From the NCBI GenBank assembly GCA_041483195.1, contig JBGPFC010000012.1, forward strand, positions 33,364 to 97,363: a DNA stretch of 64,000 nucleotides. The letters are read 5' to 3'. Positions within the stretch are counted from its first letter, which is position 1, and each line of letters opens with the position of its first letter. The position numbers and the translations under genes are program-made. Shown one piece after another: positions 1 through 64,000 of the stretch. This DNA comes from Candidatus Eiseniibacteriota bacterium. Lineage in GTDB: Bacteria; Eisenbacteria; RBG-16-71-46. The notes under the pieces are model-generated. The model made no database searches. It saw only the letters and a list, made by a program, of their open reading frames with translations, and was not told the origin of the DNA.

Positions 1-585
1 GCCCCGGACGAACACGTACTTTCCGTCCGAGACCGAGAGCCCGGTGACGCGCCGCAGCACCTCCGCGGCATCCTTGTCCGGCGACCTGCGCATCTGCTCG
101 GAGCTGACGGCGTCGGTCAGCGATGCGGACTTCCTTCGAGCGGCCAGCATCGAGGTCTCGGTGTTCTGTCTCGCCCTGGCCTCGACCACGATCTCCTTCT
201 GCTGGATCGCCTCCGGCGTCAGGGCGGCGCCGAATGGCAGCAACGCGCCCGCCTCGAGGACGATGCCCTCGATGCGCTTGCTCGCGTAGGAGAGCGCGCG
301 CATCTGCAGCGCATAGCGACCGGGTGCGGCCTCGAGCAGGAACGTGCCGTCGGCGTTCGTCATTCCGCCCACGCGCTTCATGGTCGTGTCTGCGGGAATC
401 AGCAGGACGTCTGCGAATCCGAGCGGCTCACCCGAGTCCGTCGCGACGACCCGGCCCTGGAGCTTGCCGGTCGTGGCCGCGGAGGCCGGCGGTAATCCGG
501 CGAACACGAGCGCCAGCGTCAAGCCGGCCGCCCACGCACGCTGGCGAGGGCGAGCCGGCTCGTGCCCGGGAGCGATTCCGATCAA
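1..585 (-). CDS. TonB-dependent receptor, N-terminal part (carboxypeptidase-regulatory-like domain + start of plug); runs off the window edge
   Basis: Manual translation (not in ORF track): signal-like LTLALVFAGLPPASAA, GKLQGRVVATDSGEPLGFADV...TNADGTF, then DAVSSEQMRRSPDKDAAEVLRRVTGLSVSDGKYVFVRG (plug motif). Probable TTG start overlaps the upstream TGA. Confidence 0.85.
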   Translation of the reverse strand, partial: MIGIAPGHEPARPRQRAWAAGLTLALVFAGLPPASAATTGKLQGRVVATDSGEPLGFADVLLIPADTTMKRVGGMTNADGTFLLEAAPGRYALQMRALSYASKRIEGIVLEAGALLPFGAALTPEAIQQKEIVVEARARQNTETSMLAARRKSASLTDAVSSEQMRRSPDKDAAEVLRRVTGLSVSDGKYVFVRG

Positions 586-2339
586 TCGATCCTCGTGACC
601 TTGCCCGTGGACTGATCGCCACTGGCCCGCACCTTGTAGAAGTACATTCCAGGAGGCGTCCCCCGCTCCACGTTCCAGATGAGCGAATGCGGGCCCGCCG
701 CCAGCTCGCCGTCCGCGAGCGTGCGCACGAGCCGCCCGTCGATCGCGAAGATCTGGACCCTCACGTGGCCGGCTTGCGGGAGCGAGAAGGACAGAGCCAG
801 CTGGTTGCGGAACGGATTCGGCGCGCTCCGCACCACGAACAGGCTGCCTCTCGCGATCGGCACATCGAGCGCGTCCGGGCAGTAGACCGCCGGGACGACC
901 GGGGGCGAAGCGCAGTGGGCCTGGAACGTCGCGTCGTCGTCGATCTTGAGGGCCCCGGTCTTGAAGTCGTAGATGATGGTGTTCAGGATCGTGCCCTCGG
1001 TTCCGCGCCGGAAGTTGACGCCCGCCGTCGGCCCCGGGAACGCGGCGCCCGCGCGCTTGTCACCGATCATCGTCATGTTGCAGATGGTGGTGTTCGATCG
1101 TCCCGAGCACACGGTCGCGTTGAAGTCGAACTCGTTGTCGTCGGCTTCGATTCCCTTGTCGCCGCTCTGAGTGCCAGAGGGGGCGAAACGGGGACTCTGG
1201 CGCACGATCACGAACTGCGATCGGTTCCGGGTGCCGAGCTGCCAGTCGTAGCCGTCGTCGGTTCCATCGATGCCGATCAGGTACCTCGAGTCCATCTGGC
1301 CGCCGAACCACTCGAACGAGTCGTCGGCGCCCTGGAACGCCTCGAGATGATCGGCGGTCGTGCCCCGCCCGCAGCCGTTGAACGTGAACGAGTTCAGCTC
1401 GTTGTTCGGCGTGATTTCCTTGCCCGAGAACTCCACCCGGACGTAGCGCAGCGTTCCGGAGTTGTCGTTGTCGTCGTTGCCCCCGTAGTAGCCGATCGAG
1501 CCGCCTTCCGAGGCCGCCGAGTCGCCGGCGCAGGAGTTGGCGACGTTGATCTTCGCCCGGCCGTTGATGACGATGCCGCCGCAGTGGCCGCGCGTGAACG
1601 AGCCAGGGGGGTCGTCGGAGGTGATGATGATCGGCGCCGCGGCCGTGCCGACCGCGAAGATCTGCCCGCCGCGTTCCGCCACGATCGTGCCGAGCGTCGC
1701 GAACTCCTCGAACACCACGTCGCCGGCCGGAATAGTGAGCGAGGACTGAGCCTTGATGCGAAGTTGCCCGCGGATCAGGTAGTTGCTGTCGGCCGCCCAC
1801 ACCTGAGGCGAATAGAGGTTGATGTTGTCGTAGATCGCCAGCGGACGCGGGCTGGGCATGCCGCTCAGGTGCAGATCCTGCCGGCTCGCGCCGGTCGAAT
1901 CGTAGTAGGTCCAGCCCACCGTCCAGTCGTCGCCCGGATTCGGGCCGATCGCGCCCGCGTAACAGGTCTGCTGGAAGAACCCGTCGTTCGGAACCTTCCT
2001 CGAATTGGCGTAGGCGGGGCTGCCGACTCCCGGCTGAAAGTTCGGAACGACGTTCGCCTTGTATGGGGCGTTGGGTAGCAGCGGATCGGCGTAGACGTTG
2101 TGGGTGTAGGTGACGGTGCCGAGCATCGCGGCGGTGAAGCCGGGAACGCATGCTGGCGCGCCGGCACCGGCCGCGCCGAGGAACTGGCCGGCCAGCGTGC
2201 CGCTGGCGTTGTTCTGGTAGAGCACGTTGCCGTCGAACACCATCTGGGCGGATGCGCCGCCCGCGGTGAGCGCGAGCAGCCCGAGCGCGATCAATCCGCG
2301 CCTCACGGGTCCGAGTTCACCCTTCACGACGAAACGCAT
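582..2339 (-). CDS. Secreted right-handed beta-helix-like protein (GGNDDNDNSGTLRYVRVEF family) with C-terminal FlgD-Ig/T9SS-CTD-like domain
   Basis: Signal peptide ending ASA-Q; motifs AERGGQIFAVGTAAAPIIITS, DNSGTLRYVRVEFSG, DDSFEWFGG; C-terminal PNPF...IFAIDGRLVRTL...PGMYFYKV; GAGGGAGG RBS. Confidence 0.75.
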   Translation of the reverse strand: MRFVVKGELGPVRRGLIALGLLALTAGGASAQMVFDGNVLYQNNASGTLAGQFLGAAGAGAPACVPGFTAAMLGTVTYTHNVYADPLLPNAPYKANVVPNFQPGVGSPAYANSRKVPNDGFFQQTCYAGAIGPNPGDDWTVGWTYYDSTGASRQDLHLSGMPSPRPLAIYDNINLYSPQVWAADSNYLIRGQLRIKAQSSLTIPAGDVVFEEFATLGTIVAERGGQIFAVGTAAAPIIITSDDPPGSFTRGHCGGIVINGRAKINVANSCAGDSAASEGGSIGYYGGNDDNDNSGTLRYVRVEFSGKEITPNNELNSFTFNGCGRGTTADHLEAFQGADDSFEWFGGQMDSRYLIGIDGTDDGYDWQLGTRNRSQFVIVRQSPRFAPSGTQSGDKGIEADDNEFDFNATVCSGRSNTTICNMTMIGDKRAGAAFPGPTAGVNFRRGTEGTILNTIIYDFKTGALKIDDDATFQAHCASPPVVPAVYCPDALDVPIARGSLFVVRSAPNPFRNQLALSFSLPQAGHVRVQIFAIDGRLVRTLADGELAAGPHSLIWNVERGTPPGMYFYKVRASGDQSTGKVTRID

Positions 2340-2464
2340 TGCGCCTCCCTCGAGGATGTCTGGTGTGGATCTGCGTGGCGTGTCGCGCTGGCGGGTGCGT
2401 CAGGAGGAGGTTGCGGCCGCCTTCCGAACCGCGCGCATGCTACGGGGCGTCCCGGGCGGGAGGC

Positions 2465-2512
2465 GTGACCGGCGCATGACCAAGCCGGAAACTTTTGTTA
2501 ATGCGATGTGTC
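2465..2512 (-). promoter_or_regulatory. Pho-box-like direct repeats (11-bp period)
   Basis: Minus strand reads GACAC-N6-TTAAC...GGTCAT-gcgcc-GGTCAC upstream of the beta-helix/TBDR operon. Confidence 0.45.
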
Positions 2513-2574
2513 GGGGTGGGGATCGCGGTGCGGGGACGGCGAGGCGGGCGCGGAGGATGGGGACCGCGCGCCCT

Positions 2575-2916
2575 TCACTCCTCGGTCGCCACCCGGCGCT
2601 CGCGCTTCTTCACGGCCTCGCGCTTCTTCTCGCCCAGCCGTCGCTCGACCGCCGCGCGCGTGGGTCTGGTCGCGACCCGCGGCTTCCTGCGCGCGGCGCG
2701 GCGCTTGAGCTCCGCCCCCACGCGCTCGAGCGCGAGCACGCGGTTGCGCAGCTGCGATCGCGACTCGGTGGCGATGCGCGTGATGCCGGTCGGGCGGTGG
2801 CGCACCCGCACGCTCGACTCGGTCTTGTTCTTCTTCTGCCCGCCCGGCCCCGACGACTTGAAGGGCGTGACGTCGCAGTCGCGCGCGAGGCGCTCGAGGT
2901 GAGGGGCGAGGCCCAC
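2575..2916 (-). CDS. arfB: Peptide chain release factor-like / ArfB-type peptidyl-tRNA hydrolase
   Basis: SSGPGGQKKNKTESSVRVRH (GGQ motif); basic tail RKPRVATRPTRAAVERRLGEKK; GTG start inferred. Confidence 0.8.
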   Translation of the reverse strand: MGLAPHLERLARDCDVTPFKSSGPGGQKKNKTESSVRVRHRPTGITRIATESRSQLRNRVLALERVGAELKRRAARRKPRVATRPTRAAVERRLGEKKREAVKKRERRVATEE

Positions 2917-2921
2917 GGCGG

Positions 2922-4049
2922 CTACTCCAGCTGCTTGTGGAAACGCTGCACGCTGAACGTGAAGAACAACACGGCGAAGCCGAGCAGCGCGAGCGTCTGC
3001 GGCCACAGGGTCTCGATCCCGACGCCCTTGAGGATCACGCCGCGCAGGATCTGGAGGAAGTAGGTGAGCGGCACGAGCCATCCGATGGCGTACGCGAAGA
3101 ACGGCATCGCCTCGCGCGGGAACATGAAGCCCGACAGCATGATGTTGGGCAGCAGGAAGAAGATCGAGGACTGGATGGCCGCGCCCGCGGTCTGCGCCAG
3201 CGTCGAGACGAACAGCCCGAGCGACAGGCTCGCGGCGATGAACACGAAAGCGACCAGGTAGATGAAGAGCAGGCTGCCGCGGATCGGCACGTGGAAGAGC
3301 AGCGAGCCGAGCACCAGCACGGCCGTCATCTGCACGTAGCCGACGATGATGTATGGCGCGATCTTGCCGAGCATGATCTCGGTGCGCGTGAGCGGCGTCA
3401 CGATCAGCTGCTCGAGCGTGCCCGCCTCGCGCTCGCGCACGACCGCCAGCGCGGTGATGATGATGAGCATGTTCGAGAGCAGCACGCCGATGATGCCGGG
3501 CACGATGAAGAGCGGCGTCTTGAGCGCCGGGTTGTAGAGCGGGCGCACGCGCACGTCCACCGGCAGCCGGCTCTCGTTCAGCCCGCCGCCCGCGAGGCTC
3601 TGCACGATCTCGAGGTTCTTGCGCTGCCCCACCAGCTGCGCCGCGCCGATCGCGGCCTGCGATGCGGTGGGGTCGCTCGCGTCCACCAGCACCTGGACCT
3701 GGGCCGAGCGCCCGCGCTTGAGGTCGCGGGCGTAGTCCTCGGGAATGACGATCGCCGCGCGTGCTCGCCCGCGGTCGACGAGCCGGATCGCGTCCTCGTA
3801 CGAGCTGGCGGGCGCGATCAGGCGGAAGTTCCCGGTGGCGTCGAAGCGCTGCACCAGCTCGCGGCTCTCCTGCGTCTGGCTGAAGTCAACGACCGTCGTG
3901 GGCAGGTGGCGCACGTCGAGGCTGATCGCATAGCCGAACAGCACCAGCTGGATGACCGGCACGCCCAGCATCATCCGCAGCGTCGCGCGATCGCGCCGCA
4001 TCTGGATGAACTCCTTCCAGAAGATCGCGCGCAGCCGCTCGCGGATCAT
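2922..4049 (-). CDS. ABC-2 type transporter permease (YbhR/YbhS-like)
   Basis: KEFIQMRRD, VREREAGTLEQLIVTP, LSGFMFP; start abuts the ATPase stop. Confidence 0.9.
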   Translation of the reverse strand: MIRERLRAIFWKEFIQMRRDRATLRMMLGVPVIQLVLFGYAISLDVRHLPTTVVDFSQTQESRELVQRFDATGNFRLIAPASSYEDAIRLVDRGRARAAIVIPEDYARDLKRGRSAQVQVLVDASDPTASQAAIGAAQLVGQRKNLEIVQSLAGGGLNESRLPVDVRVRPLYNPALKTPLFIVPGIIGVLLSNMLIIITALAVVREREAGTLEQLIVTPLTRTEIMLGKIAPYIIVGYVQMTAVLVLGSLLFHVPIRGSLLFIYLVAFVFIAASLSLGLFVSTLAQTAGAAIQSSIFFLLPNIMLSGFMFPREAMPFFAYAIGWLVPLTYFLQILRGVILKGVGIETLWPQTLALLGFAVLFFTFSVQRFHKQLE

Positions 4050-4783
4050 CAGTTGGTCTCCTGCAGCTTCACGAAGATGTCCTCGAGCGTCATGTCCACG
4101 CCGAACGCGTGCCGCACCTCGGTCGGGGTGCCGATCGCGGTGAGGTGGCCCTTCGACAGGAATGCGAGGCGGTCGAAGCGCTCCGCCTCGTCCATGTAGT
4201 GGGTGGTCACGATGATGGTGGTGCCGGACTTCGCCAGCTCGTGCACGATCACCCAGAACAGCCGGCGCGCCGCGGGATCGACGCCGGCGGTGGGCTCGTC
4301 GAGGAACAGCACCGGCGGGTGGTGGAGCAGCGAGCAGCCGAGCGCGAGGCGCTGCTTGTTGCCGCCCGAGAGCGTGGCCGCGAGCTGCTTCGCGGCCTCG
4401 CCCAGACGCATCGCGTCCATCGCCCACTCGATGCGCTGGTTCGCGGTCGCGCCCAGCTCGTACACCCCGGCGTAGAAGCGCAGGTTCTCGGCCACGGTGA
4501 GGTCGCCGTAGAGCCCGAACTTCTGCGACATGTAGCCGATGCGCGACTTCACGGCGTCCGGGGTCTTCACCACGTCGACCCCCGCCACCGTCGCCTCGCC
4601 GCTGGTGGGCTTGAGCAGCCCGCACAGGACGCGGATGGCCGTGGTCTTGCCCGAGCCGTTGGGGCCGAGCATGCCGAAGATCTCGCCCGGCCGGATGTCG
4701 AGCGACACCCCCGCCACGGCCGTGAGGGTGCCGAACTTCTTCGTCAGCCCGCGGACGATGACGACCGGGCCGGCGTCATTCAT
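4049..4783 (-). CDS. ABC transporter ATP-binding protein
   Basis: Walker A GPNGSGKT, signature LSGGNKQR, Walker B LFLDEPT. Confidence 0.95.
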   Translation of the reverse strand: MNDAGPVVIVRGLTKKFGTLTAVAGVSLDIRPGEIFGMLGPNGSGKTTAIRVLCGLLKPTSGEATVAGVDVVKTPDAVKSRIGYMSQKFGLYGDLTVAENLRFYAGVYELGATANQRIEWAMDAMRLGEAAKQLAATLSGGNKQRLALGCSLLHHPPVLFLDEPTAGVDPAARRLFWVIVHELAKSGTTIIVTTHYMDEAERFDRLAFLSKGHLTAIGTPTEVRHAFGVDMTLEDIFVKLQETN

Positions 4784-5753
4784 GGGCCCGGATCCGCGCG
4801 TCGGCGGGCAAGCCGGCCTTGAGCACGCCGCCGGTGGGGCCGACCACCACCTTCACGCCGAACACCAGGTTGTCCTGCTCCTCCTCGGTGAGCGCGGCGC
4901 GCGGCGTGAACTCGGCGTGGGTCGCGATCGAGACGACGCGCCCGCTGAAGGTCTTGCCGGGCGCTCCGCGCGACACGATCTCGACCGGCGCGCCCAGCAT
5001 GACCCTGCCGATCTTCGGCGCGCCGACGTACACGCGCATCCACAGGCTGTCGGGATTGCCGAGCGTGAGCACCGGGAGCCCGGGCTGCGCCAGCTCGCCC
5101 GGCAGGAAATTCTTGAGCAGCACCACGCCCGAGATCGGCGCCGTGAGCACCAGCTCGCGCGCGCGGCTCCTCGCCCCCGCGAGCTGCGCATTCGCGGCCT
5201 CTGCCGACTTCTCGGCGGCCGCGATCTGCTCCCCGCGGCTGCCCGCCTCGAGCAGCGACAGGCGGCGGGCCGCCTCCTCGCGCCGCGCGATGGCGGCGTC
5301 GCGGTTCGATTCCGCGCGGTCGAGGTCCGACTGCGATGCGACGCGGGTCGAGAACAGCGCCTCGGTGCGCGTCGCCTCGCTCTCCGCGAGCTTCGCCTGC
5401 GCGGTCGCGGCCTGGAGCGTCGCGCGCGCGGCCTGGATCTCCGAGGGGCGCGGGCCCTGCTGGAGGTCGCGGAACTGCGCGAGCGCGCGCCCCGACTGCG
5501 CGACCTGCGCCGCCAGCTCGGCCAAGATCTCGCCGCGGTCGAGCACCACGAGCGTGTCGCCGCGGCGCACGCGATCGCCCTCGTTCACGGGGATGCGCAG
5601 CACGCGCCCGCCGGTGAGCGAGGCCACGTCCACCTCGTCCATCTCGATGGTGCCAGAGCCGCGCACGGTGTGGCCGGAGCCGGAACAGGATGAGAGTGTG
5701 ACGAGCAGCGCGACGGCGACCGGCCGCACCCGCGCATGCATTGACACAATCAT
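4776..5753 (-). CDS. HlyD-family membrane fusion lipoprotein (YbhG-like)
   Basis: Lipobox-like LSSC, SGTIE, lipoyl half-motifs (VNEGDRVRRGD; APISGVV), AEFTP; alternative start 5741. Confidence 0.9.
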   Translation of the reverse strand: MIVSMHARVRPVAVALLVTLSSCSGSGHTVRGSGTIEMDEVDVASLTGGRVLRIPVNEGDRVRRGDTLVVLDRGEILAELAAQVAQSGRALAQFRDLQQGPRPSEIQAARATLQAATAQAKLAESEATRTEALFSTRVASQSDLDRAESNRDAAIARREEAARRLSLLEAGSRGEQIAAAEKSAEAANAQLAGARSRARELVLTAPISGVVLLKNFLPGELAQPGLPVLTLGNPDSLWMRVYVGAPKIGRVMLGAPVEIVSRGAPGKTFSGRVVSIATHAEFTPRAALTEEEQDNLVFGVKVVVGPTGGVLKAGLPADARIRAHE

Positions 5754-5874
5754 GCGGCTAGGTTGGAGGAAGCGGGGGAGGCGCGCAAGTCAGGCGCGCT
5801 TGTGGCCCGCCGCCCCCGGCCCGTATCCTGCCCCGCGATCGGCCGCCTCATCCGTCCCGCACATCGGAGGCATC

Positions 5875-7275
5875 ATGCGTCTCGCGCCTCTAACGGTCGC
5901 CGCGCTCGCGCTCGCGCTGCTCGTCGCGCCCGCCCTGGCCGCGAGGAAGAAGCCGCGGCCCGCCGCGGCCCCCCCGGTCGCGGCCGCCGTCGCGCCTATG
6001 CTCACGCCCGCGCTGCTCAGGGTCGAGCGTCACACGCTCCCCAACGGGCTCGTCATCCTCACGCACGAGGATCACAGCGTGCCGGCCGTCGCGTTCTGGC
6101 AGTGGTTCAAGGTGGGCTCGCGCAACGAGCGGCCCGGCATCACCGGGATCTCTCACTTCTTCGAGCACATGATGTTCAACGGGTCGAGGAACGTGCCGCC
6201 CAAGATGTACGACCAGATCCTCGAGTCGAACGGCGGCTACTCGAACGCGTTCACCGACCGCGACATGACGGCGTACTACGAGGAGACCGCCTCCGACCGG
6301 CTCGGCACCTGCCTCTACCTCGACGCGGATCGCATGGCGTCGCTCTCGCTGCTGCCCGAGCAGCTGAAGAGCGAGATCGAGGTGGTCAAGGAGGAGCGCC
6401 GGCTCAGCACCGACAACAGCATCGCGGGCAAGCTCGACGAGGCGCTGTGGGCGACCGCGTACTACGCCGCGCCCTACCGCTGGCCGGTGCTGGGATGGAT
6501 GGGCGATCTCAACCGCATCCAGCGCGACGAGATGGTGGAGTACTTCCGCACCTACTACGCGCCGGACAACTGCATCATCGTGCTGACCGGCGACTTCGAG
6601 ACCAGGACCGCGCTCGACAGCATTCGCGCGTACTTCGGCGGCATCCCGTCGCAGCCGCCGCCCGTGCCGCCCATCAACTCGGAGCCCGAGCAGACCGGCG
6701 AGCGCCGGGTGGACGTGCACTACCCCGCGCAGAACGTCTCGTTCGACATGGGCTACAAGGCGCCGAACGTGAAGAGCGCGGACACGCCGGTGCTCGACGT
6801 GATCTCATCGATCCTCTCCGATGGCGAGTCGTCGCGGCTCCACCAGGCGCTGGTGTACGAGAAGCAGATCGCGCTCGCCGTGTTCACGTCGTTCCAGTCA
6901 CGCATCGATCCCGGGCTCTTCGAGTGCTACGTCGAGATGCGCCCCGGCAAGACAGCGGCCGAAGGCGAGGCGGCGGTGGACGAGGCGCTCGATCGCCTCG
7001 CGAAGGACGGACCCACCGATCGCGAGCTCACCAAGGCCAAGAACCTGCTCGAAGCCGGCTTCGTCAAGGCGCTCAAGACCAACAACGGCGTGGGCCAGAC
7101 GCTGGGCTACTACGAGCACGTGTTCGGCGACTACAACGAGATGTTCAAGGCGCTCGACCGCTACCACGCGGTGACCGCCGCCGACGTGAAGCGCGTCGCG
7201 AAGCAGACGTTCGACTCCAGGCTGCGCACGATCGCCGTGCTGGTGCCCGAGAGCGAGCCGGAGGCCAAGCCATGA
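5875..7275 (+). CDS. M16 (pitrilysin/insulinase) family zinc peptidase, catalytic subunit, exported
   Basis: GGAGG RBS; signal peptide; TLPNGL, GSRNE, inverted zincin HFFEH, EIEVVKEERR. Confidence 0.93.
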   Translation: MRLAPLTVAALALALLVAPALAARKKPRPAAAPPVAAAVAPMLTPALLRVERHTLPNGLVILTHEDHSVPAVAFWQWFKVGSRNERPGITGISHFFEHMMFNGSRNVPPKMYDQILESNGGYSNAFTDRDMTAYYEETASDRLGTCLYLDADRMASLSLLPEQLKSEIEVVKEERRLSTDNSIAGKLDEALWATAYYAAPYRWPVLGWMGDLNRIQRDEMVEYFRTYYAPDNCIIVLTGDFETRTALDSIRAYFGGIPSQPPPVPPINSEPEQTGERRVDVHYPAQNVSFDMGYKAPNVKSADTPVLDVISSILSDGESSRLHQALVYEKQIALAVFTSFQSRIDPGLFECYVEMRPGKTAAEGEAAVDEALDRLAKDGPTDRELTKAKNLLEAGFVKALKTNNGVGQTLGYYEHVFGDYNEMFKALDRYHAVTAADVKRVAKQTFDSRLRTIAVLVPESEPEAKP

Positions 7276-8687
7276 GCCGCGCAGCCGGCATGCAGACGCG
7301 CACCCGCGCGGCCGGCGGCGCGGCCGCCCGCGCCACGGCGATCGCGCTGCTCGCGATCGCGGCGCCGGCCGCCGCGCTTCCGGTCCGGCTGCCCGCCTAT
7401 CAGAAGGCCACGCTCAAGAACGGCCTCACCGTGTACGTCATGCCCACCGCCCGGCTGCCGCTGGTGGACTTCCGGCTGGTGGCGCGCGCCGGGTCGGTGA
7501 ACGACCCCGCCGGGAAGGAGGGCCTCGCGAGCCTCACCGCCGACCTCCTCACCCAGGGCGCCGGACCGCGCAGCGCGAAGCAGATCGCCGAGGACATCGC
7601 GTTCGTGGGCGGATCGCTCGATGCCTCCGCCTCGGCCGAGCAGACCGTCGTCACATGCGAGGTGCTGAAGCGGGACTTCACGACCGGGCTCGAGCTGTTC
7701 CACGACGTGATCGTGGCGCCCACGTTTCCCGCAGAAGAGTTCGCGCGCAAGCACGACGAGACGCTCGGGGCCCTCGCGAGCGAGAAGGACGATCCCGGAA
7801 CGGTCGCCGACCACGCGCTCGGCACGTTCCTGCTGGGAGCGAGCCCGCTCGCGCACCCCGCGATCGGGTGGGAGAAGTCGGTGAAGGCGCTGACGCGCGA
7901 TGACCTGGTGGCGTTCCACGGCGAGCAGATGGTTCCCGACAACGCGATCCTCGCGGTGGTGGGAGACGTGAACGGCGCGGACGTCCTCGCGGCGCTGGAG
8001 CGGGCGTTCTCGGACTGGAAGCCGTCCGGCAAGCCGCACCCGATTCCCTATCAGCCGCTGGTCCGCGTGAGCGGGCGCGCGGTGCGCATCGTCAGCAAGC
8101 CCGAGGTGACGCAGACGCAGATCCGCATGGCGTGCCCCGGCGTCGCGCGCAACCACCCGGACTACTTCCCGATCGTGGTGGTGAACACCATTCTCGGCGC
8201 GGGCTTCACCTCGCGGCTGGTGAACGAGATCCGCGTGGTGCAGGGGCTGACCTACAGCATCAACAGCCGCTTCACCATGTATCGCAACGCCGGCGTGTAC
8301 GGCGTCACCACCTTCACGCGCAACGAGACGCTGCGGAAGTGCATCGACGAGACCATCAAGGTGATCAAGACGCTGATCGATCAGGGCCCGAGCGATGAGG
8401 AGCTGGCCAAGGCGAAGCGCTACCTGACCGGCCTGTTCCCGCTGCGCCTGCAGGCGCCGGACGCGCTCGCCGCCCAGCTGCTCGACATGGACTTCTACGC
8501 GCTCGATCCGCACTACGTCGAGAACTACAGCGACCGGATCAACGCCGTCACCATGACCGACTGCCGCCGCGCGCTGAAGTCGTACTTCTGCACGGACGAC
8601 CTGAAGATCCTGGTGGTGTCGAACCCGGATTCGGCAACGGCCGCGCTCTCGGGGCTCGGGCCGATCGACGTGAAGCCGATCGAGTAG
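7272..8687 (+). CDS. M16 family peptidase, non-catalytic partner subunit
   Basis: ATGA overlap; TLKNGL, GLASLTADLL (no HxxEH), SRLVNEIRVVQGLTYSI (R/Y substrate motif). Confidence 0.9.
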   Translation: MSRAAGMQTRTRAAGGAAARATAIALLAIAAPAAALPVRLPAYQKATLKNGLTVYVMPTARLPLVDFRLVARAGSVNDPAGKEGLASLTADLLTQGAGPRSAKQIAEDIAFVGGSLDASASAEQTVVTCEVLKRDFTTGLELFHDVIVAPTFPAEEFARKHDETLGALASEKDDPGTVADHALGTFLLGASPLAHPAIGWEKSVKALTRDDLVAFHGEQMVPDNAILAVVGDVNGADVLAALERAFSDWKPSGKPHPIPYQPLVRVSGRAVRIVSKPEVTQTQIRMACPGVARNHPDYFPIVVVNTILGAGFTSRLVNEIRVVQGLTYSINSRFTMYRNAGVYGVTTFTRNETLRKCIDETIKVIKTLIDQGPSDEELAKAKRYLTGLFPLRLQAPDALAAQLLDMDFYALDPHYVENYSDRINAVTMTDCRRALKSYFCTDDLKILVVSNPDSATAALSGLGPIDVKPIE

Positions 8688-8688
8688 C

Positions 8689-8716
8689 GACGGGGCGGGG
8701 AAGGCACGCCCCCGTC
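8689..8716. terminator. GC-rich hairpin between convergent genes
   Basis: GACGGGGCG...CGCCCCCGTC imperfect inverted repeat. Confidence 0.5.
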
Positions 8717-8717
8717 C

Positions 8718-10937
8718 TCAACCCTCGTCCAGCCGCTCCCGCAGGCCCGCGACGTCGATCTGGATCGACGGGCTCGCGCGCATCAGCTCTTCGAGCGCCT
8801 GCTCGCGCGGCCGCACGGCGCGCCCAGCTGGCCGCCGGTCCTCGAGCGCCGGCCAGAGCGCGGCCTTCACGTCGGCGGGGAGCGTGGACTCGAGGTACTC
8901 GAGCGCGGTGCCGCGCAGCCGCGCGTCGCCGCCCTCGATCGCCCGCGAGGCGAGCCGCAGCGGCTCGCCGGGGAGCGCCAGCGCGAGCAGCGCGAACACC
9001 AGCTCCAGCGTCTGGCGGGCGCGCTCGCGCACCACGGTGTCGAGCGCGGAGCCCGGAAGCGCGGCGAGCGCGCCGACGCGCGGCGGTCCTGCGTTCCACA
9101 GCTCGCGCCCGAGCAGCGCCTCGCGGGCCGCGGCCGCGAACACGCGGCCCTCGTCGAACGCGAGCGCCGGGTTGCGCTCGTGCATGCGCCGCAGCGCACG
9201 GGCGGAGTGGAAGCGCACCTCGAAGCGCACGTCGTCGAGCCCGCGCAGCAGGCCGTCCACCGCTCCCGCGGAATCGCACACCGCCAGGGCGCGCGGCAGG
9301 CGACGGCGCACCGCGAAATCGGTCTCGGGATCGAGCAGTACGCGCACCAGCTCCATGGTGAATCGCGGCGCGGCCTCGCGCAGCGCGCGCAAGGCGTCGG
9401 CCGCCGCGTCGTCGCGCGCGAGCAGCGCGATGGCGTGCGCGAGCACAGCTGGATCGAGCGGACCGTCCGCGAGCGCGGCGCACACACGCGCGCCGTCGAA
9501 GGATTGCAGCGCGGCGATGCGCTCGAGCGCCGGGTCCGAAGCGGGCGGCGCGCCCGGTTGCGCGCCGGAAGTCGCGCCGGCCTCGGGGGCTCGGTGTTCG
9601 CCGGCGGCCCACGCCGCGCGCAGCGCGGTCACGTCGATGCCGCGGCTGCCGAGGGTCAGGATCATGGTGTCGCGCGTGGTGCGGTCGCGCACGTCTTCGG
9701 CGTCGAGCGCGACGGCGCCGCGCAGCAGCCCGCGCTCGAGCGCCGCGACGTAACCGCGGTGGAGCCGCAGCGCGAGCGCGACGCCCGCGATCGAGAGCGC
9801 GACGCTCGCGAGCAGCATCGCGGGGTGCGAACGCTCCGGGCCGAGCAACATGAGCAGCGCGGCCGCGCCACCCCCGAGCGCGTCGCCGGCGCGATCGAAG
9901 CCGACGTCCACCAGGGTCTTGGTCGCGCGGCGATCGTGCGGCGCGAGCGGCGTGAAGAGCAGCTCGTAGCCGGAGCGGAAGACCGAGCTGCGGACCACCG
10001 CCTCGATCGCGCGGCCGATCGCGACGCTCGCGACGCCCGGGACGAGCAGCGCGCCGGCGCCGCCGATCGCGACGCCGGCCGGGAGCAGCGCCGTGGTGCG
10101 CGCGAGCCCGGCCCGCTCCAGGCACCAGCGCCCGCAGGTGGCCTGCGCCAGGAACGTGAGCAGCGCGATCCCCGCGTAGAACGCGGAGAGCATGCGCATC
10201 AGGTCCCTGCCGCGCGGATAGGCCGCGGTGACGCGCGCCTTGAACACCACGTCGAGCAGCACGACCGCGACCGTCACCGTCACCGTGAGCCACGCGATGT
10301 TCCGGAGCAGCGGCGTCTCGCGGAACACGCGCAGGGCCGAGCGCTGCGGCGCGGCATCGGCCGGCGCGGCGGGTTGCGCGAGCGGCACCAGGCCGCGCGC
10401 GGCGACGGCGCATGCGACGTGGAGCGCCGCGAGCACCGGCAGGATCGAGATCACGTCGAAGCGCGCGCCGAAGCGCTCGGCGACCAGGCCGCCCGCGACG
10501 CCGCCCAGCGTGCCGGCCGCGCCGATCGTGCCCATGCGCCGCCGCGCGGTGCGCGGATCGAACGCTTCGGTCACCTGCGACCAGAACGCGGAGGCGAGCG
10601 CCGTGCCGAACGCCGAGACGTGGAGGAACACCGCCACCGCGATCACGCCCGGCGCGCGCGCGGCGAGCGCCCACTCGATCAGCGTGAGCGCTGCGCTGGC
10701 CGCGAACGCGGCGGGCACGACTCGCGCGGGGCCGCGTGCGCTCAGCGCGCGCGCGAACAGCGCCGCCAGCAGGATCGAGCAGACCGCGGCCGCGATCAGG
10801 GCCGCCGGCAGCCGCGCCACGCCGAAGCGCGAGAGAAAGAGCGCGTCGCGCGTGGCGCGGGATGCGACCTGCTGGGCGATCATCGCGGCCGCCGTGATCA
10901 TCGCGGCGCGGGCTGCGGGATCCGTGGGGCGGGTCAT
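8718..10937 (-). CDS. Npt/TLC (ATP/ADP translocase-like) MFS transporter fused to HEAT-like repeats
   Basis: TRDALFLSRFG, FWSQVTEAFDPRTARR, RSGYELLFTPL...ATKTLVDVGFDRAGDALG; helical C-terminal half (VRFHSARAL, RGTALEYLE). Confidence 0.75.
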   Translation of the reverse strand: MTRPTDPAARAAMITAAAMIAQQVASRATRDALFLSRFGVARLPAALIAAAVCSILLAALFARALSARGPARVVPAAFAASAALTLIEWALAARAPGVIAVAVFLHVSAFGTALASAFWSQVTEAFDPRTARRRMGTIGAAGTLGGVAGGLVAERFGARFDVISILPVLAALHVACAVAARGLVPLAQPAAPADAAPQRSALRVFRETPLLRNIAWLTVTVTVAVVLLDVVFKARVTAAYPRGRDLMRMLSAFYAGIALLTFLAQATCGRWCLERAGLARTTALLPAGVAIGGAGALLVPGVASVAIGRAIEAVVRSSVFRSGYELLFTPLAPHDRRATKTLVDVGFDRAGDALGGGAAALLMLLGPERSHPAMLLASVALSIAGVALALRLHRGYVAALERGLLRGAVALDAEDVRDRTTRDTMILTLGSRGIDVTALRAAWAAGEHRAPEAGATSGAQPGAPPASDPALERIAALQSFDGARVCAALADGPLDPAVLAHAIALLARDDAAADALRALREAAPRFTMELVRVLLDPETDFAVRRRLPRALAVCDSAGAVDGLLRGLDDVRFEVRFHSARALRRMHERNPALAFDEGRVFAAAAREALLGRELWNAGPPRVGALAALPGSALDTVVRERARQTLELVFALLALALPGEPLRLASRAIEGGDARLRGTALEYLESTLPADVKAALWPALEDRRPAGRAVRPREQALEELMRASPSIQIDVAGLRERLDEG

Positions 10938-11067
10938 CCGCGCGAGTATGACGTGGCGGGATCGATGCGCGCCAGCCCTGTGCTAGGCTCGCCCGCCGTG
11001 ACCCACGCTCCCATCACGGCGCCGCCGCCGGAGCACCGCCCGCACCGCGAGAACGAGGAACGCGATC

Positions 11068-12096
11068 ATGCCAACGTTGCGTGAGGTCGGCGAGTTCGAG
11101 GCGATCCGCCTGCTCACGCACGCGCGCGGCCGCGCGCGGGGCGACGAGGCGGCGGGCGTGGTGGCGGGCCCCGGCGACGACGCGGCCGTGCTGCGCGTGG
11201 ATCCCGGCGACGACCTGATCGCCACCACCGACGCGTTCGTCGAGGGACGCCACTACCTGCCGGCCTGGCTCACGCCCGCCGAGGTGGGCGCGCGGCTCGC
11301 CGCCGCGAACCTGAGCGACCTCGCCGCGATGGCGGCGCGGCCGCGCTGGGCGCTGCTCTCGATCGGGGTGCGCGCCGGGCACGACATGGATGCGCTGCTG
11401 GCGTTGCAGCGCGGCGCGAGCGCCGCCCTTGCGGCGGAAGGCGCCGCGATCGTGGGCGGCAATCTCGCGGCGGTGGACGGCGCGGAGTGGTGGAGCCTCA
11501 CGCTGCTGGGCGCTGCGCCGCGCGGCCGCGCGTGGACGCGGCACGGCGCGCGCCCCGGCGACCTGCTTGCGGTGACCGGCTCGCCGGGACGCGCCGGCGC
11601 GGGGCTGCGGATCGCGACACGCGAGGATCGCATCGCTCGCGCGCCCGAGTGGGCGACGCTGCTCGATGCGTGGCTCCGCCCGCGCCCGCGAGTCGCGTTC
11701 GCGCTCGCGCTCGCGCCATCGCGCGCGGTGACCGCCGCGATCGACATCTCGGACGGACTGGCCGGCGATCTCTCGCGGCTGTGCGAGGCGAGCGGGGTGG
11801 GCTGCGCGATCGAGGCCGCAACCTGGCCGCCCGATCCGCTGCTGGAGCGGGCCGCGAAAGCGCTCGGCGTCACGGCGGGCGCTTTACGCGTCGCGCCGAG
11901 CGACGACTACGAGCTGGCGCTCGCCGTGGATCCCGCGGGGCGCGCGGCGTGCGAGGAGGCGGCGCGCGCGAGGGGCGTGCCGCTCGCGTTCGTGGGGCGC
12001 TTCACCGATTCGCCGGGCGCATGCGTCGTGCTGGGCCCGGGAGGCGAGGCGCCGCTCGGCGACGCGGGATTCGACCACTTCGCCGCCGACCGCTGA
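11068..12096 (+). CDS. thiL: Thiamine-monophosphate kinase
   Basis: [49 protein letters not shown]. Confidence 0.93.
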
Positions 12097-12098
12097 AG

Positions 12099-13055
12099 TC
12101 AGCGGTACAGCACCTTGATGCGTCCCCAGGTGCTGGTCCGGGTCGGCGTCGAGCACAGCGGGCCGCTCGAGAAGTTCGGGTGCGCGACGTCCCAGAAAGT
12201 ATTCCCGTACTGCGTCGCCGTGCCGCAGAACACCAGGTCGTAGCCGGTCGGCACCGCGTTGAGAAACCCGCTCGTCGGCCACACGAGCGCCGTCATCGCG
12301 GTCGCGAGATTGCCCTGGGCTCCCGAGCCCCACTGCACGAAGTCGATGATCTGGCTCACCTCGGTGAGGCCGCTGCCGGCCCCCGTGACCGGGGTCGCCG
12401 AATTCGGCACGTAGAGCGCGATCGATCCGGCCGTCGGGAGGTCGCCGAGGCCGCCCATGAAGAGATTGGTCGCGGTGTTGGTGCCGGCCTCGTTGGTGTG
12501 AATGGTGACGCGTCCGCCGGTGAACACCGTGACGCTGTTGAGCGGGACGAACTGCACGGGGGCGCCGTTCACGCTGATGCGGTAGCGGCCGAGGTCGCCG
12601 GTGTCGCCGCCCATGTTGGTGATCTCGATGCGATCGAGGCCGCCCGCCTGGTTGTATTCGAGTTCGGTGATCCGAAAGTTCGAGACCGGGATGCCCGAGG
12701 CGCTGATCGTGAGCGATCCCGTCATGCCGGAGAACTCGTGCTGCACGCAGTAGTAGGGCACGCTGCCGGTCTGTGTGCTCTTCCAGCTGAACGCGTTCCC
12801 GCTCGTGAGCTGGAGGTTGGTCAGGAACAGCGAGCCCGCGCCGGGGTCGCTGGAGCCCGCGCCGCTCTCCACCGTGTGCCCGCCCCCGGTCCACACCCAC
12901 ACCACCTGATCGCCCTGGTTGAGCGCGATCGAGTTCGGAAGGAACGTAAAGGACCCGGTGGCGTTGATCCGCACCTGCCCGGCATGAGCGCCGCTCGCGA
13001 AGCTCGAGAGCAGGACGAGCGCCGCCATGAACACGAATAGTCGCGAACGTCGCAT
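12099..13055 (-). CDS. Secreted cupredoxin (type-1 copper) domain + lamin-tail-like domain protein with C-terminal TWG motif
   Basis: Signal AHA-G; HTV...YYCVQHEFSGM (His/Cys/His/Met ligands); RITELEY...DRIEITN...IIDFVQWG; ends STWGRIKVLYR. Confidence 0.75.
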   Translation of the reverse strand: MRRSRLFVFMAALVLLSSFASGAHAGQVRINATGSFTFLPNSIALNQGDQVVWVWTGGGHTVESGAGSSDPGAGSLFLTNLQLTSGNAFSWKSTQTGSVPYYCVQHEFSGMTGSLTISASGIPVSNFRITELEYNQAGGLDRIEITNMGGDTGDLGRYRISVNGAPVQFVPLNSVTVFTGGRVTIHTNEAGTNTATNLFMGGLGDLPTAGSIALYVPNSATPVTGAGSGLTEVSQIIDFVQWGSGAQGNLATAMTALVWPTSGFLNAVPTGYDLVFCGTATQYGNTFWDVAHPNFSSGPLCSTPTRTSTWGRIKVLYR

Positions 13056-13076
13056 GTGTATCTCCGGGGTGCGGGG

Positions 13077-13994
13077 CTAACGCCCGCGGCGCGTCGCGCC
13101 CCGCGCGCTGGCGCGGGAGGCGCTGGTGCTGCGTGCTGCGGCCGTCGCCTTGATGGAGGGTGTGCTGCGGCGCGCGGCCTGCGCGTTGACGGAGATGGTC
13201 GCGCCGCGCGTGGACGGCGCGGGCTTCGAGACGGTCGCGCGCTTCGCGACCGGTACGGGCTTCGCGGCCGGCGCGCGCTTCGCGGGCGGCGTGGGCTTCG
13301 CGACCGCCGTCTTGCCAACGTAGGCGGGCTTCGCCACCACCGCCACGCGCGGCGCGGGGCCCATCATCGCGGGACGGAGATCGAGCTGGTCTTCCATGAG
13401 ACCGAAGCGCGCCTCGTGCTGGAGCAGCCAGCGCTTGCGCGGCACGCCGCCGCCGTAGCCCACCAGGCCGCCGTCGGCGCCGATCACGCGGTGACATGGC
13501 ACGATGATCGCGATCGGGTTGTCATGATTCGCGAGGCCCACCGCGCGCGCGGCCTTCGGCTGGCCGATCGCCTTCGCGATCTGGCCGTAGGTGCGGGTGC
13601 GCGCGTAGGGAATCTGTCGCAGCTGGTTCCACACCGCCTGCTGGAACTCGGTGCCCACCGGATCGAGCGCCAGGTCGAACTCGGTGAGCGTGCCGCAGAA
13701 ATATGACTCGAACTGATCCACCACCGCTTTGAGCTCGAGCAGCGAGGCTTCCCACTTCGCATCCGGGCAATCCGCCTCGTGACGCTGGATCATGCGCCGG
13801 ATGCTCTTGCGATCCATGAACTCGGTATAACGCAGCCCGCGCTCGGTGCGTGCGAGAAACAGGAGCCCGAGCGGCGGGGGCGCGGACATCACATGGTAGG
13901 CGAGTCGCACGGGGTCAGGATACCGGAGCGCTTCGCGAGTGCCAAGCGCGCGCGTCGAATCCGGTGCGCTGCGCGTGGACTCCCGGGCGGTCAT
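13077..13994 (-). CDS. ogt: Methylated-DNA--protein-cysteine methyltransferase with Lys/Ala/Pro-rich C-terminal tail
   Basis: GTEFQQAVW, TYGQIA, ARAVG, NPIAIIVPCHRVIG; start codon uncertain. Confidence 0.9.
   Translation of the reverse strand: MTARESTRSAPDSTRALGTREALRYPDPVRLAYHVMSAPPPLGLLFLARTERGLRYTEFMDRKSIRRMIQRHEADCPDAKWEASLLELKAVVDQFESYFCGTLTEFDLALDPVGTEFQQAVWNQLRQIPYARTRTYGQIAKAIGQPKAARAVGLANHDNPIAIIVPCHRVIGADGGLVGYGGGVPRKRWLLQHEARFGLMEDQLDLRPAMMGPAPRVAVVAKPAYVGKTAVAKPTPPAKRAPAAKPVPVAKRATVSKPAPSTRGATISVNAQAARRSTPSIKATAAARSTSASRASARGATRRGR
13221..13335 (-). repeat. 18-bp-period degenerate tandem repeat encoding AK(P/R)xxx hexapeptides
   Basis: G(G/C)GCTTCG recurs at 13221, 13239, 13257, 13275, 13293 and 13326. 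Confidence 0.7.
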
Positions 13995-14038
13995 GTTTAC
14001 GGACGCTCAACCCGGAGACGCGCATCGGGTAGGGCAAT

Positions 14039-14746
14039 CTACGCGTCCCGCGCAGGGCCGATGCGTGGGATTACGCGCCCGGTCCGCGCGCGATAGCGAA
14101 GGTAGGCCTCGCCGAAGTGCGCCTCGAGCAGCGCCTCCTCGCGCCTCGCGCGCAGCTCGAGGGCGATCGTCATGAGCGCGACGCCCGCGAGCCCCACCGC
14201 GCTGCCGAACGCGAGGGCCGCGCCCAAGTTCGCGAGCCAGGCTCCCGCGTAGCCGGGATGTCGCACCACGCCGTACACGCCGCGGGTCTCGAGCGCGTGA
14301 TCGCGCTGGATGGCGGGGAACGGGGCGAAGCGGCGCCCGAGCCGCACCATCGCCGCGGTGCGCAGCGCGAGACCGCAGGCGGCGAGCGCGACGCCGCCCC
14401 ATCGCAGCGCGTCGCCCCCTGGGAGCGGCCAGAGCGCGAAGCGCTCGCCCCATGCCGCGAGCGGCGGGGTGAGCATCGGGATCGCGAACAGCGCGATCAG
14501 CAGGAGTGCGGGGTCGCGATCCTCGCGCGCGGTGTCGAGCGCGCGCACCGGACGCAGGAAGCCGAGCAGCGTCGCGCCCGCGCCCCAGATCGCGAGCAGC
14601 GCCAGCGCGCGCGGGTGCGCGCGCAGCGGCGCGATGCCGCCGAGCGCGAGTGCGAGCAGCACGGCATCAAGCGCCGTGACCGCGAGGGCCATGGTCAGCG
14701 TGATGAGGGGATGTCGCGCCGCCGGGGGTTGCGGCGAATCGTTCAC
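14039..14746 (-). CDS. Isoprenylcysteine carboxyl methyltransferase (ICMT/PEMT) family membrane protein
   Basis: GVYGVVRHPGYAG, REEALLEAHFGEAYLRY. Confidence 0.85.
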   Translation of the reverse strand: MNDSPQPPAARHPLITLTMALAVTALDAVLLALALGGIAPLRAHPRALALLAIWGAGATLLGFLRPVRALDTAREDRDPALLLIALFAIPMLTPPLAAWGERFALWPLPGGDALRWGGVALAACGLALRTAAMVRLGRRFAPFPAIQRDHALETRGVYGVVRHPGYAGAWLANLGAALAFGSAVGLAGVALMTIALELRARREEALLEAHFGEAYLRYRARTGRVIPRIGPARDA

Positions 14747-14832
14747 GCGGCCACTCTACCAACTTGGCGGGCGCGCGTCACCGCGATAGGGTTCGCGCCT
14801 CGAGCCCCCCGCCGCCCCGTGAGGAGGATGTG

Positions 14833-15366
14833 ATGGAGGAGTTCCTTTCGCAGTTTCATCCGCAGCTGGTGCACACCCCGATCGCGCTGATCATCGTGGG
14901 CGCCCTGTTCGAGCTGGCGGGCCGCGCGATGGACACCGAGTGGATGCGCAAGGCGGCGTTCGCGATGCTGATCGTCGGCGTGCTGGGCGCGTACGGAGCG
15001 GTGCTCTCCGGCGAAGGCGCGAGCGAGAAGGCCGAGCACGCGGGGATTCCCGAGGCGACCGTGGACCGCCACGGGGACCTGGCGAAGATCGCGCTCTGGC
15101 TCGGGGTCGCGGCGGTGCTGACGCGCGCGATCGCGGGGCGCACCGGCCGCGTGAAGGCCGCGGTGGGCGGGCTCGCGCTGGTGCTGCACCTCGCGGCCGC
15201 GACCACCGTGGGCTTCGCGGCGCACCGCGGCGGCAAGCTGGTGTACGAATACGGCGCCAACGTGCGCGTGAACGGCGTGCCGGTGTTGAAGCCGAAGCCC
15301 GGCGCGACGAACGAACACGGCGCGGGCGGCGAGAAGAGCGGGGAGAAGCGCGGAGACGGCGACTGA
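14833..15366 (+). CDS. DUF2231-like membrane protein
   Basis: GAGGAGG RBS; HPQLVHTPIAL, SGE, HRGGKLVYEYG; 4 TM segments. Confidence 0.8.
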   Translation: MEEFLSQFHPQLVHTPIALIIVGALFELAGRAMDTEWMRKAAFAMLIVGVLGAYGAVLSGEGASEKAEHAGIPEATVDRHGDLAKIALWLGVAAVLTRAIAGRTGRVKAAVGGLALVLHLAAATTVGFAAHRGGKLVYEYGANVRVNGVPVLKPKPGATNEHGAGGEKSGEKRGDGD

Positions 15367-15411
15367 GATCGCGGGGGCGCTAGTCGCCGCGAGGGCGCCG
15401 CCCGCACACGA

Positions 15412-16356
15412 TTATTTCTTGGCCTTGTATGGCCCCAAGAACTTGGGACCATTGAAGTGGATCAAGTGGTCGGGCCGGTCGGCGATCCACACCTCGGTTT
15501 CCCATGCGATGTCGCCCGCGTGCCTTCTGAATCCAGGCGTGTCGAGAAAGGCCGTGACGTAAACGCGCTCGGCTGGACAAGTGCACATCAGCTTTTCAAG
15601 TTCCGCGCGCCGCTTGGGAGAGATAGGGCCGTGCGATGTGACCGCTTCGATTAGGAAGATCCAGTTTTTCTCCGGCCAGTAGAGGATGATGTCAGGCAAC
15701 TTGTCGTGCTGGGTGATAGGCACGCTGAGGCCCCTGAGCCGGGCGTCGGCGAGCACCACGTCCTTGCGCGCAGTGTCCCCGACATACAGCACCTCGCTGC
15801 CAGGGGCAAAGCGAGGGCCGAATTGCTCGATCACGGCGACCTGAAGAGCGTTGTGGCTGCCGGGGGATAGGAACACCGTGCAGCCGTCTGGCAGTTTGAG
15901 GCGCACGAGATGAGACTTGCGAGCCTGCTCGTAAGAGGCTGCTAGTGATCCGTGCTTGGCGACAAAGCCATTGGCGGCAGCAGCGAATCTCCGCTTCCCG
16001 TAGGCTTTGAGAACGCGCAGAGCATCGGGTGTGAGGCGGTAGGCATTCTTACCACTGTTGGTAGGTCGCGCCGGGTCGTCAGGGTTCCTGTCGACGATTC
16101 TCGCCTGCTCGAATTGGTGCAGGGTTTGCCGGCGAAACGTCTCGCGTGAATTTGCCGCATAGTTCTTGCCGTGGTGCTTCCGGATGAAGGCCATGATGTC
16201 CACAGTGCGCAAGAGCGGAGACTCGGCGTCCTCCCAGGATGTCTTCGGGCGCAAATTCGCGAGGGCGAGCAACGTGAGAGCCGAGCGCGCATTCTGCTGG
16301 GCCCGCGGAACTCCTAACGAAGCGAGGATCTTGGCGGCCTCGGATGCCCTGCTCAA
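15412..16356 (-). CDS. Type II restriction endonuclease, BsuBI/PstI family
   Basis: YAANSRETFRRQTLHQF, LSPGSHNAL, YVGDT, HDKLPDII, IEAVTSHGPI, IAWETEVW; TTG start overlaps the MTase stop. Confidence 0.92.
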   Translation of the reverse strand: MSRASEAAKILASLGVPRAQQNARSALTLLALANLRPKTSWEDAESPLLRTVDIMAFIRKHHGKNYAANSRETFRRQTLHQFEQARIVDRNPDDPARPTNSGKNAYRLTPDALRVLKAYGKRRFAAAANGFVAKHGSLAASYEQARKSHLVRLKLPDGCTVFLSPGSHNALQVAVIEQFGPRFAPGSEVLYVGDTARKDVVLADARLRGLSVPITQHDKLPDIILYWPEKNWIFLIEAVTSHGPISPKRRAELEKLMCTCPAERVYVTAFLDTPGFRRHAGDIAWETEVWIADRPDHLIHFNGPKFLGPYKAKK

Positions 16357-17924
16357 TTTTCGCGCTCCCTCAGGTAGCGCCTCAGAGGCTCGGCGACGTC
16401 TAGTTCGCGAAACACGGCTGCCTCAGCGCGCGCGTGCGTGATGGGCGCGAGTTCTTGAATCTTCGCGCCAATGCGCGCCACGGTCCGAAGGTCGGGAAGC
16501 GGCATGGACCGAATCTCGGTCGCATTCACCTGCGTGTTTCCGCTGATCGCGCGAAAATAGCGATCGAGCAACGCAGAGTTGAAGAGCGCAGTGAGCCCGA
16601 GGCACTCTTCCTCGGAGAGCTCGCGCTCCGCGTGGTAGACGTAGTTCAAGTGATTCTCCAGCGCAATCTCCGTCCGGAGCGCTTCCTTACGGAGGAAGCT
16701 GCTCGCGACAAGACGCCGGCGCTCCTCCTTCGCGGTGAATCGTCGAAGCAGGACGTAATTTCGCGCCGGGAGGACCAGCGCCTCGGACTTCGGCCGGACC
16801 GCGAACGCCGTTGGCTTGCGCCCCTTGTCGAGCGGCCAGATGGTTTCAAAGGCCCGCACGTTGTGGACCGAGAGCAGGGGGATGGTGTCGTCTCCCTCCA
16901 TGGCTGCGCGTAGGAATTCGGTGGCGCGAAATGAAACCACGGGACCCGTCGAAACGCGAAGTCCCAGCTCCGCGAACCGCTGCGGCCAACCCTCCACCAG
17001 CTTCATCACGCGCGAGTCATTGGGCTCTTCGGGGATACGGAGGACCATGTCGCCGGCGGTGTGGTCCAGGACGTGGGCCGAATGCAGCCTGCGGCGCGCG
17101 AGCCGCCGTGGGATATCCTGGCCGAAGCTCGTGGTGAGCGAGACGCGCGGCGCCTGAGCTTGCTTGGTGGTCTTCGTGACGACGCTCTCTTGGAGAACGT
17201 TCGCGTCGCGGAAGGTGTCCCTGCGTGACTCGAAGAGGTGGATGTGCTCGAGCGACATGCGCTCGAAAAACCATCTCCGGAAACCCCTAAAGTAGAGGCC
17301 GTTGCAGAAGCTCCGCGGCGTGATGGCGACAAGCTGTCCGCCGGTGCGGAGCAGGCTGGCCGCGAGCGCGAGGAAGAGTGCGTAGATGTTTGGCTGGCCG
17401 CGCACGACATTCCCCATCGCGCGCGTGTAGAGCGAGTCTCTTCCGATCTTGAAATATGGCGGGTTCATGATGACGGCGTCGAGTCCGTCCTGCCGATGCG
17501 CGTCCACGAAGAGCGAGGGCTGCGGCGCTGCCGCGAGGATGAAGTCCTCCTCGTGGAGCGAGTAAGTGAGCTCGTGTCCGGCGCGCTCAAGGGCCCGGCG
17601 GCATCGCTCGAGGCACGCTGCGAGCGACGGGAGCACGGACGGGTCGGTCTCGTAGAGCTCCAGATGGACTAGTCGCTTTGCCTTGAGTCCCAAGATGCGC
17701 TCGCACACCGCGGCCGAGAGAATTCCCGAGCCGGCGCCCGGGTCAAGCACGCGGATGCTTCGCGGAGGAATCTCGATGAGACCCGCCATGAAGCGCGCGA
17801 CTGGTGGGGGGGTGAAGAACTGCCCGTGGGCCTTGCTGTGAGAGCGTGGCGAGCGCGCTTGGTGCTGCTCTTGGAGTTCAAGGGCGGAGCTCAGGAGGCT
17901 CGGCGTAGTGATGGATTCGGTCAT
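16353..17924 (-). CDS. N6-adenine DNA methyltransferase, BsuBI/PstI (Eco57I-like) family
   Basis: GQFFTP, LDPGAGSG (motif I), NPPY (motif IV), STGPVVSFR, ENHLNY, SGNTQVNATE. Confidence 0.92.
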   Translation of the reverse strand: MTESITTPSLLSSALELQEQHQARSPRSHSKAHGQFFTPPPVARFMAGLIEIPPRSIRVLDPGAGSGILSAAVCERILGLKAKRLVHLELYETDPSVLPSLAACLERCRRALERAGHELTYSLHEEDFILAAAPQPSLFVDAHRQDGLDAVIMNPPYFKIGRDSLYTRAMGNVVRGQPNIYALFLALAASLLRTGGQLVAITPRSFCNGLYFRGFRRWFFERMSLEHIHLFESRRDTFRDANVLQESVVTKTTKQAQAPRVSLTTSFGQDIPRRLARRRLHSAHVLDHTAGDMVLRIPEEPNDSRVMKLVEGWPQRFAELGLRVSTGPVVSFRATEFLRAAMEGDDTIPLLSVHNVRAFETIWPLDKGRKPTAFAVRPKSEALVLPARNYVLLRRFTAKEERRRLVASSFLRKEALRTEIALENHLNYVYHAERELSEEECLGLTALFNSALLDRYFRAISGNTQVNATEIRSMPLPDLRTVARIGAKIQELAPITHARAEAAVFRELDVAEPLRRYLREREN

Positions 17925-17957
17925 GCGGGTCCGGTCTCCCGGGGGCTGCCTATTGCG

Positions 17958-19436
17958 CTAGTCCTCTTCGAAGATCAGCTCGTGTTTCTCCCAGTCGATG
18001 GTGACGCGGTAGGCGCGGAAGAATTCGCTCGCGAGCACGGCGTCGCGGCGCACGCCGTGGCGCCACAGCTCACCGGCGTCGAGCGCGCCCGATCCACCGC
18101 GCACGCCCGAGTCCGCAATCGGGCCCACGGCGATGCTCGGCACGCCGCACTCGACCCACGACTGGCCGGCCAGCACCGATCCCGCGCCGCGCATCACTTT
18201 GGCGATGCCGCCGGGCTTGACGCCGATCTCGTTAAACACAACCTGCGGCGCGCCCACCGCGCATCCCGGCAAACCGTTCTGCACCACCATCGCCATGCGG
18301 CGACGGCCGGCGCCGAGCAAGCCCCACACCGTCATTTCGCTCTCGCCCCAGATCTCGAACCGAACGCGCGACGCGCCGTCGGGGGGTATGAGCGCGTGAC
18401 CTAGGCGGTGCAGCTCGATCCGCCCGTGCTTGAAGTCGATCGTTGGCGTGAAATGGCGGAGCAGATTGAACCCGATCACTCCGGCGACCTGCTCGGACTG
18501 CGGATTGACCACGATGCTATAGCGGCGCATAGCGATCGCGGCCGCGGGGATCCTCTCGATGCGGAGCCCGCCGATCTCGAGGCGCTGCACCAGCGCGGCG
18601 CGCGCCGCGACGCGTGAGCCGTTCCAGAACACGAGCGAACGGCCGCCCATGAACTGCACGTTGCAGCGCCGCGCAACGCTCTGGTCCACAAGTAGGTCGG
18701 AGGCGCCGAAATCCACCGCGAACAACAGGGTCTGGCCGTTGAGCTTGACGCGCACCAGCGGCACTGGAAGCACTCGCGACATCAGCAACTTCACCTCGTC
18801 GGGTCCGGTGATCGAGTAGGCGCCGCCCTGATCGAGGCGCTCGAACAACGGTGCGCGCCCCGGCTGGTCGGCGTCGGTCGCGATCGCGGCCGCCGCCTTC
18901 CACTCTCCGCGCCGCACATACACCGCGAGCAAGTCGGCGAGGATCGCGGGATCGCCGTGCGCTGACGCCGCGAGCAGGCTCTCGGCCTCCGCGGTGCGGT
19001 CGTGGAAGAGCGCGAGCTTGCCGAGCCCGGCCCGCGCCGCGTCGTCGCTGGGAGCGAGCGTCAGCACGCGGCGGAGAACGGTCTCGGCGTCCGCTTCGCG
19101 GCCGAGGCGCAGCAGCGCGATTCCGAGCGAGTCGAGCCGCGCGGCATCATCAAGGTGTCCCACCGTGTCCCGCAGCGCGACCTGCAGCGCGAACTGCGCG
19201 TCGCGGAGTGACCCGTCGGGCTGTAGCCAATTGTCGCGCGCGGGGACGATGCGGAGCGAGTCGCGCTGCACGGCATCAGCGCGTTGCCCCACCGTGTCGG
19301 TCAGCGCTGCCTGCGCGTCGCGGTGCGACTCGTCGGCGCGCGCGCGCGCGGCACCGAGGCCAACCGTCACGACACATGCGGCGAGCACGACGAGGGTGGC
19401 TCTCACGCGCCCCGAAACCTTCGTGAGCCCGCCCAC
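17958..19436 (-). CDS. Exported TPR + retropepsin-like (aspartyl protease fold) protein, catalytic motif degenerate
   Basis: Signal peptide; TPR-like helices; PLVRVKLNG..FAVDFGAS; GVIGFNLL; RVTIDW. Confidence 0.65.
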   Translation of the reverse strand: MGGLTKVSGRVRATLVVLAACVVTVGLGAARARADESHRDAQAALTDTVGQRADAVQRDSLRIVPARDNWLQPDGSLRDAQFALQVALRDTVGHLDDAARLDSLGIALLRLGREADAETVLRRVLTLAPSDDAARAGLGKLALFHDRTAEAESLLAASAHGDPAILADLLAVYVRRGEWKAAAAIATDADQPGRAPLFERLDQGGAYSITGPDEVKLLMSRVLPVPLVRVKLNGQTLLFAVDFGASDLLVDQSVARRCNVQFMGGRSLVFWNGSRVAARAALVQRLEIGGLRIERIPAAAIAMRRYSIVVNPQSEQVAGVIGFNLLRHFTPTIDFKHGRIELHRLGHALIPPDGASRVRFEIWGESEMTVWGLLGAGRRRMAMVVQNGLPGCAVGAPQVVFNEIGVKPGGIAKVMRGAGSVLAGQSWVECGVPSIAVGPIADSGVRGGSGALDAGELWRHGVRRDAVLASEFFRAYRVTIDWEKHELIFEED

Positions 19437-19437
19437 C

Positions 19438-20616
19438 TCACGCCTCGAGGAACTTCTGCGCGGTGCGCAGCAGCACCTCGGCGCCGACTTCGAGGCAGGT
19501 CTCGTCCACGTCGAATCGCGGGTGGTGGTGATCCCAGGTGAGCCCCTTCGAGGCGTTGCGCGAGCCGACCGCGATGAAGCAGCCGGGCACCTCGCTCAGG
19601 AACCACGAGAAATCCTCGCCGCCCATGGTGCGGACGTCGTCCAGCACGTTCTCGGCGCCGACGATCTCGGCCGCCGCCGCTCGCGCGATCTTCGCCATCG
19701 CCGGGTCGTTCACGGTCGGTCGGTTGCAGCGCTCGAACTGGATCTCGACGCGGCAGCCGAGTGCCTCGCACACCCCGCGCACGATGCGCTCGAAGCGCGC
19801 GGGCAGCTCCTCCCACACCCCGGGATCGAACACGCGCACCGTGCCGTTCATGGTCGCGGTGCCCGGGATGATGTTGAACGCCGTGCCGGCGTGGATCTGC
19901 GTCACGCTCACCACGACCTCTTTAAACGGGCTCACGCCGCGGCTCGCGATGGTCTGGAGCGCGGTCACGATGTGCGCGACGCACACCACCGGGTCGATGC
20001 CCATCTCCGGCATCGCGGCGTGCGCGCCCTTGCCGGTGACCGTCACGGTGAACGAGTCCACCGCCGCCATGAAGGGCCCGGGCGTGACGCCGATCTTGCC
20101 AAGGTCGAGGTCCTGCCACACGTGGAGCCCGAACGCCGCGTCGGGCTTCGGCGCGGCCAGCGCGCCGTCGGCGATCATCGCGCGCGCGCCGTCGCCCTGC
20201 TCTTCGGCGGGCTGGAAGCAGAGCCGCACGTTGCCGCGCAGCGAACTGCGGTCGCGCGTGAGCCTTTTCGCGAGGCCGAGCAGGATCGAGGTGTGGCAGT
20301 CGTGTCCGCACGCGTGCATCTTGCCAGGCGTCTGCGAGCGATAGGGGACGGCGTTCTCTTCGACGATCGGGAGCGCGTCCATGTCGGCGCGCAGCAGCAC
20401 GGTCTTGCCGGGGCGGCCGCCCGCGATGGTCGCGAGCACGCCGGTCCTGCCGACGCCGGTGCGCGGCTCGAGCCCGAGCGCGCGCAGGCGCTCGGCGACG
20501 ATGCCCGAGGTGCGCACTTCTTCGAACGCCAGCTCGGGATGGGCGTGCAGATCACGGCGCACGGCGATCAGCTCCTCGATGTCGGCCGCGCTGAAGGTTT
20601 CCGGTGCGGGTTTCAT
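19438..20616 (-). CDS. M20D family amidohydrolase
   Basis: RRDLHAHPEL, RADMDALP, MHACGHD, FQPAEE, GGEDF, HHPRF. Confidence 0.93.
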   Translation of the reverse strand: MKPAPETFSAADIEELIAVRRDLHAHPELAFEEVRTSGIVAERLRALGLEPRTGVGRTGVLATIAGGRPGKTVLLRADMDALPIVEENAVPYRSQTPGKMHACGHDCHTSILLGLAKRLTRDRSSLRGNVRLCFQPAEEQGDGARAMIADGALAAPKPDAAFGLHVWQDLDLGKIGVTPGPFMAAVDSFTVTVTGKGAHAAMPEMGIDPVVCVAHIVTALQTIASRGVSPFKEVVVSVTQIHAGTAFNIIPGTATMNGTVRVFDPGVWEELPARFERIVRGVCEALGCRVEIQFERCNRPTVNDPAMAKIARAAAAEIVGAENVLDDVRTMGGEDFSWFLSEVPGCFIAVGSRNASKGLTWDHHHPRFDVDETCLEVGAEVLLRTAQKFLEA

Positions 20617-20653
20617 TGACGCTCCCCGTGAAAAGACGAAGCGATGACGAACG

Positions 20654-21511
20654 TCATCGCCGGCCCGAGACCACCCAGCTGAAGCTCGGGCATCGTATCA
20701 CGCCCCCATCGCGGAAGCGCCGGGTGCGCCGCGCGAGCCGATCGCGCAGGGCGCGCTGCTGGGCGCGGGAGAGGCGGGCGTGGAGCGCGCCGAACGGGCC
20801 GGTGCCGTCGATCGCCATCTCGAAGCGCTCGTCCTCGTGGTGGAACATGAACTCGGTTCGAACGCCCTCCGCGCGCACCCCGCGAAATCCCGCGCGGCGC
20901 AGCATGCGCGCGAGCAGCCCCTCGCGCCCGAGGCGCAGCGGATGCGGCGTGCTCTCGGGATCGGGCGGCGGCTCGCGAAGGAACGGGAGCGCCGCCTCGA
21001 TCCGCCCGCTGAAGTAGGGATTGCGCTCGACCGGCCCCCACACCGCGAGCGCGATGCGACCGCCGGGCTTGAGCGCCGCGCGCAGGCGCGCGAGCGCGGC
21101 GGGGATGTCCTCGACGAACATGATGCCGTAGCGCGACACGACGCGGTCCACGCGCGGGCCGGTCCAGCGGAACGATGCGAGGTCGCCGCGCCGGAAGCGC
21201 GCGTTGCGGATGCCGCGCACCGCGGCCCGCCGGCGCGCGATCGCGAGCATCGGGCCGGCCACGTCGATCCCGATCACTGCGCCGCGCGGGCCGACGGTCT
21301 GTGCGATCGCGAGCGCCGGATCGCCCGACCCGCAGCCCACGTCGAGCACGCGCTGTCCCGGCGCGATCGCGAGCGCGCGGAACAGGGCCGGATCCACCGA
21401 GGCCAGCGCGTGCAGGTGCTGGTTCTCCCAGCGCTCCCACGACCGGGCGAACACGTTCCAGTCCTCGCGCACGCGGCGGCGCCAGCTCGCGCCCCGAAGC
21501 GCCTTCGCCAT
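20654..21511 (-). CDS. Class I SAM-dependent methyltransferase
   Basis: VLDVGCGSG, SRYGIMF, LKPGGRI; GGAGG RBS before 21511. Confidence 0.88.
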   Translation of the reverse strand: MAKALRGASWRRRVREDWNVFARSWERWENQHLHALASVDPALFRALAIAPGQRVLDVGCGSGDPALAIAQTVGPRGAVIGIDVAGPMLAIARRRAAVRGIRNARFRRGDLASFRWTGPRVDRVVSRYGIMFVEDIPAALARLRAALKPGGRIALAVWGPVERNPYFSGRIEAALPFLREPPPDPESTPHPLRLGREGLLARMLRRAGFRGVRAEGVRTEFMFHHEDERFEMAIDGTGPFGALHARLSRAQQRALRDRLARRTRRFRDGGVIRCPSFSWVVSGRR

Positions 21512-21579
21512 GGCCGCTCCTCCCAAGAATGCGAAGACGCGGGCCGGCGTGCTGCCGGCCCGCGTCTCGCAGAGCTGCG

Positions 21580-23154
21580 CTACCTCTTGGTCGTGTCTGG
21601 CACCGCGGGAACCGCGGGTGCCGGCTTCGGAGTCGAGTCGTTCGGCGCCGTGACCGGCGGCGTCTCGTTCTTCTGCAGCAGGCGACGTCGCTCGCTCTCG
21701 CGCTTCAACACGTCCTTGTTGATGACCACGAACTCCACGCGGCGATTCTTCGCCATGTTGAGGGCGTTCGTGTTCGGGGCGATCGGCTTCGACAGGCCGT
21801 AGCCCTTGGCCGTGAACTGGTCGGGGCGCAGGCTCGGGAACTTCCGCACGATGTAGGCGAGCACCGTATCCGCACGCGCCTCGCTGAGCTTCTGGTTCTT
21901 CACGGCCAACCCGCGCGAGTCGGTGTGTCCGCCGATCTCCATCTTGAGTTCCGGCCACTTGGCGAGCACCTGGCCCACGATGTCGAGAGTCGGATAAGAC
22001 TCCGGCGCGAGGTCCGCCTTGCCGGTCTCGAAGTTCACGTTCTGGACCCGGATCATCCCGGTGTCGAGCATCTCGGTCTCGCGCTCGACCACTTCGATCG
22101 GGCAGCCGTTCGCGTCGACCTTGGCGCCGGCCGGCGTGTTCGCGCAGCGGTCGAGCCCGTCGCACACGCCGTCGCCGTCGGTGTCGATCGGGCAGCCCAC
22201 CGAGTCCACGTTGCAGCCGGCCTGCGTGCCCGGGCACTTGTCGAGCCCATCCAGCACCCCGTCGCCGTCGCTGTCCTTCGGGCAGCCGTTCGCATCCACC
22301 GTCGCGCCCTTCGGCGTGTTGGCGCAGCGATCGATCCCGTCGAAGACGCCGTCGCCGTCCTGATCGCTCGGGCAGCCCTTCGCATCCACCGTCGCGCCCT
22401 TCGGGGTGCCGGGGCACGCGTCGAGTCCGTCGAAGACGCCGTCGCCGTCGCTGTCGATCGGGCAGCCGGTCGCGTCCACCTTCGCGCCGTGCGGCGTGTC
22501 GGGGCACTTGTCCTTGCGATCGGTCACGCCGTCGCCGTCGGTGTCGCGCGGCCGCCCGCCGATCGCGAACGTGAGCCCGCCGCCCAGCAGCACGTACTGC
22601 CGCTTGGGCTGGCTCGAATCGTGCCGCATCCAGATCATGTTGCGCGCCTCGAGGCGCAGGCCGACCGCGTCGGTGAGCCACAGCCGCACGCCGCCGCCGA
22701 AGTCGAGGATGCCCTGCTTGATCTGGTCCTGCTTGGTGTCCTGGCCCTTGAACCAGCCGAACCCGAACCCGCCGAACACGAACGGTCCGCCGTAACGCGT
22801 GGACCATGGCGAGAGCACGAGGTCGCCGTTGTAGTGCGAGAAATCGACGTTGCTGCCCTTCACGGTATCCACCGATGAGGGCACGAAGCCGCCCGCGCCC
22901 TCGATGCCGAGCCACGAATTGTGCTGGTAGCCCAGGCGTCCGCCCGCGTAGAGCGCGTCGGTGAGCGGCGTCTTGCCGGGGTAGGATCCGTCCTTCGTGA
23001 ACTTGAGATCGCCGTCGAAGAGCGTGAACCCGCCGAACGACGTGACGGTGAAATGATGGCCGAGCGGCTCCGCCTGCGCGTCGCGCGCCGTGATCGGCGC
23101 GGCGAACGCGAGCGGAGCGAGCGCGAGCACGGCGAACGTCGTACGCAAGCGCAT
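21580..23154 (-). CDS. OmpA family protein: N-terminal beta-barrel, TSP3 Ca-binding repeats, peptidoglycan-binding OmpA domain
   Basis: GGAGG RBS; five DxDGDGVxDxxDxC repeats; IGGHTDSRG, LSEARA, NRRVEF. Confidence 0.93.
   Translation of the reverse strand: MRLRTTFAVLALAPLAFAAPITARDAQAEPLGHHFTVTSFGGFTLFDGDLKFTKDGSYPGKTPLTDALYAGGRLGYQHNSWLGIEGAGGFVPSSVDTVKGSNVDFSHYNGDLVLSPWSTRYGGPFVFGGFGFGWFKGQDTKQDQIKQGILDFGGGVRLWLTDAVGLRLEARNMIWMRHDSSQPKRQYVLLGGGLTFAIGGRPRDTDGDGVTDRKDKCPDTPHGAKVDATGCPIDSDGDGVFDGLDACPGTPKGATVDAKGCPSDQDGDGVFDGIDRCANTPKGATVDANGCPKDSDGDGVLDGLDKCPGTQAGCNVDSVGCPIDTDGDGVCDGLDRCANTPAGAKVDANGCPIEVVERETEMLDTGMIRVQNVNFETGKADLAPESYPTLDIVGQVLAKWPELKMEIGGHTDSRGLAVKNQKLSEARADTVLAYIVRKFPSLRPDQFTAKGYGLSKPIAPNTNALNMAKNRRVEFVVINKDVLKRESERRRLLQKNETPPVTAPNDSTPKPAPAVPAVPDTTKR
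22100..22546 (-). repeat. Five ~90-bp thrombospondin type-3 coding repeats inside ompA
   Basis: Recurrent gccgtcgccgtc...cgggcagcc units; 30-aa period. Confidence 0.8.
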
Positions 23155-23363
23155 GATCACCTCCGTGGTTGTCGCAAGTTCCCGGCGATCCGACGGGGCA
23201 GGACCGGGATCATCCCTGACAGGTCGCGCGGGACGATAGCGGCGGGGTGGGCGGCGCGCAAGCGAAGGGGCGAACGGCGGGCCCGCGAGACCGGATTGAC
23301 GGGCGAGGGGAGAGGGGGCACGTTGAGGGGTCACCGAGTCGATCGAAACCGGGGGCAGACTAG

Positions 23364-23471
23364 ATGACCGCCAGAGCGTCCACCATCGCCAAGCTGATCG
23401 CTGCGTGCCTGCTGTGCATCGTCGTGATTGCCGGCCTCGTCCTGCTCGTGCGACATTTTCGGATGTCCTGA
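23364..23471 (+). CDS. Putative 35-aa single-pass membrane protein
   Basis: Manual translation MTARASTIAKLIAACLLCIVVIAGLVLLVRHFRMS*; below the ORF-track cutoff. Confidence 0.45.
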   Translation: MTARASTIAKLIAACLLCIVVIAGLVLLVRHFRMS

Positions 23472-23504
23472 CGCGCCAGAAGTCCCTTGAACCGGAGGGG
23501 TTCG

Positions 23505-23729
23505 ATGATCAAGAACATGGGCACCGCCGACCGCGGCATCCGCATTCTGATTGCGCTCGCCATCGCGTTCCTTTACTTCACCCACAGGATCGGCGGCACC
23601 CTCGCCATCGTGCTCGGGATCTTCGCGGTTGTATTCATCGTCACGAGCCTCGCGGGTTGGTGTCCGGCCTATCTTCCGCTCGGGCTCTCGACTCGCAAGC
23701 CGCCCGCGGGCCCCTCGCCGGCCGCCTGA
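23505..23729 (+). CDS. DUF2892 (YgaP-like) small membrane protein
   Basis: GGAGG RBS; KNMGTADRGIR...GWCPAYLPLGLST. Confidence 0.88.
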   Translation: MIKNMGTADRGIRILIALAIAFLYFTHRIGGTLAIVLGIFAVVFIVTSLAGWCPAYLPLGLSTRKPPAGPSPAA

Positions 23730-23743
23730 GGAGCGCGCGAAGC

Positions 23744-24193
23744 ATGCGACGCCTCCTCGCGCTCTGCGCACTCCTGCTGGCGACGAGCGCCGCGGCGGGC
23801 GGTGCTCCGACGGTCGCCGAGTCGACGAGCGTCGCGGCGGCCCGGCGGATCCCCGTCTTCCGCCTCGACCCGTCGCTCCCGCGCATCCGGCTGGACGCAT
23901 GGCTGCGTCAATTGCTCGGTCCGCGGATCGAGGTTTCGTGGGAGGCGAACGATTGCGGCGAGGGATCTGGATCCCCTGCGGACTCGAGCCGCGATCTCCC
24001 GACATGCGTGGAAGCGTCCGCCCGACTGGGAGGTGGAGCGCAGATGTATTTGTCCGTGACGGTCGGCTCGGTGGCGACGGGGGTACACGGCGCCCCGGCC
24101 CTGTGGGACGCGGTGATCGTGCGCGGAGACAGCAGCGAGTCGTTCAGATCCCTGGCCAGGTTCGGGCGCGCCGTCAGGGCGGGCCGCCGTTAG
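23744..24193 (+). CDS. Hypothetical exported protein
   Basis: GAGGAG RBS; signal MRRLLALCALLLATSAAA; WEANDCGE...PTCVEA. Confidence 0.65.
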   Translation: MRRLLALCALLLATSAAAGGAPTVAESTSVAAARRIPVFRLDPSLPRIRLDAWLRQLLGPRIEVSWEANDCGEGSGSPADSSRDLPTCVEASARLGGGAQMYLSVTVGSVATGVHGAPALWDAVIVRGDSSESFRSLARFGRAVRAGRR

Positions 24194-24270
24194 GCCCGGG
24201 GCGCGAACATAAGAACGACTCGAGAAGCCGCGGGCCGTCGTGCCGCGAGCTCCGTACCGCGCGGCCGTGC

Positions 24271-24459
24271 GCGCCGGTCGCGGAGATCATCCTTCAGGCC
24301 GCGGAGGACCCGTCACCCAAACTTCGATATCCGGTCAAGGGAGCGCTGATGCTAGCGCTGAGCAGGCTGCTCCCGGATGCGATCTGGCGCTCGCTGCTCG
24401 GCGAAGGAATGAGGCGTCGTCCGAAGCGTTCGGTGGGCCGGGGCGGATCGTCGGCCTAA
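24271..24459 (+). pseudogene. C-terminal remnant resembling a short-chain dehydrogenase
   Basis: PVAEIILQAAEDPSPKLRYPV...LSRLLPDAIW resembles SDR C-termini; no Rossmann N-terminus upstream. Confidence 0.5.
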
Positions 24460-24554
24460 GTCCTGCGCGTCGCGCACGGTGATCCGCGTGACGAACGCCA
24501 GCGGCGCACAAGTGATTCCGCGAATGTCGGTGCGTAGCAGCCACGGACAGAAAT

Positions 24555-24587
24555 GCGGGCCGGCGCCCAAGCTCGGCGCCGGCCCGC
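24555..24587. terminator. 13-bp perfect GC hairpin
   Basis: GCGGGCCGGCGCC-caagctc-GGCGCCGGCCCGC. Confidence 0.55.
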
Positions 24588-24793
24588 GTGATCCTGCAGA
24601 ATCATCAGGGCGTCAACGCCATCTGCTTGCGGTCACGCAGCAGAAATCACCGCGCGACAGGCGTGCTCGCCGTCGCTACACTTGGAGGGTGACTTCCGCC
24701 GGGGTCGCCCCCCGGTATGTCAATAATTATTGTGCACCCGGACCCTCCGGAGCATTGGCTCTGACCCAGGCACCCCGCGGCTCCACACAGGCC

Positions 24794-26830
24794 ATGCACC
24801 GACCCGCCCACAGGATCGCTAAGTCCGCCCTCGGCGCGCTGCTTGCCGTCGGCCTGCTCTTCCCGCCTGCGGCACACGCCCAGGAACAGTGGGGCTACAA
24901 CGGGATGGAAGTGTGCGTCCGGCCGCTGTGCGCGGGGTTCAGCCCGCTCATCTGCCAGGACGGATTCGGTGGCGCGCTCATCGTGTGGGAGCGCAATCCG
25001 GGGCTGGTCAACCAGGACCTCTACGTGCAGCGGGTGCTGGCGAACGGAGTGATCGCTCCCGGATGGCCCGGGCGCGGCGTGCTCGCGGTGGGTGAATCTC
25101 ACGACCAGTACTCGGAGGCCATCGTGCCCGATAGTGCGGGCGGTGCGTTCGTCGCGTGGGTGGACTACCGCAGCTGGACCGCGAACGGTCTCGATATCTA
25201 CGCGCAACATGTCCGCGGTGATGGCTCGCTCGCCCCGGGCTGGCCAACGAACGGATTGCCGGTGGGGGCAGCACCGGGCGATCAGGATTGGGCGCGCATG
25301 CTGGCCGATGGCGCGGGCGGCGTGTTCATCGTGTGGGAAGACGCGCGCTCCGGGTTCAACAACACCGACGCTTACGCGCAGCACCTGAACGGCGACGGAA
25401 CCCGGGTCGCGGGCTGGCCGGAGGGCGGGCTCGCGGTGTGTACGGCGCCATTCGCCTCCTACGGGCCCCATCTCTGCGCGGATGGCCAGGGGGGATGCTT
25501 CATCGGGTGGTCGGACGGGCGCGACGTTTACGGAGGAGAAATCTACGCTCAGCGGGTCGGCTGGTCGGGGGATCTGGCGACGGGTTGGCCGGTGAACGGT
25601 CGACGGATCTTTTCGGGAGGTAGCGTCTACACCGCGCGCGGCGTGTGGGGCGTAGTCCCCGATGGCGGCGGAGGCGCCTACATCGGCTGGGGATCGAGCC
25701 ACGGCGCGACGGCCTACGACGACGACGTGTATGCGATCCGGATTCTCGCCGATGGATCGATCGCACCCGGGTGGCCCGCGAGTGGATTCCCCGTGGCGAC
25801 ATTCCCCGGCCAACAATTGCTCAACAGCGTCGCGGCCGACAGCACCGGCGGCGTTCTGCTCGGATGGTACAGCGGCATCGAACAGCCCAATACTGCGTAC
25901 GTGCAGCGGCTGCGGCCCGATGGCACCGTTACGCCCGGCTGGCCGGCCGCGAGCGTGCACGCCGGAGATGTCGTGGGTTTCCAGGGCGCGGTCTCGGTGG
26001 TGCCGGATGGGCTGGGTGGCACGTACGTGGCTTACTACTCCTCGGGAGGTAGCGGCTCGCACGACTTCATCCAGCACATCACGGCAACCGGTGCTCTCGC
26101 GCCGGGCTGGCCGACCGCGGCGATCCCGCTGGTGAGTCCCTGGACATCATCGGCCTACCAGCAGGATGCGTACTTCGGCGTTACCGCGGACGGAAGCGGC
26201 GGCGCGATCGTCGCGTGGAACGACACGCGCAACGGGATCTCGAACGAAATCTTCGCGCAGAAATACAGCGGGAGCGGTCCCACCGCGACGCTGGTCTCGC
26301 TCACCAGCGTCGAAGCGCTGCCCGATCGTGTCATCCTTGCGTGGCATCTCAGCGATGGCGAGACGCCCGACGCCGCGATCTATCGGCGAACCGAAGAGGA
26401 CGCGTGGTCCGCACTGGGACGCGCCGCGTTCGATGGCACCGGTCGCCTACAGTTTGAAGACCGCACCGTCGAAGCGGGAGAGCGGTATTCGTATCGGCTG
26501 GGCTGGCTCGAGTCCGGCACCGAGCAGTTCAGCGCCGAGACCTGGGTCGAGGTGCCCGCCGCGCTCGCGCTCACGCTCGAGGGCGCGCTCCCGAATCCCG
26601 CGGTGGGTGCGCTCAACGTCGCGTTCACACTCCCGCGATCCGGGCGCGCTTCGCTCGAGCTGCTCGATATCGCGGGCCGTCAGCTCGCCGAGCGTGAGGT
26701 GGGCGACCTCGGCGCGGGGCGGCACCTCGTTCGCCTGAATGAATCACGCCGAACGCCGCCCGGCGTCTACTGGCTCAAGCTCACTCAGTCGGAGCGCACG
26801 CTGGTCAAGCGCGCGGTCGTGATCCAGTAG
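24794..26830 (+). CDS. Secreted repeat (probable beta-propeller) protein with Ig-like linker and FlgD/T9SS-like CTD
   Basis: Signal AHA-Q; 8 DGxGGxxxxW...YAQ repeats, 7 followed by GWP; CTD PNPAVG...LLDIAGR...PGVYWLKL. Confidence 0.8.
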   Translation: MHRPAHRIAKSALGALLAVGLLFPPAAHAQEQWGYNGMEVCVRPLCAGFSPLICQDGFGGALIVWERNPGLVNQDLYVQRVLANGVIAPGWPGRGVLAVGESHDQYSEAIVPDSAGGAFVAWVDYRSWTANGLDIYAQHVRGDGSLAPGWPTNGLPVGAAPGDQDWARMLADGAGGVFIVWEDARSGFNNTDAYAQHLNGDGTRVAGWPEGGLAVCTAPFASYGPHLCADGQGGCFIGWSDGRDVYGGEIYAQRVGWSGDLATGWPVNGRRIFSGGSVYTARGVWGVVPDGGGGAYIGWGSSHGATAYDDDVYAIRILADGSIAPGWPASGFPVATFPGQQLLNSVAADSTGGVLLGWYSGIEQPNTAYVQRLRPDGTVTPGWPAASVHAGDVVGFQGAVSVVPDGLGGTYVAYYSSGGSGSHDFIQHITATGALAPGWPTAAIPLVSPWTSSAYQQDAYFGVTADGSGGAIVAWNDTRNGISNEIFAQKYSGSGPTATLVSLTSVEALPDRVILAWHLSDGETPDAAIYRRTEEDAWSALGRAAFDGTGRLQFEDRTVEAGERYSYRLGWLESGTEQFSAETWVEVPAALALTLEGALPNPAVGALNVAFTLPRSGRASLELLDIAGRQLAEREVGDLGAGRHLVRLNESRRTPPGVYWLKLTQSERTLVKRAVVIQ

Positions 26831-27061
26831 CGACTGACGCCCGAACGTTCGTCCGGGGGGCCGGAAAGTGTCGAATTCCCGACGCGATCGTCCATCCCGC
26901 GACGCGCGTCGCAGGCCTGGGCCGCGTGGCGCCGCGGCGATCCGCGCGCTCCTCCGCGGCCCGTCGCGTGCTAGTGCCCACCGCGGTGCTGTCACGTCCG
27001 CGGCGGTCAGACTCGGGACCGGGATGGGTGGTGGTGTGGCGCAGGGGCCCCCGGGTCCCCG

Positions 27062-28147
27062 CTATTGCGGCCTGCCATCGGGCTCGGTCCGCGGGGCCGC
27101 GCCGCGCTCCATCCTCCGCCGATCGAACCACTCGAGCCACTCGATGGCGAAGTAGAGCAGCACGGCGAGCGCAGCCACCAGCGCGACAGCCGACATGCGC
27201 GGCAGGGTCGAGAGCAACGCCGCCATCGCGCCGCACAGCGCGCACAGTCCCCAGAGCGTGAACAGCGTGCCGCGCCGCGAGAGCCCGAGCCTCAGCAGCT
27301 TGTGGTGAATGTGCTCGGTGTCGGCGTGGAACACCGGGCGCCCCTGCACCAGGCGCCGCACGAATGCCACCACGCTGTCCGCGATCGGCACGCCCATCGC
27401 GACCAGCGGGAACAGAAGCGTCACCGCCGCGGTGCCCTTGCGATTCTCGAGCAGCGAGACCGCGGCGAGCGTGAGCCCGAGGAACTGGCTGCCGGTATCT
27501 CCCATGAACACGCGCGCGGGAGGGAAGTTGTAGCGCAGGAACCCGCCGGTCGCGCCGATCAGCAGCGCCGCGATGAACATCACGTAGAAGTCGGCGTGCG
27601 AGCGTCCCACCCACCAGAGCGTCGCGCTCGCGATCAGCACCGCGCCAGAGGCCAGGCCGTCGAGCCCGTCGATCAGGTTGATGGCGTTGGTCACGACCAG
27701 CACCCACGTCACCGTGAGCGGGATGTTGAGCGCGCCGGAGGCGAAGGGCTCGCCGAGCGGGTTCGAGAGCAGCGGCACGCCGTAGCCGAACAACACCAGC
27801 ACCAGCGCGGCGCTCGCCTGGATCCCGAGCTTGGCCCACGGCGTGGTGCCATGCAGATCGTCCACCACGCCGAGCGCGAGCATCGGCACCGAGGCGAGCG
27901 TGAGCCCGAGCAGCGGCCGCACGTCGAGTTCCGCCGCCGGCCCCGGCAGCGCACGCGCGAGCCACGCCACGCCCAGCACCGAGGCGGCGAGCGCGAGCCC
28001 GCCCAGCGTGGGCACCGGATCGCGATGGATGCGGCGTGGCCCGGGAAGATCGAGCGCGCCGACGCGGTGCGCGAAGCGCATCACCAGCGGCGTCGCGAGC
28101 AGCGCCACGGCGGCGGCGGCGAGCGAGAGCGAGAGCGAGTACGGCAT
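27062..28147 (-). CDS. Undecaprenyl-phosphate GlcNAc-1-phosphate transferase (WecA/MraY family)
   Basis: PTLGGLA, GVVDD, NAINLIDGLDGLA, NFPPARVFMGDTGS, HIHHKL. Confidence 0.92.
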   Translation of the reverse strand: MPYSLSLSLAAAAVALLATPLVMRFAHRVGALDLPGPRRIHRDPVPTLGGLALAASVLGVAWLARALPGPAAELDVRPLLGLTLASVPMLALGVVDDLHGTTPWAKLGIQASAALVLVLFGYGVPLLSNPLGEPFASGALNIPLTVTWVLVVTNAINLIDGLDGLASGAVLIASATLWWVGRSHADFYVMFIAALLIGATGGFLRYNFPPARVFMGDTGSQFLGLTLAAVSLLENRKGTAAVTLLFPLVAMGVPIADSVVAFVRRLVQGRPVFHADTEHIHHKLLRLGLSRRGTLFTLWGLCALCGAMAALLSTLPRMSAVALVAALAVLLYFAIEWLEWFDRRRMERGAAPRTEPDGRPQ

Positions 28148-29019
28148 CAGCGGGACTTCAGCGCGTTGTGCGCGAGCATCAGGCCGGCGCGGCAGTAGAT
28201 GAGCGCGACCGCGAGCGCCTCGACCAGCGGGTTCGCCGGATGGTGCTTGTGGAAGTAGTGGATCATGCCGCGATGGCGCGCCACGATCACGCGCGCCGCG
28301 ACCCGCCCCTTGCTCGCCCCGATGTGGTGGACCACGACCGCCTCCGGCACGTACACGTTGTTCCAGCCGCCGAGCTTCATGCGGCGGCACCAGTCCACGT
28401 CCTCGTTGAACATGAAGAACGCCTCGTCCATGCCGCCCACCCGGTCGATCGCCTCGCGCCGCGCCATCAGGCACGCGCCCGAGAGCCAGTCCACCTCGCG
28501 CGCGCTCGCGTGATCCCAGTCGCTCATCAGATAGCGCCGCGAGAAGCGGTTGTTGGGGAACAGCCGCGTGAGCAGCGAGTAGCGATTGAACAGGAACGTG
28601 AGCTGATCGGGAAACGCGCGCGCCGAGTATTCGAGCGTGCCGTCCGGGTTCAGGATCTTCGGGCCGGCGATCGCGACCCGCGGATGGGCGCGCAGGTGGG
28701 CGAGCAGCGCGAGGGCCGCGCCCGGCCGCAGCTCGCAGTCGGGGTTCATCACCAGCGCGAACTCGCCGCGGGTCGCCGCCAGCCCCTGGTTCACCGCTCG
28801 GGCGTAGCCCACGTTCCCGGCGTTCGCGATCGCGCGCGTGGCGGCGGAGCCGGCCGCGGGCGCGCGGGCCGCCAGCGCCTCGAGGGTGCCGTCGCGCGAG
28901 TCGTTGTCGACGACCACGACCTCGGCCGCGAGGCCGCGCGTCTCACGCTCGAGGCCCGCGAGGCAGCTCAGCAGGGCCTCGCGCGAGCGGTAATTGACGA
29001 TGATGACGGAAAGATCCAT
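28147..29019 (-). CDS. Glycosyltransferase family 2 (WbbL-like)
   Basis: IIVNY, VVDNDSRD, NPD, WLSGAC, EDVDWC. Confidence 0.9.
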   Translation of the reverse strand: MDLSVIIVNYRSREALLSCLAGLERETRGLAAEVVVVDNDSRDGTLEALAARAPAAGSAATRAIANAGNVGYARAVNQGLAATRGEFALVMNPDCELRPGAALALLAHLRAHPRVAIAGPKILNPDGTLEYSARAFPDQLTFLFNRYSLLTRLFPNNRFSRRYLMSDWDHASAREVDWLSGACLMARREAIDRVGGMDEAFFMFNEDVDWCRRMKLGGWNNVYVPEAVVVHHIGASKGRVAARVIVARHRGMIHYFHKHHPANPLVEALAVALIYCRAGLMLAHNALKSR

Positions 29020-29228
29020 GCGGGGCGGGCGACTCTCCGCGACAGGGCAGGGGGTAGCGAGCGGGAAAATCCTAGCATCGCGCGCGGTCGGGGCGTTAGC
29101 GCGAGGTCATGCGAACGGGCGCGATTGCACGTCCGAGCCTCTCCCCACGAAGCTCTCCGGGCCCGATCCGTGAACCGGCCCGCTCGCGCCGGGCATTCTG
29201 GGACAGGGCCCGCGAGCAGCGCAAACGA

Positions 29229-29714
29229 TTATTCGCCGCCGGGCTCGGGGGTCGCGAGCGGCCGGCCGAGCGCGGCCTCGAGCCACGCGCGCAGCCGCGC
29301 GACGTGAGTGCCCATCCAGTACCACTTGCCGCAATGCGGGCAGTAGTGAAGCGACTTGGCGGAGCGCAGCACGCGGCCCGGCACCTCGCCCACCGCCTCG
29401 AACGGCGTGCGCCGCTGAAGCGCGGCGTTGCATTGCGGGCAGCGGCTGAAAGGAGGGCCGGCGGGCTCGTGGGCGCCCGCGATCGCGCGCAGCGCGGCCG
29501 CCGCGTCGCGAGGCGCCACGATCACCGGCACGTCGGCGAACGCCCGCGGATGCCGCGCGCTCAGCGTGATCACGGTGCGGCCGTCGCACCGCGCCGCCTC
29601 GAACAGCTCCTCGAGGCGCGCGCCGTGCACCGACGCCACGTCGAATCCGAGCATGCGCAGGCGCCGCGCCAGCAGATCGAGCGAGGTCTCTGCAATCAGG
29701 CGCGCGGCGGGCAT
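29229..29714 (-). CDS. Mut7-C (PIN) domain protein with Zn ribbon
   Basis: LARRLRMLGFD, FSRCPQCN, CPHCGKWYWMGTH. Confidence 0.85.
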   Translation of the reverse strand: MPAARLIAETSLDLLARRLRMLGFDVASVHGARLEELFEAARCDGRTVITLSARHPRAFADVPVIVAPRDAAAALRAIAGAHEPAGPPFSRCPQCNAALQRRTPFEAVGEVPGRVLRSAKSLHYCPHCGKWYWMGTHVARLRAWLEAALGRPLATPEPGGE

Positions 29715-29829
29715 GGGCGCACCCTAGCGACGGGGGATGGGCGCGACAAGCGCCTTAACCCCGCGCTCGCGGCCGAGTTCGGCGAGAGCGGTTGACGCGC
29801 GGGCGCAGCTGCCCCAACCTGTCCGGTCT

Positions 29830-31029
29830 ATGGATTCGGCCAGACCCGCGGGGCCCGCGCGCGCGCAGGATGCGCAGGACGGCCCCTCCTCCACCCTCGA
29901 TCGTCGCCATTTCCTGATCCTCGCCGGCGCCGCGGCAGCTTATGCCACGCTCCGGCCAGGCTTCGCCGAGGCGCGCCGCGACGACACCCGCAACGGATTC
30001 CTCCAGCCCTGGTCGCTGCCCGACGATCTGCCCGCGACCCAGGTCGAGGTGGCGCGCGCGCTGATCGCCGCCGCCGTGCTCGCCCCCAGCGACTGGAACA
30101 CGCAGCCCTGGCACTTCGAGGTGGACGGCAGCACCATCCGCATCGTCGCCGACCCGAAGCGCGCGCTGCCCGCGACCGATCCCGATCGCCGCGGCATGAT
30201 GATCGCGCTCGGCGCGTCGCTCGAGAACCTGCTGATCGCCGCGCGCTCCTACGGCCTGCGGCCCACCGTGACGTACATGCCGCACGATGGCGCGGCCGGA
30301 GTGGTCGCCGAGGTCGCGTGGAGCAACGGCGAGCCGCGGCGCGATCGCGCGCTGTTCGCCGCGATCCCCGATCGCCGCACCAACCGTCGCGACTTCGACG
30401 GGCGCGCGATCTTCGCGCAGAACCGCGCGCAGCTCACCGCGCAAGTGCCGGACGGGCTCGCGCTCCACTGGATCGACGAGCGCGACCCGCTGCGCGAGGC
30501 CGCCGACCTCGCGTACGAGGCCACTCACACGCAGATCATGGACCCGCGCGCGCAGGCCGAGCAGTTCTCGTGGTTCCGCTTCGACGAGGAAGCGAAGAAA
30601 CGCGGCGACGGCATCCCGGCCGACGCGCTCGAGCTGAGCGGCCCATCGAGCTGGCTCGCGGGGCGCTACTTCAACCCGAACAGCTGGTTCATTCGCTTCG
30701 GCGCCGAATACGCGGCCAAGCAGGCGCGCGGGCAGGTGCACTCGGCCGGCGCGGTCGCGCTGCTCACCTCCGCCCGGCGCGACGAGACGCAATGGCTGAT
30801 GGGCGGCCAGACCTACGAGCGCTTCGCGCTCAAGGCCACGCAGCTCGGAATCGCGCAGCACCCGATGAGCGCGCCGATCGAGGTGAGCCGCCACCGCGGC
30901 GACCTGCTCACGCTGTTCGGCGCCAAGGGCGAGGAGCCGCTCATGCTGGTGCGCCTCGGCCACGCGAAGCGCCCCGACCCGCTCCCGCGACGCAGCGTGA
31001 GCGTGGTGGCGACCTTCAGGAACACGTAG
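29830..31029 (+). CDS. Acg-type FMN nitroreductase-family protein with Tat signal
   Basis: DRRHFL twin-Arg; LAPSDWNTQPW; RRTNRR; RLGHA; start uncertain. Confidence 0.82.
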   Translation: MDSARPAGPARAQDAQDGPSSTLDRRHFLILAGAAAAYATLRPGFAEARRDDTRNGFLQPWSLPDDLPATQVEVARALIAAAVLAPSDWNTQPWHFEVDGSTIRIVADPKRALPATDPDRRGMMIALGASLENLLIAARSYGLRPTVTYMPHDGAAGVVAEVAWSNGEPRRDRALFAAIPDRRTNRRDFDGRAIFAQNRAQLTAQVPDGLALHWIDERDPLREAADLAYEATHTQIMDPRAQAEQFSWFRFDEEAKKRGDGIPADALELSGPSSWLAGRYFNPNSWFIRFGAEYAAKQARGQVHSAGAVALLTSARRDETQWLMGGQTYERFALKATQLGIAQHPMSAPIEVSRHRGDLLTLFGAKGEEPLMLVRLGHAKRPDPLPRRSVSVVATFRNT

Positions 31030-31074
31030 GGCGCACCCCGAAGCGCGGGCCGGCACAGCCCGGGCCCTCGCGCC

Positions 31075-32466
31075 CTACCCGCCGCCGCTCACCGTCATCT
31101 CGCCGATCAACAGCGTCGGGCTCACCACATCGCCGTCCCACTTGAGGTCGTTCCCCACCGCGGCCACGTTTTTCAGCATGTCGAGCGAGTTGGACGCGAC
31201 CGTGATGCCGTCCACCGGGTACGTCTTCGCGCCGCCCTCGATCCAGAAGCCCGCCGCCTGGAACGAGTAGTCGCCGGTCACGGAGTTGAAGCCGAACGAG
31301 CCCTGATCGTCCATGTAGAACCCGCGGTCCACTTTCTTCAGGATCGCATCGGGCGACTCTGCGCCGGGCTCGATGTAGAGGTTGTGATAGCCGATGCCGG
31401 GCACCGACGAGTAGCCGCGCACCGCGCTGCCGGTCGAGCGCGTGCCGGCGCGGCGCGCGTGATAGATGTCGTAGAGGAACATGGCGCAGGTGCCGCGATC
31501 GATCAGCACGTTCCTCCGCGTCGCCACGCCCTCGCCGTCCCACGGTCCGCTCCCGACGCCGCCCGGCAGGCGGCCGTCGTCCACCAGCGTCACGAGCGGC
31601 GACGCGATCGCCTGCCCGAGGCGGTCGGTGAGCCACGATTCCTTCTTGATCACGGATTCGCCGCTCCAGGCGTCGTGCATCTCGGAGATCCAGGAGGCCG
31701 CGACGTCGGGGTGCATGACGACCGGCACGCGCGCGGAGGGCACGGTGCGCGCGCCGATGCGCTCGACCGCGCGGCGCGCCGCCTCGCGCGCGATCTCCTC
31801 CATGGCGGGCAGCTCGCGCAACCAGCGCCTCGTGATGCCGTAGTAGCCGGTCTGCTGCTTGCCGTCGCGATCGTCGGCGAGCGCCACGATCGAAGCGCTG
31901 ATCGCGGTCCCCGACGAGACGCGCGTGAGCCCGAGCGAGTTGGCGAGCGCGGTGGTGCCGTCGCGACTCGTCACCCGGGTGCGGTCCACGCGCGTGATGC
32001 GCGGATCGAATGCGAGCGCGACGCGCTCCAGCTCGATCGCCATCGCGATCTTGTCATCCGCTGGCAGTGCGAGCACCGCGGAATCGTAGAGGGCGAGATC
32101 CAGCGCGGCGGGCGTGCCCGCCTCGAGCGGCCCGGGCATGGCGTTCGCGGGATCGGGGGTGGAGAAGCGTGCGAGCGCCACCGCGCGGCGCGCGAGATCG
32201 TCGAGCGCCGCGGGCGAGAGGTCGGTGCTCGACACGAAGCCCTGCGCGCCGCCCACGATCACGCGCAGGCCGAGCCCGCGCGTCGCGCTCTGCTTCAGGC
32301 TCTCGATCTGCGCGTTGCTCGCGCACACGGTGAACGCGCGCGAGCTCTGCACAACGGCCTCGGCTGCATCGGCCCCGGCGCGCCGCGCGCGCTCGACGGC
32401 GTCGGCGGCGAGCGCCTCGAGCGCGGCGGGCGGCGCGATCGGCTCGGAGGTCTGCGGATCGTTCAC
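31075..32466 (-). CDS. pmbA: TldE/PmbA family protein
   Basis: GLGLRV, WDGEGV, NSVTGDYS; no HExxxH; GTGA overlap with tldD. Confidence 0.88.
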   Translation of the reverse strand: MNDPQTSEPIAPPAALEALAADAVERARRAGADAAEAVVQSSRAFTVCASNAQIESLKQSATRGLGLRVIVGGAQGFVSSTDLSPAALDDLARRAVALARFSTPDPANAMPGPLEAGTPAALDLALYDSAVLALPADDKIAMAIELERVALAFDPRITRVDRTRVTSRDGTTALANSLGLTRVSSGTAISASIVALADDRDGKQQTGYYGITRRWLRELPAMEEIAREAARRAVERIGARTVPSARVPVVMHPDVAASWISEMHDAWSGESVIKKESWLTDRLGQAIASPLVTLVDDGRLPGGVGSGPWDGEGVATRRNVLIDRGTCAMFLYDIYHARRAGTRSTGSAVRGYSSVPGIGYHNLYIEPGAESPDAILKKVDRGFYMDDQGSFGFNSVTGDYSFQAAGFWIEGGAKTYPVDGITVASNSLDMLKNVAAVGNDLKWDGDVVSPTLLIGEMTVSGGG

Positions 32467-33905
32467 GTGGCCGTCCCCCCGACGATGATCTCGCGGAACC
32501 GAACGGTGGGCTGTCCGACGCCGACCGGCTTCCACTGGCCGTCCTTGCCGCAGCTGCCGGTGGTGCCGTCGATCTCGAGATCCCCGGCGACCGCGTCGAT
32601 CTTGAGCATCGCGTCGTTGCCGTTGCCGGTGAGCGTCGCGTTGCGCACCGGGACCGTCAGCGCGCCGTTCTCGATCTGCCACGCCTCGGTGACCTGGAAC
32701 GAGAAGTTGCCGTCGGCGGGATTCACAGAGCCGCCGCCCAGGCTCTTGCAGTAGAGCCCGCGCGTCACGTCGGCGATCAGCGCGGCGGGCGCGAGCGGCC
32801 CGGCCTCGATGTAGGTGTTGGTCATGCGGCACAGCGGAAAATCGCGGAACGAATTGCGGCGCCCGTTGCCGCTGGGCTCGTTGCCGGTGAGGCGCGCGTT
32901 CAGCAGGTCCCACATGTAACCGACCAGGATGCCGTCATCGACCAGCACCGTGCGCCGTGCCTGCGTGCCTTCGTCGTCCACGCGGAACGACCCGCGGCTG
33001 TAGGGCACGATGCCGCTGTCGACGATGGTCACGCCTTTCGCGGCCACCTGCTGGCCGAGCTGCGACGCGCGGATCGAAGTGTGCTTGCGGATGGTGTCGC
33101 CTTCCATGCTGTGCCCGAAGCACTCGTGCACCATGACCCCACCCCAGCCCGGCGAAACCACGACCGGATACGCGCCGGCCTCCGGCTCGCGGGCGCCGAG
33201 CAGCGTGATCGCCGACCCCGCAGCGTCGGCCGCGATCGCCTCGGGGGTGCGCACGGCGTCGAAGTAGCCCGCGTCGACCGAGCCGCCGCCGGCCGCGAAG
33301 CCCTGCTGCCGCTGGTCGCCATCGAGCGCGAGCGCCGTGACCGTGAGCCGCGACAGGTACTGGCGGTCGTCGGCCCACACGCCGTCGCTGTTCGCGACGA
33401 TGAACGACTTGGACGCGTCGGCGAGCGAGACCGTGACCTCGTGAATGCGGCCGTCGTGCGCGCGCGCGGTGTGGTTCGCCCGCTGGATCAGCGCGACCTT
33501 CGCCTGCTCGTCGAGCGCGATCGGCGCGGGGCGCTCGAGCGTGAACGGCGGCGGCGCCTGCACCACGCGAAACGCGATCGGCTTGCCGTTCCCCGCCGCG
33601 CCGCTCGCGATGCGCCCCGCGACCCGCGCGGCCTCGCGCAGGTCGTCCGGCGCGAATCCGTCGGCGTACGCGTAACCGGTCTGCTCGCCCGTGATCGCGC
33701 GCACCCCGACCCCTTGCGCGACGGAGTACGCCGTGGTCTTGAGCCGGTCCTCCTCGAGTGAGAAGGAGGTGTGCACCGTGTACTCGCCGTACACCTCCGC
33801 GAGCTCGGCGCCCTTTGAGCGCGCGAGCGTGAGCAGCTCGGCGACCAGCTCGCGGGAAAGCAGCGTGGCGAGATCGGGAGTTGCGCGCAGCGCGGTCGTG
33901 GTCAT
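32463..33905 (-). CDS. tldD: TldD metalloprotease
   Basis: HECFGHSMEGD, DDEG, GNGRR, RMTNTYI, CGKDGQ...VGQPT. Confidence 0.92.
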   Translation of the reverse strand: MTTTALRATPDLATLLSRELVAELLTLARSKGAELAEVYGEYTVHTSFSLEEDRLKTTAYSVAQGVGVRAITGEQTGYAYADGFAPDDLREAARVAGRIASGAAGNGKPIAFRVVQAPPPFTLERPAPIALDEQAKVALIQRANHTARAHDGRIHEVTVSLADASKSFIVANSDGVWADDRQYLSRLTVTALALDGDQRQQGFAAGGGSVDAGYFDAVRTPEAIAADAAGSAITLLGAREPEAGAYPVVVSPGWGGVMVHECFGHSMEGDTIRKHTSIRASQLGQQVAAKGVTIVDSGIVPYSRGSFRVDDEGTQARRTVLVDDGILVGYMWDLLNARLTGNEPSGNGRRNSFRDFPLCRMTNTYIEAGPLAPAALIADVTRGLYCKSLGGGSVNPADGNFSFQVTEAWQIENGALTVPVRNATLTGNGNDAMLKIDAVAGDLEIDGTTGSCGKDGQWKPVGVGQPTVRFREIIVGGTAT

Positions 33906-34022
33906 CGGTTCCCCGTGGGCGGCGGGGTCGAGGGCGACCCCGGCCTCCATGGCACTCGAACGCTAATCATGGCGCGTAGTCTCGCTCGGGGCGGGCCGGC
34001 GAGCAAACGGGTGAAGCGCGCT

Positions 34023-35093
34023 TCAGTGTTTCGTGGGCTTGATGCGCGCGCGCAGCGAATCCGCGATGGCCCGCGCGCGCAGCGAATCCGCGGCGCCCGG
34101 CGCCTGCAGCGAGTCGGCGGGGGGAAACACCGGCGGCCCTGCGTCGCGCAGCGCCGCGACGATCTCCTCGGCGGTCACGTCGGTCGCGTGCGGATTCTCG
34201 GGCAGCGAACGCCATGGCGAGCGCAGGGTCCATGCGAACTCGCCGAACACCAGCACCGGCGTACCCGGCCGCAAGATCGTGCGGCCGTCCGGCGAGAGCC
34301 TCCACTGCTCGCACCACGCGTAGATCCACTGCGCGTCCTGGGCGAGCAGCCGCACGCACGAGTGGCTCGCGGGATGCCCGGGCAGCTCGTACTCGTGGAG
34401 CGAGACGCCCTCGAAATTCTGGATGTTGACGTACCACTTGAGCAGCCACGCCTCGTCGATGGTGCTGAAGCGCTCCGTGTCCTTCCAGTTCGTGTGGTAG
34501 AGGCCGACCGGCGTGGGTTTGGCCTTGCGACCGCTGCTGGTCGGGCCCCAGCGCACGAGCCGGCCGCTGTCGTAGGCCGCGAATGCCTGCACCCGCAGCG
34601 CGATCAGCAGCAGCTTCGAGCTGTCGCGCGCCGCCTCGAGCGTGCGCGGAAACGGCGCGAGCGCGAGCGAGTCGCGCGACGGATCGGGAACGATCAGCGG
34701 CTCTCCGATGCGCACGAACGCGCTGTCGAGGCGGTTGACCTTGAGCGTCTCGAGCCATCCGGCCGGTCCCAAGGAGTCCCGCAGCGCCGTGAGCGCGCGC
34801 GCGCCGGCGGGGCGCACGCGCAGGTAGCGCGGAGCGGGGGAGGGAGGAGGCGTCGGCGCGGGTAGAGGCACCGGCACCGGCGAAGGCGCGGCCACGCGAG
34901 ACGTGGCGGCCGAGGATTCCGCGGGCGCCGCCGCCGAATCCGCCACGCGAGTCGCGGCCGGCGCGACGGCCGCGCGCTCGTTGGTCGCGGACTTCCGGTC
35001 GCAGCCGGCGCAGGTGACGGCGAGCACGATCAGGGCTGCGGTCGTCACGCGAGACCACATCTCCACCCGATGCCACCCCTCCGGCGCGCGCAC
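34023..35093 (-). CDS. L,D-transpeptidase (YkuD) family, probable lipoprotein
   Basis: TCAGC lipobox-like; GPTSSG, TPVG, LHEYELPGHPASHSCVRL; alternative start 35060. Confidence 0.88.
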   Translation of the reverse strand: MRAPEGWHRVEMWSRVTTAALIVLAVTCAGCDRKSATNERAAVAPAATRVADSAAAPAESSAATSRVAAPSPVPVPLPAPTPPPSPAPRYLRVRPAGARALTALRDSLGPAGWLETLKVNRLDSAFVRIGEPLIVPDPSRDSLALAPFPRTLEAARDSSKLLLIALRVQAFAAYDSGRLVRWGPTSSGRKAKPTPVGLYHTNWKDTERFSTIDEAWLLKWYVNIQNFEGVSLHEYELPGHPASHSCVRLLAQDAQWIYAWCEQWRLSPDGRTILRPGTPVLVFGEFAWTLRSPWRSLPENPHATDVTAEEIVAALRDAGPPVFPPADSLQAPGAADSLRARAIADSLRARIKPTKH

Positions 35094-35161
35094 GATGGGC
35101 CCATTCTAGTCGGTCTAACCCGCTGTCTGGCAAGTCGCTGCGGAGCCGGCGAGAAAGATTC

Positions 35162-35206
35162 TTGACGGACCGCCGGCCGGACGATAACTTACTGACCAGT
35201 CAGTAA
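35162..35206 (+). promoter_or_regulatory. sigma70 promoter with overlapping TetR-type operator
   Basis: TTGACG (35162)-17 bp-TAACTT (35185); perfect palindrome TTACTGAC-ca-GTCAGTAA at 35189-35206. Confidence 0.8.
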
Positions 35207-35237
35207 TCAATTGGACCATCGGTTCGAGGAGGCACAC

Positions 35238-35954
35238 ATGGCGGCCACGAACGGCAGGACGCGCGCATCGAAGCCCCCGCGCGGCGCGCCCGCGCGGCGT
35301 GGCGCCCCGGCCCCGCGCTGGCACCGGCGCAAGGAGGCGCGCCCCGCGGAGATCATCGCGGCGGCGCTCGAGAGCTTCACCGAGCACGGGTACACCGCGA
35401 CCAAGCTCGAGGACGTCGCGCGGCGCGCGGGCGTCACGAAGGGGACCATGTATCTCTACTTCGAGAGCAAGGAGGCGCTCTTCAAGGCGACGGTGCGCGA
35501 GACCGTGGTGCCGGCGATCGAGCGCGGCGAGCAGACCATCGAGAATTTTCGCGGCAACACGCGCGACCTGCTCGCCACGTTCTTCCGCGGCTGGTGGGGC
35601 GCGGTCGCGGGCCCGGGCTCGCGCATGGGCGGCCTCCCGAAGCTGATGATCTCCGAGGTCGCGAACTTTCCGGAGCTGGCGAAGTTCTACCACCGCGAGG
35701 TCGTGCAGCGTGGCCGCCGGCTCACGGCGCGTATCCTCGAACGCGGGATCGAACGCCGCGAGTTCCGGGGCGTGGACGTCGACTACGCGGTGCGCGTGAT
35801 CATGGCGCCGCTCATCCTGGGCGCAATCTGGAAGCACTCGATGCAGCGCTGCGAGTCGGGGCCGCTCGACTTCGAGCGCTACATCGGGACCACCATCGAT
35901 CTCGCGCTGAACGGGCTCGCCCGTCCCGCACGGAAGGAGGGGGCTCGTGCGTAA
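35238..35954 (+). CDS. TetR/AcrR family transcriptional regulator
   Basis: GAGGAGG RBS; HTH FTEHGYTATKLEDVARRAGVTKGTMYLYFESKEALF. Confidence 0.93.
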   Translation: MAATNGRTRASKPPRGAPARRGAPAPRWHRRKEARPAEIIAAALESFTEHGYTATKLEDVARRAGVTKGTMYLYFESKEALFKATVRETVVPAIERGEQTIENFRGNTRDLLATFFRGWWGAVAGPGSRMGGLPKLMISEVANFPELAKFYHREVVQRGRRLTARILERGIERREFRGVDVDYAVRVIMAPLILGAIWKHSMQRCESGPLDFERYIGTTIDLALNGLARPARKEGARA

Positions 35955-37329
35955 CGTCCGATTCGCAGCGACGCTCGTCACGCTGGCCACGCTCGTCGTG
36001 ATTCCCGGCGCGCCGCGGGCCCGCGCCGAATCGGCGCCCGCCGCGCCCGCCGCGGCCGCGGCCGGCGCACGACGGCTCTCGCTCGCGGAAGCGGTGTCGC
36101 TCGCCTCCGCGAACGCCCCGCTCGTGAATCTCGCGCAGCAGAAGGCCGCAGAGGCCGACGCGAAGGTCGTTCAGGCGCGCGCCGTGTTCCTGCCGGGGCT
36201 CAGCGGGTCCGCTTCGGCCACCAACCGCACGTTCAACCTCGAGGCCCAGGGCATCAAGTTCCCAGCGGCTCCCGGGCAGCCGGCGCTGCAGGAGCCGATC
36301 GGGCCGGTGGACAACGTGGACGCGCGGCTGCGCGTGACGCAGACGCTGTTCGATCTCTCGGGCTGGGCCAGGACCCGCGCGGCGGGCCATGGCGCACGGC
36401 AGGCGCGCGCCGAGCGCGGCACCAGCGTCGAGGGCGCGGCGCAGGGCGCGGCGGTCGCCTACCTGCGCGCCGCGCGCGCGGAGGCCGTGGTCGCCGCCCG
36501 CGCGGCCGACGAGGATCTCTCGGTGCAGCTGCTCGCGCTCGCGGAGGCGCAGCTCTCGGCCGGGGTCTCGCCTGCGATCGACGTCACGCGCGCCCGCACC
36601 CAGCTCGCCACCGCGCGCGGCCAGCTGCTGGTCGCGCGCAATCAGCACGATCGCGCGCAGATCGACCTCGCGCGCGCGCTCGGGCTCGATCCCACGACGC
36701 GCTTCGATCTCGCCGACACGCTCTCGAGCGATCTCGGCGCATCGACCGCGCCCCTGGACCCGGCCTCGGCGCTGACCCTCGCGCGCGAGCGACGGCCCGA
36801 TCTCGCCGCGGAGCGCGCGCGGCGCGCGAAGGCCGGCGCCGACAAGCTCGCGATCGCGGCGGAGCGGCTTCCGCGCGTCGATGCGGCCGCCGACTACGGG
36901 CTCTCCGGCGAGCACGGGCCGGACGCGATCGCCACCCGCACCTTCTCGGTGGGCCTCACGCTGCCGCTGCTCGACGGCCTGCGGCGCGAGGGCCGGCTCG
37001 CCGAGCAGGGCTCGATCGTGCGCGAGTCCGACATTCGCACCCGCGACATCGAGGACCAGATCGCGGCCGAGGTCGAGGGCGCTTTGCTCGATCTGGGCTC
37101 CGGTCTCGAGCAGCAGAGCGTGGCCCGCGAGCAGCTCGCGCTCGCCGGTCAGGAGCTCGACGAGGCGAAGGACCGCTTCGCGAGCGGGGTCGCCGGCAAC
37201 ATCGAGGTCATCAACGCCCAGGTCGCGCTGAATCGCGCGCGCGACGCCGACATCGACACGCGTTACGTGGTCGCGGCCGCGCGCGTCGCGCTGGCTCGCG
37301 CCGCCGGCGTCGCCGACAGCATTCGCTAG
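35947..37329 (+). CDS. TolC family outer membrane efflux protein
   Basis: LSLAEAV, FLPGLS, RPDL, LPLLDG; position in the efflux operon. Confidence 0.9.
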   Translation: MRNVRFAATLVTLATLVVIPGAPRARAESAPAAPAAAAAGARRLSLAEAVSLASANAPLVNLAQQKAAEADAKVVQARAVFLPGLSGSASATNRTFNLEAQGIKFPAAPGQPALQEPIGPVDNVDARLRVTQTLFDLSGWARTRAAGHGARQARAERGTSVEGAAQGAAVAYLRAARAEAVVAARAADEDLSVQLLALAEAQLSAGVSPAIDVTRARTQLATARGQLLVARNQHDRAQIDLARALGLDPTTRFDLADTLSSDLGASTAPLDPASALTLARERRPDLAAERARRAKAGADKLAIAAERLPRVDAAADYGLSGEHGPDAIATRTFSVGLTLPLLDGLRREGRLAEQGSIVRESDIRTRDIEDQIAAEVEGALLDLGSGLEQQSVAREQLALAGQELDEAKDRFASGVAGNIEVINAQVALNRARDADIDTRYVVAAARVALARAAGVADSIR

Positions 37330-37359
37330 CCCATCCCTCACCCCCACGAGGAAACCACG

Positions 37360-38505
37360 ATGAACATCCGAACCGAATCCGCGCTCGCCCCGGCCGGCGA
37401 GCCCAGCCCCGGCGCCCCGGACGACCGGGCCGCCGCCGAAACCGTGATCCGGCCGCCCCGGGCGGCGCCCGCGACGGCGCCCGCTCCTTCATCCGCGCCG
37501 CGCCCGGGCGGATCGCGCCGCGCCGTGTTCACGGTGCTCGCGATCGCGACCCTCTCGCTGATCGCGCTCGGCCTGCGCCAGTACCTGTTCGGCCTGAGCC
37601 ACGTGTCGAGCGACAACGCGCAGGTCGAAGGGCACGTCATCCCGGTGCTCGCCAAGGTGAGCGGCTACGTCACCGACGTCTACGTGAGCGAAAACCAGAT
37701 CGTGCGCGCCGGCGACCCGCTGGTGGTGCTCGACCGGCGCGAGTACGAGGCCAAGCTCGCGCAGAGCGAGGCCGACCTCGCCTCGGCGGTCGCGAACGCC
37801 GGCAGCGACGGACACCCGGGCCAGGCCGACGCCCAGCTCGCGGCCGCGCGCGCCGCCGCGCAGCAGGCGCAGGCCGCTGCCGACCGCGCGCGCGACGATC
37901 TCGAGCGCACCCAGGGCCTCGCGGGGCGGGGCATCGTGAGCAGCCAGCAGCTCGACGCCGCGACCACGGCCGGACGCGTCACCGCCGCGCAGCTCGACGC
38001 AGCGCAGAAGCAGGTGCTGGCCGCGGCGTCCGCGCTGCAGGGCGCGGGGGCGCGCGCCGCCGCCGCGCGCGCCGCGCGCGATCAGTCCGCGCTCAACCTC
38101 TCGTTCACGCGCATCACGGCGCCGTCGAACGGGGTGGTGAGCCGCAAGACGGTCGAGGTCGGGCAGCTGGTGCAGGGCGGGCAGCCCACCATGACGGTGG
38201 TGCCGCTCGATGACGTGTGGGTGACCGCCAATCTCAAGGAGACCGAGATCGCCGACGTGACGCCCGGCGACCATGCCGAGATCCGCGTGGACTCGTACCC
38301 GGGCCGCGTGTTCGCGGGCCACGTCGAGTCGCTGAGCCCCGCGACCGGCGCGCGCTTCTCGCTGCTGCCGCCCGACAACGCGACCGGCAATTTCACGAAG
38401 GTCGTGCAGCGCATCCCGGTGCGCATCCGCCTCGACGGCGCGCAGGACCCGGCCCATCCGCTGCGGCCCGGTACCAGCGTCGAGGTCGTGATCCGGACGA
38501 GGTGA
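37360..38505 (+). CDS. EmrA/HlyD family membrane fusion protein
   Basis: SSDNAQVEG, SPATGARFSLLPPDNATGNFTKVVQRIPVRI. Confidence 0.93.
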   Translation: MNIRTESALAPAGEPSPGAPDDRAAAETVIRPPRAAPATAPAPSSAPRPGGSRRAVFTVLAIATLSLIALGLRQYLFGLSHVSSDNAQVEGHVIPVLAKVSGYVTDVYVSENQIVRAGDPLVVLDRREYEAKLAQSEADLASAVANAGSDGHPGQADAQLAAARAAAQQAQAAADRARDDLERTQGLAGRGIVSSQQLDAATTAGRVTAAQLDAAQKQVLAAASALQGAGARAAAARAARDQSALNLSFTRITAPSNGVVSRKTVEVGQLVQGGQPTMTVVPLDDVWVTANLKETEIADVTPGDHAEIRVDSYPGRVFAGHVESLSPATGARFSLLPPDNATGNFTKVVQRIPVRIRLDGAQDPAHPLRPGTSVEVVIRTR

Positions 38506-38512
38506 GCGGGCG

Positions 38513-40102
38513 ATGAGCGCGACCACGCTGCGCGCGGCGCACGCCGCGCCGGCCGCGGCATTCGATCCGTACGCGAACCGCTACCTGATCGCGATCACGG
38601 TGACGCTGGCCTCGGTCATGGAGCTGATCGACACCTCGATCGTGAACGTGGCGATCCCGCACATGATGGGCAACCTGGGGGCCACGCTCGACCAGATCGC
38701 ATGGGTGTCGACCGGCTACATCGTCGCGAACGTGATCGTGCTGCCGATCACCGGCTGGCTCTCGGCCTTCTTCGGCCGGCGCCGCTACTTCGCGGGCTCG
38801 ATCGCGCTGTTCACGATCGCTTCGTTCTTCTGCGGCAATTCCCACACGCTGGGCCAGCTCGTGACGTGGCGCATCCTCCAGGGTCTCGGCGGCGGCGCGC
38901 TGCTCTCGACCTCGCAGGCGGTGCTCTACGAGGTGTTCCCGCCGCGCGAGTACGGCGTCGCGATGGCGATCTTCGGCGTGGGCGTCATGGTGGGGCCGAC
39001 GCTCGGGCCGACGCTCGGCGGCTGGATCACCGACACCTGGTCGTGGCCGTGGATCTTCTACATCAACATCCCGTTCGGCATGCTCGCGCTGGCGCTCACC
39101 GTGACGTACCTGCGCGATTCGCGTTACGCCCAGAAGATCGCGAGCGTGGATTGGACGGGACTCGCGCTGCTGGCGATCGGAATCGGCTCGCTCCAGACCA
39201 TGCTCGAGCGCGGCGAGCGTGTCGACTGGTTCGCATCGCGCGAGATCGTGGTGCTGGGACTGGTGAGCGCGATCGCGCTGGTGAGCTTCGTGTGGCACGA
39301 GCTGACCACCGAGCATCCGGTGGTGGACCTGCGAATTCTGAAGAACGCACAGCTCGCGGCGGGGGTGGCATTCGGCGGCATGCTCGGCCTCTGTCTCTAC
39401 GCCACGGTGTTCGTGCTGCCGGTCTACCTCCAGACCCTGCAGGGCTTCACGGCCAATCAGACCGGCCTGGTGATCCTGCCGGGCGCGATCGCGAGCGCGG
39501 TGGTGATGGGGACCATGGGGCGCATGCGCGGCAAGTTCGACGGGCGCATCAGCGTGATGGCGGGGGTCGGCATCTTCATGTTCGCGATGTGGCAGATGTC
39601 GCAGTTCACCACGTTGAGCGGCAAGCCCGATTTCCTCTGGCCGCTGGTGTGGCGCGGCGTCGGGCTGGGGCTGATCTTCGTGCCGCTCACCAACCTCGCG
39701 CTCGCCGAGCTGCCCATGGAGAGGATTCCGAACGGCACCGGGCTGTTCAACCTCATGCGCCAGCTGGGCGGCAGCATCGGGATCGCGCTCTCCGCGACCA
39801 CGCTCCAGCACCTCGAATCGCTCCACCGCTCCCAGCTGGCCGAGCACATCACGCGCTACAGCGACGTGACCCGCGAGCGGCTCGCGGCGCTCACCGCCAC
39901 GATGATCTCGCGCGGCGTGCTGCCCGCGATCGCCGAGACCCGGGCGATCGCCGTGCTCGACGGGCAGGTGACGCGCCAGGCGATGATGCTCTCGTTCGAG
40001 CAGCTGTTCCTGTTGTTCGGCTGGGCGTTCGCGCTCGCGCTGCCGCTGCTGCTCTTCATGCGCAGGGGCCGCGGTTTCCAGGGCGGAGGCGGCGGGCACT
40101 GA
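38513..40102 (+). CDS. DHA2 (EmrB/QacA) family MFS efflux transporter
   Basis: IDTSIVNVAIP, RILQGLGGG, GPTLGPTLGG, FNLMRQLGGSIG. Confidence 0.93.
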   Translation: MSATTLRAAHAAPAAAFDPYANRYLIAITVTLASVMELIDTSIVNVAIPHMMGNLGATLDQIAWVSTGYIVANVIVLPITGWLSAFFGRRRYFAGSIALFTIASFFCGNSHTLGQLVTWRILQGLGGGALLSTSQAVLYEVFPPREYGVAMAIFGVGVMVGPTLGPTLGGWITDTWSWPWIFYINIPFGMLALALTVTYLRDSRYAQKIASVDWTGLALLAIGIGSLQTMLERGERVDWFASREIVVLGLVSAIALVSFVWHELTTEHPVVDLRILKNAQLAAGVAFGGMLGLCLYATVFVLPVYLQTLQGFTANQTGLVILPGAIASAVVMGTMGRMRGKFDGRISVMAGVGIFMFAMWQMSQFTTLSGKPDFLWPLVWRGVGLGLIFVPLTNLALAELPMERIPNGTGLFNLMRQLGGSIGIALSATTLQHLESLHRSQLAEHITRYSDVTRERLAALTATMISRGVLPAIAETRAIAVLDGQVTRQAMMLSFEQLFLLFGWAFALALPLLLFMRRGRGFQGGGGGH

Positions 40103-40178
40103 CGGCGGGGCGCCCGCTTTCCCATCGCGCGCGCGTCGGCTAAGCTCCGTTCCCTCACGGCCGAACGGAGAGACTTAC

Positions 40179-40526
40179 GTGCGTTCTGGAATCCTGAATG
40201 GCGCTGCGCTCGCGATCGCCCTGGTCCTGATCGCGGCGGGCGGACCGTGGCTGGTGCGGGAGCTGCAGAGCCTGCCGCGCGGCGCGCTCACCGCGCGCTC
40301 GAGCCAGCGCGTGGTCACGCTCGAGGTGGGCGGCATGCACTGCTCGGGGTGCAGCTCGGCCGTGAAGCGCGAGCTCGCGCGCCTCGACGGCGTCGCGGCG
40401 GTGGACGTGCGGCTCCCGGAGCGGCGCGCGTACGTCGTGTGCGAGCGCGGCGTGGCCGACACCGCGCTCACCGCGGCGGTGAGCCGGGCCGGCCCCGGCT
40501 TCCTCGCGAGCGTCGTCACGAAGTAG
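40179..40526 (+). CDS. Heavy-metal-associated (HMA) domain protein with N-terminal membrane anchor/signal
   Basis: Hydrophobic N-terminus; VGGMHCSGC. Confidence 0.85.
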   Translation: MRSGILNGAALAIALVLIAAGGPWLVRELQSLPRGALTARSSQRVVTLEVGGMHCSGCSSAVKRELARLDGVAAVDVRLPERRAYVVCERGVADTALTAAVSRAGPGFLASVVTK

Positions 40527-40786
40527 CGCGGGCGGTCGCGGTCCTCAATCCGGCTCGACCCGAATCGGCGCGAAATCCCGCCCGGAATGCCGGGCTGCCC
40601 CCGGGGCAGGCCCCCTGGGGGGGAGCCGAATGCCCGAAACGCGGGTCTCGCCGCCCCCCAGATCGGTCCGTAGTCCTTCGTTCCAGTCTCCGGTGGACAA
40701 TGGTAGACTCGATCCCTCGCGCCACCGGCGATTTCCCCCCGCCAGGGCGTTTCCTATTGGGTCGCAATCGCCGGGAGTCCCTTGCC

Positions 40787-43603
40787 ATGCGTCGCATCTC
40801 GCTGTTCGTTGCCCTGGGAGTACTCGCGGCGGGTCTCGTGGCGGCACCCCGATACCTGAAGTCGCTCCCCGCCTCGACCCCCGCCTTCGTCCACTTCGAG
40901 AGCGGCCAGGTGCGCCCCGCCGCGCTCACGCCCTCCGGCGACCGCCTGCTCGTGGTGGACACGCCCGATGCGCACCTGCGCGTGTTCGACGTGACGGGGT
41001 TGAAGCCGCACAAGATCACGGACATCCCGGTGGGCCTCGAGCCGGTTTCGGTCCGGTGCCTCAGCGACAGCGAGGCCTGGGTGGTGAACAACGTCTCGGA
41101 CGACGTGAGCGTCGTGAACCTCAACACGCTTCACGTGCGCGCCGTCATTCGCGTCGGCGACGAGCCGAACGACGTCGTTTTCGCGAACGGCAAGGCCTAT
41201 GTCAGCGTTTCGCAGGAAGACGTGGTGAAGGTCTACGACACGACGACCCGGGCGCTGGTCGCGAGCATTCCGATCAACGGCCGCAAGCCGCGCACGCTCG
41301 CGAGGACGACCGACGGCACCAAGGTCTACGTCGCGGTGTTCCAGGGCGGCAACCGCACCACCGTGCTCTCGCCCACCAAGGTGCCGGTCGATTCGATGCC
41401 CGAAGACTTCGACATCCCGATGGACGGGGGCCTGCCGCCCCAGCCCAACAACGGCCTCATCGTCCAGAAGCAGGGCGTCAACTGGTACGACATGTACGGC
41501 ACGCTGTGGAGCTCGAAGGTGAAGTACAACCTGTACGAGGTGGACGTCGCCGAGATCAACACCACCACCGACGCCGTGACCCGCGGCTTCGGCGGCATGA
41601 GCAGCGTCAACTACGGGGTCGCGGTGAGCCCCACCGACGGCCGCATCGTGCTGACCGGCACCGAAGCCCGCAACATCCTGCGCTTCGAACCCCGGCTCAA
41701 CGGGTACCTGGTCGAGACCAACGTGTCGTTCGTGACGCAGGCGGGCGCGGTCTCGGTTCGCAAGCTCGACCCGCACATCGACTACGACGTGGTGCCCGGC
41801 ACCCAGGCCGAGGCCGACTCCGCGATCGGGATTCCGAGCGCCGTCACGTTCTCGAGCGACGGCCTGCGCGCATACGTCACGTCGTTCGCCACCGACAAGC
41901 TCGGCGTCATCAATCCGGGCGGCGGCGCGCTCTCGTCGGTGCTCGCGCGGGTGAAGACCGTGGCGGGCCCGACCGGGGTCGTCTGCGACGGCCCGCGCCA
42001 CCGCATCTACGTCGTGGGGCGCAATCACAACCAGCTGCAGACTTTCCAGAGCGACTCGCTCTACTCGATGAGCATCGTGGGCATCGGCTTCGACCCGACG
42101 CCCAACCCGATCGTGAACGGGCGGAAGTTCTTCTACGGCGGATTCACATCGGCCCACGGCGACCAGGCGTGCGCGACCTGCCACGTGTTCGGCGACATCG
42201 ACAACCTGGCGTGGGATCTCGGCGATCCGCTCGGCTCATACGTCGACCCGCCGAATCCCAATCCGCTCGGGCTCTCGGGGTTCCACCCGATGAAGGGCCC
42301 GATGGTGACTCAGTCGCTGCGCGGGCTCACCAACACCGAGCCGTTCCACTGGCGCGGCGACCGCGTGAATCTCGCGGCGTTCAACAACGCGTTCCTCTCG
42401 CTGCAGGGGCGCGAGGCGCCGCTCGCGGACAGCGAGATGACCGCGTTCAGCGCGTTCGTCATGCCGATGGTCTATCCGCCGAACCCCAACGAGAACCTCG
42501 ACCGCACCATGCCGGACGCGCCGCCCGGGCAGCCCAGCGCGCTGCGCGGGCAGGACTTCTTCATGAACGCGATCGTCGACGGCAGCGGCCACACCTGCAC
42601 GTCGTGCCACACGGCGGCGAGCTTCGGCCCGGGCACCGATCGCGTGATGGTGCCGAAGGCCCAGCTCGGCGAAGACCAGGACTTCAAGGTCCCGCAGCTG
42701 CGGAATCTCTACGAGAAGACCGGATTCCGCGACACGATCGGAGTGACCAACAAGCGCGGTTTCGGATTCGACCACGACGGATCGTCCGACAACCTCGTGG
42801 ACCTGATGAAGAACGTCCACGGACCGATGTTCGACTTCGGGTCGCCGGCCGCGGTGGCCGACGCGAACATCCGCGACCTCGAAGCGTTCCTGATGGCGTT
42901 CGACACCGGCATGGCGCCGGCGGTCGGCTATCAGCTCGGCTTCGATGGCACCAACAACTCCGACCCGACCGCGCTCTCGCGCGCGGACACGCTCCGGGGG
43001 CAGGCCGCGGCCGGCAACTGCGATCTCATCGCGAAGGGCCGAGTGAACGGGCAGGCGCGCGGCTGGGTGTACGAAGGCTCCGACCAGTGGAAGCCCGACA
43101 AGGTAGCGGAGAGCGACATCACCACCGCTGAGCTGATCGCGCTCGCCGGACTCGGCAGCGAGCTGACCGTGACCGGAGTGCCGACCGGGCTCGGATCGCG
43201 AATGGGCATCGACCGCGATTGCGATGGTTACCTCGACGGCGACGAGCGTGACGCGGGCAGCGACCCCGGCGGGCCGGCCTCGAACCCGACCAACGTCGAC
43301 GTCACGCCTCTGCCTGCGCGCGCCGAGTTCGCGCTGCGCGGCGTGCATCCCAATCCGTTCCGCTTCGGCACCGACGTGATGTTCACGCTCGGCCGCGCGA
43401 GCCGCGTGGATCTCGTGGTGTTCGACATCATGGGGCGCGAGGTGCGCTCGGTGGTGCGCGGCGAGTGGATGGCGGCGGGACCACAGACCCTGCGCTGGGA
43501 CGGCCGCGACGCGAGCGGCCGCGAGGCCGGCGCCGGCGTTTACTTCGTGAAGCTCCGGACCGAAGCCGCCAGTTGGACCCGCACCGTGGTACGCGTGAGG
43601 TAA
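40787..43603 (+). CDS. Secreted YncE/YVTN beta-propeller + di-heme cytochrome c (CcP/MauG-like) protein with FlgD/T9SS-like CTD (paralog 1)
   Basis: Signal; propeller repeats (IPVGLEPVSV, VGDEPNDV); CATCH and CTSCH; KGPMVTQSLRG; KVPQLRN; CTD PNPF...AGVYFVKL. Confidence 0.82.
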   Translation: MRRISLFVALGVLAAGLVAAPRYLKSLPASTPAFVHFESGQVRPAALTPSGDRLLVVDTPDAHLRVFDVTGLKPHKITDIPVGLEPVSVRCLSDSEAWVVNNVSDDVSVVNLNTLHVRAVIRVGDEPNDVVFANGKAYVSVSQEDVVKVYDTTTRALVASIPINGRKPRTLARTTDGTKVYVAVFQGGNRTTVLSPTKVPVDSMPEDFDIPMDGGLPPQPNNGLIVQKQGVNWYDMYGTLWSSKVKYNLYEVDVAEINTTTDAVTRGFGGMSSVNYGVAVSPTDGRIVLTGTEARNILRFEPRLNGYLVETNVSFVTQAGAVSVRKLDPHIDYDVVPGTQAEADSAIGIPSAVTFSSDGLRAYVTSFATDKLGVINPGGGALSSVLARVKTVAGPTGVVCDGPRHRIYVVGRNHNQLQTFQSDSLYSMSIVGIGFDPTPNPIVNGRKFFYGGFTSAHGDQACATCHVFGDIDNLAWDLGDPLGSYVDPPNPNPLGLSGFHPMKGPMVTQSLRGLTNTEPFHWRGDRVNLAAFNNAFLSLQGREAPLADSEMTAFSAFVMPMVYPPNPNENLDRTMPDAPPGQPSALRGQDFFMNAIVDGSGHTCTSCHTAASFGPGTDRVMVPKAQLGEDQDFKVPQLRNLYEKTGFRDTIGVTNKRGFGFDHDGSSDNLVDLMKNVHGPMFDFGSPAAVADANIRDLEAFLMAFDTGMAPAVGYQLGFDGTNNSDPTALSRADTLRGQAAAGNCDLIAKGRVNGQARGWVYEGSDQWKPDKVAESDITTAELIALAGLGSELTVTGVPTGLGSRMGIDRDCDGYLDGDERDAGSDPGGPASNPTNVDVTPLPARAEFALRGVHPNPFRFGTDVMFTLGRASRVDLVVFDIMGREVRSVVRGEWMAAGPQTLRWDGRDASGREAGAGVYFVKLRTEAASWTRTVVRVR

Positions 43604-43625
43604 CAGCCCCTTGCCGCACGCCGCG

Positions 43626-43658
43626 GACCGCCCGGGCGGAACAAGCGCCCGGGCGGTC
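43626..43658 (+). terminator. Probable intrinsic terminator
   Basis: GACCGCCCGGGCG-gaacaag-CGCCCGGGCGGTC followed by tcgcttt. Confidence 0.65.
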
Positions 43659-43882
43659 TCGCTTTGTGGATCGCGAGCGCGAGGCGGCCGGCGAGCGAGG
43701 GCTCGCACGACTGTCGCTTCGGCTGACAGTTCCGGCGGAAAAGGCAGAGCGCGCTCGAGCCGCGACGCGCGTGCAATACCTCCAGCTCCACGCCCGCCCG
43801 CGACTTGGACGAAACAGCATTCCGCGGCACGCGGATTGCGCTTGGTGATCCGGGTTACGGATTCGCCATGGAGGCACCCGTC

Positions 43883-46708
43883 ATGAAAACCCGGCCGCTC
43901 GCCATCACGCTCGTCGCGACATCCCTGCTTGCAGCGTCCGCCTCGATCGCGAGCGGACCCCCCATCAAGTTCGCGGAGCGTCAGCTCGCACCCGACATCG
44001 GATCGTCCCTTGTCGTAGGGGAGCTCGACGGCAATCCGGGCCCGGAGGTCGTCGGGGTCTCGGGCGGCAACGTCCTCGTTCTTCGCAATCTCGGCGGGCG
44101 CGCGTTCTCGTCTGTCCAATCCATCCCGATGGCGGGCGGCAGCGAGTTCCGGCTCGCGCTCCCGGACGTGGATGGCGACGGACGGCGCGATCTGGTGACG
44201 CTGCGTTCGTCACCTCCGGCGGTGGTGCTGCGCGCGAATCTCGGCGGGTTCAATTTCGCGCCGGCGCTGGAGTACGCGCTGCCCTCGAGCCCGCGCGCGC
44301 TCGCGACGGGTGATATGAACGGCGATTCACGCGATGACATCATCGCCTTCTGCCAGGACACGGCGGCGGTCTTCATGGGCCTCCCCGGAGGCAGTCTCGC
44401 GGGACCGACGCTCGTTCCCATCGGGCCCGGCGCATTCGACGTTCCCGCCCTCGCCGATCTCGACGGTGATACGAAGCTGGATCTGGTGCTGTTCGTCGGC
44501 GACTATCCGTCGTGGTCGCTGCAGTGGCGCCATGGCAACGGCGACGGCACGTTCGGCGCGCCGAACTCCATCCCGGGCACTGCCGATTTCACCCCGCACA
44601 TGGCAGCCATGGACTTCGACCTCGACGGTGATGCAGACATCATCGCGTCAACGAATACCGGCGTGATCTGGCTCGAGAACGACGGATCGGGAGCGTTCAC
44701 GAGACGCGCGCCACTGCCGTTCGACCTCCACACCACCGACCCCGCGCAGGCCAGGATCGGCGACGTGGATGGCGACGGGCGCCTCGATGTGGTCCTTGCC
44801 GAACGCACGTTCGGCATACAGAACAACCTGGTCGAGGTCGCGTACTCGGCGGCCGACAGCGCCGCTCATTGTCTCGAGCGCTGGCACGTTCCGTACGAGC
44901 CGACCGGCCTGGCGCTCGCGGATCTGGACGGAGATGGCCGCCTCGACGTCGCCACCTCGTGCACGACCAGCTCGGACAACCCCTACTACTTTTCGGGTGG
45001 TCCTTCGACCGCCATCCTCTGGAATGACGCTCACGGCGGTTTGCTCGGGCGATTGGAGGCGCGGCTTCAATTTCCCTATTTCAATTCCTCGTCCGAGAGC
45101 GCGCTGCTCGCGCTGAGGCGGGCGGCAGACACTCCCCCCGATCTCGTGGCGTCCACGGATCAGCGTGCGCGCCTGCTCAGAAATGTGAGCGATGCAATGT
45201 TCGCGGCGCCCGAGAGCATCGGCGTCGGGCACCCGCTCGCGGCGGCCGACCTCGACGGCGACGGGGCCGACGACTTGGTCCTCACACGCTCCGACTCGGC
45301 GTGGGTGTTCTTGCGCGACACCACCACCCTGGGCTTCGCAGCACCCGGACCGCTTCTCGCCGGGGGCGTCTCGCTGGGCCTCGGCGACCTGAATGGCGAT
45401 GGACGAACCGACCTCGTGACGGAAGGCGCAGCCGGCTCGATCGCCTATCGTCCCGGCGACGGCTCGGGTGGATTCGGGGCGAACCTTCCGTTCGGCGCGG
45501 CGCTGCAGGTTCCGCACGGGGCCGTTCTCATCCGGGACCTCGATGGGGATGGGCGCACCGAGATCGTGTTCGCCGAAGCCTCGGCGGTCACGAGCGGCGA
45601 CTCCCCGAGTCATGTGCTGCGCGCCGTGCTGCATGTGCTCCACAACGACGGGGCGGGGCACTTCGCATCCGACGAGATCGACTCGCTGCGTCTGACGTAC
45701 GCGTCTGGCTCGAGCTACTCCAATTTCGGCAGCGCGCTCACCGTCGCTGACGTCGACGGGGACGGCGATCGAGACGTGGTGCTCTCGATGGGGAATGGCG
45801 GCGTCAGCCTCGGCTGGTTCGGCGCGTTCCTCAATGACGGCGCTGGCCATTTCCACGCCGCTGGGCCCGCGCAGTACGGCGGCAACCCCGGGGGCGATCT
45901 CGCCTCTGCCGATCTCAACGGCGACGCTCTGGCGGACGTGATCATCGCCCAGAGCGACGGCCTCGATTTCGACCTCGGCGTATTCCCGGCGAGCGGAGGT
46001 GGAGCGTTCGGGACGATAAGCTACTTCATCGGCGCCGATGCCATGACGCGCTGCATCACCGCCGACTTCGACGGCGACGCCCGGACCGATGTGGCGGTGC
46101 TCGGTTACAACGACAACGACATCGTCATGCTGCGCAACGCGACAGAGTACGCGCCCATTCCGACGCCCGCGCTCGCCTCGCTGGTGAGCGCGGCACTCGC
46201 GGGCGGCATTGCGCGGATTGAGTGGTGGAGTCCGGACGGCGCCGCGTTCAAGGCCACGCTGCAGCGCGCGCTGGACGATGGCGCGTGGATGCCGATCGCG
46301 ACGATTGTCGCCGACGGCGCAGGGCACGTCCGGTACGAAGATGCCGGTTTGCTCCCCGGGCACCGTTACGGCTATCGGCTCTGGGTGCGGGACGAGACCG
46401 GCGCGCACGCGCTCGGCGAGGCATGGCTCGGCGTGCCTGCCCGCGCGTTCTCGATCCAGCCGCCCGTGCCCAATCCCTCGACGGGCCGGCCGGCATTCGT
46501 AGTCTCGCTGCCCGATGCGGGGGAGGGCGCGCTCGACATCATCGACGTGAGCGGACGCCTCGTGCGGCGCGCGACGTTCCGTTCGAGCGCCGCCGGGCAG
46601 GAACGTGTCTCGTTCGAGCGCGAGGGCACGCTCGCGCCCGGGCTCTACTTCGCGCGCGCGCGGATGGGGCGCGAGACGACGCTCGCGCGGTTCGTGGTGA
46701 TCCGCTAG
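43883..46708 (+). CDS. Secreted FG-GAP/VCBS repeat protein with Ig-like linker and FlgD/T9SS-like CTD
   Basis: GGAGG RBS; signal; about a dozen D(L/V/F)DGDGxxD repeats; CTD PNPSTG...IDVSGR...PGLYFAR. Confidence 0.85.
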   Translation: MKTRPLAITLVATSLLAASASIASGPPIKFAERQLAPDIGSSLVVGELDGNPGPEVVGVSGGNVLVLRNLGGRAFSSVQSIPMAGGSEFRLALPDVDGDGRRDLVTLRSSPPAVVLRANLGGFNFAPALEYALPSSPRALATGDMNGDSRDDIIAFCQDTAAVFMGLPGGSLAGPTLVPIGPGAFDVPALADLDGDTKLDLVLFVGDYPSWSLQWRHGNGDGTFGAPNSIPGTADFTPHMAAMDFDLDGDADIIASTNTGVIWLENDGSGAFTRRAPLPFDLHTTDPAQARIGDVDGDGRLDVVLAERTFGIQNNLVEVAYSAADSAAHCLERWHVPYEPTGLALADLDGDGRLDVATSCTTSSDNPYYFSGGPSTAILWNDAHGGLLGRLEARLQFPYFNSSSESALLALRRAADTPPDLVASTDQRARLLRNVSDAMFAAPESIGVGHPLAAADLDGDGADDLVLTRSDSAWVFLRDTTTLGFAAPGPLLAGGVSLGLGDLNGDGRTDLVTEGAAGSIAYRPGDGSGGFGANLPFGAALQVPHGAVLIRDLDGDGRTEIVFAEASAVTSGDSPSHVLRAVLHVLHNDGAGHFASDEIDSLRLTYASGSSYSNFGSALTVADVDGDGDRDVVLSMGNGGVSLGWFGAFLNDGAGHFHAAGPAQYGGNPGGDLASADLNGDALADVIIAQSDGLDFDLGVFPASGGGAFGTISYFIGADAMTRCITADFDGDARTDVAVLGYNDNDIVMLRNATEYAPIPTPALASLVSAALAGGIARIEWWSPDGAAFKATLQRALDDGAWMPIATIVADGAGHVRYEDAGLLPGHRYGYRLWVRDETGAHALGEAWLGVPARAFSIQPPVPNPSTGRPAFVVSLPDAGEGALDIIDVSGRLVRRATFRSSAAGQERVSFEREGTLAPGLYFARARMGRETTLARFVVIR

Positions 46709-46735
46709 CGGCTCGCGGTCGAGCCCGGCCCGGGT

Positions 46736-47428
46736 CTAGAGCGCGCGATAGCCCGCGCGGATCGCCCAGAAATGGAGCGTCGTGCCGCCGCGGTCCATCG
46801 AGTAGAACTGGACCTCCGCGAGGAAGCGATCGCGCAGCGTGGGCTTGAACTCGTAGCGCGCGCCGGCGCTCCACACGCCGCCCGAGCCGGTCGTCGCACG
46901 CAGCGGAACCCTTCTGCCGTTCGGCAACAGCACCGAGGTCTGTCCCGAGGGGAAGCCGCTCTCGAAGTAGCCGCCGCCCGCGCCCCCCTCGAGCCACAGG
47001 TGATTCCACGGCCGCACCGCCACCCCGCCCAGCGCCGAGCCCAGCCAGCCGTGTCCGTAGTCGATGTTCACGGCGTACGCGATGCCATCCACGAGGAAGT
47101 AGTTCGGCTGCGTCGAAGGCAGGTCGTCGTAGTCGAGCCGCGCGCGCAGCGCGATGCGATCGGCGAAACGCCGGTCCGCGCTCGCGCCCAGGTCGAACCC
47201 GGAGCCGTAGCGCGGCCGGACGTCGGAGGGCGAGCCGAGCCATCCGCCGCCGCCATGAGTCCAGACCTGCCATGGCCCCGCGAGGGTGCGCATGCTGTCC
47301 GCGTGCGTGGGCCGGCGCGGGGGCGGCTCGTGCCAGGGGCGCCCGCCGCGTTCGCCATACTGCGCGCGCGCGGGAGCGGCGATTAGGATCAGGAACGCGG
47401 CGAGCGTGGACGGGTGAGGGATGCGCAC
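46736..47428 (-). CDS. Small outer membrane beta-barrel protein
   Basis: Signal ARA-Q; amphipathic Gly/aromatic strands; ends AIRAGYRAL; GTG start 6 nt after TATGCT. Confidence 0.65.
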   Translation of the reverse strand: MRIPHPSTLAAFLILIAAPARAQYGERGGRPWHEPPPRRPTHADSMRTLAGPWQVWTHGGGGWLGSPSDVRPRYGSGFDLGASADRRFADRIALRARLDYDDLPSTQPNYFLVDGIAYAVNIDYGHGWLGSALGGVAVRPWNHLWLEGGAGGGYFESGFPSGQTSVLLPNGRRVPLRATTGSGGVWSAGARYEFKPTLRDRFLAEVQFYSMDRGGTTLHFWAIRAGYRAL

Positions 47429-47608
47429 GCTGCCAGCATAGGGCCGCGTCGCGAGGCACGCCACGCCGCCGCTCGCCTCACGATCTCGCCATCGCGCGGC
47501 CGGGCCGCCCCACTTCGGCTGACCCGCGCCCCGCGTTTGATGCTAGGATCATCGCTCAATTGAAGCCGAAGCCGTGGACCGGGCGCTTCGTCGTTCCCAC
47601 CTCCCAGC

Positions 47609-50416
47609 GTGAGGTCCACCATCCGCCGCATCGCCACATTCCTCGCCCTCGTCGCGCTGATCGCCGGACTCGCCGCGGTCCCGCGCCGGCTCGGCTCGCG
47701 CGCCGCGATCGCGCCCGACTTCGTCCACTTCGAGAGCGCGCACATTCATCCCGCGGTGCTGACCCCGAACGGGGATCGCCTGCTGGTGGTGAACACGCCC
47801 GACAACCGGCTGAGCGTGTTCGACGTGACCGGCGCGCGCCCGGTGCGGATCGCGGAGATCGAGGTGGGGATGGAGCCGGTGTCGGTGGCGTGCCGCAGCG
47901 ACAGCGAGGCGTGGGTGGTGAACACGCTCTCCGACGACGTGAGCGTGGTGAACCTGAACACACTGCACGCGCGGGCGACGCTGCGGGTGGGGGACGAGCC
48001 GGGGGACGTGGTGTTCGCGAACGGGCTGGCCTACGTGAGCGTCTCGCAGTACGACCAGGTGCGGGTGTACGACCCGGCGAGCCTCACGCGGGTGGCGACG
48101 ATCGCGATCGAGGCGCGGATGCCGCGGGCGCTGGCGGTGAACGGGAACGGGACGCGGGTGTACGCGGCGGGCTTGTTCGCGGGCAATCGCACCACGGTGC
48201 TTCCGGAATCCGTCGTCGGCAACGCGCTGCCGCCCCCCAATCCGCCGATGGTGTTCGGACTGCCGCCGGCGCCCGGGGTCGGCCTGATCGTGAAGCAGCT
48301 CGCGAACGGCGACTGGGTGGATGAGACCGGCCGCGCCTGGAACGCGCACGTGCCCTACTCGGTGCTGGACGCGGACGTGAGCGAGATCAACACCGCGACC
48401 AACACGGTGAGCCGCACCTTCGGCGACATCGGCACGGTGAACTTCGCGCTGGCGGTGGAGCCGGTCGGCGGCACGGTGGCGGCGACCGCGACCGAGGCGC
48501 GCAACTTCACGCGCTTCGCACCCAACGTGCGCGGCCACCTGGTGGACACGCGTGCGGCGTTCATCACGCCCGGCGGGAGCGTCACCGTCGCCAATCTCAA
48601 CCCGTACGTGGACTACACCGTGACGCCGGGGCCGGCCGGCCCGCGCAACTCGGCGATCGGCATTCCCACCGGGATCGCGTGGTATCGCGGCGGGAGCCGG
48701 GTGCTCGTGACCTCGCTCGCGAGCCACCGCATCGTCGCGCTCGACCCGGCCCTGCCGGGGCGATCGGTCGCGCGCGCGGCCACCGTGGCGGGCCCGACCG
48801 GGGTGGTCGCCGACGACGCGCGCGGGCGCGTCTACGTGGTGGGCCGCTTCCACAACCAGCTCCAGACGCTCGACGCCGGCGACCTTCATCAGCTCGGACT
48901 CACCGGCATCGGTTTCGATCCCACCCCGGACGCGATCGTGAACGGCCGCAAGTTCTTCTACGGCGGGTTCACATCGGGGCACGGCGATCAGGCGTGCGCG
49001 ACCTGTCACGTGTTCGGCGACTTCGACGATCTCGCGTGGGATCTCGGCAATCCGGAGGGCACGCTGCAGCCGGTCGATCTCACCGGCCAGGGCAATCCGC
49101 TGCTCCAGAGCGCGGTCCATCCCATGAAGGGCCCGATGGTGACGCAGAGCCTGCGCGGTCTGCCGAATACCGGCCAGCTCCACTGGCGCGCCGATCGCGC
49201 GAACCTCGACGCGTTCGACGAGGCGTTCGTGAGCCTGCTGGGCCGCGCGAGCCCGCTGCCCGACAGCGAGATGGCCGCGCTCGACGACTTCGTGCTGGCG
49301 CTGGTGCATCCGCCCAACCCGAATCTCTACCTCGACCGCACGCTGCCGGGGGATCCGGTACCGTCGGACGTGCCGAGCGCGAAGCGCGGGCTGCAGTTCT
49401 TCATGAACGTCGCCGTCGATCAGTTCATTCCATGCGCCGGTTGTCACCGCGTCACGGGCGGCGCGCCGGGGACGAACGAGCAGATCATCGATCGCTTCGT
49501 GCTGCAGGCGGCGCAGGACCTCAAGGTGCCGCAGCTGCGAAATCTCTACCGCAAGACCGGCTTCGTGCGCCGGCCCGGCGCGCGCAGCAAGCGCGGCTTC
49601 GGCTTCACGCACAACGGATCGGTGGACGACCTCTTCGACTTCCTTCAGTTTCCGGGCTTCCGTTTCCCGCCGAACCCCGATCCGATCCGTCGCGATCTCG
49701 AGCAGTTCCTGCTCGACTTCGACACCGGCATGGCGCCCGCGGTCGGGGCGCAGGTCACGTTCACCGGCGCCAACGATGACGACCCCGCGACGGTCGCCCG
49801 GCTCGACACGCTGATCTCGCAGGCCCAGGCGGGCGGCTGCGAGGTGATCGCGAAGGGCCGCGTGAACGGCGAGCCGCGCGGATGGCTCTACGCGGGCGCG
49901 GGCAGATGGCGGCCCGATCGCCGGGCCGAGAGCGACACCACGACCGCCTTGCTGCGCGCGCTCGGCGGACCGGGCAGCGAGATCACCATGACGGGCGTGC
50001 CGTTCGGGAGCGGAGCGCGCATGGCCATCGATCGCGACCGCGATGGCTGGCGCGATGGCGACGAGCTCGCGGCCGGCAGCGATCCGGGCGATCCCGCCTC
50101 GACGCCCGCGAGCGCGACCCCGGTCCTTCCGCCCGAGGGCCTCACGCTGCGGAGCATCCGGCCCAATCCATTCCGCGATGCGGTCGAGGTGGCGTTCAAC
50201 CTCGGCCTCGCGAGCCGCGTGGACCTCGCGGTGTACGACATCATGGGGCGCGAGGTCACGGTGGTCGCGCGCGGCGCGTCACTCGGCGCCGGTCCGCAGA
50301 GCCTCGGCTGGGATGGCCGCGACGCGAGAGGGCGCTCGATGGGTGCGGGGGTTTACTTCCTGCGGCTCCGCACCGGCATCGGCGGCGTGACCCGGGCGGT
50401 GGTGCGGGTGAGATGA
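47609..50416 (+). CDS. Secreted beta-propeller + di-heme cytochrome c protein with FlgD/T9SS-like CTD (paralog 2)
   Basis: Collinear with 40787..43603 (FVHFES, NGRKFFYGGFTS.HGDQACATCH, KGPMVTQSLRG); second heme CAGCH. Confidence 0.82.
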   Translation: MRSTIRRIATFLALVALIAGLAAVPRRLGSRAAIAPDFVHFESAHIHPAVLTPNGDRLLVVNTPDNRLSVFDVTGARPVRIAEIEVGMEPVSVACRSDSEAWVVNTLSDDVSVVNLNTLHARATLRVGDEPGDVVFANGLAYVSVSQYDQVRVYDPASLTRVATIAIEARMPRALAVNGNGTRVYAAGLFAGNRTTVLPESVVGNALPPPNPPMVFGLPPAPGVGLIVKQLANGDWVDETGRAWNAHVPYSVLDADVSEINTATNTVSRTFGDIGTVNFALAVEPVGGTVAATATEARNFTRFAPNVRGHLVDTRAAFITPGGSVTVANLNPYVDYTVTPGPAGPRNSAIGIPTGIAWYRGGSRVLVTSLASHRIVALDPALPGRSVARAATVAGPTGVVADDARGRVYVVGRFHNQLQTLDAGDLHQLGLTGIGFDPTPDAIVNGRKFFYGGFTSGHGDQACATCHVFGDFDDLAWDLGNPEGTLQPVDLTGQGNPLLQSAVHPMKGPMVTQSLRGLPNTGQLHWRADRANLDAFDEAFVSLLGRASPLPDSEMAALDDFVLALVHPPNPNLYLDRTLPGDPVPSDVPSAKRGLQFFMNVAVDQFIPCAGCHRVTGGAPGTNEQIIDRFVLQAAQDLKVPQLRNLYRKTGFVRRPGARSKRGFGFTHNGSVDDLFDFLQFPGFRFPPNPDPIRRDLEQFLLDFDTGMAPAVGAQVTFTGANDDDPATVARLDTLISQAQAGGCEVIAKGRVNGEPRGWLYAGAGRWRPDRRAESDTTTALLRALGGPGSEITMTGVPFGSGARMAIDRDRDGWRDGDELAAGSDPGDPASTPASATPVLPPEGLTLRSIRPNPFRDAVEVAFNLGLASRVDLAVYDIMGREVTVVARGASLGAGPQSLGWDGRDARGRSMGAGVYFLRLRTGIGGVTRAVVRVR

Positions 50417-50471
50417 TCGAGGTCGCACCGTGACGATCGGTATGCATGAACTCCTTGCCCATGGTGGTGAT

Positions 50472-50490
50472 TGTGTATAACCTATACACA
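50472..50490. promoter_or_regulatory. AT-rich 8-3-8 inverted repeat, putative operator
   Basis: TGTGTATA-acc-TATACACA. Confidence 0.6.
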
Positions 50491-50684
50491 CTTTCAAAGC
50501 TGATCCATGGCTGTAGGCCTCTTTCTGCTCCAGAATTGTGGATTTTGGAGGTCGCGTGCCACGCAAGCCCCCGAATCGCTCCAACTCAGGTACCGCGAAG
50601 GTCGCGCCGAGCACCGCACGGGGCCCACCCGTTCTCCGATGGTCCGGTCACTCATCACCGATTCCCTCAACACGGAGAACTGCC

Positions 50685-52487
50685 ATGCGCGTGCGCAATT
50701 TCGTTCCCGTGAAGATGCAGATCAGAATTCGACGCGGCTCGCTGCTCCTGTCGGTCGCAGGTCTCGTCGTTGCCATGCTCGCATGGCCGCGCACCGGCGC
50801 GGCACAGTGCGGCGGAACCTGCGCGGGCTGTTGCAACGTCTATCTGCCCAACTGCACGATTCCGGGCGTCATCGTCGGAAGTCCCAGCGGCCAGGCGCGC
50901 CCCTATACCGTGACGCTGCGCAATTCGCAGCACAACCCGCCATCCAACGTCACGGCACTCTGGCTCGGATACACCTCGGAATTCTCCTGCCAGAACTACA
51001 GCACCCCGCGACCCTACACGTCTCACGGGGGCATCAAGCTCGACTGCACCCATCCAAGCTGCGGAATCATCGACTGGCCATACAACGAGATCAGTCAGAG
51101 CTCGGGCACGGGCACCTTCTACGCCCAGTTCGGAGGCAGCAAGACGCAGCAGCTGGGCCTCGCGGTTCAGGTCGGCCTCAGTTGCGGCCCCGGATACATC
51201 GACCTCGAGTGCCCCGAGGCGCGCAGCACCGATTTCGACGCCGACGGCGATACCGACCAGGACGACAAGGTCTACATCGGCCAGGAGATCGCATCCGGCA
51301 GCCCGCACCGCTGGTGCAACCTGGACACCGACGACGCCTCGAACACCGTGATCGACGCCTCAGACTACATGGTGATCGTGAACGAGATGCTCAGGGCCGC
51401 GCTGGACACGCTCTGCACGTGCCCCGACAACCCGGGCGATGAAGATCCGGATTGCGCGCCGGGTCCGACCCGCGCCGCCGACAATTCGCCGCCGGACACC
51501 ACCACGCTCGGCATCGCGTCGACGGATGGCGGATGCGTGACGCTGCGCTGGAAGTCGCCGGGCGACGACTACGTCAGCTCGCAGAAGCTGGGCGTCCCGA
51601 AGGAATTCGATCTTCGCTATTCGTCCAGCACCATCACGTCGTCGAATTTCAACAGTGCGACGCGCTACACGGCGACGCCCACCCCCGGCATCGTGGGCGC
51701 GACCCACACGGTCACGGTGGATGCGAGCGCGCTCGGCGCCCGCTACTGGGCGATCAAGACCAAGGACTGGGCCGGCAACCTGTCTTCGATGAGCGCGGTG
51801 CTGGACGCGAACCCGCCGTCGGCCACGGTATCGGATCTCGCGGTGTGCGCGACCTACAAGAACTGCATCCTGGTCGGCTGGACCTCGCCTAACGCGCTCA
51901 ACGTCGAGGTGCGGTACGCGACATCGGCGATCACGAACTGCAGCTACAGCTCGGCCAACTCCGCGGGCACGATGTCGGCAGACCCCGGGCACCTGCAGCA
52001 GCTCTACATCAGCGGGCTCACCCAGGGGCACACCTACTACTTCGCGGTCAAGTCACAGGACCCCAACTACAACTGGTCCGCGATCAGCAACGATCCGTCG
52101 GGCACGACGCCCACCTACGGCTCGAGCTGCAACTACAATCTCTTGTGCAGCGGGGACGGCTTCCGCGCGAAGCCGGCGCCCTCCGAGCCGGTGGCCGATC
52201 TGCGGTACGACCTGTCGCGACCCGTGCCGAATCCGGCCGGCGATCGGAGTCTGATCGGCTATTCGATTCCGGCCGGTCTCATGGGCGAGACGCTCGACCT
52301 CGCGATCTTCGATGTCGCAGGTCGCCGCATCACGACCCTCGCGCACGGAACGGCGCAACCGGGCCGCTTCGAAGCGCAATGGGACCTGCGCGGAGAAGGC
52401 GGACAGCGGGCGCGGCCGGGCATGTTCTTCGTCCGGCTGCGGGTGGGAGCGTCGCAACTGAACCGCACCATCGTGGTCGGGCAGTAG
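50685..52487 (+). CDS. Secreted Cys-rich protein with EF-hand/dockerin-like loops, two FN3-like domains and FlgD/T9SS-like CTD
   Basis: GGAG RBS; QCGGTCAGCC; DFDADGDTDQDD; LRWKSPGDD..FDLRYS; YYFAVKSQD; PNPAGD..IFDVAGR..PGMFFVRL. Confidence 0.75.
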   Translation: MRVRNFVPVKMQIRIRRGSLLLSVAGLVVAMLAWPRTGAAQCGGTCAGCCNVYLPNCTIPGVIVGSPSGQARPYTVTLRNSQHNPPSNVTALWLGYTSEFSCQNYSTPRPYTSHGGIKLDCTHPSCGIIDWPYNEISQSSGTGTFYAQFGGSKTQQLGLAVQVGLSCGPGYIDLECPEARSTDFDADGDTDQDDKVYIGQEIASGSPHRWCNLDTDDASNTVIDASDYMVIVNEMLRAALDTLCTCPDNPGDEDPDCAPGPTRAADNSPPDTTTLGIASTDGGCVTLRWKSPGDDYVSSQKLGVPKEFDLRYSSSTITSSNFNSATRYTATPTPGIVGATHTVTVDASALGARYWAIKTKDWAGNLSSMSAVLDANPPSATVSDLAVCATYKNCILVGWTSPNALNVEVRYATSAITNCSYSSANSAGTMSADPGHLQQLYISGLTQGHTYYFAVKSQDPNYNWSAISNDPSGTTPTYGSSCNYNLLCSGDGFRAKPAPSEPVADLRYDLSRPVPNPAGDRSLIGYSIPAGLMGETLDLAIFDVAGRRITTLAHGTAQPGRFEAQWDLRGEGGQRARPGMFFVRLRVGASQLNRTIVVGQ

Positions 52488-52736
52488 CGCGAAGACATTC
52501 CGTGGCGCGGGGCGGAGTTCGCTCCGCGCCACGAACGCGCCGGCCGCGGCCCCGAAGGGTCGCCGTCGGACGAGGTTCGGCGCGCGGGATCGTGCGATCC
52601 GCTGTGCCCCACGGCGCGCGAGGGACTGGTCGCATGCGCGTCGCCCCCGCGGGTCACCTCGTGGACCAGTGCAATCGAGGGGCCTCGGGTGTAGAAGCAA
52701 CAGCACGGGGCCAAATACTCATCGGGGGTTCGATTC

Positions 52737-53321
52737 ATGCGGGCGCTGCGCATCCTGGCGTTGATCTGGCTCACGTCCTGGTTGCTTCCGATCGAGAGCG
52801 CGAGCGCCGAACCGCATTACTCGGGGACTCTCCATGCCGGGTACGCCCTGACTCGTGGAAACGGCCTGGGAATGAGCGGGAGGGCGGGTGTGGCCCGCGC
52901 CATCGACCCTCATTGGTCGGTCGGCGCAGAGGCCGCTTACTCCGTACTCCCCGCCTTGAATGACGAGGGCTACATCGACGTCGTTGTTCCCCGGTTCGAC
53001 GGCGCTGGCGGCACCTTCCTTGTCGCGAGGAGCGCAAGCGGGCTCGTGGAACTCCGCGACTCGAATTCACTCGCGCGTCCCTACATCGTCGGCACGGCCG
53101 GCTACTGCGAGCTCACGATCAGAACCCGCTTCAATTCCTCTCGGGTTGCGGAGGATGTCGCGCGCGAGCGACACGCCGAATTCAGCCTCGGCGCCGGCGT
53201 CTCGGGTCCCGGCCACGTGATGCCCGGCTTTCAGCTTCGCTGGAGTCACCTGTCGGGGATGGATCGGAGCGACATCGCATCCGATGCCCTCTCGTTCGAA
53301 TTCGGCCTGCACTTCGAGTGA
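52737..53321 (+). CDS. Small outer membrane beta-barrel protein
   Basis: Signal ASA-E; RPYIVGTAGY, FSLGAGV; C-terminal FEFGLHFE. Confidence 0.65.
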   Translation: MRALRILALIWLTSWLLPIESASAEPHYSGTLHAGYALTRGNGLGMSGRAGVARAIDPHWSVGAEAAYSVLPALNDEGYIDVVVPRFDGAGGTFLVARSASGLVELRDSNSLARPYIVGTAGYCELTIRTRFNSSRVAEDVARERHAEFSLGAGVSGPGHVMPGFQLRWSHLSGMDRSDIASDALSFEFGLHFE

Positions 53322-53417
53322 GCGAACGCATTCTCCCGACTCGAACCAACCCCCGATGATTCTTGCGCACGCCCAGCACGCGCCCCGCTCGGGCCGCTGT
53401 GCTAACGTGATTCTCCC

Positions 53418-55790
53418 ATGACCGCCCCCGTGCAACGCCCTGCCTCCGAGCCCGCGGCCCCCCCGGTGTCCGCGGCCCATCTGCCGCTGATCGCCGACGG
53501 CGAGGGCTGTCTCGAGATCCTCTCGGATCGCCTGCGCGCGAGCCCGGGCGTGGTCGCGATCGAGGCCGACTTCGGCGACAGCACGCTCACGGTGCGCTAT
53601 CAGCCCGCGCTGGTCGCGCCCGACGACCTGAACGCGCTCGCCGAAGAAGTCGGCGCGCTGTTCGCGCAGCGCGTCACCTATTGCGAGCGGCGCGAGTCGC
53701 CCGGCGCGTGCGACGAGTGCGCGATGCGTCTCGGCCGCGTGCCCGCCGCCGATGCCTCCGATTTCCGCGTGACCGCCGACCGCGGTCGCATCGGCCTCTC
53801 GCGCCGCCAGGTGCCGCCCGACAGCGCGGAGCTCAAGCGCCCGCTGGCGGGCAGCAAGCCCTGGGGCGCGCGCATGAGCGCGGCCCAGGAGGAGCACTTC
53901 GCGAAGGGCATCATGATGGCGGTGCTGACCGGCGCGTGCCTCGCGCTGCTCGCGCTCGGCATGATCCTCGAGCGCTCGCCGGCGCCGGTCGCGTGGCACC
54001 ACGCGGCGTTCATCCTCTCGGGCATCGCCGGCGGGTGGTTCGCGGTGCGCTCGACCGCGGTCGCGCTCGCGCGATTCCGCTTCGACGTGAACCTGCTCAT
54101 GATCCTCGCGGCGGTCGGCGCGGGCGTGATCGGCTACGTGTTCGAGGCCGCGGTGCTGATGTTCCTGTTCTCGCTCAGCAACACGCTCGAGGTGTACACC
54201 ATGGGGCGCACGCGGCGCGCGCTGCACGCGCTGCTCAAGCTCCGGCCGGCGCGCGCGCTGGTGGTGCGCGGCGGGCGCGAGATCGAGGTCGAGGCCGAGT
54301 CCGTGCTGGTGGGGGAGCGCGTGATCGTGAAGCCCGGCGAGGCGATCCCGGTCGACGGGCTGGTGCTGTCCGGCGAATCGCTGGTGGACCAGAGCAGCCT
54401 CACCGGCGAATCCGTCCCGGTGCCGAAGGGGGTAGGCGACAAGGTGTTCGCGGGAACGCTCAACCAGCAGGGCGCGATCGACGTTCGCACCACGCGCGCC
54501 GCCGGCGACACCACGCTCGCGCGCATCGTCCAGCTGGTGCAGGAGGCGCAGGAGCAGAAGTCCCGGACCGAGGAGATCGCAGAGTGGGCCGGCCGCTACT
54601 ACACCGTGGTGGTCATGATCGCCGCCGGGCTCATGATCGTCGTGCCGCCCTTCCTGCTCCACCACGCGTTCGCGCCGTCGTTCTACCGCGCGATGACGCT
54701 GCTGGTGGTCGCCTCGCCATGCGCGCTCGTGATCGCGACCCCCGCGACCATTCTGTCCGCGATCGCGAGCGCGGCGCGGCACGGCGTGCTGTTCAAGGGC
54801 GGACGCTTCATCGAGGCGCTGGGTCGGGTCAGGGTGATCGCGTTCGACAAGACCGGCACGCTCACGCGCGGCCGCTTCGAGGTGACCGACGTCGTCGCGC
54901 TCGATGGCGCGACGGAGGCCGACGTGCTCGGCTGGGCGGCGAGCGCCGAAAAGCGCTCGCAGCATCCGCTCGCTCAGGCCGTCGTGCGCGCGGCCGAGTC
55001 GCGGGGCGTGAGCTTCGTCCCGGCGACGCAGCTCACGTCGCATCTGGGCAAGGGGCTGGTCGCGCAGCAGGGCGGCGCCTCGATCGAGGTCGGCACCGCC
55101 GAGCTGTTCGCGAGCCTCGGGCTCGAGGTGCCGCGCGCCGCGCTCGATCACCTGGAGCGCTTCACCCGCGAGGCGCGCACCGCGATGCTCGTCCACCGCG
55201 CGGGCCGGTGGGGCGTGATCGCCGCCGCCGACGAGCTGCGGCCGATCGCGGCCGACACCGTCGCCGCGCTGAGGAAGGGCGGGATCACCGTGATCGCGGT
55301 CATCTCGGGCGACAATCCCCGCACCGTCGAGGCGATCGCGCGCCGCACGGCTGTCGACGAATTCCACGGAGCGCTGCTTCCCGAAGACAAGGTCACCGTG
55401 ATCGCGCAGCTCGAGGCGAAGTATGGCGGCGTCGCGATGGTGGGCGACGGCGTCAACGACGCGCCGGCGCTGGCGCGCGCATCGGTCGGCATCGCGATGG
55501 GCGGCATCGGGAGCGACGCCGCGATGGAGAGCGCCGACGTGGTGCTGATGGCGGACGATCTCACCGCGCTGCCGTTCGCGGTGAAGCTGTGCCGACAGGC
55601 GCGGCGGGTCGTGATTCAGAACGTCGCGATCGCCTCGGGGGTGATGTTGCTGCTGGTCTGCTGGGTGTTCCTCGGGCAGCACACGCCGCTCGGCGCGCTG
55701 CGGCTCCCGGTCGCGGTCTCGGGACACGAGGGCAGCACGGTGGTCGTGATCCTGAACGGCCTGCGGCTGCTCGCGCACCGCCGCGCGTAG
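53418..55790 (+). CDS. Heavy-metal P1B-type ATPase (P1B-4-like, SPC motif)
   Basis: [34 protein letters not shown]. Confidence 0.93.
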
Positions 55791-56161
55791 CGGCTCGCGG
55801 CGGCTTCGATCGCCGCCCGGCTCGACGAGCCCGCCATCACGCCCAGGATCACGCGCCGCACGCGCGGACGCGGGCTGTCGCACGTCGCTCCGCCGAGGAG
55901 CAGCGCCATGCGATAGAGCTGCGAGGTCTGCCTCACCATGCGCACGATCACCGCGGCCCCCCCGCGAGCGGCCGCGGCGGCGGCGAGGGCCGGCAGCTTC
56001 GCGCCGACGATCGCGCCCGCCCGCAGCGCCGCGGCGCCGGGGCCGCGCTCGAGAAACGTCCGCGCGCGCGGCGCAGCTCCGGCGAACGCCGCGACCTCGC
56101 CCGCGAGCAGCGCCACCGCGAGCGCCGCCACCCGCCACCTGACTCCGCCTGCCATTTGCAT
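55616..56161 (-). CDS. Possible hypothetical exported protein
   Basis: GGGAGG RBS, signal-like N-terminus and ECF-like promoter upstream, but the 3' end overlaps the ATPase antisense by 175 nt. Confidence 0.3.
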
Positions 56162-56216
56162 GAAAGACCTCCCGTCCTCCGCCACGATGGCGACTGCCTG
56201 CGATGGTTGCCGTGAT

Positions 56217-56244
56217 TGGACGGAACCGGGAGGCGAATGGTTGC
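56217..56244 (-). promoter_or_regulatory. ECF-sigma-like promoter
   Basis: Minus strand GCAACC-N16-CGTCCA. Confidence 0.4.
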
Positions 56245-56397
56245 GCGGGGCTCGTGAAAGGGTCGCGCGGCGCGGGAGACTTGTCGCGGCGTGAACATGC
56301 GGGAACCGGGGCCGGCGCGCCGGTGGCCGTGAAGGCGCCGCTGGTCGCATGGTGGATCGCGGCGGCGCGACGCGTGCTGTCCCCGCGCCCCATCGCG

Positions 56398-57603
56398 TCA
56401 GCTCAGCGCGACGCCGACTTCCTCCAGGCACTTCTCGATCAGCTCGAACGTGCGGTCGATGTCGTTGTCGAGCCCGACCGAGAATCGCACCAATCCTTCC
56501 GAGAGACCCATCGCGCGCCGCGCCTCGGGCGGAATCTCGGACGACGTGCTGTGGCCGGGGGCGCTGAAGAGCGTCTTGAAGTAGCCGAGGCTCACCGCGA
56601 GGTACCCAACCTTCGCCTCCTGCATGCGTTCCATCAGGCGGTTCGCGTTCTCGAGCGTGCCGGCGTCGAGCGTCATCATCCCGCCGTAGCCGTACCCCGG
56701 ATTCATGATGCGGGTCATCAGCACGTGCTGCGGATGGCTCGCGAGCCCGGGGTAGTGCACCTCGAGCCCGCGCTCGGCGAGCCGCAGCGCGAGGGCGTGC
56801 GCGTTCGCGCCGTGCTGGCGCATGCGAATGTGCAAGCTGTGCAGGTTCTTGAGGATGCTCGCCGCGCGAAAGCTGTCGAGCACCGGGCCCAGCAGCATGC
56901 TCGGGCCGCTGTTGATGTCGTTCAGCTTCGCGATGAAGTCGTGAGTCGAGACCACGCAGCCCGCCACGCAGTCGCTGGTGCCGTTGACGAACTTCGTCAT
57001 GCTGTGCACGACGACGTCCGCGCCCATGCGCAGCGGGGACAGCAGCATCGGGCTGAAGGTGTTGTCCACCACCATCGTCGCGCCGTGTTCGTGCGCGAGC
57101 GTCGCGAGCGCCGGCAGGTCGCTCACTTCGAGCATCGGATTGCTGATCGACTCGCAGAACAGCACGCGGGTGCGGGAGTTGAACGCCGCGCGCACCGCGG
57201 CCGGATCGGTGATGTCCACGAACCGCGTGGTGATCCCGAAGCGCGGCAGCAGGTTCTTGAGCAGGGCGTACGAGCCGCCGTAGATCGTCCGCCCCGAGAC
57301 GATCTCGTCGCCGGCCGAACACAACTGGAGCAGGGCGGTGGCGATCGCGGCCATTCCGGAGGCCATGACCTGCGCCGACTCGCCATCCTCCATGCGGGCC
57401 AGCGCGTCGGAGAGGAACTTGTTGGTCGGATTCCAGTGGCGCGAGTAGAGGAAGCAGCCCTCGATCTCGTGTGTGAAGGACTCCTGCATCCTCGCCGGGC
57501 TCAGGAAGGTGAAGGTGGACGAGTCGGTGATGGAGGGGTTGACGTCCCCGAATTCACCGAACACCAGGAAGTCCTGGAGGCGGGTCGCGGGATCGAAGCT
57601 CAT
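56398..57603 (-). CDS. PLP-dependent Cys/Met metabolism enzyme, probable methionine gamma-lyase
   Basis: FGEFGDVNPSI, YSRHWNPT, SGMAAI, VDNTF, HSMTKF (PLP Lys), VRFSVG; GGGGAGGAG RBS. Confidence 0.88.
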   Translation of the reverse strand: MSFDPATRLQDFLVFGEFGDVNPSITDSSTFTFLSPARMQESFTHEIEGCFLYSRHWNPTNKFLSDALARMEDGESAQVMASGMAAIATALLQLCSAGDEIVSGRTIYGGSYALLKNLLPRFGITTRFVDITDPAAVRAAFNSRTRVLFCESISNPMLEVSDLPALATLAHEHGATMVVDNTFSPMLLSPLRMGADVVVHSMTKFVNGTSDCVAGCVVSTHDFIAKLNDINSGPSMLLGPVLDSFRAASILKNLHSLHIRMRQHGANAHALALRLAERGLEVHYPGLASHPQHVLMTRIMNPGYGYGGMMTLDAGTLENANRLMERMQEAKVGYLAVSLGYFKTLFSAPGHSTSSEIPPEARRAMGLSEGLVRFSVGLDNDIDRTFELIEKCLEEVGVALS

Positions 57604-57725
57604 GGCGGACTCCTCCCCGGCGCGGCGCCGGGTTGCGGGCGTTCGGGGGTCCGCTCGCGAGCATAGCCGAGCCGCGCGCGCGGGCGCCACCTCGGCCCTC
57701 TCGCCCGCCGCCTCGCGGCGCCGCG

Positions 57726-58397
57726 CTACTCGCCTTCGAGGTGCTTGAGCGCGGTCACCACGACGTTGTCGTAGTACACGGTGCACTGGCCGGCGCCGCC
57801 GGTGTATGCGGCGAGCGCGATGCGGCCGTTCGGGCGCAGGTTGCGGTTGTCGGTCTTGTCGAGCCGCAGCACGCCATCCACCCAGATGCGATAGCGGGAC
57901 CCGCGCGCCTCGATCCGCAGGTGGTGCCAGACTCCGTTGGCGTTTTCGACGTTCGCCCGTCCCATCGGCCACTCGCGGCGATTGAGGATCACGTCCTGAT
58001 ATCCCGGCCCGCGCAGATCCACCCCGATCCCGGTCTCGTCCTCGGCCCGCACGACGACGCCCTTGTCCACGCCGCGCATGCCGAGCACGTCGAGGTCCAC
58101 CGCGTAGTTGGTCCATGCCACCGAGCCGGCGTAAATGAAAGACCGCAGCTGGCGGCCGTCCGGCAGATCGGCGCGGAGCGCGCCCTGGCTCAGCGACCAC
58201 GCCCCGGGCTCGTCCGGGGACCAGTGCTTGAGCCCGTCGCTGAAGTCGTCGGAGAAGAGAACGCCGGTGCGGGGCACGGCAAACTTGGGCGCGGGAGGGA
58301 GGCGTGCTTCGCGCGTGGAGTCCACCACCGGTGCGGTCGCGATCAAGACCGCGGCCCCGAGCAACACGGGGCTCGCGCCGCGCAATATCCAATTCAC
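57726..58397 (-). CDS. Exported concanavalin-A-like / DUF1080-like domain protein
   Basis: LFSDDFSDG, WTNYAVDLD, WHHLRIEARGSRYRIWVDG, GRIAL, YYDNVVV; start uncertain. Confidence 0.7.
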   Translation of the reverse strand: MNWILRGASPVLLGAAVLIATAPVVDSTREARLPPAPKFAVPRTGVLFSDDFSDGLKHWSPDEPGAWSLSQGALRADLPDGRQLRSFIYAGSVAWTNYAVDLDVLGMRGVDKGVVVRAEDETGIGVDLRGPGYQDVILNRREWPMGRANVENANGVWHHLRIEARGSRYRIWVDGVLRLDKTDNRNLRPNGRIALAAYTGGAGQCTVYYDNVVVTALKHLEGE

Positions 58398-58705
58398 GTC
58401 CGCAATCCTCCCGACATTCGGGCGCTCTGTCCAGTCCGCCATTCGGGCCATCCCGCACGCGGGGGCACGTTCTGACGTTATCGGCCTCCCGCGCGCGGCG
58501 CTTCATGCCTCGTCCGCGGGCCAATGGCGCCCTCCGGGCCACGGGGGTCCGCCGGATGGGCCACGACCGGCGCCCGGGGGACCGGTAGCCTCATCCTGCT
58601 CATACATCCGGCTGATGCGACGCGGTCCCCGCGCGACGCAGGGCCGCGCGCGCGCCTGCGCCCATCGTGGTTCTCCTCACCTCCGGTCCCCCCGGACAGG
58701 GATTC

Positions 58706-58830
58706 ATGCCAGGCCGCACGATCGGTCGCTATCACATCGTCGCCCGTCTCGGCGAGGGCGGGATGGGCGCCGTTTGGAAGGTGGAGGACACGCTCCTCCG
58801 GCGCTTCGTCGCGCTCAAGATGCTCCCGCC
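58706..58830 (+). pseudogene. N-terminal fragment of a Hanks-type Ser/Thr protein kinase
   Basis: MPGRTIGRYHIVARLGEGGMGAVWKVEDTLLRRFVALKMLP (subdomains I-II); similarity ends there and the ORF runs into the convergent gene. Confidence 0.75.
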
Positions 58831-58943
58831 GCGGCGGCTCGAGGTGCTGGCCCCGGAGCAGCACGGCATCGCGGTGCGCAGCCCGGTGCCGCTCGAATCC
58901 GCGCGCGGCGGCCGGGCCTCGCCGCACTGGCGCGGGCCCCCAC

Positions 58944-60533
58944 TCAGAACCGGAAGCTCAACCGCACGTCTTCCTGCAGCGAGGTGTCGAGGTCGCCGAT
59001 GGTGCGTTCCATCGACCCGGTGAGGAACAGCCGCCGGCCGAGCGTGAGATCGAGGTCGAGGTCCTGCCAGCGCGCGTCGTCGGTCGCTCCGGTGGGGACG
59101 TTGGTCGTGGCGCGCATCCCGCCCCCCGCCTCGAGGTGCGCGAAGCTCGCAACGTCGAACCCGAGGCTCGCGGTGGCGAGCCGGGTATCCGCGACGTCGC
59201 CCCGCGACTGCGAGTAGCGCCCGCGCAGCCGCCCCTGGAGCGGCAGCACGCGCCACAGCTCGCCGCTCGCCGACCACGCATCGGTGCGCGCGCCGCCGCC
59301 CGACGAGGTTCGGATCTCGGCGCCAACGCGAACCGCGCGCGTCGGATCCACGCTGAAGCCGCCCCACGCGCCCTGCCGGTAGCGGTCGTCGAACTCGGTC
59401 TCGGGCGTGACACGGTCGCGGTAGAGACGCACGTTGCGGCGGTTGTCGTATCCGGCCTGAAGCGAGATCCAGGACCTCGCGTCGACGCGCGCGGTCACGA
59501 ACGAGCTGGTCGCCGAGAACAGCGGCTCGCCGGTCGCGCGCTTCCATCCGGTGTTGACGTCCAGCTCCTGGGCCGCCGACGCCGAGAGCGCACGGTCGCG
59601 ATAGAACCCCTGCGCGAAAGCGAACTGACGATTGACCTGGCCGTGCGAGGTCGAGAGCACCCCGCCGCTCGCGACCGTCCAGCGCCGCGCGGACTGCGCT
59701 GCCTGGCGCAGCTGGAGGAAGCCGCCGGACTCGATCACGTCGTGGCCGGGCGCGAGGCTCACCGGATCCGGCTCGGTGCCGCCGAACACGCCGAGGCTCA
59801 GTCGCCGGCCCGTCGCCTCGATCAGCGCTCCGTCGAACAGGCTCACGGACGAGAGCAATGGCGAACTCTGGCGTCCGAGCGTGAGCCGGCGGCGCCCGTC
59901 CGCGTCGTGCGTTGAAAACGCCAGGCGATAGGCGCGCGCGTTGCCGTCGGTCTGGGTGCCGGCGCCCGTGACCGCGCGCGAGGTGCGGCGCGCGCGCACG
60001 TCCGCGGCGAGATCGGTGCGCGAGCCGCCCACGTCCCTGCCCTCGAGCCACAGGTCGAACGCCGGCTGCGCGAGCCGGATGGCGTCGCTCTGCACGCCCA
60101 GCCAGTGAACGGCCACGCGGCCGCGCAGCGAGGCCGGGGCGCGCGGCCTCATGGGACCGGAGGCGAGCGCGGCGCCGGTGTCCGCCGCAGCGTCCGGTGC
60201 GGCCGCGATCGCGACCGCGTGCGGGACGAAGCGCACCAGGTCGCCGACCCGCGGCATCGACGACACCGTGAGCGTGTCGCACGCGGCGCGGTGCGTTGAG
60301 ATGAAGCTCACGCGCAGCCGCGCGATGGCTGCGCCACCGCGCACCACGTCGAGGCTGTCACCCGCCGCGAGCCCCTCGGCGCGGCCGGCCTCGACGTACA
60401 CCGATGGCCCCGCCAGGTATGTGACCCGCGCGGTGGAGAGCGCCGTCGCGCCGGCCGAAGCCGCGGCGCCCGCCATTACCGGCGAGGCGGCGGATGCCGC
60501 GACGATCGCGAGCAGCAGCGCGGCGAGCCTCAT
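58944..60533 (-). CDS. Large outer membrane beta-barrel protein, putative porin of a porin-cytochrome complex
   Basis: Signal peptide; N-terminal VYVEAGRAEGLAAGD domain; LTLGRQ, FDGA; many amphipathic strands; terminal Phe (VRLSFRF); ATGA overlap with the cytochrome. Confidence 0.75.
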   Translation of the reverse strand: MRLAALLLAIVAASAASPVMAGAAASAGATALSTARVTYLAGPSVYVEAGRAEGLAAGDSLDVVRGGAAIARLRVSFISTHRAACDTLTVSSMPRVGDLVRFVPHAVAIAAAPDAAADTGAALASGPMRPRAPASLRGRVAVHWLGVQSDAIRLAQPAFDLWLEGRDVGGSRTDLAADVRARRTSRAVTGAGTQTDGNARAYRLAFSTHDADGRRRLTLGRQSSPLLSSVSLFDGALIEATGRRLSLGVFGGTEPDPVSLAPGHDVIESGGFLQLRQAAQSARRWTVASGGVLSTSHGQVNRQFAFAQGFYRDRALSASAAQELDVNTGWKRATGEPLFSATSSFVTARVDARSWISLQAGYDNRRNVRLYRDRVTPETEFDDRYRQGAWGGFSVDPTRAVRVGAEIRTSSGGGARTDAWSASGELWRVLPLQGRLRGRYSQSRGDVADTRLATASLGFDVASFAHLEAGGGMRATTNVPTGATDDARWQDLDLDLTLGRRLFLTGSMERTIGDLDTSLQEDVRLSFRF

Positions 60534-62059
60534 CCGGCTCTCCCGCGCGGATGGCAGGAGTAGCAGGCCGGGCTCGAGTAGCTGTAGCCCGACACTCCGC
60601 TGTGGTGCCCGTCGGTGCCGGTCTTGTCGTCGTGCGGGTGGCATGTGAAGCACGTGAACACGGCGTAGCTGTTGGAACTGGTGTGGCACGTCGTGCACGC
60701 CGACCATGTTCCGTTATGCCTTCCCGAATAGATCGGGAAGTACGGGCCGTCGTGATCGAACGTGGCGCCGAGCCAGGTGGCGGTGCCGTGACAGCTCTCG
60801 CAGGTCGTCGGGAAGGTGGCCGCCGCGTGGCCGGGATTCGTGGTCCCGTTGTAGTCGGTCTGGTGACACGACACGCACGCCGTGTTCTTGCCGTGATAGA
60901 CGCCGTCGGCGTGACAACTCTGGCAGGCGAGCGCGACGTGCGCTCCGGTCAGCGGGAAGCTCGTGGCCGAGTGATTGAACAGCGCGCCGCCCCAGCTCGA
61001 CGTGGTGTGGCAGGTCGTGCAGGTGGTCGAGAATCCGGCCGGGCCGTGGGGTGGATCGTTGGTCTGATTGAAATCGGTCTGGTGGCACGAGATGCAGGCC
61101 GTGCTCTTCCCGTGGTACACGCCGTCCCCGTGGCAGCTCTGGCACGCGAGCGTGCGGTGCGCGCCGGTGAGCGGGAAGCTCGTGGCCGAATGATCGAACG
61201 ACGAGCTCTGCCAGTTCGTCGTGTTGTGGCAGTTCGCGCACGTCGTCGGGAACGCGGCCGCCGCATGGGGCGGATCGGTGGTGCCGTTGTAGTCGCCCTG
61301 GTGGCACGACACGCACGCCGTGTTCTTGCCGTGATAGACGTTGTCGCCGTGGCAGCTCTGGCACGCCGTGGTGCGGTGCGCGCCGGTGAGCGGGAACTGG
61401 GTGCGCGAGTGGTCGAAGCGCGCGCGGTTCCAGCCGATCGTGGAATGGCAGGTCTCGCACGCGAGCGGGTACTGGCCCGCCTCGTGATCGGGCGCGGTGG
61501 TGGCGCGATACTGCTCCATGTGGCAGCCGCTGCAATCCGCGCGGGTGCCCACGAACTGCAGGTGGCCCTGGGCCGCCCCCGGGTGGCAGCTCTCGCAATC
61601 GAGCGCGGCATGCGCGCCGCTCAACGGGAAGCGCGTGAGCTGGTGCGCACGCGCCATCGGCGCGCGGTCGATGAAGCTGCGCGCGTTGTGGCAGCGCGCG
61701 CAGTCGGTGCCCATCTCGCCGCGATGCACGTCCTCGTGACACGAGGCGCACTGCGTGCGGCCCTGCTTGAACTCGAGCGAGGTGTGGCAACCGAGGCACG
61801 AAGCAGAGGCGTGCGCGCCGTCGAGCTTGAAGCCGTACTTCGAATGGTCGAACTTCGCGGAGATCTTCGCCGGCTTCCAGGCCGCAGCGCCGTGGCACAG
61901 GGAGCAGTCATCCTTGAATGCCCCATGTGGATTGACGGTGGGCTCGCGCAGCGCGGCGCGCGACACCACGCCCAGCGCGGCGAGCGCCGGGATCGCGAGC
62001 AGCGCGAACAGGATTCGCATCGAGTGCGGCGCGGGCGGACGAGCCGGGAAGAGTCGCAT
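60530..62059 (-). CDS. Multiheme cytochrome c, 19 CxxCH motifs
   Basis: 19 CxxCH counted by hand; hydrophobic N-terminal signal; GAGGT RBS; alternative start 62020. Confidence 0.92.
   Translation of the reverse strand: MRLFPARPPAPHSMRILFALLAIPALAALGVVSRAALREPTVNPHGAFKDDCSLCHGAAAWKPAKISAKFDHSKYGFKLDGAHASASCLGCHTSLEFKQGRTQCASCHEDVHRGEMGTDCARCHNARSFIDRAPMARAHQLTRFPLSGAHAALDCESCHPGAAQGHLQFVGTRADCSGCHMEQYRATTAPDHEAGQYPLACETCHSTIGWNRARFDHSRTQFPLTGAHRTTACQSCHGDNVYHGKNTACVSCHQGDYNGTTDPPHAAAAFPTTCANCHNTTNWQSSSFDHSATSFPLTGAHRTLACQSCHGDGVYHGKSTACISCHQTDFNQTNDPPHGPAGFSTTCTTCHTTSSWGGALFNHSATSFPLTGAHVALACQSCHADGVYHGKNTACVSCHQTDYNGTTNPGHAAATFPTTCESCHGTATWLGATFDHDGPYFPIYSGRHNGTWSACTTCHTSSNSYAVFTCFTCHPHDDKTGTDGHHSGVSGYSYSSPACYSCHPRGRAG
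60760..61430 (-). repeat. Three ~222-bp tandem tri-heme coding modules
   Basis: F(D/N)HS...FPLTGAH...CQSCH..VYHGK.TAC.SCHQ.D.N.T..P.H...F.TTC..CH repeated three times (74 aa). Confidence 0.8.
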
Positions 62060-62067
62060 GATGGACC

Positions 62068-63885
62068 TCACGTGAGCCGGTGCGCGGCCAGCAGCGCCGG
62101 GAGTTGCGGTGGGAGCGTGTCGCGGAACGACTTGAGCGTGCCGGACGGCCGCGTGATGTGACAGCTCTCGCACTTCGCGGAGAGCGGGCGATAGCTCGTG
62201 CGCGCGCGACCGTTCGGGTCGCGGGTCGTGGCGTGGCAGCGGCCGCAGGCGGCACGGGCGTGCGCGCCTTCGAGGCGGAACGCGCTGTCGCGGTTGTGAT
62301 CGAAGCGCGCGGCGGGAGCGAACGCGTCCTGCGAATGGCAGCCGGCGCACGCGCCGTGATCGCGGCGGGCCGCGAACTGATCGCCGTGCGGGTTCTCGTG
62401 ACAGGTCTCGCAGCGCGCCTTCGGGATCGTGAGCGCGAGCGGCTTCACCGGCGCGGCGCCCGGCTTGAGCACGGGGTGACACGCGAAGCAGGGCGTGGCG
62501 CGATGCGCGCCCTCGAGCGGGAAGTCGTACTTCTGGTGAGCCGCGACATCGACAGCGCTCGGACGCCAGCCGGCCACCGCGTGACAGCTCTCGCACGCGC
62601 CGCGATCGGCCCGGCGCGTGAACTCGCCGCCGTGCGCGTCGGCGTGGCAGCTCGCGCAGCGCTCGTGACGCGGACGCAGCTGCACCCGCGCGGTGCCGAA
62701 GGCGGCGGCCGCGGCGCCGGGCGCGGCCTTCGGGTGGCACGATGCGCACGCCACCTGCTCGTGCTTCCCGCCGAGCGGATAGGCCGCGGCGCGATGCTGC
62801 TCGACGGTGTAGGTGGACGGCGTCCATCCCGCGACCGCGTGACACGCCGCGCAGTCGGCAGGCTTGCCCGCCAGCGTCGCGAGCCCGCCGTGAGCGTCGG
62901 CGTGGCAGTTCGTGCACGCCGCGAACTTGGGATCCTTGCCCCACGCCTTCACCGGATCGTGGCAGGTCGCGCACGCGAGCGCCGCATGTTTCCCCCGCAG
63001 CGGATAGCGCGTGCGCTCGTGGTCGAAGGTCTGCTCGTTCACCCGCTGCCAGCTCTCGGTGGTGTGGCACTTCGCGCAGGCCGCGCCGAAGCGCGTGGCG
63101 TGCGGATCGCGATGGCAGCTGCTGCACTCGCCGTGAGGCACCGGCTTGAAGAGCGCGAGCGGCTGGCCGGCCGCATCGTGCGCGAGCGGGAGCGTGGCTG
63201 CGAGATGGCACTTCTCGCACGCCACCGCCGCGTGCTTGCCGGTGAGCGGGTAGTCGCTCTTCGCGTGATCGAAGCCCGGCGCCGGCTTCCACCCCCTGGT
63301 GTCGTGGCAGCGCATGCAATTCGTGTCGAGCGCGCCGCGGTGCACGTCCTCGTGGCAGGACTTGCACGCGCTCTCGAGCCCGATCCAGCTGTTGGCGGGA
63401 CGCGCGCGCTTCATGAGCGCGGCGGCGGGTCCGTGCTGGAATGCCGGCTTGTGGCACGCGCGGCACTCGGTCGTCGCGTGCTTGCCTTCGAGCGCCCAGC
63501 CCGCGCGGCGGTGATCGAATCGCTCGGCGGCGCCTTCATCCCAGTGAACCAGGTCGAAGTCGAGGCCGGCGTGCTCGGGATGGCAGGAGGCGCACTCCTG
63601 CTTCGCGACGCGCGGGTGAAGCCCGCGGTCGTCCTGGATCAGACGCGCCATCTCGGTGTGACAGGCCAGGCACTTGTCACGCATCGGGACCCCCTTCGCG
63701 TGACACTCGAGACAGTGCAGCGAGCCCTCGAGCTTCGTGTGCGCGCGCGACAGCGCTCCCGGCGAAACCTGCGCAGCGGCCGGCCGCGCGCCCGTCGCGC
63801 ATGCCGCCGCCACGATGGCCGCGGCCGCGAGAACGCGCGTGAACGTGCGAGCCCATGGCCTAGGAGCCTGTCCGAGGATTCGCAA
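62068..63885 (-). CDS. Multiheme cytochrome c, 20 CxxCH motifs
   Basis: 20 CxxCH counted by hand; signal ending AAA-QVSPG; FDH...(Y/F)PLxGxH repeats; TTG start uncertain. Confidence 0.92.
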   Translation of the reverse strand: MRILGQAPRPWARTFTRVLAAAAIVAAACATGARPAAAQVSPGALSRAHTKLEGSLHCLECHAKGVPMRDKCLACHTEMARLIQDDRGLHPRVAKQECASCHPEHAGLDFDLVHWDEGAAERFDHRRAGWALEGKHATTECRACHKPAFQHGPAAALMKRARPANSWIGLESACKSCHEDVHRGALDTNCMRCHDTRGWKPAPGFDHAKSDYPLTGKHAAVACEKCHLAATLPLAHDAAGQPLALFKPVPHGECSSCHRDPHATRFGAACAKCHTTESWQRVNEQTFDHERTRYPLRGKHAALACATCHDPVKAWGKDPKFAACTNCHADAHGGLATLAGKPADCAACHAVAGWTPSTYTVEQHRAAAYPLGGKHEQVACASCHPKAAPGAAAAAFGTARVQLRPRHERCASCHADAHGGEFTRRADRGACESCHAVAGWRPSAVDVAAHQKYDFPLEGAHRATPCFACHPVLKPGAAPVKPLALTIPKARCETCHENPHGDQFAARRDHGACAGCHSQDAFAPAARFDHNRDSAFRLEGAHARAACGRCHATTRDPNGRARTSYRPLSAKCESCHITRPSGTLKSFRDTLPPQLPALLAAHRLT

Positions 63886-64000
63886 CGTCGGCGCGCATGA
63901 TCCGAGATCCTGGGTGGTGCGCGTCGATCGTCGTTTCGGCCGGCCTGCGAAGGGATCCGCGACGCCCTCGGCGGCGGTCGACCTCGCCCCGGGCCACGGG

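Follow-up and report, generated by a model that had tools for sequence, protein, structure and literature searches.

Introduction

C-terminal sorting signals are the main means of predicting surface-displayed proteins in bacteria, and each new signal has led to a new enzyme: sortase, exosortase, rhombosortase, myxosortase, and PorU. ScaE of Ruminococcus flavefaciens (PDB 2zf9), an anchoring scaffoldin that bears a cohesin, carries the LPXTG signal of sortase. Outer membrane proteins, the substrates of BAM, have a β-signal consisting of a C-terminal aromatic residue, usually Phe. Braun's lipoprotein (Lpp) ends in YRK and needs this Lys for attachment to peptidoglycan, and PDZ domains usually take ligands with a hydrophobic terminal residue.

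Criteria 1 to 8 for C-terminal sorting signals are set out by Haft et al. (bioRxiv 10.1101/2023.06.07.544157). According to PMC10994853, the T9SS CTD is a folded β-sandwich of ~70–100 residues, which the translocon recognizes by its shape rather than by conserved residues, and an almost invariant, functionally important Lys is present near its C-terminus. Here we analyze a C-terminal tail of 17 residues carried by a protein that is encoded in a 64-kb stretch of DNA (the window) from a 4.17-Mb Eiseniibacteriota genome (G000), and compare it with these systems.

Results

Organization of the tailed protein of the window

The ORF encoding the tail comprises the following features.

12099..13055, minus strand: whole ORF (318 residues), an exported blue-copper (cupredoxin) and LTD protein with a C-terminal WG tag
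12981..13055, minus strand: predicted Sec signal peptide, residues 1–25 (MRRSRLFVFMAALVLLSSFASGAHA), based on reading of the sequence, a positive heuristic score, and an N-terminal helix in the AF2 model
12705..12959, minus strand: cupredoxin domain, residues 33–117 (Pfam PF00127, 33.2 bits for a cut-off of 21.2)
12414..12680, minus strand: lamin-tail-domain-like β domain, residues 126–214 (Pfam PF00932, 28.4 bits, under the cut-off of 34.3)
12153..12413, minus strand: third folded region, residues 215–301, ending at the invariant Cys301 (AF2 pLDDT of ~90–96 up to residue 300)
12126..12152, minus strand: linker half of the tag, S302–T309 (STPTRTST) plus W310 (AF2 pLDDT <56, and <50 for residues 305–307)
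12102..12128, minus strand: terminal core of the tag, W310–R318 (WGRIKVLYR-COOH), conserved in orthologues and modeled by AF2 with low confidence as a detached short helix
12099..12101, minus strand: stop codon, directly after the tag

The protein begins with MRRSRLFVFMAALVLLSSFASGAHA followed by GQ and ends with ...LCSTPTRTSTWGRIKVLYR at the stop codon; its tail reads ...CSTPTRTSTWGRIKVLYR. This organization confirms an earlier note on this DNA, which had described a signal-peptide protein ending, after a linker, in STWGRIKVLYR. The tag, S302 to R318, occupies positions 12102–12152, and the coordinates in that note cover the stop codon in addition to the tail.

In the cupredoxin domain, the orthologue alignment columns of H60, C103, and H106 are invariant and that of M111 is nearly so. 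These four residues fit the ligand set of a type-1 copper site. The LTD-like region (residues 126–214) was modeled as β strands with pLDDT >90, and C277 and C301 are invariant among the orthologues. As a cupredoxin, the window protein would more naturally be periplasmic than exposed at the cell surface, a point against a surface role.

Among 120 homologues of the window protein, 103 terminate in WG.[ILVMF]K..[YF][RK]. Comparison of 63 orthologues displaying 38–63% identity revealed that W310, G311, and K314 are invariant, that Y317 and R318 are at least 90% conserved, and that T303 and P304 are nearly invariant. Since W, G, and K are invariant down to 38% identity while the DNA matches vary at third codon positions, the tag is under strong purifying selection. 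The linker STPTRTST fits the stretch P-[TV]-P-[ATV]-[RE]-x-x-[ST] deduced from position-specific conservation of the tails, in which [ST] at position −10 and P at position −15 are also conserved.

In two AF2 models of unrelated carriers (pLDDT of 90.5 and 85.3), the fold ends ahead of the tag, the linker has pLDDT values below 55, and the last eight residues form a free detached helix with pLDDT values below 56. In these models, the tag hangs free at the C-terminus, separated from the folded passenger by a flexible or disordered linker.

The tail recurs on unrelated exported proteins of the same genome

Thirty-four six-frame ORFs of at least 60 residues in G000 contain WG.[ILVM]K among their last 20 residues. 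The longer motif WG.[ILVM]K..[YF]R occurs 33 times in six-frame ORFs of at least 50 residues; 31 of these occurrences are exactly C-terminal, and the other two are followed by 2 and 12 extra residues, respectively. The DNA pattern TGGGGNNNNNTNAARNNNNNNTAYMGNTRR gave 31 matches in this genome versus none when read backwards. A signal peptide was scored on 31 of the 33 tail ORFs with a crude in-house heuristic, which is not SignalP, and hydrophobic N-terminal stretches were visible by eye in the two negative ORFs. In a crude G000 gene set, the same heuristic was positive for 18 of 20 tail genes versus 642 of 2231 other genes (29%; Fisher p = 2e-8).

Pfam and NCBIfam searches of the 33 carriers revealed unrelated passenger domains: cupredoxin/LTD, discoidin, NHL propeller, phosphoesterase, DUF7450, and choice-of-anchor V (48.6 bits for a cut-off of 42). 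The model of the PEP-CTERM protein ScyF was also matched. By BLAST, 11 of 22 tested carriers had no WG paralogue at E < 1e-8. For four of the 22, passenger paralogues displaying 34–55% identity carry a T9SS CTD in place of the WG tail. Thus, homologous passenger domains end in either a WG tail or a T9SS CTD.

The earlier note had stated that such termini recur on unrelated exported proteins, and had proposed a proteome search with an enrichment test for signal peptides. Both hold in G000, where 31 exact C-terminal copies are borne by proteins with unrelated domains. Neither of the outcomes named in that note as fatal to its reading was observed: the tail extends beyond orthologues, about half of the 22 carriers having no BLAST-detectable WG paralogue, and it is linked to export, as judged by the heuristic.

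Distribution of the tail in other genomes

The whole genome collection was scanned with a codon-restricted DNA pattern requiring 14 fixed bases, and the matches obtained (at least 131) are a sample rather than a census. The back-translated DNA pattern was present in all 41 relatives and in 141 of the 151 genomes from the phylum of G000 (0–49 matches each; one match overall for the reversed control). In a second phylum, that of genome G160, 74 of 81 genomes were matched. In a control phylum rich in T9SS, that of a genome with a Bacteroidales title, only two of 101 genomes contained the pattern, with one match each. Reversed patterns gave 0–1 matches. Five genomes titled Ca. Eisenbacteria had 14–36 matches each, and genomes titled Krumholzibacteri-, Latescibacterota, or Fibrobacter had 14–26. 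Three of the taxa named in the earlier note (Ca. Eisenbacteria, Krumholzibacteriota, and Latescibacterota) were therefore recovered by record title; no Poribacteria title appeared among the 80 matches listed, of at least 131.

Genomes G168 and G204 contain WG arrays with variant endings (SMMD, NLYE, and KQF), indicating that the strict pattern undercounts and that genomes with zero matches are unusable as negatives for phylogenetic profiling. A 1.3-Mb genome with a CPR title (Kerfeldbacteria, G244) encodes three WG proteins, with no match to the PorU-like protein described below or to the CTD; it is either a contaminated bin or a true exception. Together, these results show that many unrelated Sec-exported proteins of G000 bear the tag, which is also present in allied T9SS-rich phyla titled Eisenbacteria, Krumholzibacteriota, Latescibacterota, and 'Fibrobacter'.

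Comparison with described C-terminal signals

None of the Pfam and NCBIfam models matched the tail, whether the window protein, 32 other carriers, or isolated tails were searched. The T9SS CTD model TIGR04183, of ~72 positions, matched neither the window protein nor the 32 other carriers, and a search of 11 tails of 35 residues, taken in isolation, was also negative at E ≤ 10. Literature searches, including motif strings and PorU2, retrieved no publication describing the WG tail. These searches agree with the description of the tail as a probable undescribed signal.

The WG tail has six of the eight features listed by Haft et al. It is located at the extreme C-terminus (31 of 33 occurrences exactly so), it is present in many copies per genome (criterion 2; 31–34 in G000 and up to 49 in relatives), and it has nearly invariant signature residues (criterion 3), found at the end rather than the start of the tag. 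Most carriers have a signal peptide (criterion 6; 31 of 33 by the heuristic, not SignalP). Pairs of carriers have only the tag in common (criterion 7; differing Pfam domains, and 11 of 22 without WG paralogue), and homologues carry another signal or none (criterion 8; CTD paralogues for four of 22, choice-of-anchor V, and ScyF). The two features that the tail lacks are the hydrophobic segment of transmembrane length (criterion 4), as it offers only nine residues after the linker, K and R included, and the cluster of 2–5 basic residues at the end (criterion 5), as it has a single terminal R and a K at position −5.

The tail resembles the LPXTG, PEP-CTERM, GlyGly-CTERM, and MYXO-CTERM signals in being multi-copy and at the extreme C-terminus of otherwise unrelated signal-peptide proteins. 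It has in common with the LPXTG/PEP-CTERM class near-invariant residues, homologues with other signals, and a candidate enzyme gene that adjoins targets where the system looks dedicated. It differs from this class in that its invariant residues are at the very end, that no exosortase-type partner was identified, and that the lack of a transmembrane segment and of an Arg cluster would leave an intramembrane or membrane-bound sortase unable to hold and cut it. The WG tail is therefore not PEP-CTERM-like, and a mode of action of the LPXTG or PEP-CTERM type is impossible in the absence of a transmembrane helix.

The type A CTD of the T9SS (TIGR04183, Por_Secre_tail) shares with the tag its host organisms and homologous passengers, as well as a basic hydrophobic C-terminus with a conserved Lys. 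In contrast to the CTD, the tag is a linear peptide of 17 residues, too short to fold as a CTD does, and the sampled Bacteroidota-type phylum lacks it, apart from the single matches in two of 101 genomes. The 'basic terminal domain' of Fibrobacter was considered as a possible counterpart and rejected, since PMC3079729 and PMC6851124 describe it as a T9SS CTD of 43–90 residues. The terminal Arg does not conform to the β-signal, whereas a PorV-like outer membrane protein of G000 ends in ...GYRF. Nor does the tail conform to the murein motif of Lpp, in which a C-terminal Lys follows Y-R: 103 of the 120 homologues end in YR and three in YRK.

A PorU-like peptidase is encoded downstream from arrays of tailed proteins

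A protein containing Peptidase_C25 and FlgD_ig domains is encoded beside arrays of WG genes. It scored 93–154 bits with the PorU model NF033707 (cut-off of 420) versus 461–558 bits for the canonical PorU that is also present in each tested genome, indicating that it is a PorU paralogue rather than PorU itself. The peptidase domain was detected with PF01364 at E = 6e-52, and FlgD_ig constitutes its own CTD. H910 and C947 are invariant in 11 PorU-like sequences and presumably form, by analogy, the catalytic His/Cys pair. Thus, judging from conservation, the paralogue is predicted to be catalytically intact.

Twenty genomes were chosen by the PorU-like match alone, irrespective of tails. In 18 of them, the PorU-like gene was located directly downstream, and on the same strand, of one to five small ORFs ending with [STN]WGx[IV]K tails. 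Nine loci picked via WG matches had the same layout. In G000, the orthologue (C11:80734-85665) is 3.9 kb from two WG genes, a layout common to G243, and two oppositely oriented PPIase genes separate it from the nearest WG genes. An orthologue was found in all 81 genomes of the G160 phylum. Being universal there, the gene is non-discriminating in this phylum, and the co-distribution of tag and PorU-like gene rests on about three phyla. In the control phylum, 41 genomes yielded no full-length orthologue, and the best match (133 bits) was partial.

The evidence from operons is limited to a single family of passengers, the cohesin-fold proteins, and its tails often lack the terminal YR. In addition, most WG genes of G158, G159, G160, and G245 are located off the contig bearing the PorU-like gene. 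The operon could therefore reflect a partnership specific to this family rather than a general relation between tag and enzyme. The array proteins had no Pfam match, but nearly all of their top ~30 Foldseek matches in the PDB were cohesins (E of 1e-5 to 1e-3, TMt of ~0.6, identity of 8–16%). One protein of the operon carries a dockerin-type motif, and genes for SpoIID-, AnmK-, and GH3-like murein proteins follow downstream. The presence, in one operon, of single cohesin-fold modules with WG tails and of a protein with a dockerin-type motif recalls cellulosomal anchoring scaffoldins, with a surface anchor and a docking partner. The two differ in that WG hosts are diderm and that the tag and the enzyme class are other ones; the cohesin assignment is a predicted fold only. 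A six-member G000 family (A4) may be homologous to the cohesin-fold array family (A3): hhalign gave 96.7%, but the aligned part is confined to 67 columns at the N-terminus, signal peptide included.

T9SS context and gene neighborhoods

G000 encodes SprA and PorU and has 112 TIGR04183 matches; in the G160 phylum, CTD matches were found in 81 of 81 genomes, with at least 29 in each. In the window, six matches to the T9SS CTD or FlgD_ig were detected, the nearest ~11 kb from the tailed ORF. The statement of the earlier note that neighbors carry a CTD thus applies only loosely; the adjoining genes look like housekeeping genes, as judged from their sequences.

An apparent clustering of WG genes with T9SS cargo (15 of 20 regions and, in another count, 13 of 20) was discarded: a permutation test in G000 revealed no enrichment, this test being crude, with an incomplete CTD set and placements that could overlap genes. 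The neighborhoods of the 33 carriers contained generic families only (T9SS cargo, Ser/Thr kinases, TPR, PD40, aminotransferases, and two retropepsin-like proteases), none of them convincing as a clue to the machinery. A Tricorn-like S41 protease that has a PDZ domain was rejected as a partner, since its gene, found beside the WG arrays of G181 and G194 and near one G000 carrier, is not kept in the other copies of the operon.

Discussion

Our results indicate that the sequence P-[TV]-P-[ATV]-[RE]-x-x-[ST]-W-G-x-[ILV]-K-x-[LIM]-Y-R-COOH, of ~17 residues, is probably a modular tag for sorting or anchoring that is recognized by machinery of the envelope. The proposal of a second export or anchoring tag, put forward in the earlier note, is supported, the putative role of the tag being either export or anchoring. 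Carriers would be exported by Sec and fold in the periplasm, leaving the tail exposed. A dedicated envelope factor would then read the tail and set the final place of the protein on or in the cell envelope. By analogy with PorU, a second C25 cysteine peptidase of the PorU family might cut within the linker and pass the passenger to a surface anchor. A point against this reading is that carriers would have to cross the outer membrane devoid of a CTD.

The leading candidate for the reader, proposed here tentatively, is the PorU-family C25 paralogue with its own T9SS CTD, two properties that bring the candidate enzyme close to the T9SS/PorU system. The earlier note knew of no characterized machinery; that statement can now be sharpened to this candidate. 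It is also conceivable, if somewhat doubtful, that the tail and the paralogue form a second T9SS-affiliated sortase system. In such a system, the dedicated paralogue would recognize and cleave the tail as a linear 'type C' signal and would fix proteins lacking a CTD at the surface, including single-cohesin anchors that recruit dockerin proteins.

The tail might instead be a self-sufficient anchor requiring no machinery, in the manner of the C-terminal amphipathic helices of PBP5 and PBP6 and of the membrane-targeting sequence of MinD. A short cationic amphipathic segment, with a W/L/L/Y face and K/R flanks, would lie at the membrane interface or on LPS or phospholipid head groups and tether exported proteins such as the cupredoxin, an electron carrier that a membrane tether would suit. 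We consider this explanation unlikely. The helical hydrophobic moment of the tails is 0.449 versus 0.362 ± 0.013 for shuffles, their last 10 residues have a mean net charge of +2.3, and a free helix was modeled in two unrelated carriers. However, the β-strand moment is equally above that of shuffles (0.488 versus 0.354) and the pLDDT of the helix is low, so that a helix is not established, and 9–10 residues are short for a stable in-plane anchor. Most WG genes have no conserved adjoining partner gene, and the CPR-titled genome has three carriers without T9SS parts, as expected for a tail that acts alone. Such a tail would nevertheless leave unexplained the P-[TV]-P-x-[RE] stretch and the peptidase operon of 18 of 20 genomes. 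The PBP5 and PBP6 anchors are likewise short, cationic, and located after a linker on Sec-exported proteins, but they are longer than the tag and conserved in pattern only, whereas the tag has five fixed residues (W, G, K, Y, and R) at an exact distance from the carboxyl end. This constraint, stricter than that of usual amphipathic anchors, suggests a protein reader.

A second alternative, which appears distinctly improbable, is that the ordinary T9SS accepts the tail as a minimal export signal. The tail would mimic the last strand and the near-terminal Lys of the type A CTD, SprA, PorV, and canonical PorU being sufficient for its processing. Every tested lineage bearing the tag is rich in T9SS cargo, CTD and WG proteins have passenger families in common, and the CTDs of G000 end, similarly to the tail, with two hydrophobic residues followed by R; the Lys near the end of the CTD is reported as important in PMC10994853. 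Recognition by shape, reported in the same source, argues against this alternative, since a peptide of 17 residues cannot supply the CTD shape that the translocon needs. The tails are also not matched by TIGR04183, the T9SS-rich control phylum is almost devoid of the tag, and WG genes were not clustered with cargo genes in the crude G000 test.

A role other than sorting is highly improbable. In this reading, a periplasmic PDZ protease (Tricorn-like or Ctp S41) would bind the tail as a C-terminal ligand or degron, or the tail would mediate Lpp-like attachment to peptidoglycan, thereby controlling turnover or wall tethering of periplasmic proteins. Strict dependence on a free C-terminus is typical of PDZ ligands, and the Tricorn-like gene, adjacent to WG arrays in G181 and G194, is 4.5 kb from one G000 carrier; it is replaced by other genes at loci L223 and L225. 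The Y-R(-K) ending recalls Lpp, three of 120 homologues having the final K, and murein genes follow the operon, but the usual terminal residue is Arg, which is neither hydrophobic nor Lys. A degron conserved across phyla on ~30 unrelated proteins would be unusual, and homologous passengers carry true surface-sorting signals elsewhere. Finally, that the tail is the mere last element of one inherited C-terminal domain, devoid of separate function, is scarcely credible: many carriers have a Cys 15–20 residues upstream and a similar P-T-P stretch, possibly a shared small terminal module, but the passenger folds are unrelated, the tail is unpacked in the AF2 models, and conservation across carriers is restricted to 17 residues.

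In several uncultured phyla commonly present in soils, sediments, and sludge, each genome encodes roughly 10–50 proteins marked by the modular tag. Current annotation models are blind to it, and a simple model of the tag would improve the annotation of thousands of 'hypothetical' exported proteins. As a linear peptide without membrane-spanning part, its architecture fits no known mechanism, and the PorU paralogue makes the question of the machinery directly testable. If the tag and the PorU-like enzyme do form a sortase system, this would be the first known bacterial linear-peptide sorting signal without a transmembrane helix, and would provide the basis of cohesin–dockerin surface display in Gram-negative candidate phyla (Eisenbacteria- and Latescibacteria-type diderms).

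A protein of the window ends in a WG tail

The C-terminal tail described in the earlier note is real. The span given for it begins with the stop codon of an ORF on the minus strand and, since this ORF ends with STPTRTSTWGRIKVLYR followed by a stop codon, consists of that stop codon and the tail.

Features of the window protein and T9SS matches in the window
12099-13055, minus strand: whole ORF, 318 aa (translation)
Residues 1-25, minus strand: typical signal peptide (protein sequence)
Cupredoxin domain, minus strand: Pfam PF00127, 33.2 bits (cut-off 21.2)
LTD-like beta domain, minus strand: Pfam score below cut-off
Third folded region, minus strand: up to invariant Cys301
End of the protein, minus strand: STPTRTSTWGRIKVLYR, then stop codon
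597-821, 26591-26821, 43343-43591, 46469-46699, 50159-50395, 52290-52427: six matches to the T9SS type A C-terminal domain (CTD) or FlgD_ig

In the orthologue alignment, H60, C103, and H106 of the cupredoxin domain were invariant and M111 nearly so. W310, G311, K314, and C301 were invariant across 63 orthologues (38-63% identity). The motif was terminal in 103 of 120 homologues, most of the others having one residue added after YR. The claim that neighbors carry a CTD was correct for the window, which contains six T9SS cargo genes, but not for the immediate vicinity: the closest lies about 11 kb away, and the adjoining genes are, judged from sequence, housekeeping-like. The genome as a whole (G000) encodes more than 100 cargo proteins with a T9SS type A CTD or FlgD_ig, which for 4.2 Mb is a very large T9SS secretome.

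The tail recurs at the C-terminus of exported proteins

The pattern WG.[ILVM]K..[YF]R formed the exact C-terminus in 31 of its 33 six-frame occurrences in G000 (4.17 Mb). A strict, back-translated DNA pattern gave 31 matches versus 0 for the reversed pattern. The recurrence of the tail thus exceeds chance. Carriers are 174 to 327 aa long, and 31 of 33 have a signal peptide predicted by our own heuristic, not SignalP. The link to export proposed in the earlier note held in an enrichment test: with this heuristic and rough gene calls, 18 of 20 tail genes were positive versus 642 of 2231 others (Fisher p = 2e-8). The sole clearly non-terminal copy in G000, TWGQVKARYR plus 12 extra residues, ends a 160-aa open frame located ca. 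450 bp downstream of a locus on contig C20 (34505-35395); this open frame may be a decaying tandem paralogue.

A logo built from the 31 G000 tails and 126 tails of a collection scan gave a longer consensus for the tag, P-[TV]-P-[ATV]-[RE]-x-x-[ST]-W-G-x-[ILV]-K-x-[LIM]-Y-R. AlphaFold2 was run on two unrelated carriers (pLDDT 90.5 and 85.3): in both models the fold stops before the tag, the linker has pLDDT below 55, and the final eight residues form a detached helix of low confidence. Hydrophobic moments of the tail exceeded those of shuffles for helix and strand alike, so that it may adopt either conformation.

The tail is also not restricted to orthologues. Unrelated passengers identified with Pfam and NCBIfam comprise cupredoxin/LTD, F5/8 type C, DUF7450, phosphoesterase, LTD alone, choice-of-anchor V, GEVED (score below cut-off), and NHL propellers related to the PEP-CTERM protein ScyF; 22 of 33 carriers had no Pfam match. 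Half of 22 carriers tested had no BLAST-detectable WG paralogue, and for 4 of 22 a T9SS CTD replaces the tail on passenger paralogues (34-55% identity). A Cys-rich family beginning with LNLSW.DC after the signal peptide has six tailed members in G000; in a tandem of three (C11:88555-91441), the third (88555-89550) no longer carries the tail. Two unrelated carrier genes, in genomes G243 (contig C28) and G030 (C19), are followed by a second complete WG...YR-stop tail, which is encoded out of frame 76-85 bp past the genuine stop codon. Tail duplication or frameshifted ancestors may have left these extra copies.

Distribution across genomes

Genomes matching the strict pattern
Relatives of G000: 41/41 genomes, 5-46 matches per genome
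Sample of G000's phylum: 141/151 genomes, 0-49 matches per genome
Phylum of G160, the second tag-bearing phylum: 74/81 genomes, 0-39 matches per genome
Control, phylum of a Bacteroidales-titled genome: 2/101 genomes, single matches

The first two tallies include one row for G026, an unpublished genome on which no claim rests. One of the two control matches lacks a true stop codon after it, and the reversed pattern matched once in the entire 151-genome sample. The strict pattern undercounts, as zero-hit genomes bear arrays with endings such as SWGAIKSMMD. A codon-restricted scan of a species-representative collection returned at least 131 rows, about 128 apparently genuine. Among the 80 titled rows listed, Ca. 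Eisenbacteria predominated in those that were named, followed by Krumholzibacteriota, Latescibacterota, and Fibrobacter(aceae); genomes under such titles had 14 to 36 strict matches each, in agreement with the earlier note for the first three taxa. Genomes titled Limnocylindria and Verrucomicrobiia had 31 and 27 matches, respectively, and these titles may be wrong because their PorU-like proteins resemble those of G000. A 1.3-Mb genome titled Kerfeldbacteria (G244) encodes three WG-tailed signal-peptide proteins on contigs with a GC content of 44-53%; it gave no match for a PorU-like protein or a CTD, and no T9SS parts were found, reflecting either bin contamination or a tag working without T9SS.

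Comparison with known sorting signals

The searches agree with the earlier note in calling the tail undescribed: neither NCBIfam (release 20) nor Pfam has a model that matched it, even with isolated 35-residue tails at E ≤ 10, and full-text literature searches retrieved no description. As far as these searches reach, the tail is uncatalogued. In section 5 of the preprint of Haft et al. (bioRxiv 10.1101/2023.06.07.544157), eight criteria define small C-terminal sorting signals; the tag agrees with 1, 2, 3, 6, 7, and 8 and lacks the transmembrane segment (4) and the Arg cluster (5). By these comparative criteria it is sorting-signal-like, in a form that a membrane-embedded sortase could not use. 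The T9SS translocon, according to PMC10994853, recognizes the folded CTD by its shape, and the WG tag is far too short for such a fold. The Fibrobacter 'basic terminal domain' was considered and rejected, since it is the T9SS CTD.

A conserved operon associates WG arrays with a PorU paralogue

In G000, the gene neighborhoods of carriers were uninformative, and WG genes were not enriched near T9SS cargo genes. A conserved operon came to light in genomes with only one or a few strict matches.

Genes of the conserved operon
Gene 1: small protein with dockerin-type motif
Gene 2: three to four signal-peptide proteins, about 180-215 aa, ending [ST]WGAIK...
Gene 3: ~1370-aa protein, Peptidase_C25 plus FlgD_ig-type CTD
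Gene 4: AnmK-like
Gene 5: SpoIID
Gene 6: GH3

The small WG-tailed proteins are predicted beta-sandwiches, and the top ~30 PDB matches of the predicted fold were nearly all cohesins (E 1e-5 to 1e-3, TM about 0.6). At L176:4924-15026 (genome G181) and at loci L177, L196-L198, L222, L223, L225, L226, and L231-L250, the operon combines a PorU-like peptidase with a dockerin-motif protein and one to five proteins of single cohesin fold. This combination suggests cohesin-dockerin surface display in T9SS-bearing diderms. A tail-blind test covered the flank upstream of the large gene in another 20 genomes of G160's phylum: one to five small same-strand ORFs with WG-type tails were present in 18, and the misses were G240 and a flank ended by the contig end.

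By sequence, the large operon protein is a paralogue of the T9SS sortase PorU. It scored 93-154 bits on the PorU model NF033707 (cut-off 420), versus 537-558 bits for the canonical PorU encoded elsewhere in the same genomes. The His and Cys assigned by analogy as the C25 catalytic dyad were invariant in 11 members. In G000, a PorV-like gene follows the canonical PorU (461 bits), and C11:80734-85665 encodes an orthologue of the paralogue. In G000 and G243, about 4 kb separates the paralogue from two WG genes in tandem, with PPIase genes on the other strand in between. Five related genomes had a WG match 17-18 kb from the paralogue, which counts as one observation because they are kin. All 81 genomes of G160's phylum contained the paralogue, which thus gives no discrimination within that phylum; the 41 genomes searched from the control phylum yielded no full-length orthologue (best match 133 bits, partial). 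Two other PorU-related proteins were observed: a 1620-aa ORF of G000 with its own CTD (C4:98005-102864, 87.9 bits on NF033707), and a C25 paralogue of G193 (C60; A2 profile E = 9e-65) that immediately follows two genes with WG tails and two CTD proteins.

Possible roles of the tag

The tail is real and widespread. It is more likely than not that it acts as a modular tag at the C-terminus and is read by machinery of the envelope. Points that weigh against this reading are that it gives no route for a CTD-less protein across the outer membrane, that the cupredoxin passenger suggests a periplasmic role, and that the CPR-titled genome G244 has carriers and no T9SS parts. The main rival, a cationic amphipathic anchor acting without machinery, appears unlikely. 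The earlier note knew of no characterized machinery; a candidate is now at hand in the PorU paralogue located beside WG arrays. Its assignment as reader of the tag is tentative. The operon involves a single passenger family with tails that often lack YR. The tag gives the concept of C-terminal sorting signals a new architecture, for which a candidate enzyme can now be tested.

Follow-up and report, generated by a model that had tools for sequence, protein, structure and literature searches.

A predicted multihaem porin-cytochrome triad in a Candidatus Eisenbacteria genome forms the distal end of a recurrent five-gene cassette with likeness to the predicted PCC3, and is cut from its native start codon by an insertion sequence

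Porin-cytochrome c complex 3 (PCC3) has been predicted in Sideroxydans lithotrophicus ES-1, Leptothrix and other Proteobacteria (PMC5566968, PMC9900912). As described, PCC3 comprises an inner-membrane protein of ~300 aa with five helices, bearing W-x3-H-x13-H on helices 3 and 5 and SGxxG on helix 4, a periplasmic cytochrome of ~21 haems (21, 24 or 27) at 22-39 aa per haem, and a variable 'extracellular' cytochrome (PMC5566968). The same text contains the proposal by He et al. that the inner-membrane protein of PCC3 and PCC4 is linked to the quinone pool (PMC5566968), and both PCC3 clusters of Sideroxydans ES-1 are down-regulated on Fe(II) (PMC8788666). Compared by description, PCC3, itself a prediction, appears to be the closest known system to a cytochrome locus that we analysed in a 64,000-nt stretch of bacterial DNA (the window, to which all coordinates refer). 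A sequence-only reading had placed this DNA in a probably Eisenbacteria-like lineage, and the named homologs indeed come from Candidatus Eisenbacteria.

The locus comprises three co-directional genes on the minus strand. Gene A, as called (62068-63885), encodes a cytochrome of 605 aa with 20 CxxCH motifs, gene B (60530-62059, minus strand) a cytochrome of 509 aa with 19, and gene C (58944-60533, minus strand) a predicted outer-membrane protein of 529 aa that lacks CxxCH and terminates in ...LSFRF, that is, in Phe. Between the stop codon of A (TGA, 62068-62070) and the ATG of B at 62059, for which an alternative ATG exists at 62020, lie 8 nt, while ATGA at 60530-60533 is common to the stop of B and the start of C. 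Motif counts and coordinates thus bear out the initial description of two cytochromes with 20 and 19 haems and a Phe-ending protein of ~530 aa, joined by an 8-nt gap and an ATGA overlap. The variants CxxxCH, CxxxxCH and CxxCK were not found, and the N-termini of all three proteins resemble signal peptides as judged by eye. The genome holds 17 open reading frames with at least four CxxCH motifs, and the cytochrome c maturation that the sequence-only reading presupposed is represented by System I genes (three of CcmC/F type, PF01578, and one CcmE).

These three genes come last in a conserved cassette, UP1-OX-A-B-C. UP1 is predicted to be an inner-membrane protein of the di-haem-b type, and OX a membrane-anchored NAD(P)H-type oxidoreductase with two [4Fe-4S] clusters and FAD. 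The suspicion that the operon extends past the window proved justified: these upstream genes for a flavoprotein and a b-type membrane protein lie here on contig C60, behind an insertion sequence, whereas A-B-C are on contig C12. The five-gene order occurs in metagenome-assembled genomes of Eisenbacteria, Gemmatimonadota and Acidobacteriota, as well as on plasmid pEMTOL02 of the cultured bacterium Emticicia oligotrophica, where the cytochromes carry 23 and 40 haems and the cassette stands behind a CcsA gene. The triad is not a lineage-specific oddity but one instance of a cassette that extends to at least three phyla and to this plasmid. OX-A-B-C are in this order in 9 of 12 relatives' loci, and UP1 directly precedes OX in all nine Eisenbacteria loci examined. 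Of 80 loci across phyla that were found via UP1, 63 have OX immediately downstream of UP1, often with overlapping or nearly abutting reading frames; in 15 it is located elsewhere in the locus, and in two none was seen. Among the loci listed, several of the displaced OX genes are more divergent copies (38-47% identity), situated upstream or on the opposite strand. C is downstream of UP1 in 54 of the 80 loci, and 44 of the 80 have all five genes in this order.

UP1 has 2909 relatives in a profile search of 1.84 billion representatives. Three motifs, W72-x3-H76-x13-H90, S112-G113-x2-G116 and W245-x3-H249-x13-H263, do not vary among 39 sequences and map to helices 3, 4 and 5 of a model with five long membrane helices (pLDDT 89.4). 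According to our own reading of the charge distribution, H76 and H249 are near the cytoplasmic face and H90 and H263 near the periplasmic face. The protein also contains a conserved cytoplasmic helical insert of ~100 residues. UP1 remains below every Pfam threshold (Ferric_reduct, E 1.9, 9 bits compared with a cut-off of 28), and its best fold matches, di-haem four-helix bundles with Z 7.2-8.9, are in the noise range of helical bundles. These weak matches include Escherichia coli CybB and FdnI, two quinone-reactive di-haem b proteins. OX begins with a hydrophobic helix and an Arg-rich stretch, followed by a zinc-ribbon match, a 4Fe-4S dicluster domain and Pyr_redox_3 (6e-43); its match to a YpdA-like model (1.9e-50) is under the cut-off of that model.

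The cassette resembles PCC3 in its parts, which are an inner-membrane protein of ~300 aa, a porin and two multihaem cytochromes, one periplasmic and the other outer and variable. Their relative order is that of Slit_0867-0870 (PMC8788666), and UP1, A, B and C keep it in relatives (9 of 9 to 9 of 12 loci) and, more widely, in 44 of 80 loci. The five helices, the two W-x3-H-x13-H motifs and SGxxG recur in UP1, invariant throughout its 39 sequences. Periplasmic haem counts change in steps of three (21, 24 and 27 there, 20 and 23 here), the number of residues per haem is low in both (22-39 and 27-30, respectively), and the outer cytochrome is built of repeats, with abundant Thr, Ser, Ala and Gly. 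Of the earlier reading as a non-Mtr wire, the distinction from Mtr models holds; the architecture fits PCC3 as already proposed (PMC5566968). The cassette deviates from PCC3 as described in the extra gene for a membrane-anchored Fe-S flavoprotein, which separates the gene of the inner-membrane protein from that of the first cytochrome, apparently in the 22 modelled strands of C compared with up to 42 transmembrane regions (2D predictions) described for PCC3 porins, and in its hosts, which are Eisenbacteria, Gemmatimonadota, Acidobacteriota and Bacteroidota instead of Proteobacteria.

This correspondence in parts, gene order and motifs, together with the absence of a flavoprotein from PCC3 as described, speaks for a quinone-linked conduit of the PCC3 type. 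UP1 would then exchange electrons with the pool of membrane quinones and OX would not be its direct feeder but an accessory, such as an NAD(P)H:quinone reductase or a reductase with a repair role; the wire might run inward, for the oxidation of extracellular Fe(II) or Mn(II) or of a cathode. The loci with displaced or missing OX and the fold matches to CybB and FdnI agree with this proposal. We nevertheless consider it unlikely, given that OX directly follows UP1 in most loci across phyla and in every Eisenbacteria locus examined, that it brings its own membrane anchor, and that the insert of UP1 could serve as a docking surface. Our preference is for a direct transfer from OX to UP1.

The two cytochromes differ in how their haem numbers vary. 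The native part of A (62068-63859, minus strand) retains all 20 CxxCH motifs and matches Pfam Cytochrome_C7 in six stretches (2e-22), at 30.2 aa per haem. In 54 loci, the cytochrome that comes first after OX carries 20 haems (27 loci), 23 (26 loci) or 62 (one locus); A is likely a periplasm-spanning wire of constant length. B, with 26.8 aa per haem, also matches Cytochrome_C7 (1.1e-19) as well as Cytochrom_c3_2 and, with 39 bits where the cut-off is 30, Mtrc-MtrF_II-IV_dom (7.5e-10). It contains three tandem trihaem repeats of 73 residues (residues 195-413; 60821-61477, minus strand) with a CxxCH spacing of 32-16-25, and its orthologs have 10-55 haems, with 47 of 52 counts equal to 1 modulo 3. 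B is likely the outer wire, of variable length. Both proteins have enough additional His residues for bis-His ligation (48 for 20 haems in A, 45 for 19 in B). By eye, no lipobox was seen in B, and none is present in the N-termini of 23 of the 24 B orthologs listed, the remaining one (L029) having a Cys in its signal region. Two loci (L028 and L045) encode A and C without B, and some second copies combine a B-like cytochrome alone with C (L021-L023).

The outer-membrane barrel assigned to C was upheld by modelling and is wide in the model. The AlphaFold2 model (mean pLDDT 85.3) displays a signal peptide, a small N-terminal β domain (residues 33-102; 60228-60437, minus strand; block-mean pLDDT 87-94) and, after a low-confidence linker (residues 110-131, pLDDT 37), a barrel of 22 strands as assigned by DSSP (residues 136-528; 58950-60128, minus strand). 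Tyr39, Tyr46, Gly50, Gly58, Asp59 and Asp98 of the N-terminal domain are invariant in 54 C sequences. C belongs to no Pfam or NCBIfam family, and hmmscan against all of Pfam-A (E up to 0.1) returned a chance zinc-finger match alone; its 304 homologs are all unnamed or hypothetical. MtrB (6r2q_B) is only the 40th structural match (Z 12.7, rmsd 7.8 over 335 aligned residues), outranked by many unrelated barrels of 18-24 strands.

The top structural matches of C are 22-stranded TonB-dependent and SusC transporters (Cir, FyuA, BtuB and SusC; Z 15.8-16.7), and Foldseek yields generic porins and ushers. C might accordingly be an ordinary solute channel or a TonB-type importer that neighbours the cytochromes incidentally, with the latter confined to the periplasm as an electron store or a periplasmic reductase chain. 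This explanation appears very improbable to us. C has no Pfam match to Plug or TonB_dep_Rec, and its N-terminal domain, tethered via the disordered linker, comprises just ~70 residues. Its start overlaps the stop of B, and the predicted synteny with cytochromes was confirmed: C homologs neighbour multihaem cytochromes in all 12 relatives' loci, in 54 of another 80 loci from different phyla, and on the plasmid of Emticicia. Co-folding of C (residues 30-529) with B (residues 40-509) gave an ipSAE of 0.56 (median of three runs), while all three controls scored zero (best 0.00); the runs share at least 66% of contacts, and the partner pLDDT is at least 75. Of 157 solved complexes, 116 attain the pass mark, as do 2 of 215 mismatched pairs, and scores of 0.60 or below comprise just 18 of the 157 complexes and both passing mismatches. 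The co-fold that had been suggested for a cytochrome threading the barrel thus passes, though weakly, and lends weak support to a modelled association of B with C.

The call of A requires one correction. The TTG assigned as its start (63883-63885, minus strand) and its first eight to nine codons are insertion-sequence DNA, and the native coding sequence ends at ~63859. Positions 63860-64000 (no strand assigned) constitute the right end of a multi-copy insertion sequence, up to and including the end of the window, which is also that of the contig; its 23-bp terminal inverted repeat occupies 63860-63882. The element, with ~10 copies, sits at the junction of the OX stop and the A start. The genome contains 19 instances of a 17-nt core of the repeat, none farther than ~215 nt from a contig end: ten right-type ends, including that of the window, and nine left-type ends, including that of contig C60. 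In four public runs, depth rises about tenfold at 63852-63935, and the inserted form is the only one among the contig matches listed from them. A, B and C are intact, yet cut from their native start codon and, to judge from the operon layout in relatives, also from their promoter, and the insertion may silence them in this genome.

There is a real prospect, though we hold it to be somewhat less than probable, that the triad is a decaying remnant here, silenced by the loss of its start codon and presumed promoter and forming no conduit. The sole in-frame start upstream of the A signal peptide is the TTG inside the element, which by eye has no obvious ribosome-binding site, and none of three same-genus relatives (80-93% completeness) has a C homolog. 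On the other hand, A, B and C are free of frameshifts and stops and keep the full lengths and haem counts (20 and 19) of their orthologs. The copies of the element share 99-100% identity, which makes a recent insertion probable, so that the intactness of the genes says little either way. Moreover, the transposase reading frame is co-directional with the operon, so that read-through into A-B-C is possible.

On balance we think that A, B and C make up the periplasmic and outer-membrane stretches of a predicted path of five proteins that would take electrons from the cytoplasm to the cell surface. OX, tethered through a single N-terminal helix and otherwise mostly cytoplasmic, would pass electrons from NAD(P)H via FAD to its two [4Fe-4S] clusters. 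UP1, whose five helices would hold two b haems by two bis-His pairs, one at each membrane face, would carry them over the inner membrane. A, with its constant 20 or 23 haems, would span the periplasm, and B, with 3n+1 haems in a trihaem repeat of variable copy number, would pass through or rest on barrel C and deliver to an acceptor outside the cell, for instance a metal oxide, a humic substance or a partner cell. The path itself would conserve no energy and act as an outlet that regenerates NAD(P)+. More tentatively, and as possible rather than probable, we propose that it is a quinone-independent, NOX-like circuit running from NAD(P)H through OX, two b haems, ~40 c haems (up to ~80 in relatives) and the 22-strand barrel to the outside, with an evolving outer wire that gains and loses trihaem units, in a mobile cassette that travels between phyla and is carried on a plasmid in a cultured bacterium.

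If so, many uncultured bacteria of soil, sediment and sludge, from phyla about which little is known, could discharge reducing power onto minerals, humics or partner cells while bypassing the quinone pool, which would alter models of carbon and metal cycling, and a compact, self-contained five-gene wire would join the few known envelope conduits (Mtr, Pcc and Cyc2). The 3n+1 haem series offers a natural experiment on wire length, and pEMTOL02 of E. oligotrophica DSM 17448 makes a PCC3-type prediction testable in a cultured organism that is non-pathogenic. In this genome, the insertion indicates that active mobile elements can reach the cassette, and it explains its appearance in pieces in draft assemblies.

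Among other conduits, the Geobacter OmbB-OmaB-OmcB and Ext systems, compared by description, likewise unite a porin with periplasm-facing and outward-facing multihaem cytochromes in one cluster. Their cytochromes are smaller, with 8 and 12 haems, the outer one is a lipoprotein, unlike B with no lipobox seen, and the clusters lack an inner-membrane or cytoplasmic module. With MtrCAB of Shewanella (6R2Q) and MtoAB/PioAB the locus shares a multihaem cytochrome gene directly upstream of the barrel gene; in the case of MtrCAB, B also matches the model of MtrC/MtrF domains II and IV, and the expected principle, by analogy, would be the insulation of haems by the barrel. In contrast, C has 22 strands where the barrel of MtrB has 26, A and B carry 19-20 haems instead of 10, and the cassette has no gene for a CymA-type quinol dehydrogenase. 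Its non-Mtr character is also evident from profiles: hmmscan (E up to 0.1) gave no match of C to MtrB_PioB, B attains 30.4 bits against a cut-off of 192.2 for TIGR03508 (MtrA/DmsE), and A and B attain 31.1 and 17.4 bits against 209.3 for TIGR03507 (OmcA/MtrC), so that Mtrc-MtrF_II-IV_dom is the only such model passed, and only by B.

The inner-membrane half of the cassette bears comparison with NADPH oxidases and ferric reductases (NOX/FRE) and with MsrQ-type proteins, which have a ferric-reductase domain. The flavin module of NOX is of the ferredoxin-reductase type; OX, being thioredoxin-reductase/YpdA-like with two [4Fe-4S] clusters, lacks such a module. UP1 and OX are furthermore separate polypeptides, UP1 falls short of Ferric_reduct, and the acceptor would be a haem wire rather than O2 or Fe(III) chelates. 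What the systems share is a cytoplasmic NAD(P)H flavoprotein partner, by analogy the logic of exporting electrons from cytoplasmic nicotinamide, and two bis-His pairs, 13 residues apart, on two membrane helices, the arrangement that He et al. noted for the PCC3/PCC4 protein as well (PMC5566968).

The minus-strand triad comprises a gene for a 20-haem cytochrome, A (62068-63885, 605 aa, 20 CxxCH motifs), one for a 19-haem cytochrome, B (60530-62059, 509 aa, 19 CxxCH motifs), and one for a predicted outer-membrane barrel, C (58944-60533, 529 aa, no CxxCH). Re-counting reproduced what the sequence-only reading had described: 20 and 19 CxxCH motifs, a protein of ~530 aa with a C-terminal Phe, a gap of 8 nt between the stop codon of A and the ATG of B, and an ATGA common to the stop of B and the start of C. 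Both cytochromes consist of cytochrome c7/c3-type units (Pfam, 2e-22 for A, 1.1e-19 for B), and B also passes the Pfam model for MtrC/MtrF domain II/IV (7.5e-10). Apart from this domain match, none of the three proteins matched an Mtr family model in Pfam or NCBIfam, consistent with the earlier designation of the system as non-Mtr. The 48 histidines of A and 45 of B make bis-His ligation possible for all haems. The proteins spend 30.2 (A) and 26.8 (B) residues per haem, and within B three trihaem repeats of 73 residues lie in tandem.

C has no family match in Pfam or NCBIfam. In its AlphaFold2 model (pLDDT 85.3, built on 54 homologs) a signal peptide precedes a small β-domain at residues 33-102, and a disordered linker leads from there to 22 strands within residues 136-528. 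C had been taken for a β-barrel that might prove too narrow for a conduit; it is modelled as a 22-strand barrel. In an all-against-all structural comparison the top matches of the model are 22-strand TonB-dependent and SusC barrels (Z 15.8-16.7), and MtrB follows at rank 40 (Z 12.7, rmsd 7.8). A plug or TonB-receptor signature is absent from C. Foldseek against the PDB returned generic barrels only (PapC, Occ porins; TM 0.3-0.45), the ESM Atlas unnamed clusters only, and a search of the rest of the genome (G000) no second C homolog.

The window ends with contig C12, and its last 141 bases (63860-64000) recur with 99-100% identity at nine other contig ends. A complementary left-type end, which encodes the N-terminal part of a transposase-like frame, is found at nine further contig ends, the start of contig C60 included; right and left ends have a 23-bp inverted repeat in common, differing at one position, and the interior of this insertion sequence is absent from the assembly. 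CTAG flanks the element at every end. It occupies 19 contig ends of the 93-contig assembly (besides C12, those of C3, C4, C5, C7, C13, C14, C18 at both ends, C21, C23, C27, C36, C46, C51, C60, C64, C79 and C80), and about ten copies are indicated by this count and by contig depth, which in four public runs from sediment metagenomes is about ten times higher within the element. Neither Pfam nor a plasmid search yielded a match for the 47 residues of the transposase N-terminus, and searches for the element in 20 relatives gave only short chance matches.

Contigs from the public runs continue from gene A, with no difference, over the first 30 nt of the element (61500-63889, 61956-63889 and 62225-63889), the k-1 overhang that a repeat should produce; a record counts as bridging from 31 letters, one more than these contigs cover. 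The called start of A, a TTG (63883-63885), and its first eight or nine codons are element sequence, so that the haem count first noted for A stands but the called 5′ end does not. On C60 the element lies, in the same orientation, immediately against the stop codon of OX (C60:234-1646, minus strand), a gene for a predicted membrane-anchored Fe-S flavoprotein whose product is 59-60% identical to that of the gene overlapping the start of A in relatives, and contigs from three public runs also join the OX flank to the left end of the element. The insertion site, we infer, was a CTAG where the OX stop meets the A start. With the flanks read as one, a TTG just upstream of CTAG lies eight bases ahead of the OX stop and would have been an in-frame start for A, an overlap resembling the 4-nt overlap in one relative (G016). 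No uninserted OX-A junction is among the contigs listed from the public runs, and no RNA data set carrying the sequence appeared among 23 runs. Synteny and the complementary flanks suggest that C60, the element and C12 are physically joined and that an insertion sequence splits the cassette in this genome. The operon had been suspected to reach past the window, and by synteny it does: OX and UP1, a gene for a predicted di-haem-b inner-membrane protein, lie on C60 behind the element.

UP1 adjoins OX upstream here (C60:1646-2506) and in nine of nine relatives' loci, and encodes about 280-340 aa. The protein gave nothing significant in Pfam at E up to 10 and only unnamed clusters in the ESM Atlas; two W-x3-H-x13-H motifs and an SGxxG are invariant in an alignment of 39 members. 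The UP1 model (pLDDT 89.4) has five membrane helices, with the motifs on helices 3, 4 and 5; a helical insert, about 100 residues long, separates helix 4 from helix 5. Its fold matches, the di-haem bundles of designed 4D2, CybB, cytochrome b561 and FdnI, reach only Z 7.2-8.9, too weak for a fold assignment, which therefore rests on the motifs. The distribution of Arg and Lys suggests to us that the insert and most of OX face the cytoplasm; His76 and His249 would then lie near the cytoplasmic face and His90 and His263 near the periplasmic face, the geometry of a two-haem transmembrane relay. The N-terminus of OX is a single hydrophobic helix followed by an Arg-rich stretch, and the protein also contains a zinc-ribbon-like match, a 4Fe-4S dicluster domain and a Pyr_redox_3/YpdA-like FAD-NAD(P) domain. 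A distant UP1 relative (24% identity, E 3e-4) is present on a plasmid of Legionella sp. MW5194 (L107, NZ_CP045733.1, 9926-12570). It immediately follows a gene for a 627-aa 2Fe-2S protein and an F-type ATPase operon, and no c-type cytochromes are encoded nearby, a possible sign that UP1-like proteins also partner cytoplasmic Fe-S redox proteins outside this cassette.

For C, 304 homologs were detected, the named ones from Candidatus Eisenbacteria; C is present in 24 of 61 related genomes, G000 counted, and in none of three genomes of the same genus. UP1 matches at least 1767 clusters at 90% identity and 2909 representatives at 50% identity (E up to 0.001), and occurs at 244 loci in species-representative genomes and in 72 of the 205 genomes of one class-level sample. 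Conservation of the triad, proposed earlier as a check, is evident both around C homologs, where the order OX-A-B-C recurs in nine of 12 loci, and in the best 80 of the 244 UP1 loci, which are labelled Eisenbacteria, Gemmatimonadota, Acidobacteriota and a few others. Among these 80, OX is the next gene after UP1 in 63, sits at another place in the locus in 15 and was not seen in two; C follows the cytochromes downstream on the same strand in 54, and the five-gene order is complete in 44. By reading of locus coordinates, most of the other 26 loci appear to be cut by a contig end. In the same set the first cytochrome has 20 haems in 27 loci, 23 in 26 and 62 in one, while the second has 10-55, and 47 of its 52 counts equal 1 modulo 3; the first wire would thus be of fixed length and the second would vary by trihaem units.

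Several loci depart from this order. In 12 from Gemmatimonadota and Acidobacteriota (L059, L064, L066, L069, L074, L080, L085, L087, L093, L101, L102 and L105) a 23-haem cytochrome directly follows UP1, and a more divergent OX-like gene (38-47% identity) lies upstream, on the opposite strand in several; L064, L066, L093 and L101 carry extra 8-, 18- and 16-haem frames upstream, and L069 one 16-haem frame. A single 62-CxxCH frame at the position of A in an acidobacterial locus (L079, 12484-13548 and onward) could reflect a fusion of A with B or an artefact of assembly or reading frame. Cassettes in metagenome-assembled genomes labelled Hyphomicrobiales (L035) and Bacteroidota (L073) should not be counted as spread to those groups, because both fall in one class-level sample and their public labels are probably not their placement. 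That sample holds many cassette-bearing genomes, and the genome G063 appears in the class of G061.

The same five genes are found on plasmid pEMTOL02 of the cultured Emticicia oligotrophica DSM 17448 (L106, NC_018749.1, 8845-21429), with cytochromes of 23 and 40 haems and a C-like protein of 538 aa (21% identity, E 7e-10), directly behind a fused CcsA-type cytochrome c biogenesis gene (1028 aa). A GW-dipeptide-domain protein comes after this cassette, and a DUF5777 barrel, a Rieske protein and a c-type cytochrome are encoded nearby on the other strand. We found no mention of multihaem cytochromes in the literature on Emticicia. The cultured, plasmid-borne copy makes a flavoprotein-fed design testable.

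We propose that OX oxidises NAD(P)H and passes electrons through FAD and two Fe-S clusters, that the two b haems of UP1 would carry them over the inner membrane, that the periplasm would be crossed on A, and that B would provide the exit through C. That A spans the periplasm and B forms the outer wire is suggested by the constant haem count of A and the variable one of B, by an order matching that of the predicted porin-cytochrome c complex 3 (PCC3), by two loci (L028 and L045) with A-C and no B, and by the translational coupling and weakly passing co-fold of B and C. The latter scored an ipSAE of 0.56 (median of three runs) against 0.00 for the best control, with at least 66% of contacts agreeing between runs, partner pLDDT of at least 75 and no interface reported. 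The pass mark is reached by 116 of 157 solved complexes and two of 215 mismatched pairs, and scores of 0.60 or less comprise only 18 of the 157 complexes and both passing mismatches. For the earlier idea that a cytochrome threads the barrel, this result weakly favours an association of B with C, and either cytochrome may occupy the lumen. As the proposed path pumps nothing and outward electron flow is electrogenic, it would act as an outlet regenerating NAD(P)+ rather than as an energy-conserving respiratory chain.

The genome encodes System I cytochrome c maturation, on which the conduit had been said to depend; ResB was not found in it. It contains 17 reading frames with four or more CxxCH motifs, one of them with 42. 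The 42-CxxCH frame (C11:2367-6194, minus strand) lies beside 9- and 6-haem frames on a contig with a CcmF-like gene (C11:13446-14048), and a cluster at C19:10981-32115 contains frames with 19, 18, 14, 10, 9, 9 and 5 CxxCH motifs. Downstream of the cassette, the minus-strand genes at 56398-57591 and 57726-58451 match in Pfam a Cys/Met-metabolism PLP enzyme (2e-96) and a 3-keto-disaccharide-hydrolase-domain protein (3e-10), with no redox link. A plus-strand frame of 118 codons (58667-59023) overlaps the 3′ end of C by 80 nt; its first part resembles a Ser/Thr protein kinase in the region of the glycine loop and VAxK, a likeness that is then lost. No kinase or other domain was found in it in Pfam, and it may be the remnant of a gene truncated on arrival of the cassette.

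Within the parts of the literature on Eisenbacteria multihaem proteins available to us, the cassette is not described and only FeGenie or Cyc2 are mentioned; judged by titles and the starts of abstracts, none of the work on multihaem cytochromes, extracellular electron transfer or porins in Gemmatimonadota appeared to describe it. PCC3 is described from Proteobacteria. According to the excerpted text of He et al. 2017 (PMC5566968), its porin is joined by two multihaem cytochromes, with a median of 34 haems in the extracellular and 21 in the periplasmic one, and by a five-helix inner-membrane protein of about 300 aa that bears SGxxG and two copies of W-x3-H-x13-H; the cytochromes are repeat-rich, with many small residues and 22-39 residues per haem. 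In excerpts of Hoover et al. (PMC9900912) the periplasmic subunit has 21, 24 or 27 haems and its outer counterpart 10-35, and in those of Zhou et al. (PMC8788666) the clusters Slit_0867-0870 and Slit_1446-1449 are both down-regulated on Fe(II).

Compared through these partial published descriptions, the cassette shows every architectural feature of PCC3 that could be compared. The main rival to our proposal, a quinone-linked conduit that possibly runs inward, as proposed for PCC3, draws on this likeness. The cassette differs from PCC3, as far as those descriptions go, in its flavoprotein gene, its predicted 22-strand barrel and its host phyla, and a literature search found no PCC3 linked to a flavoprotein. 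The NAD(P)H-fed outlet that we propose, a flavoprotein-fed and possibly quinone-independent design, would be surprising if shown. Structure prediction and a very consistent synteny support reading the cassette as a porin-cytochrome conduit. The lineage-specific novelty first attributed to it does not hold, as the cassette recurs across phyla: it is a variant of an already predicted conduit type.
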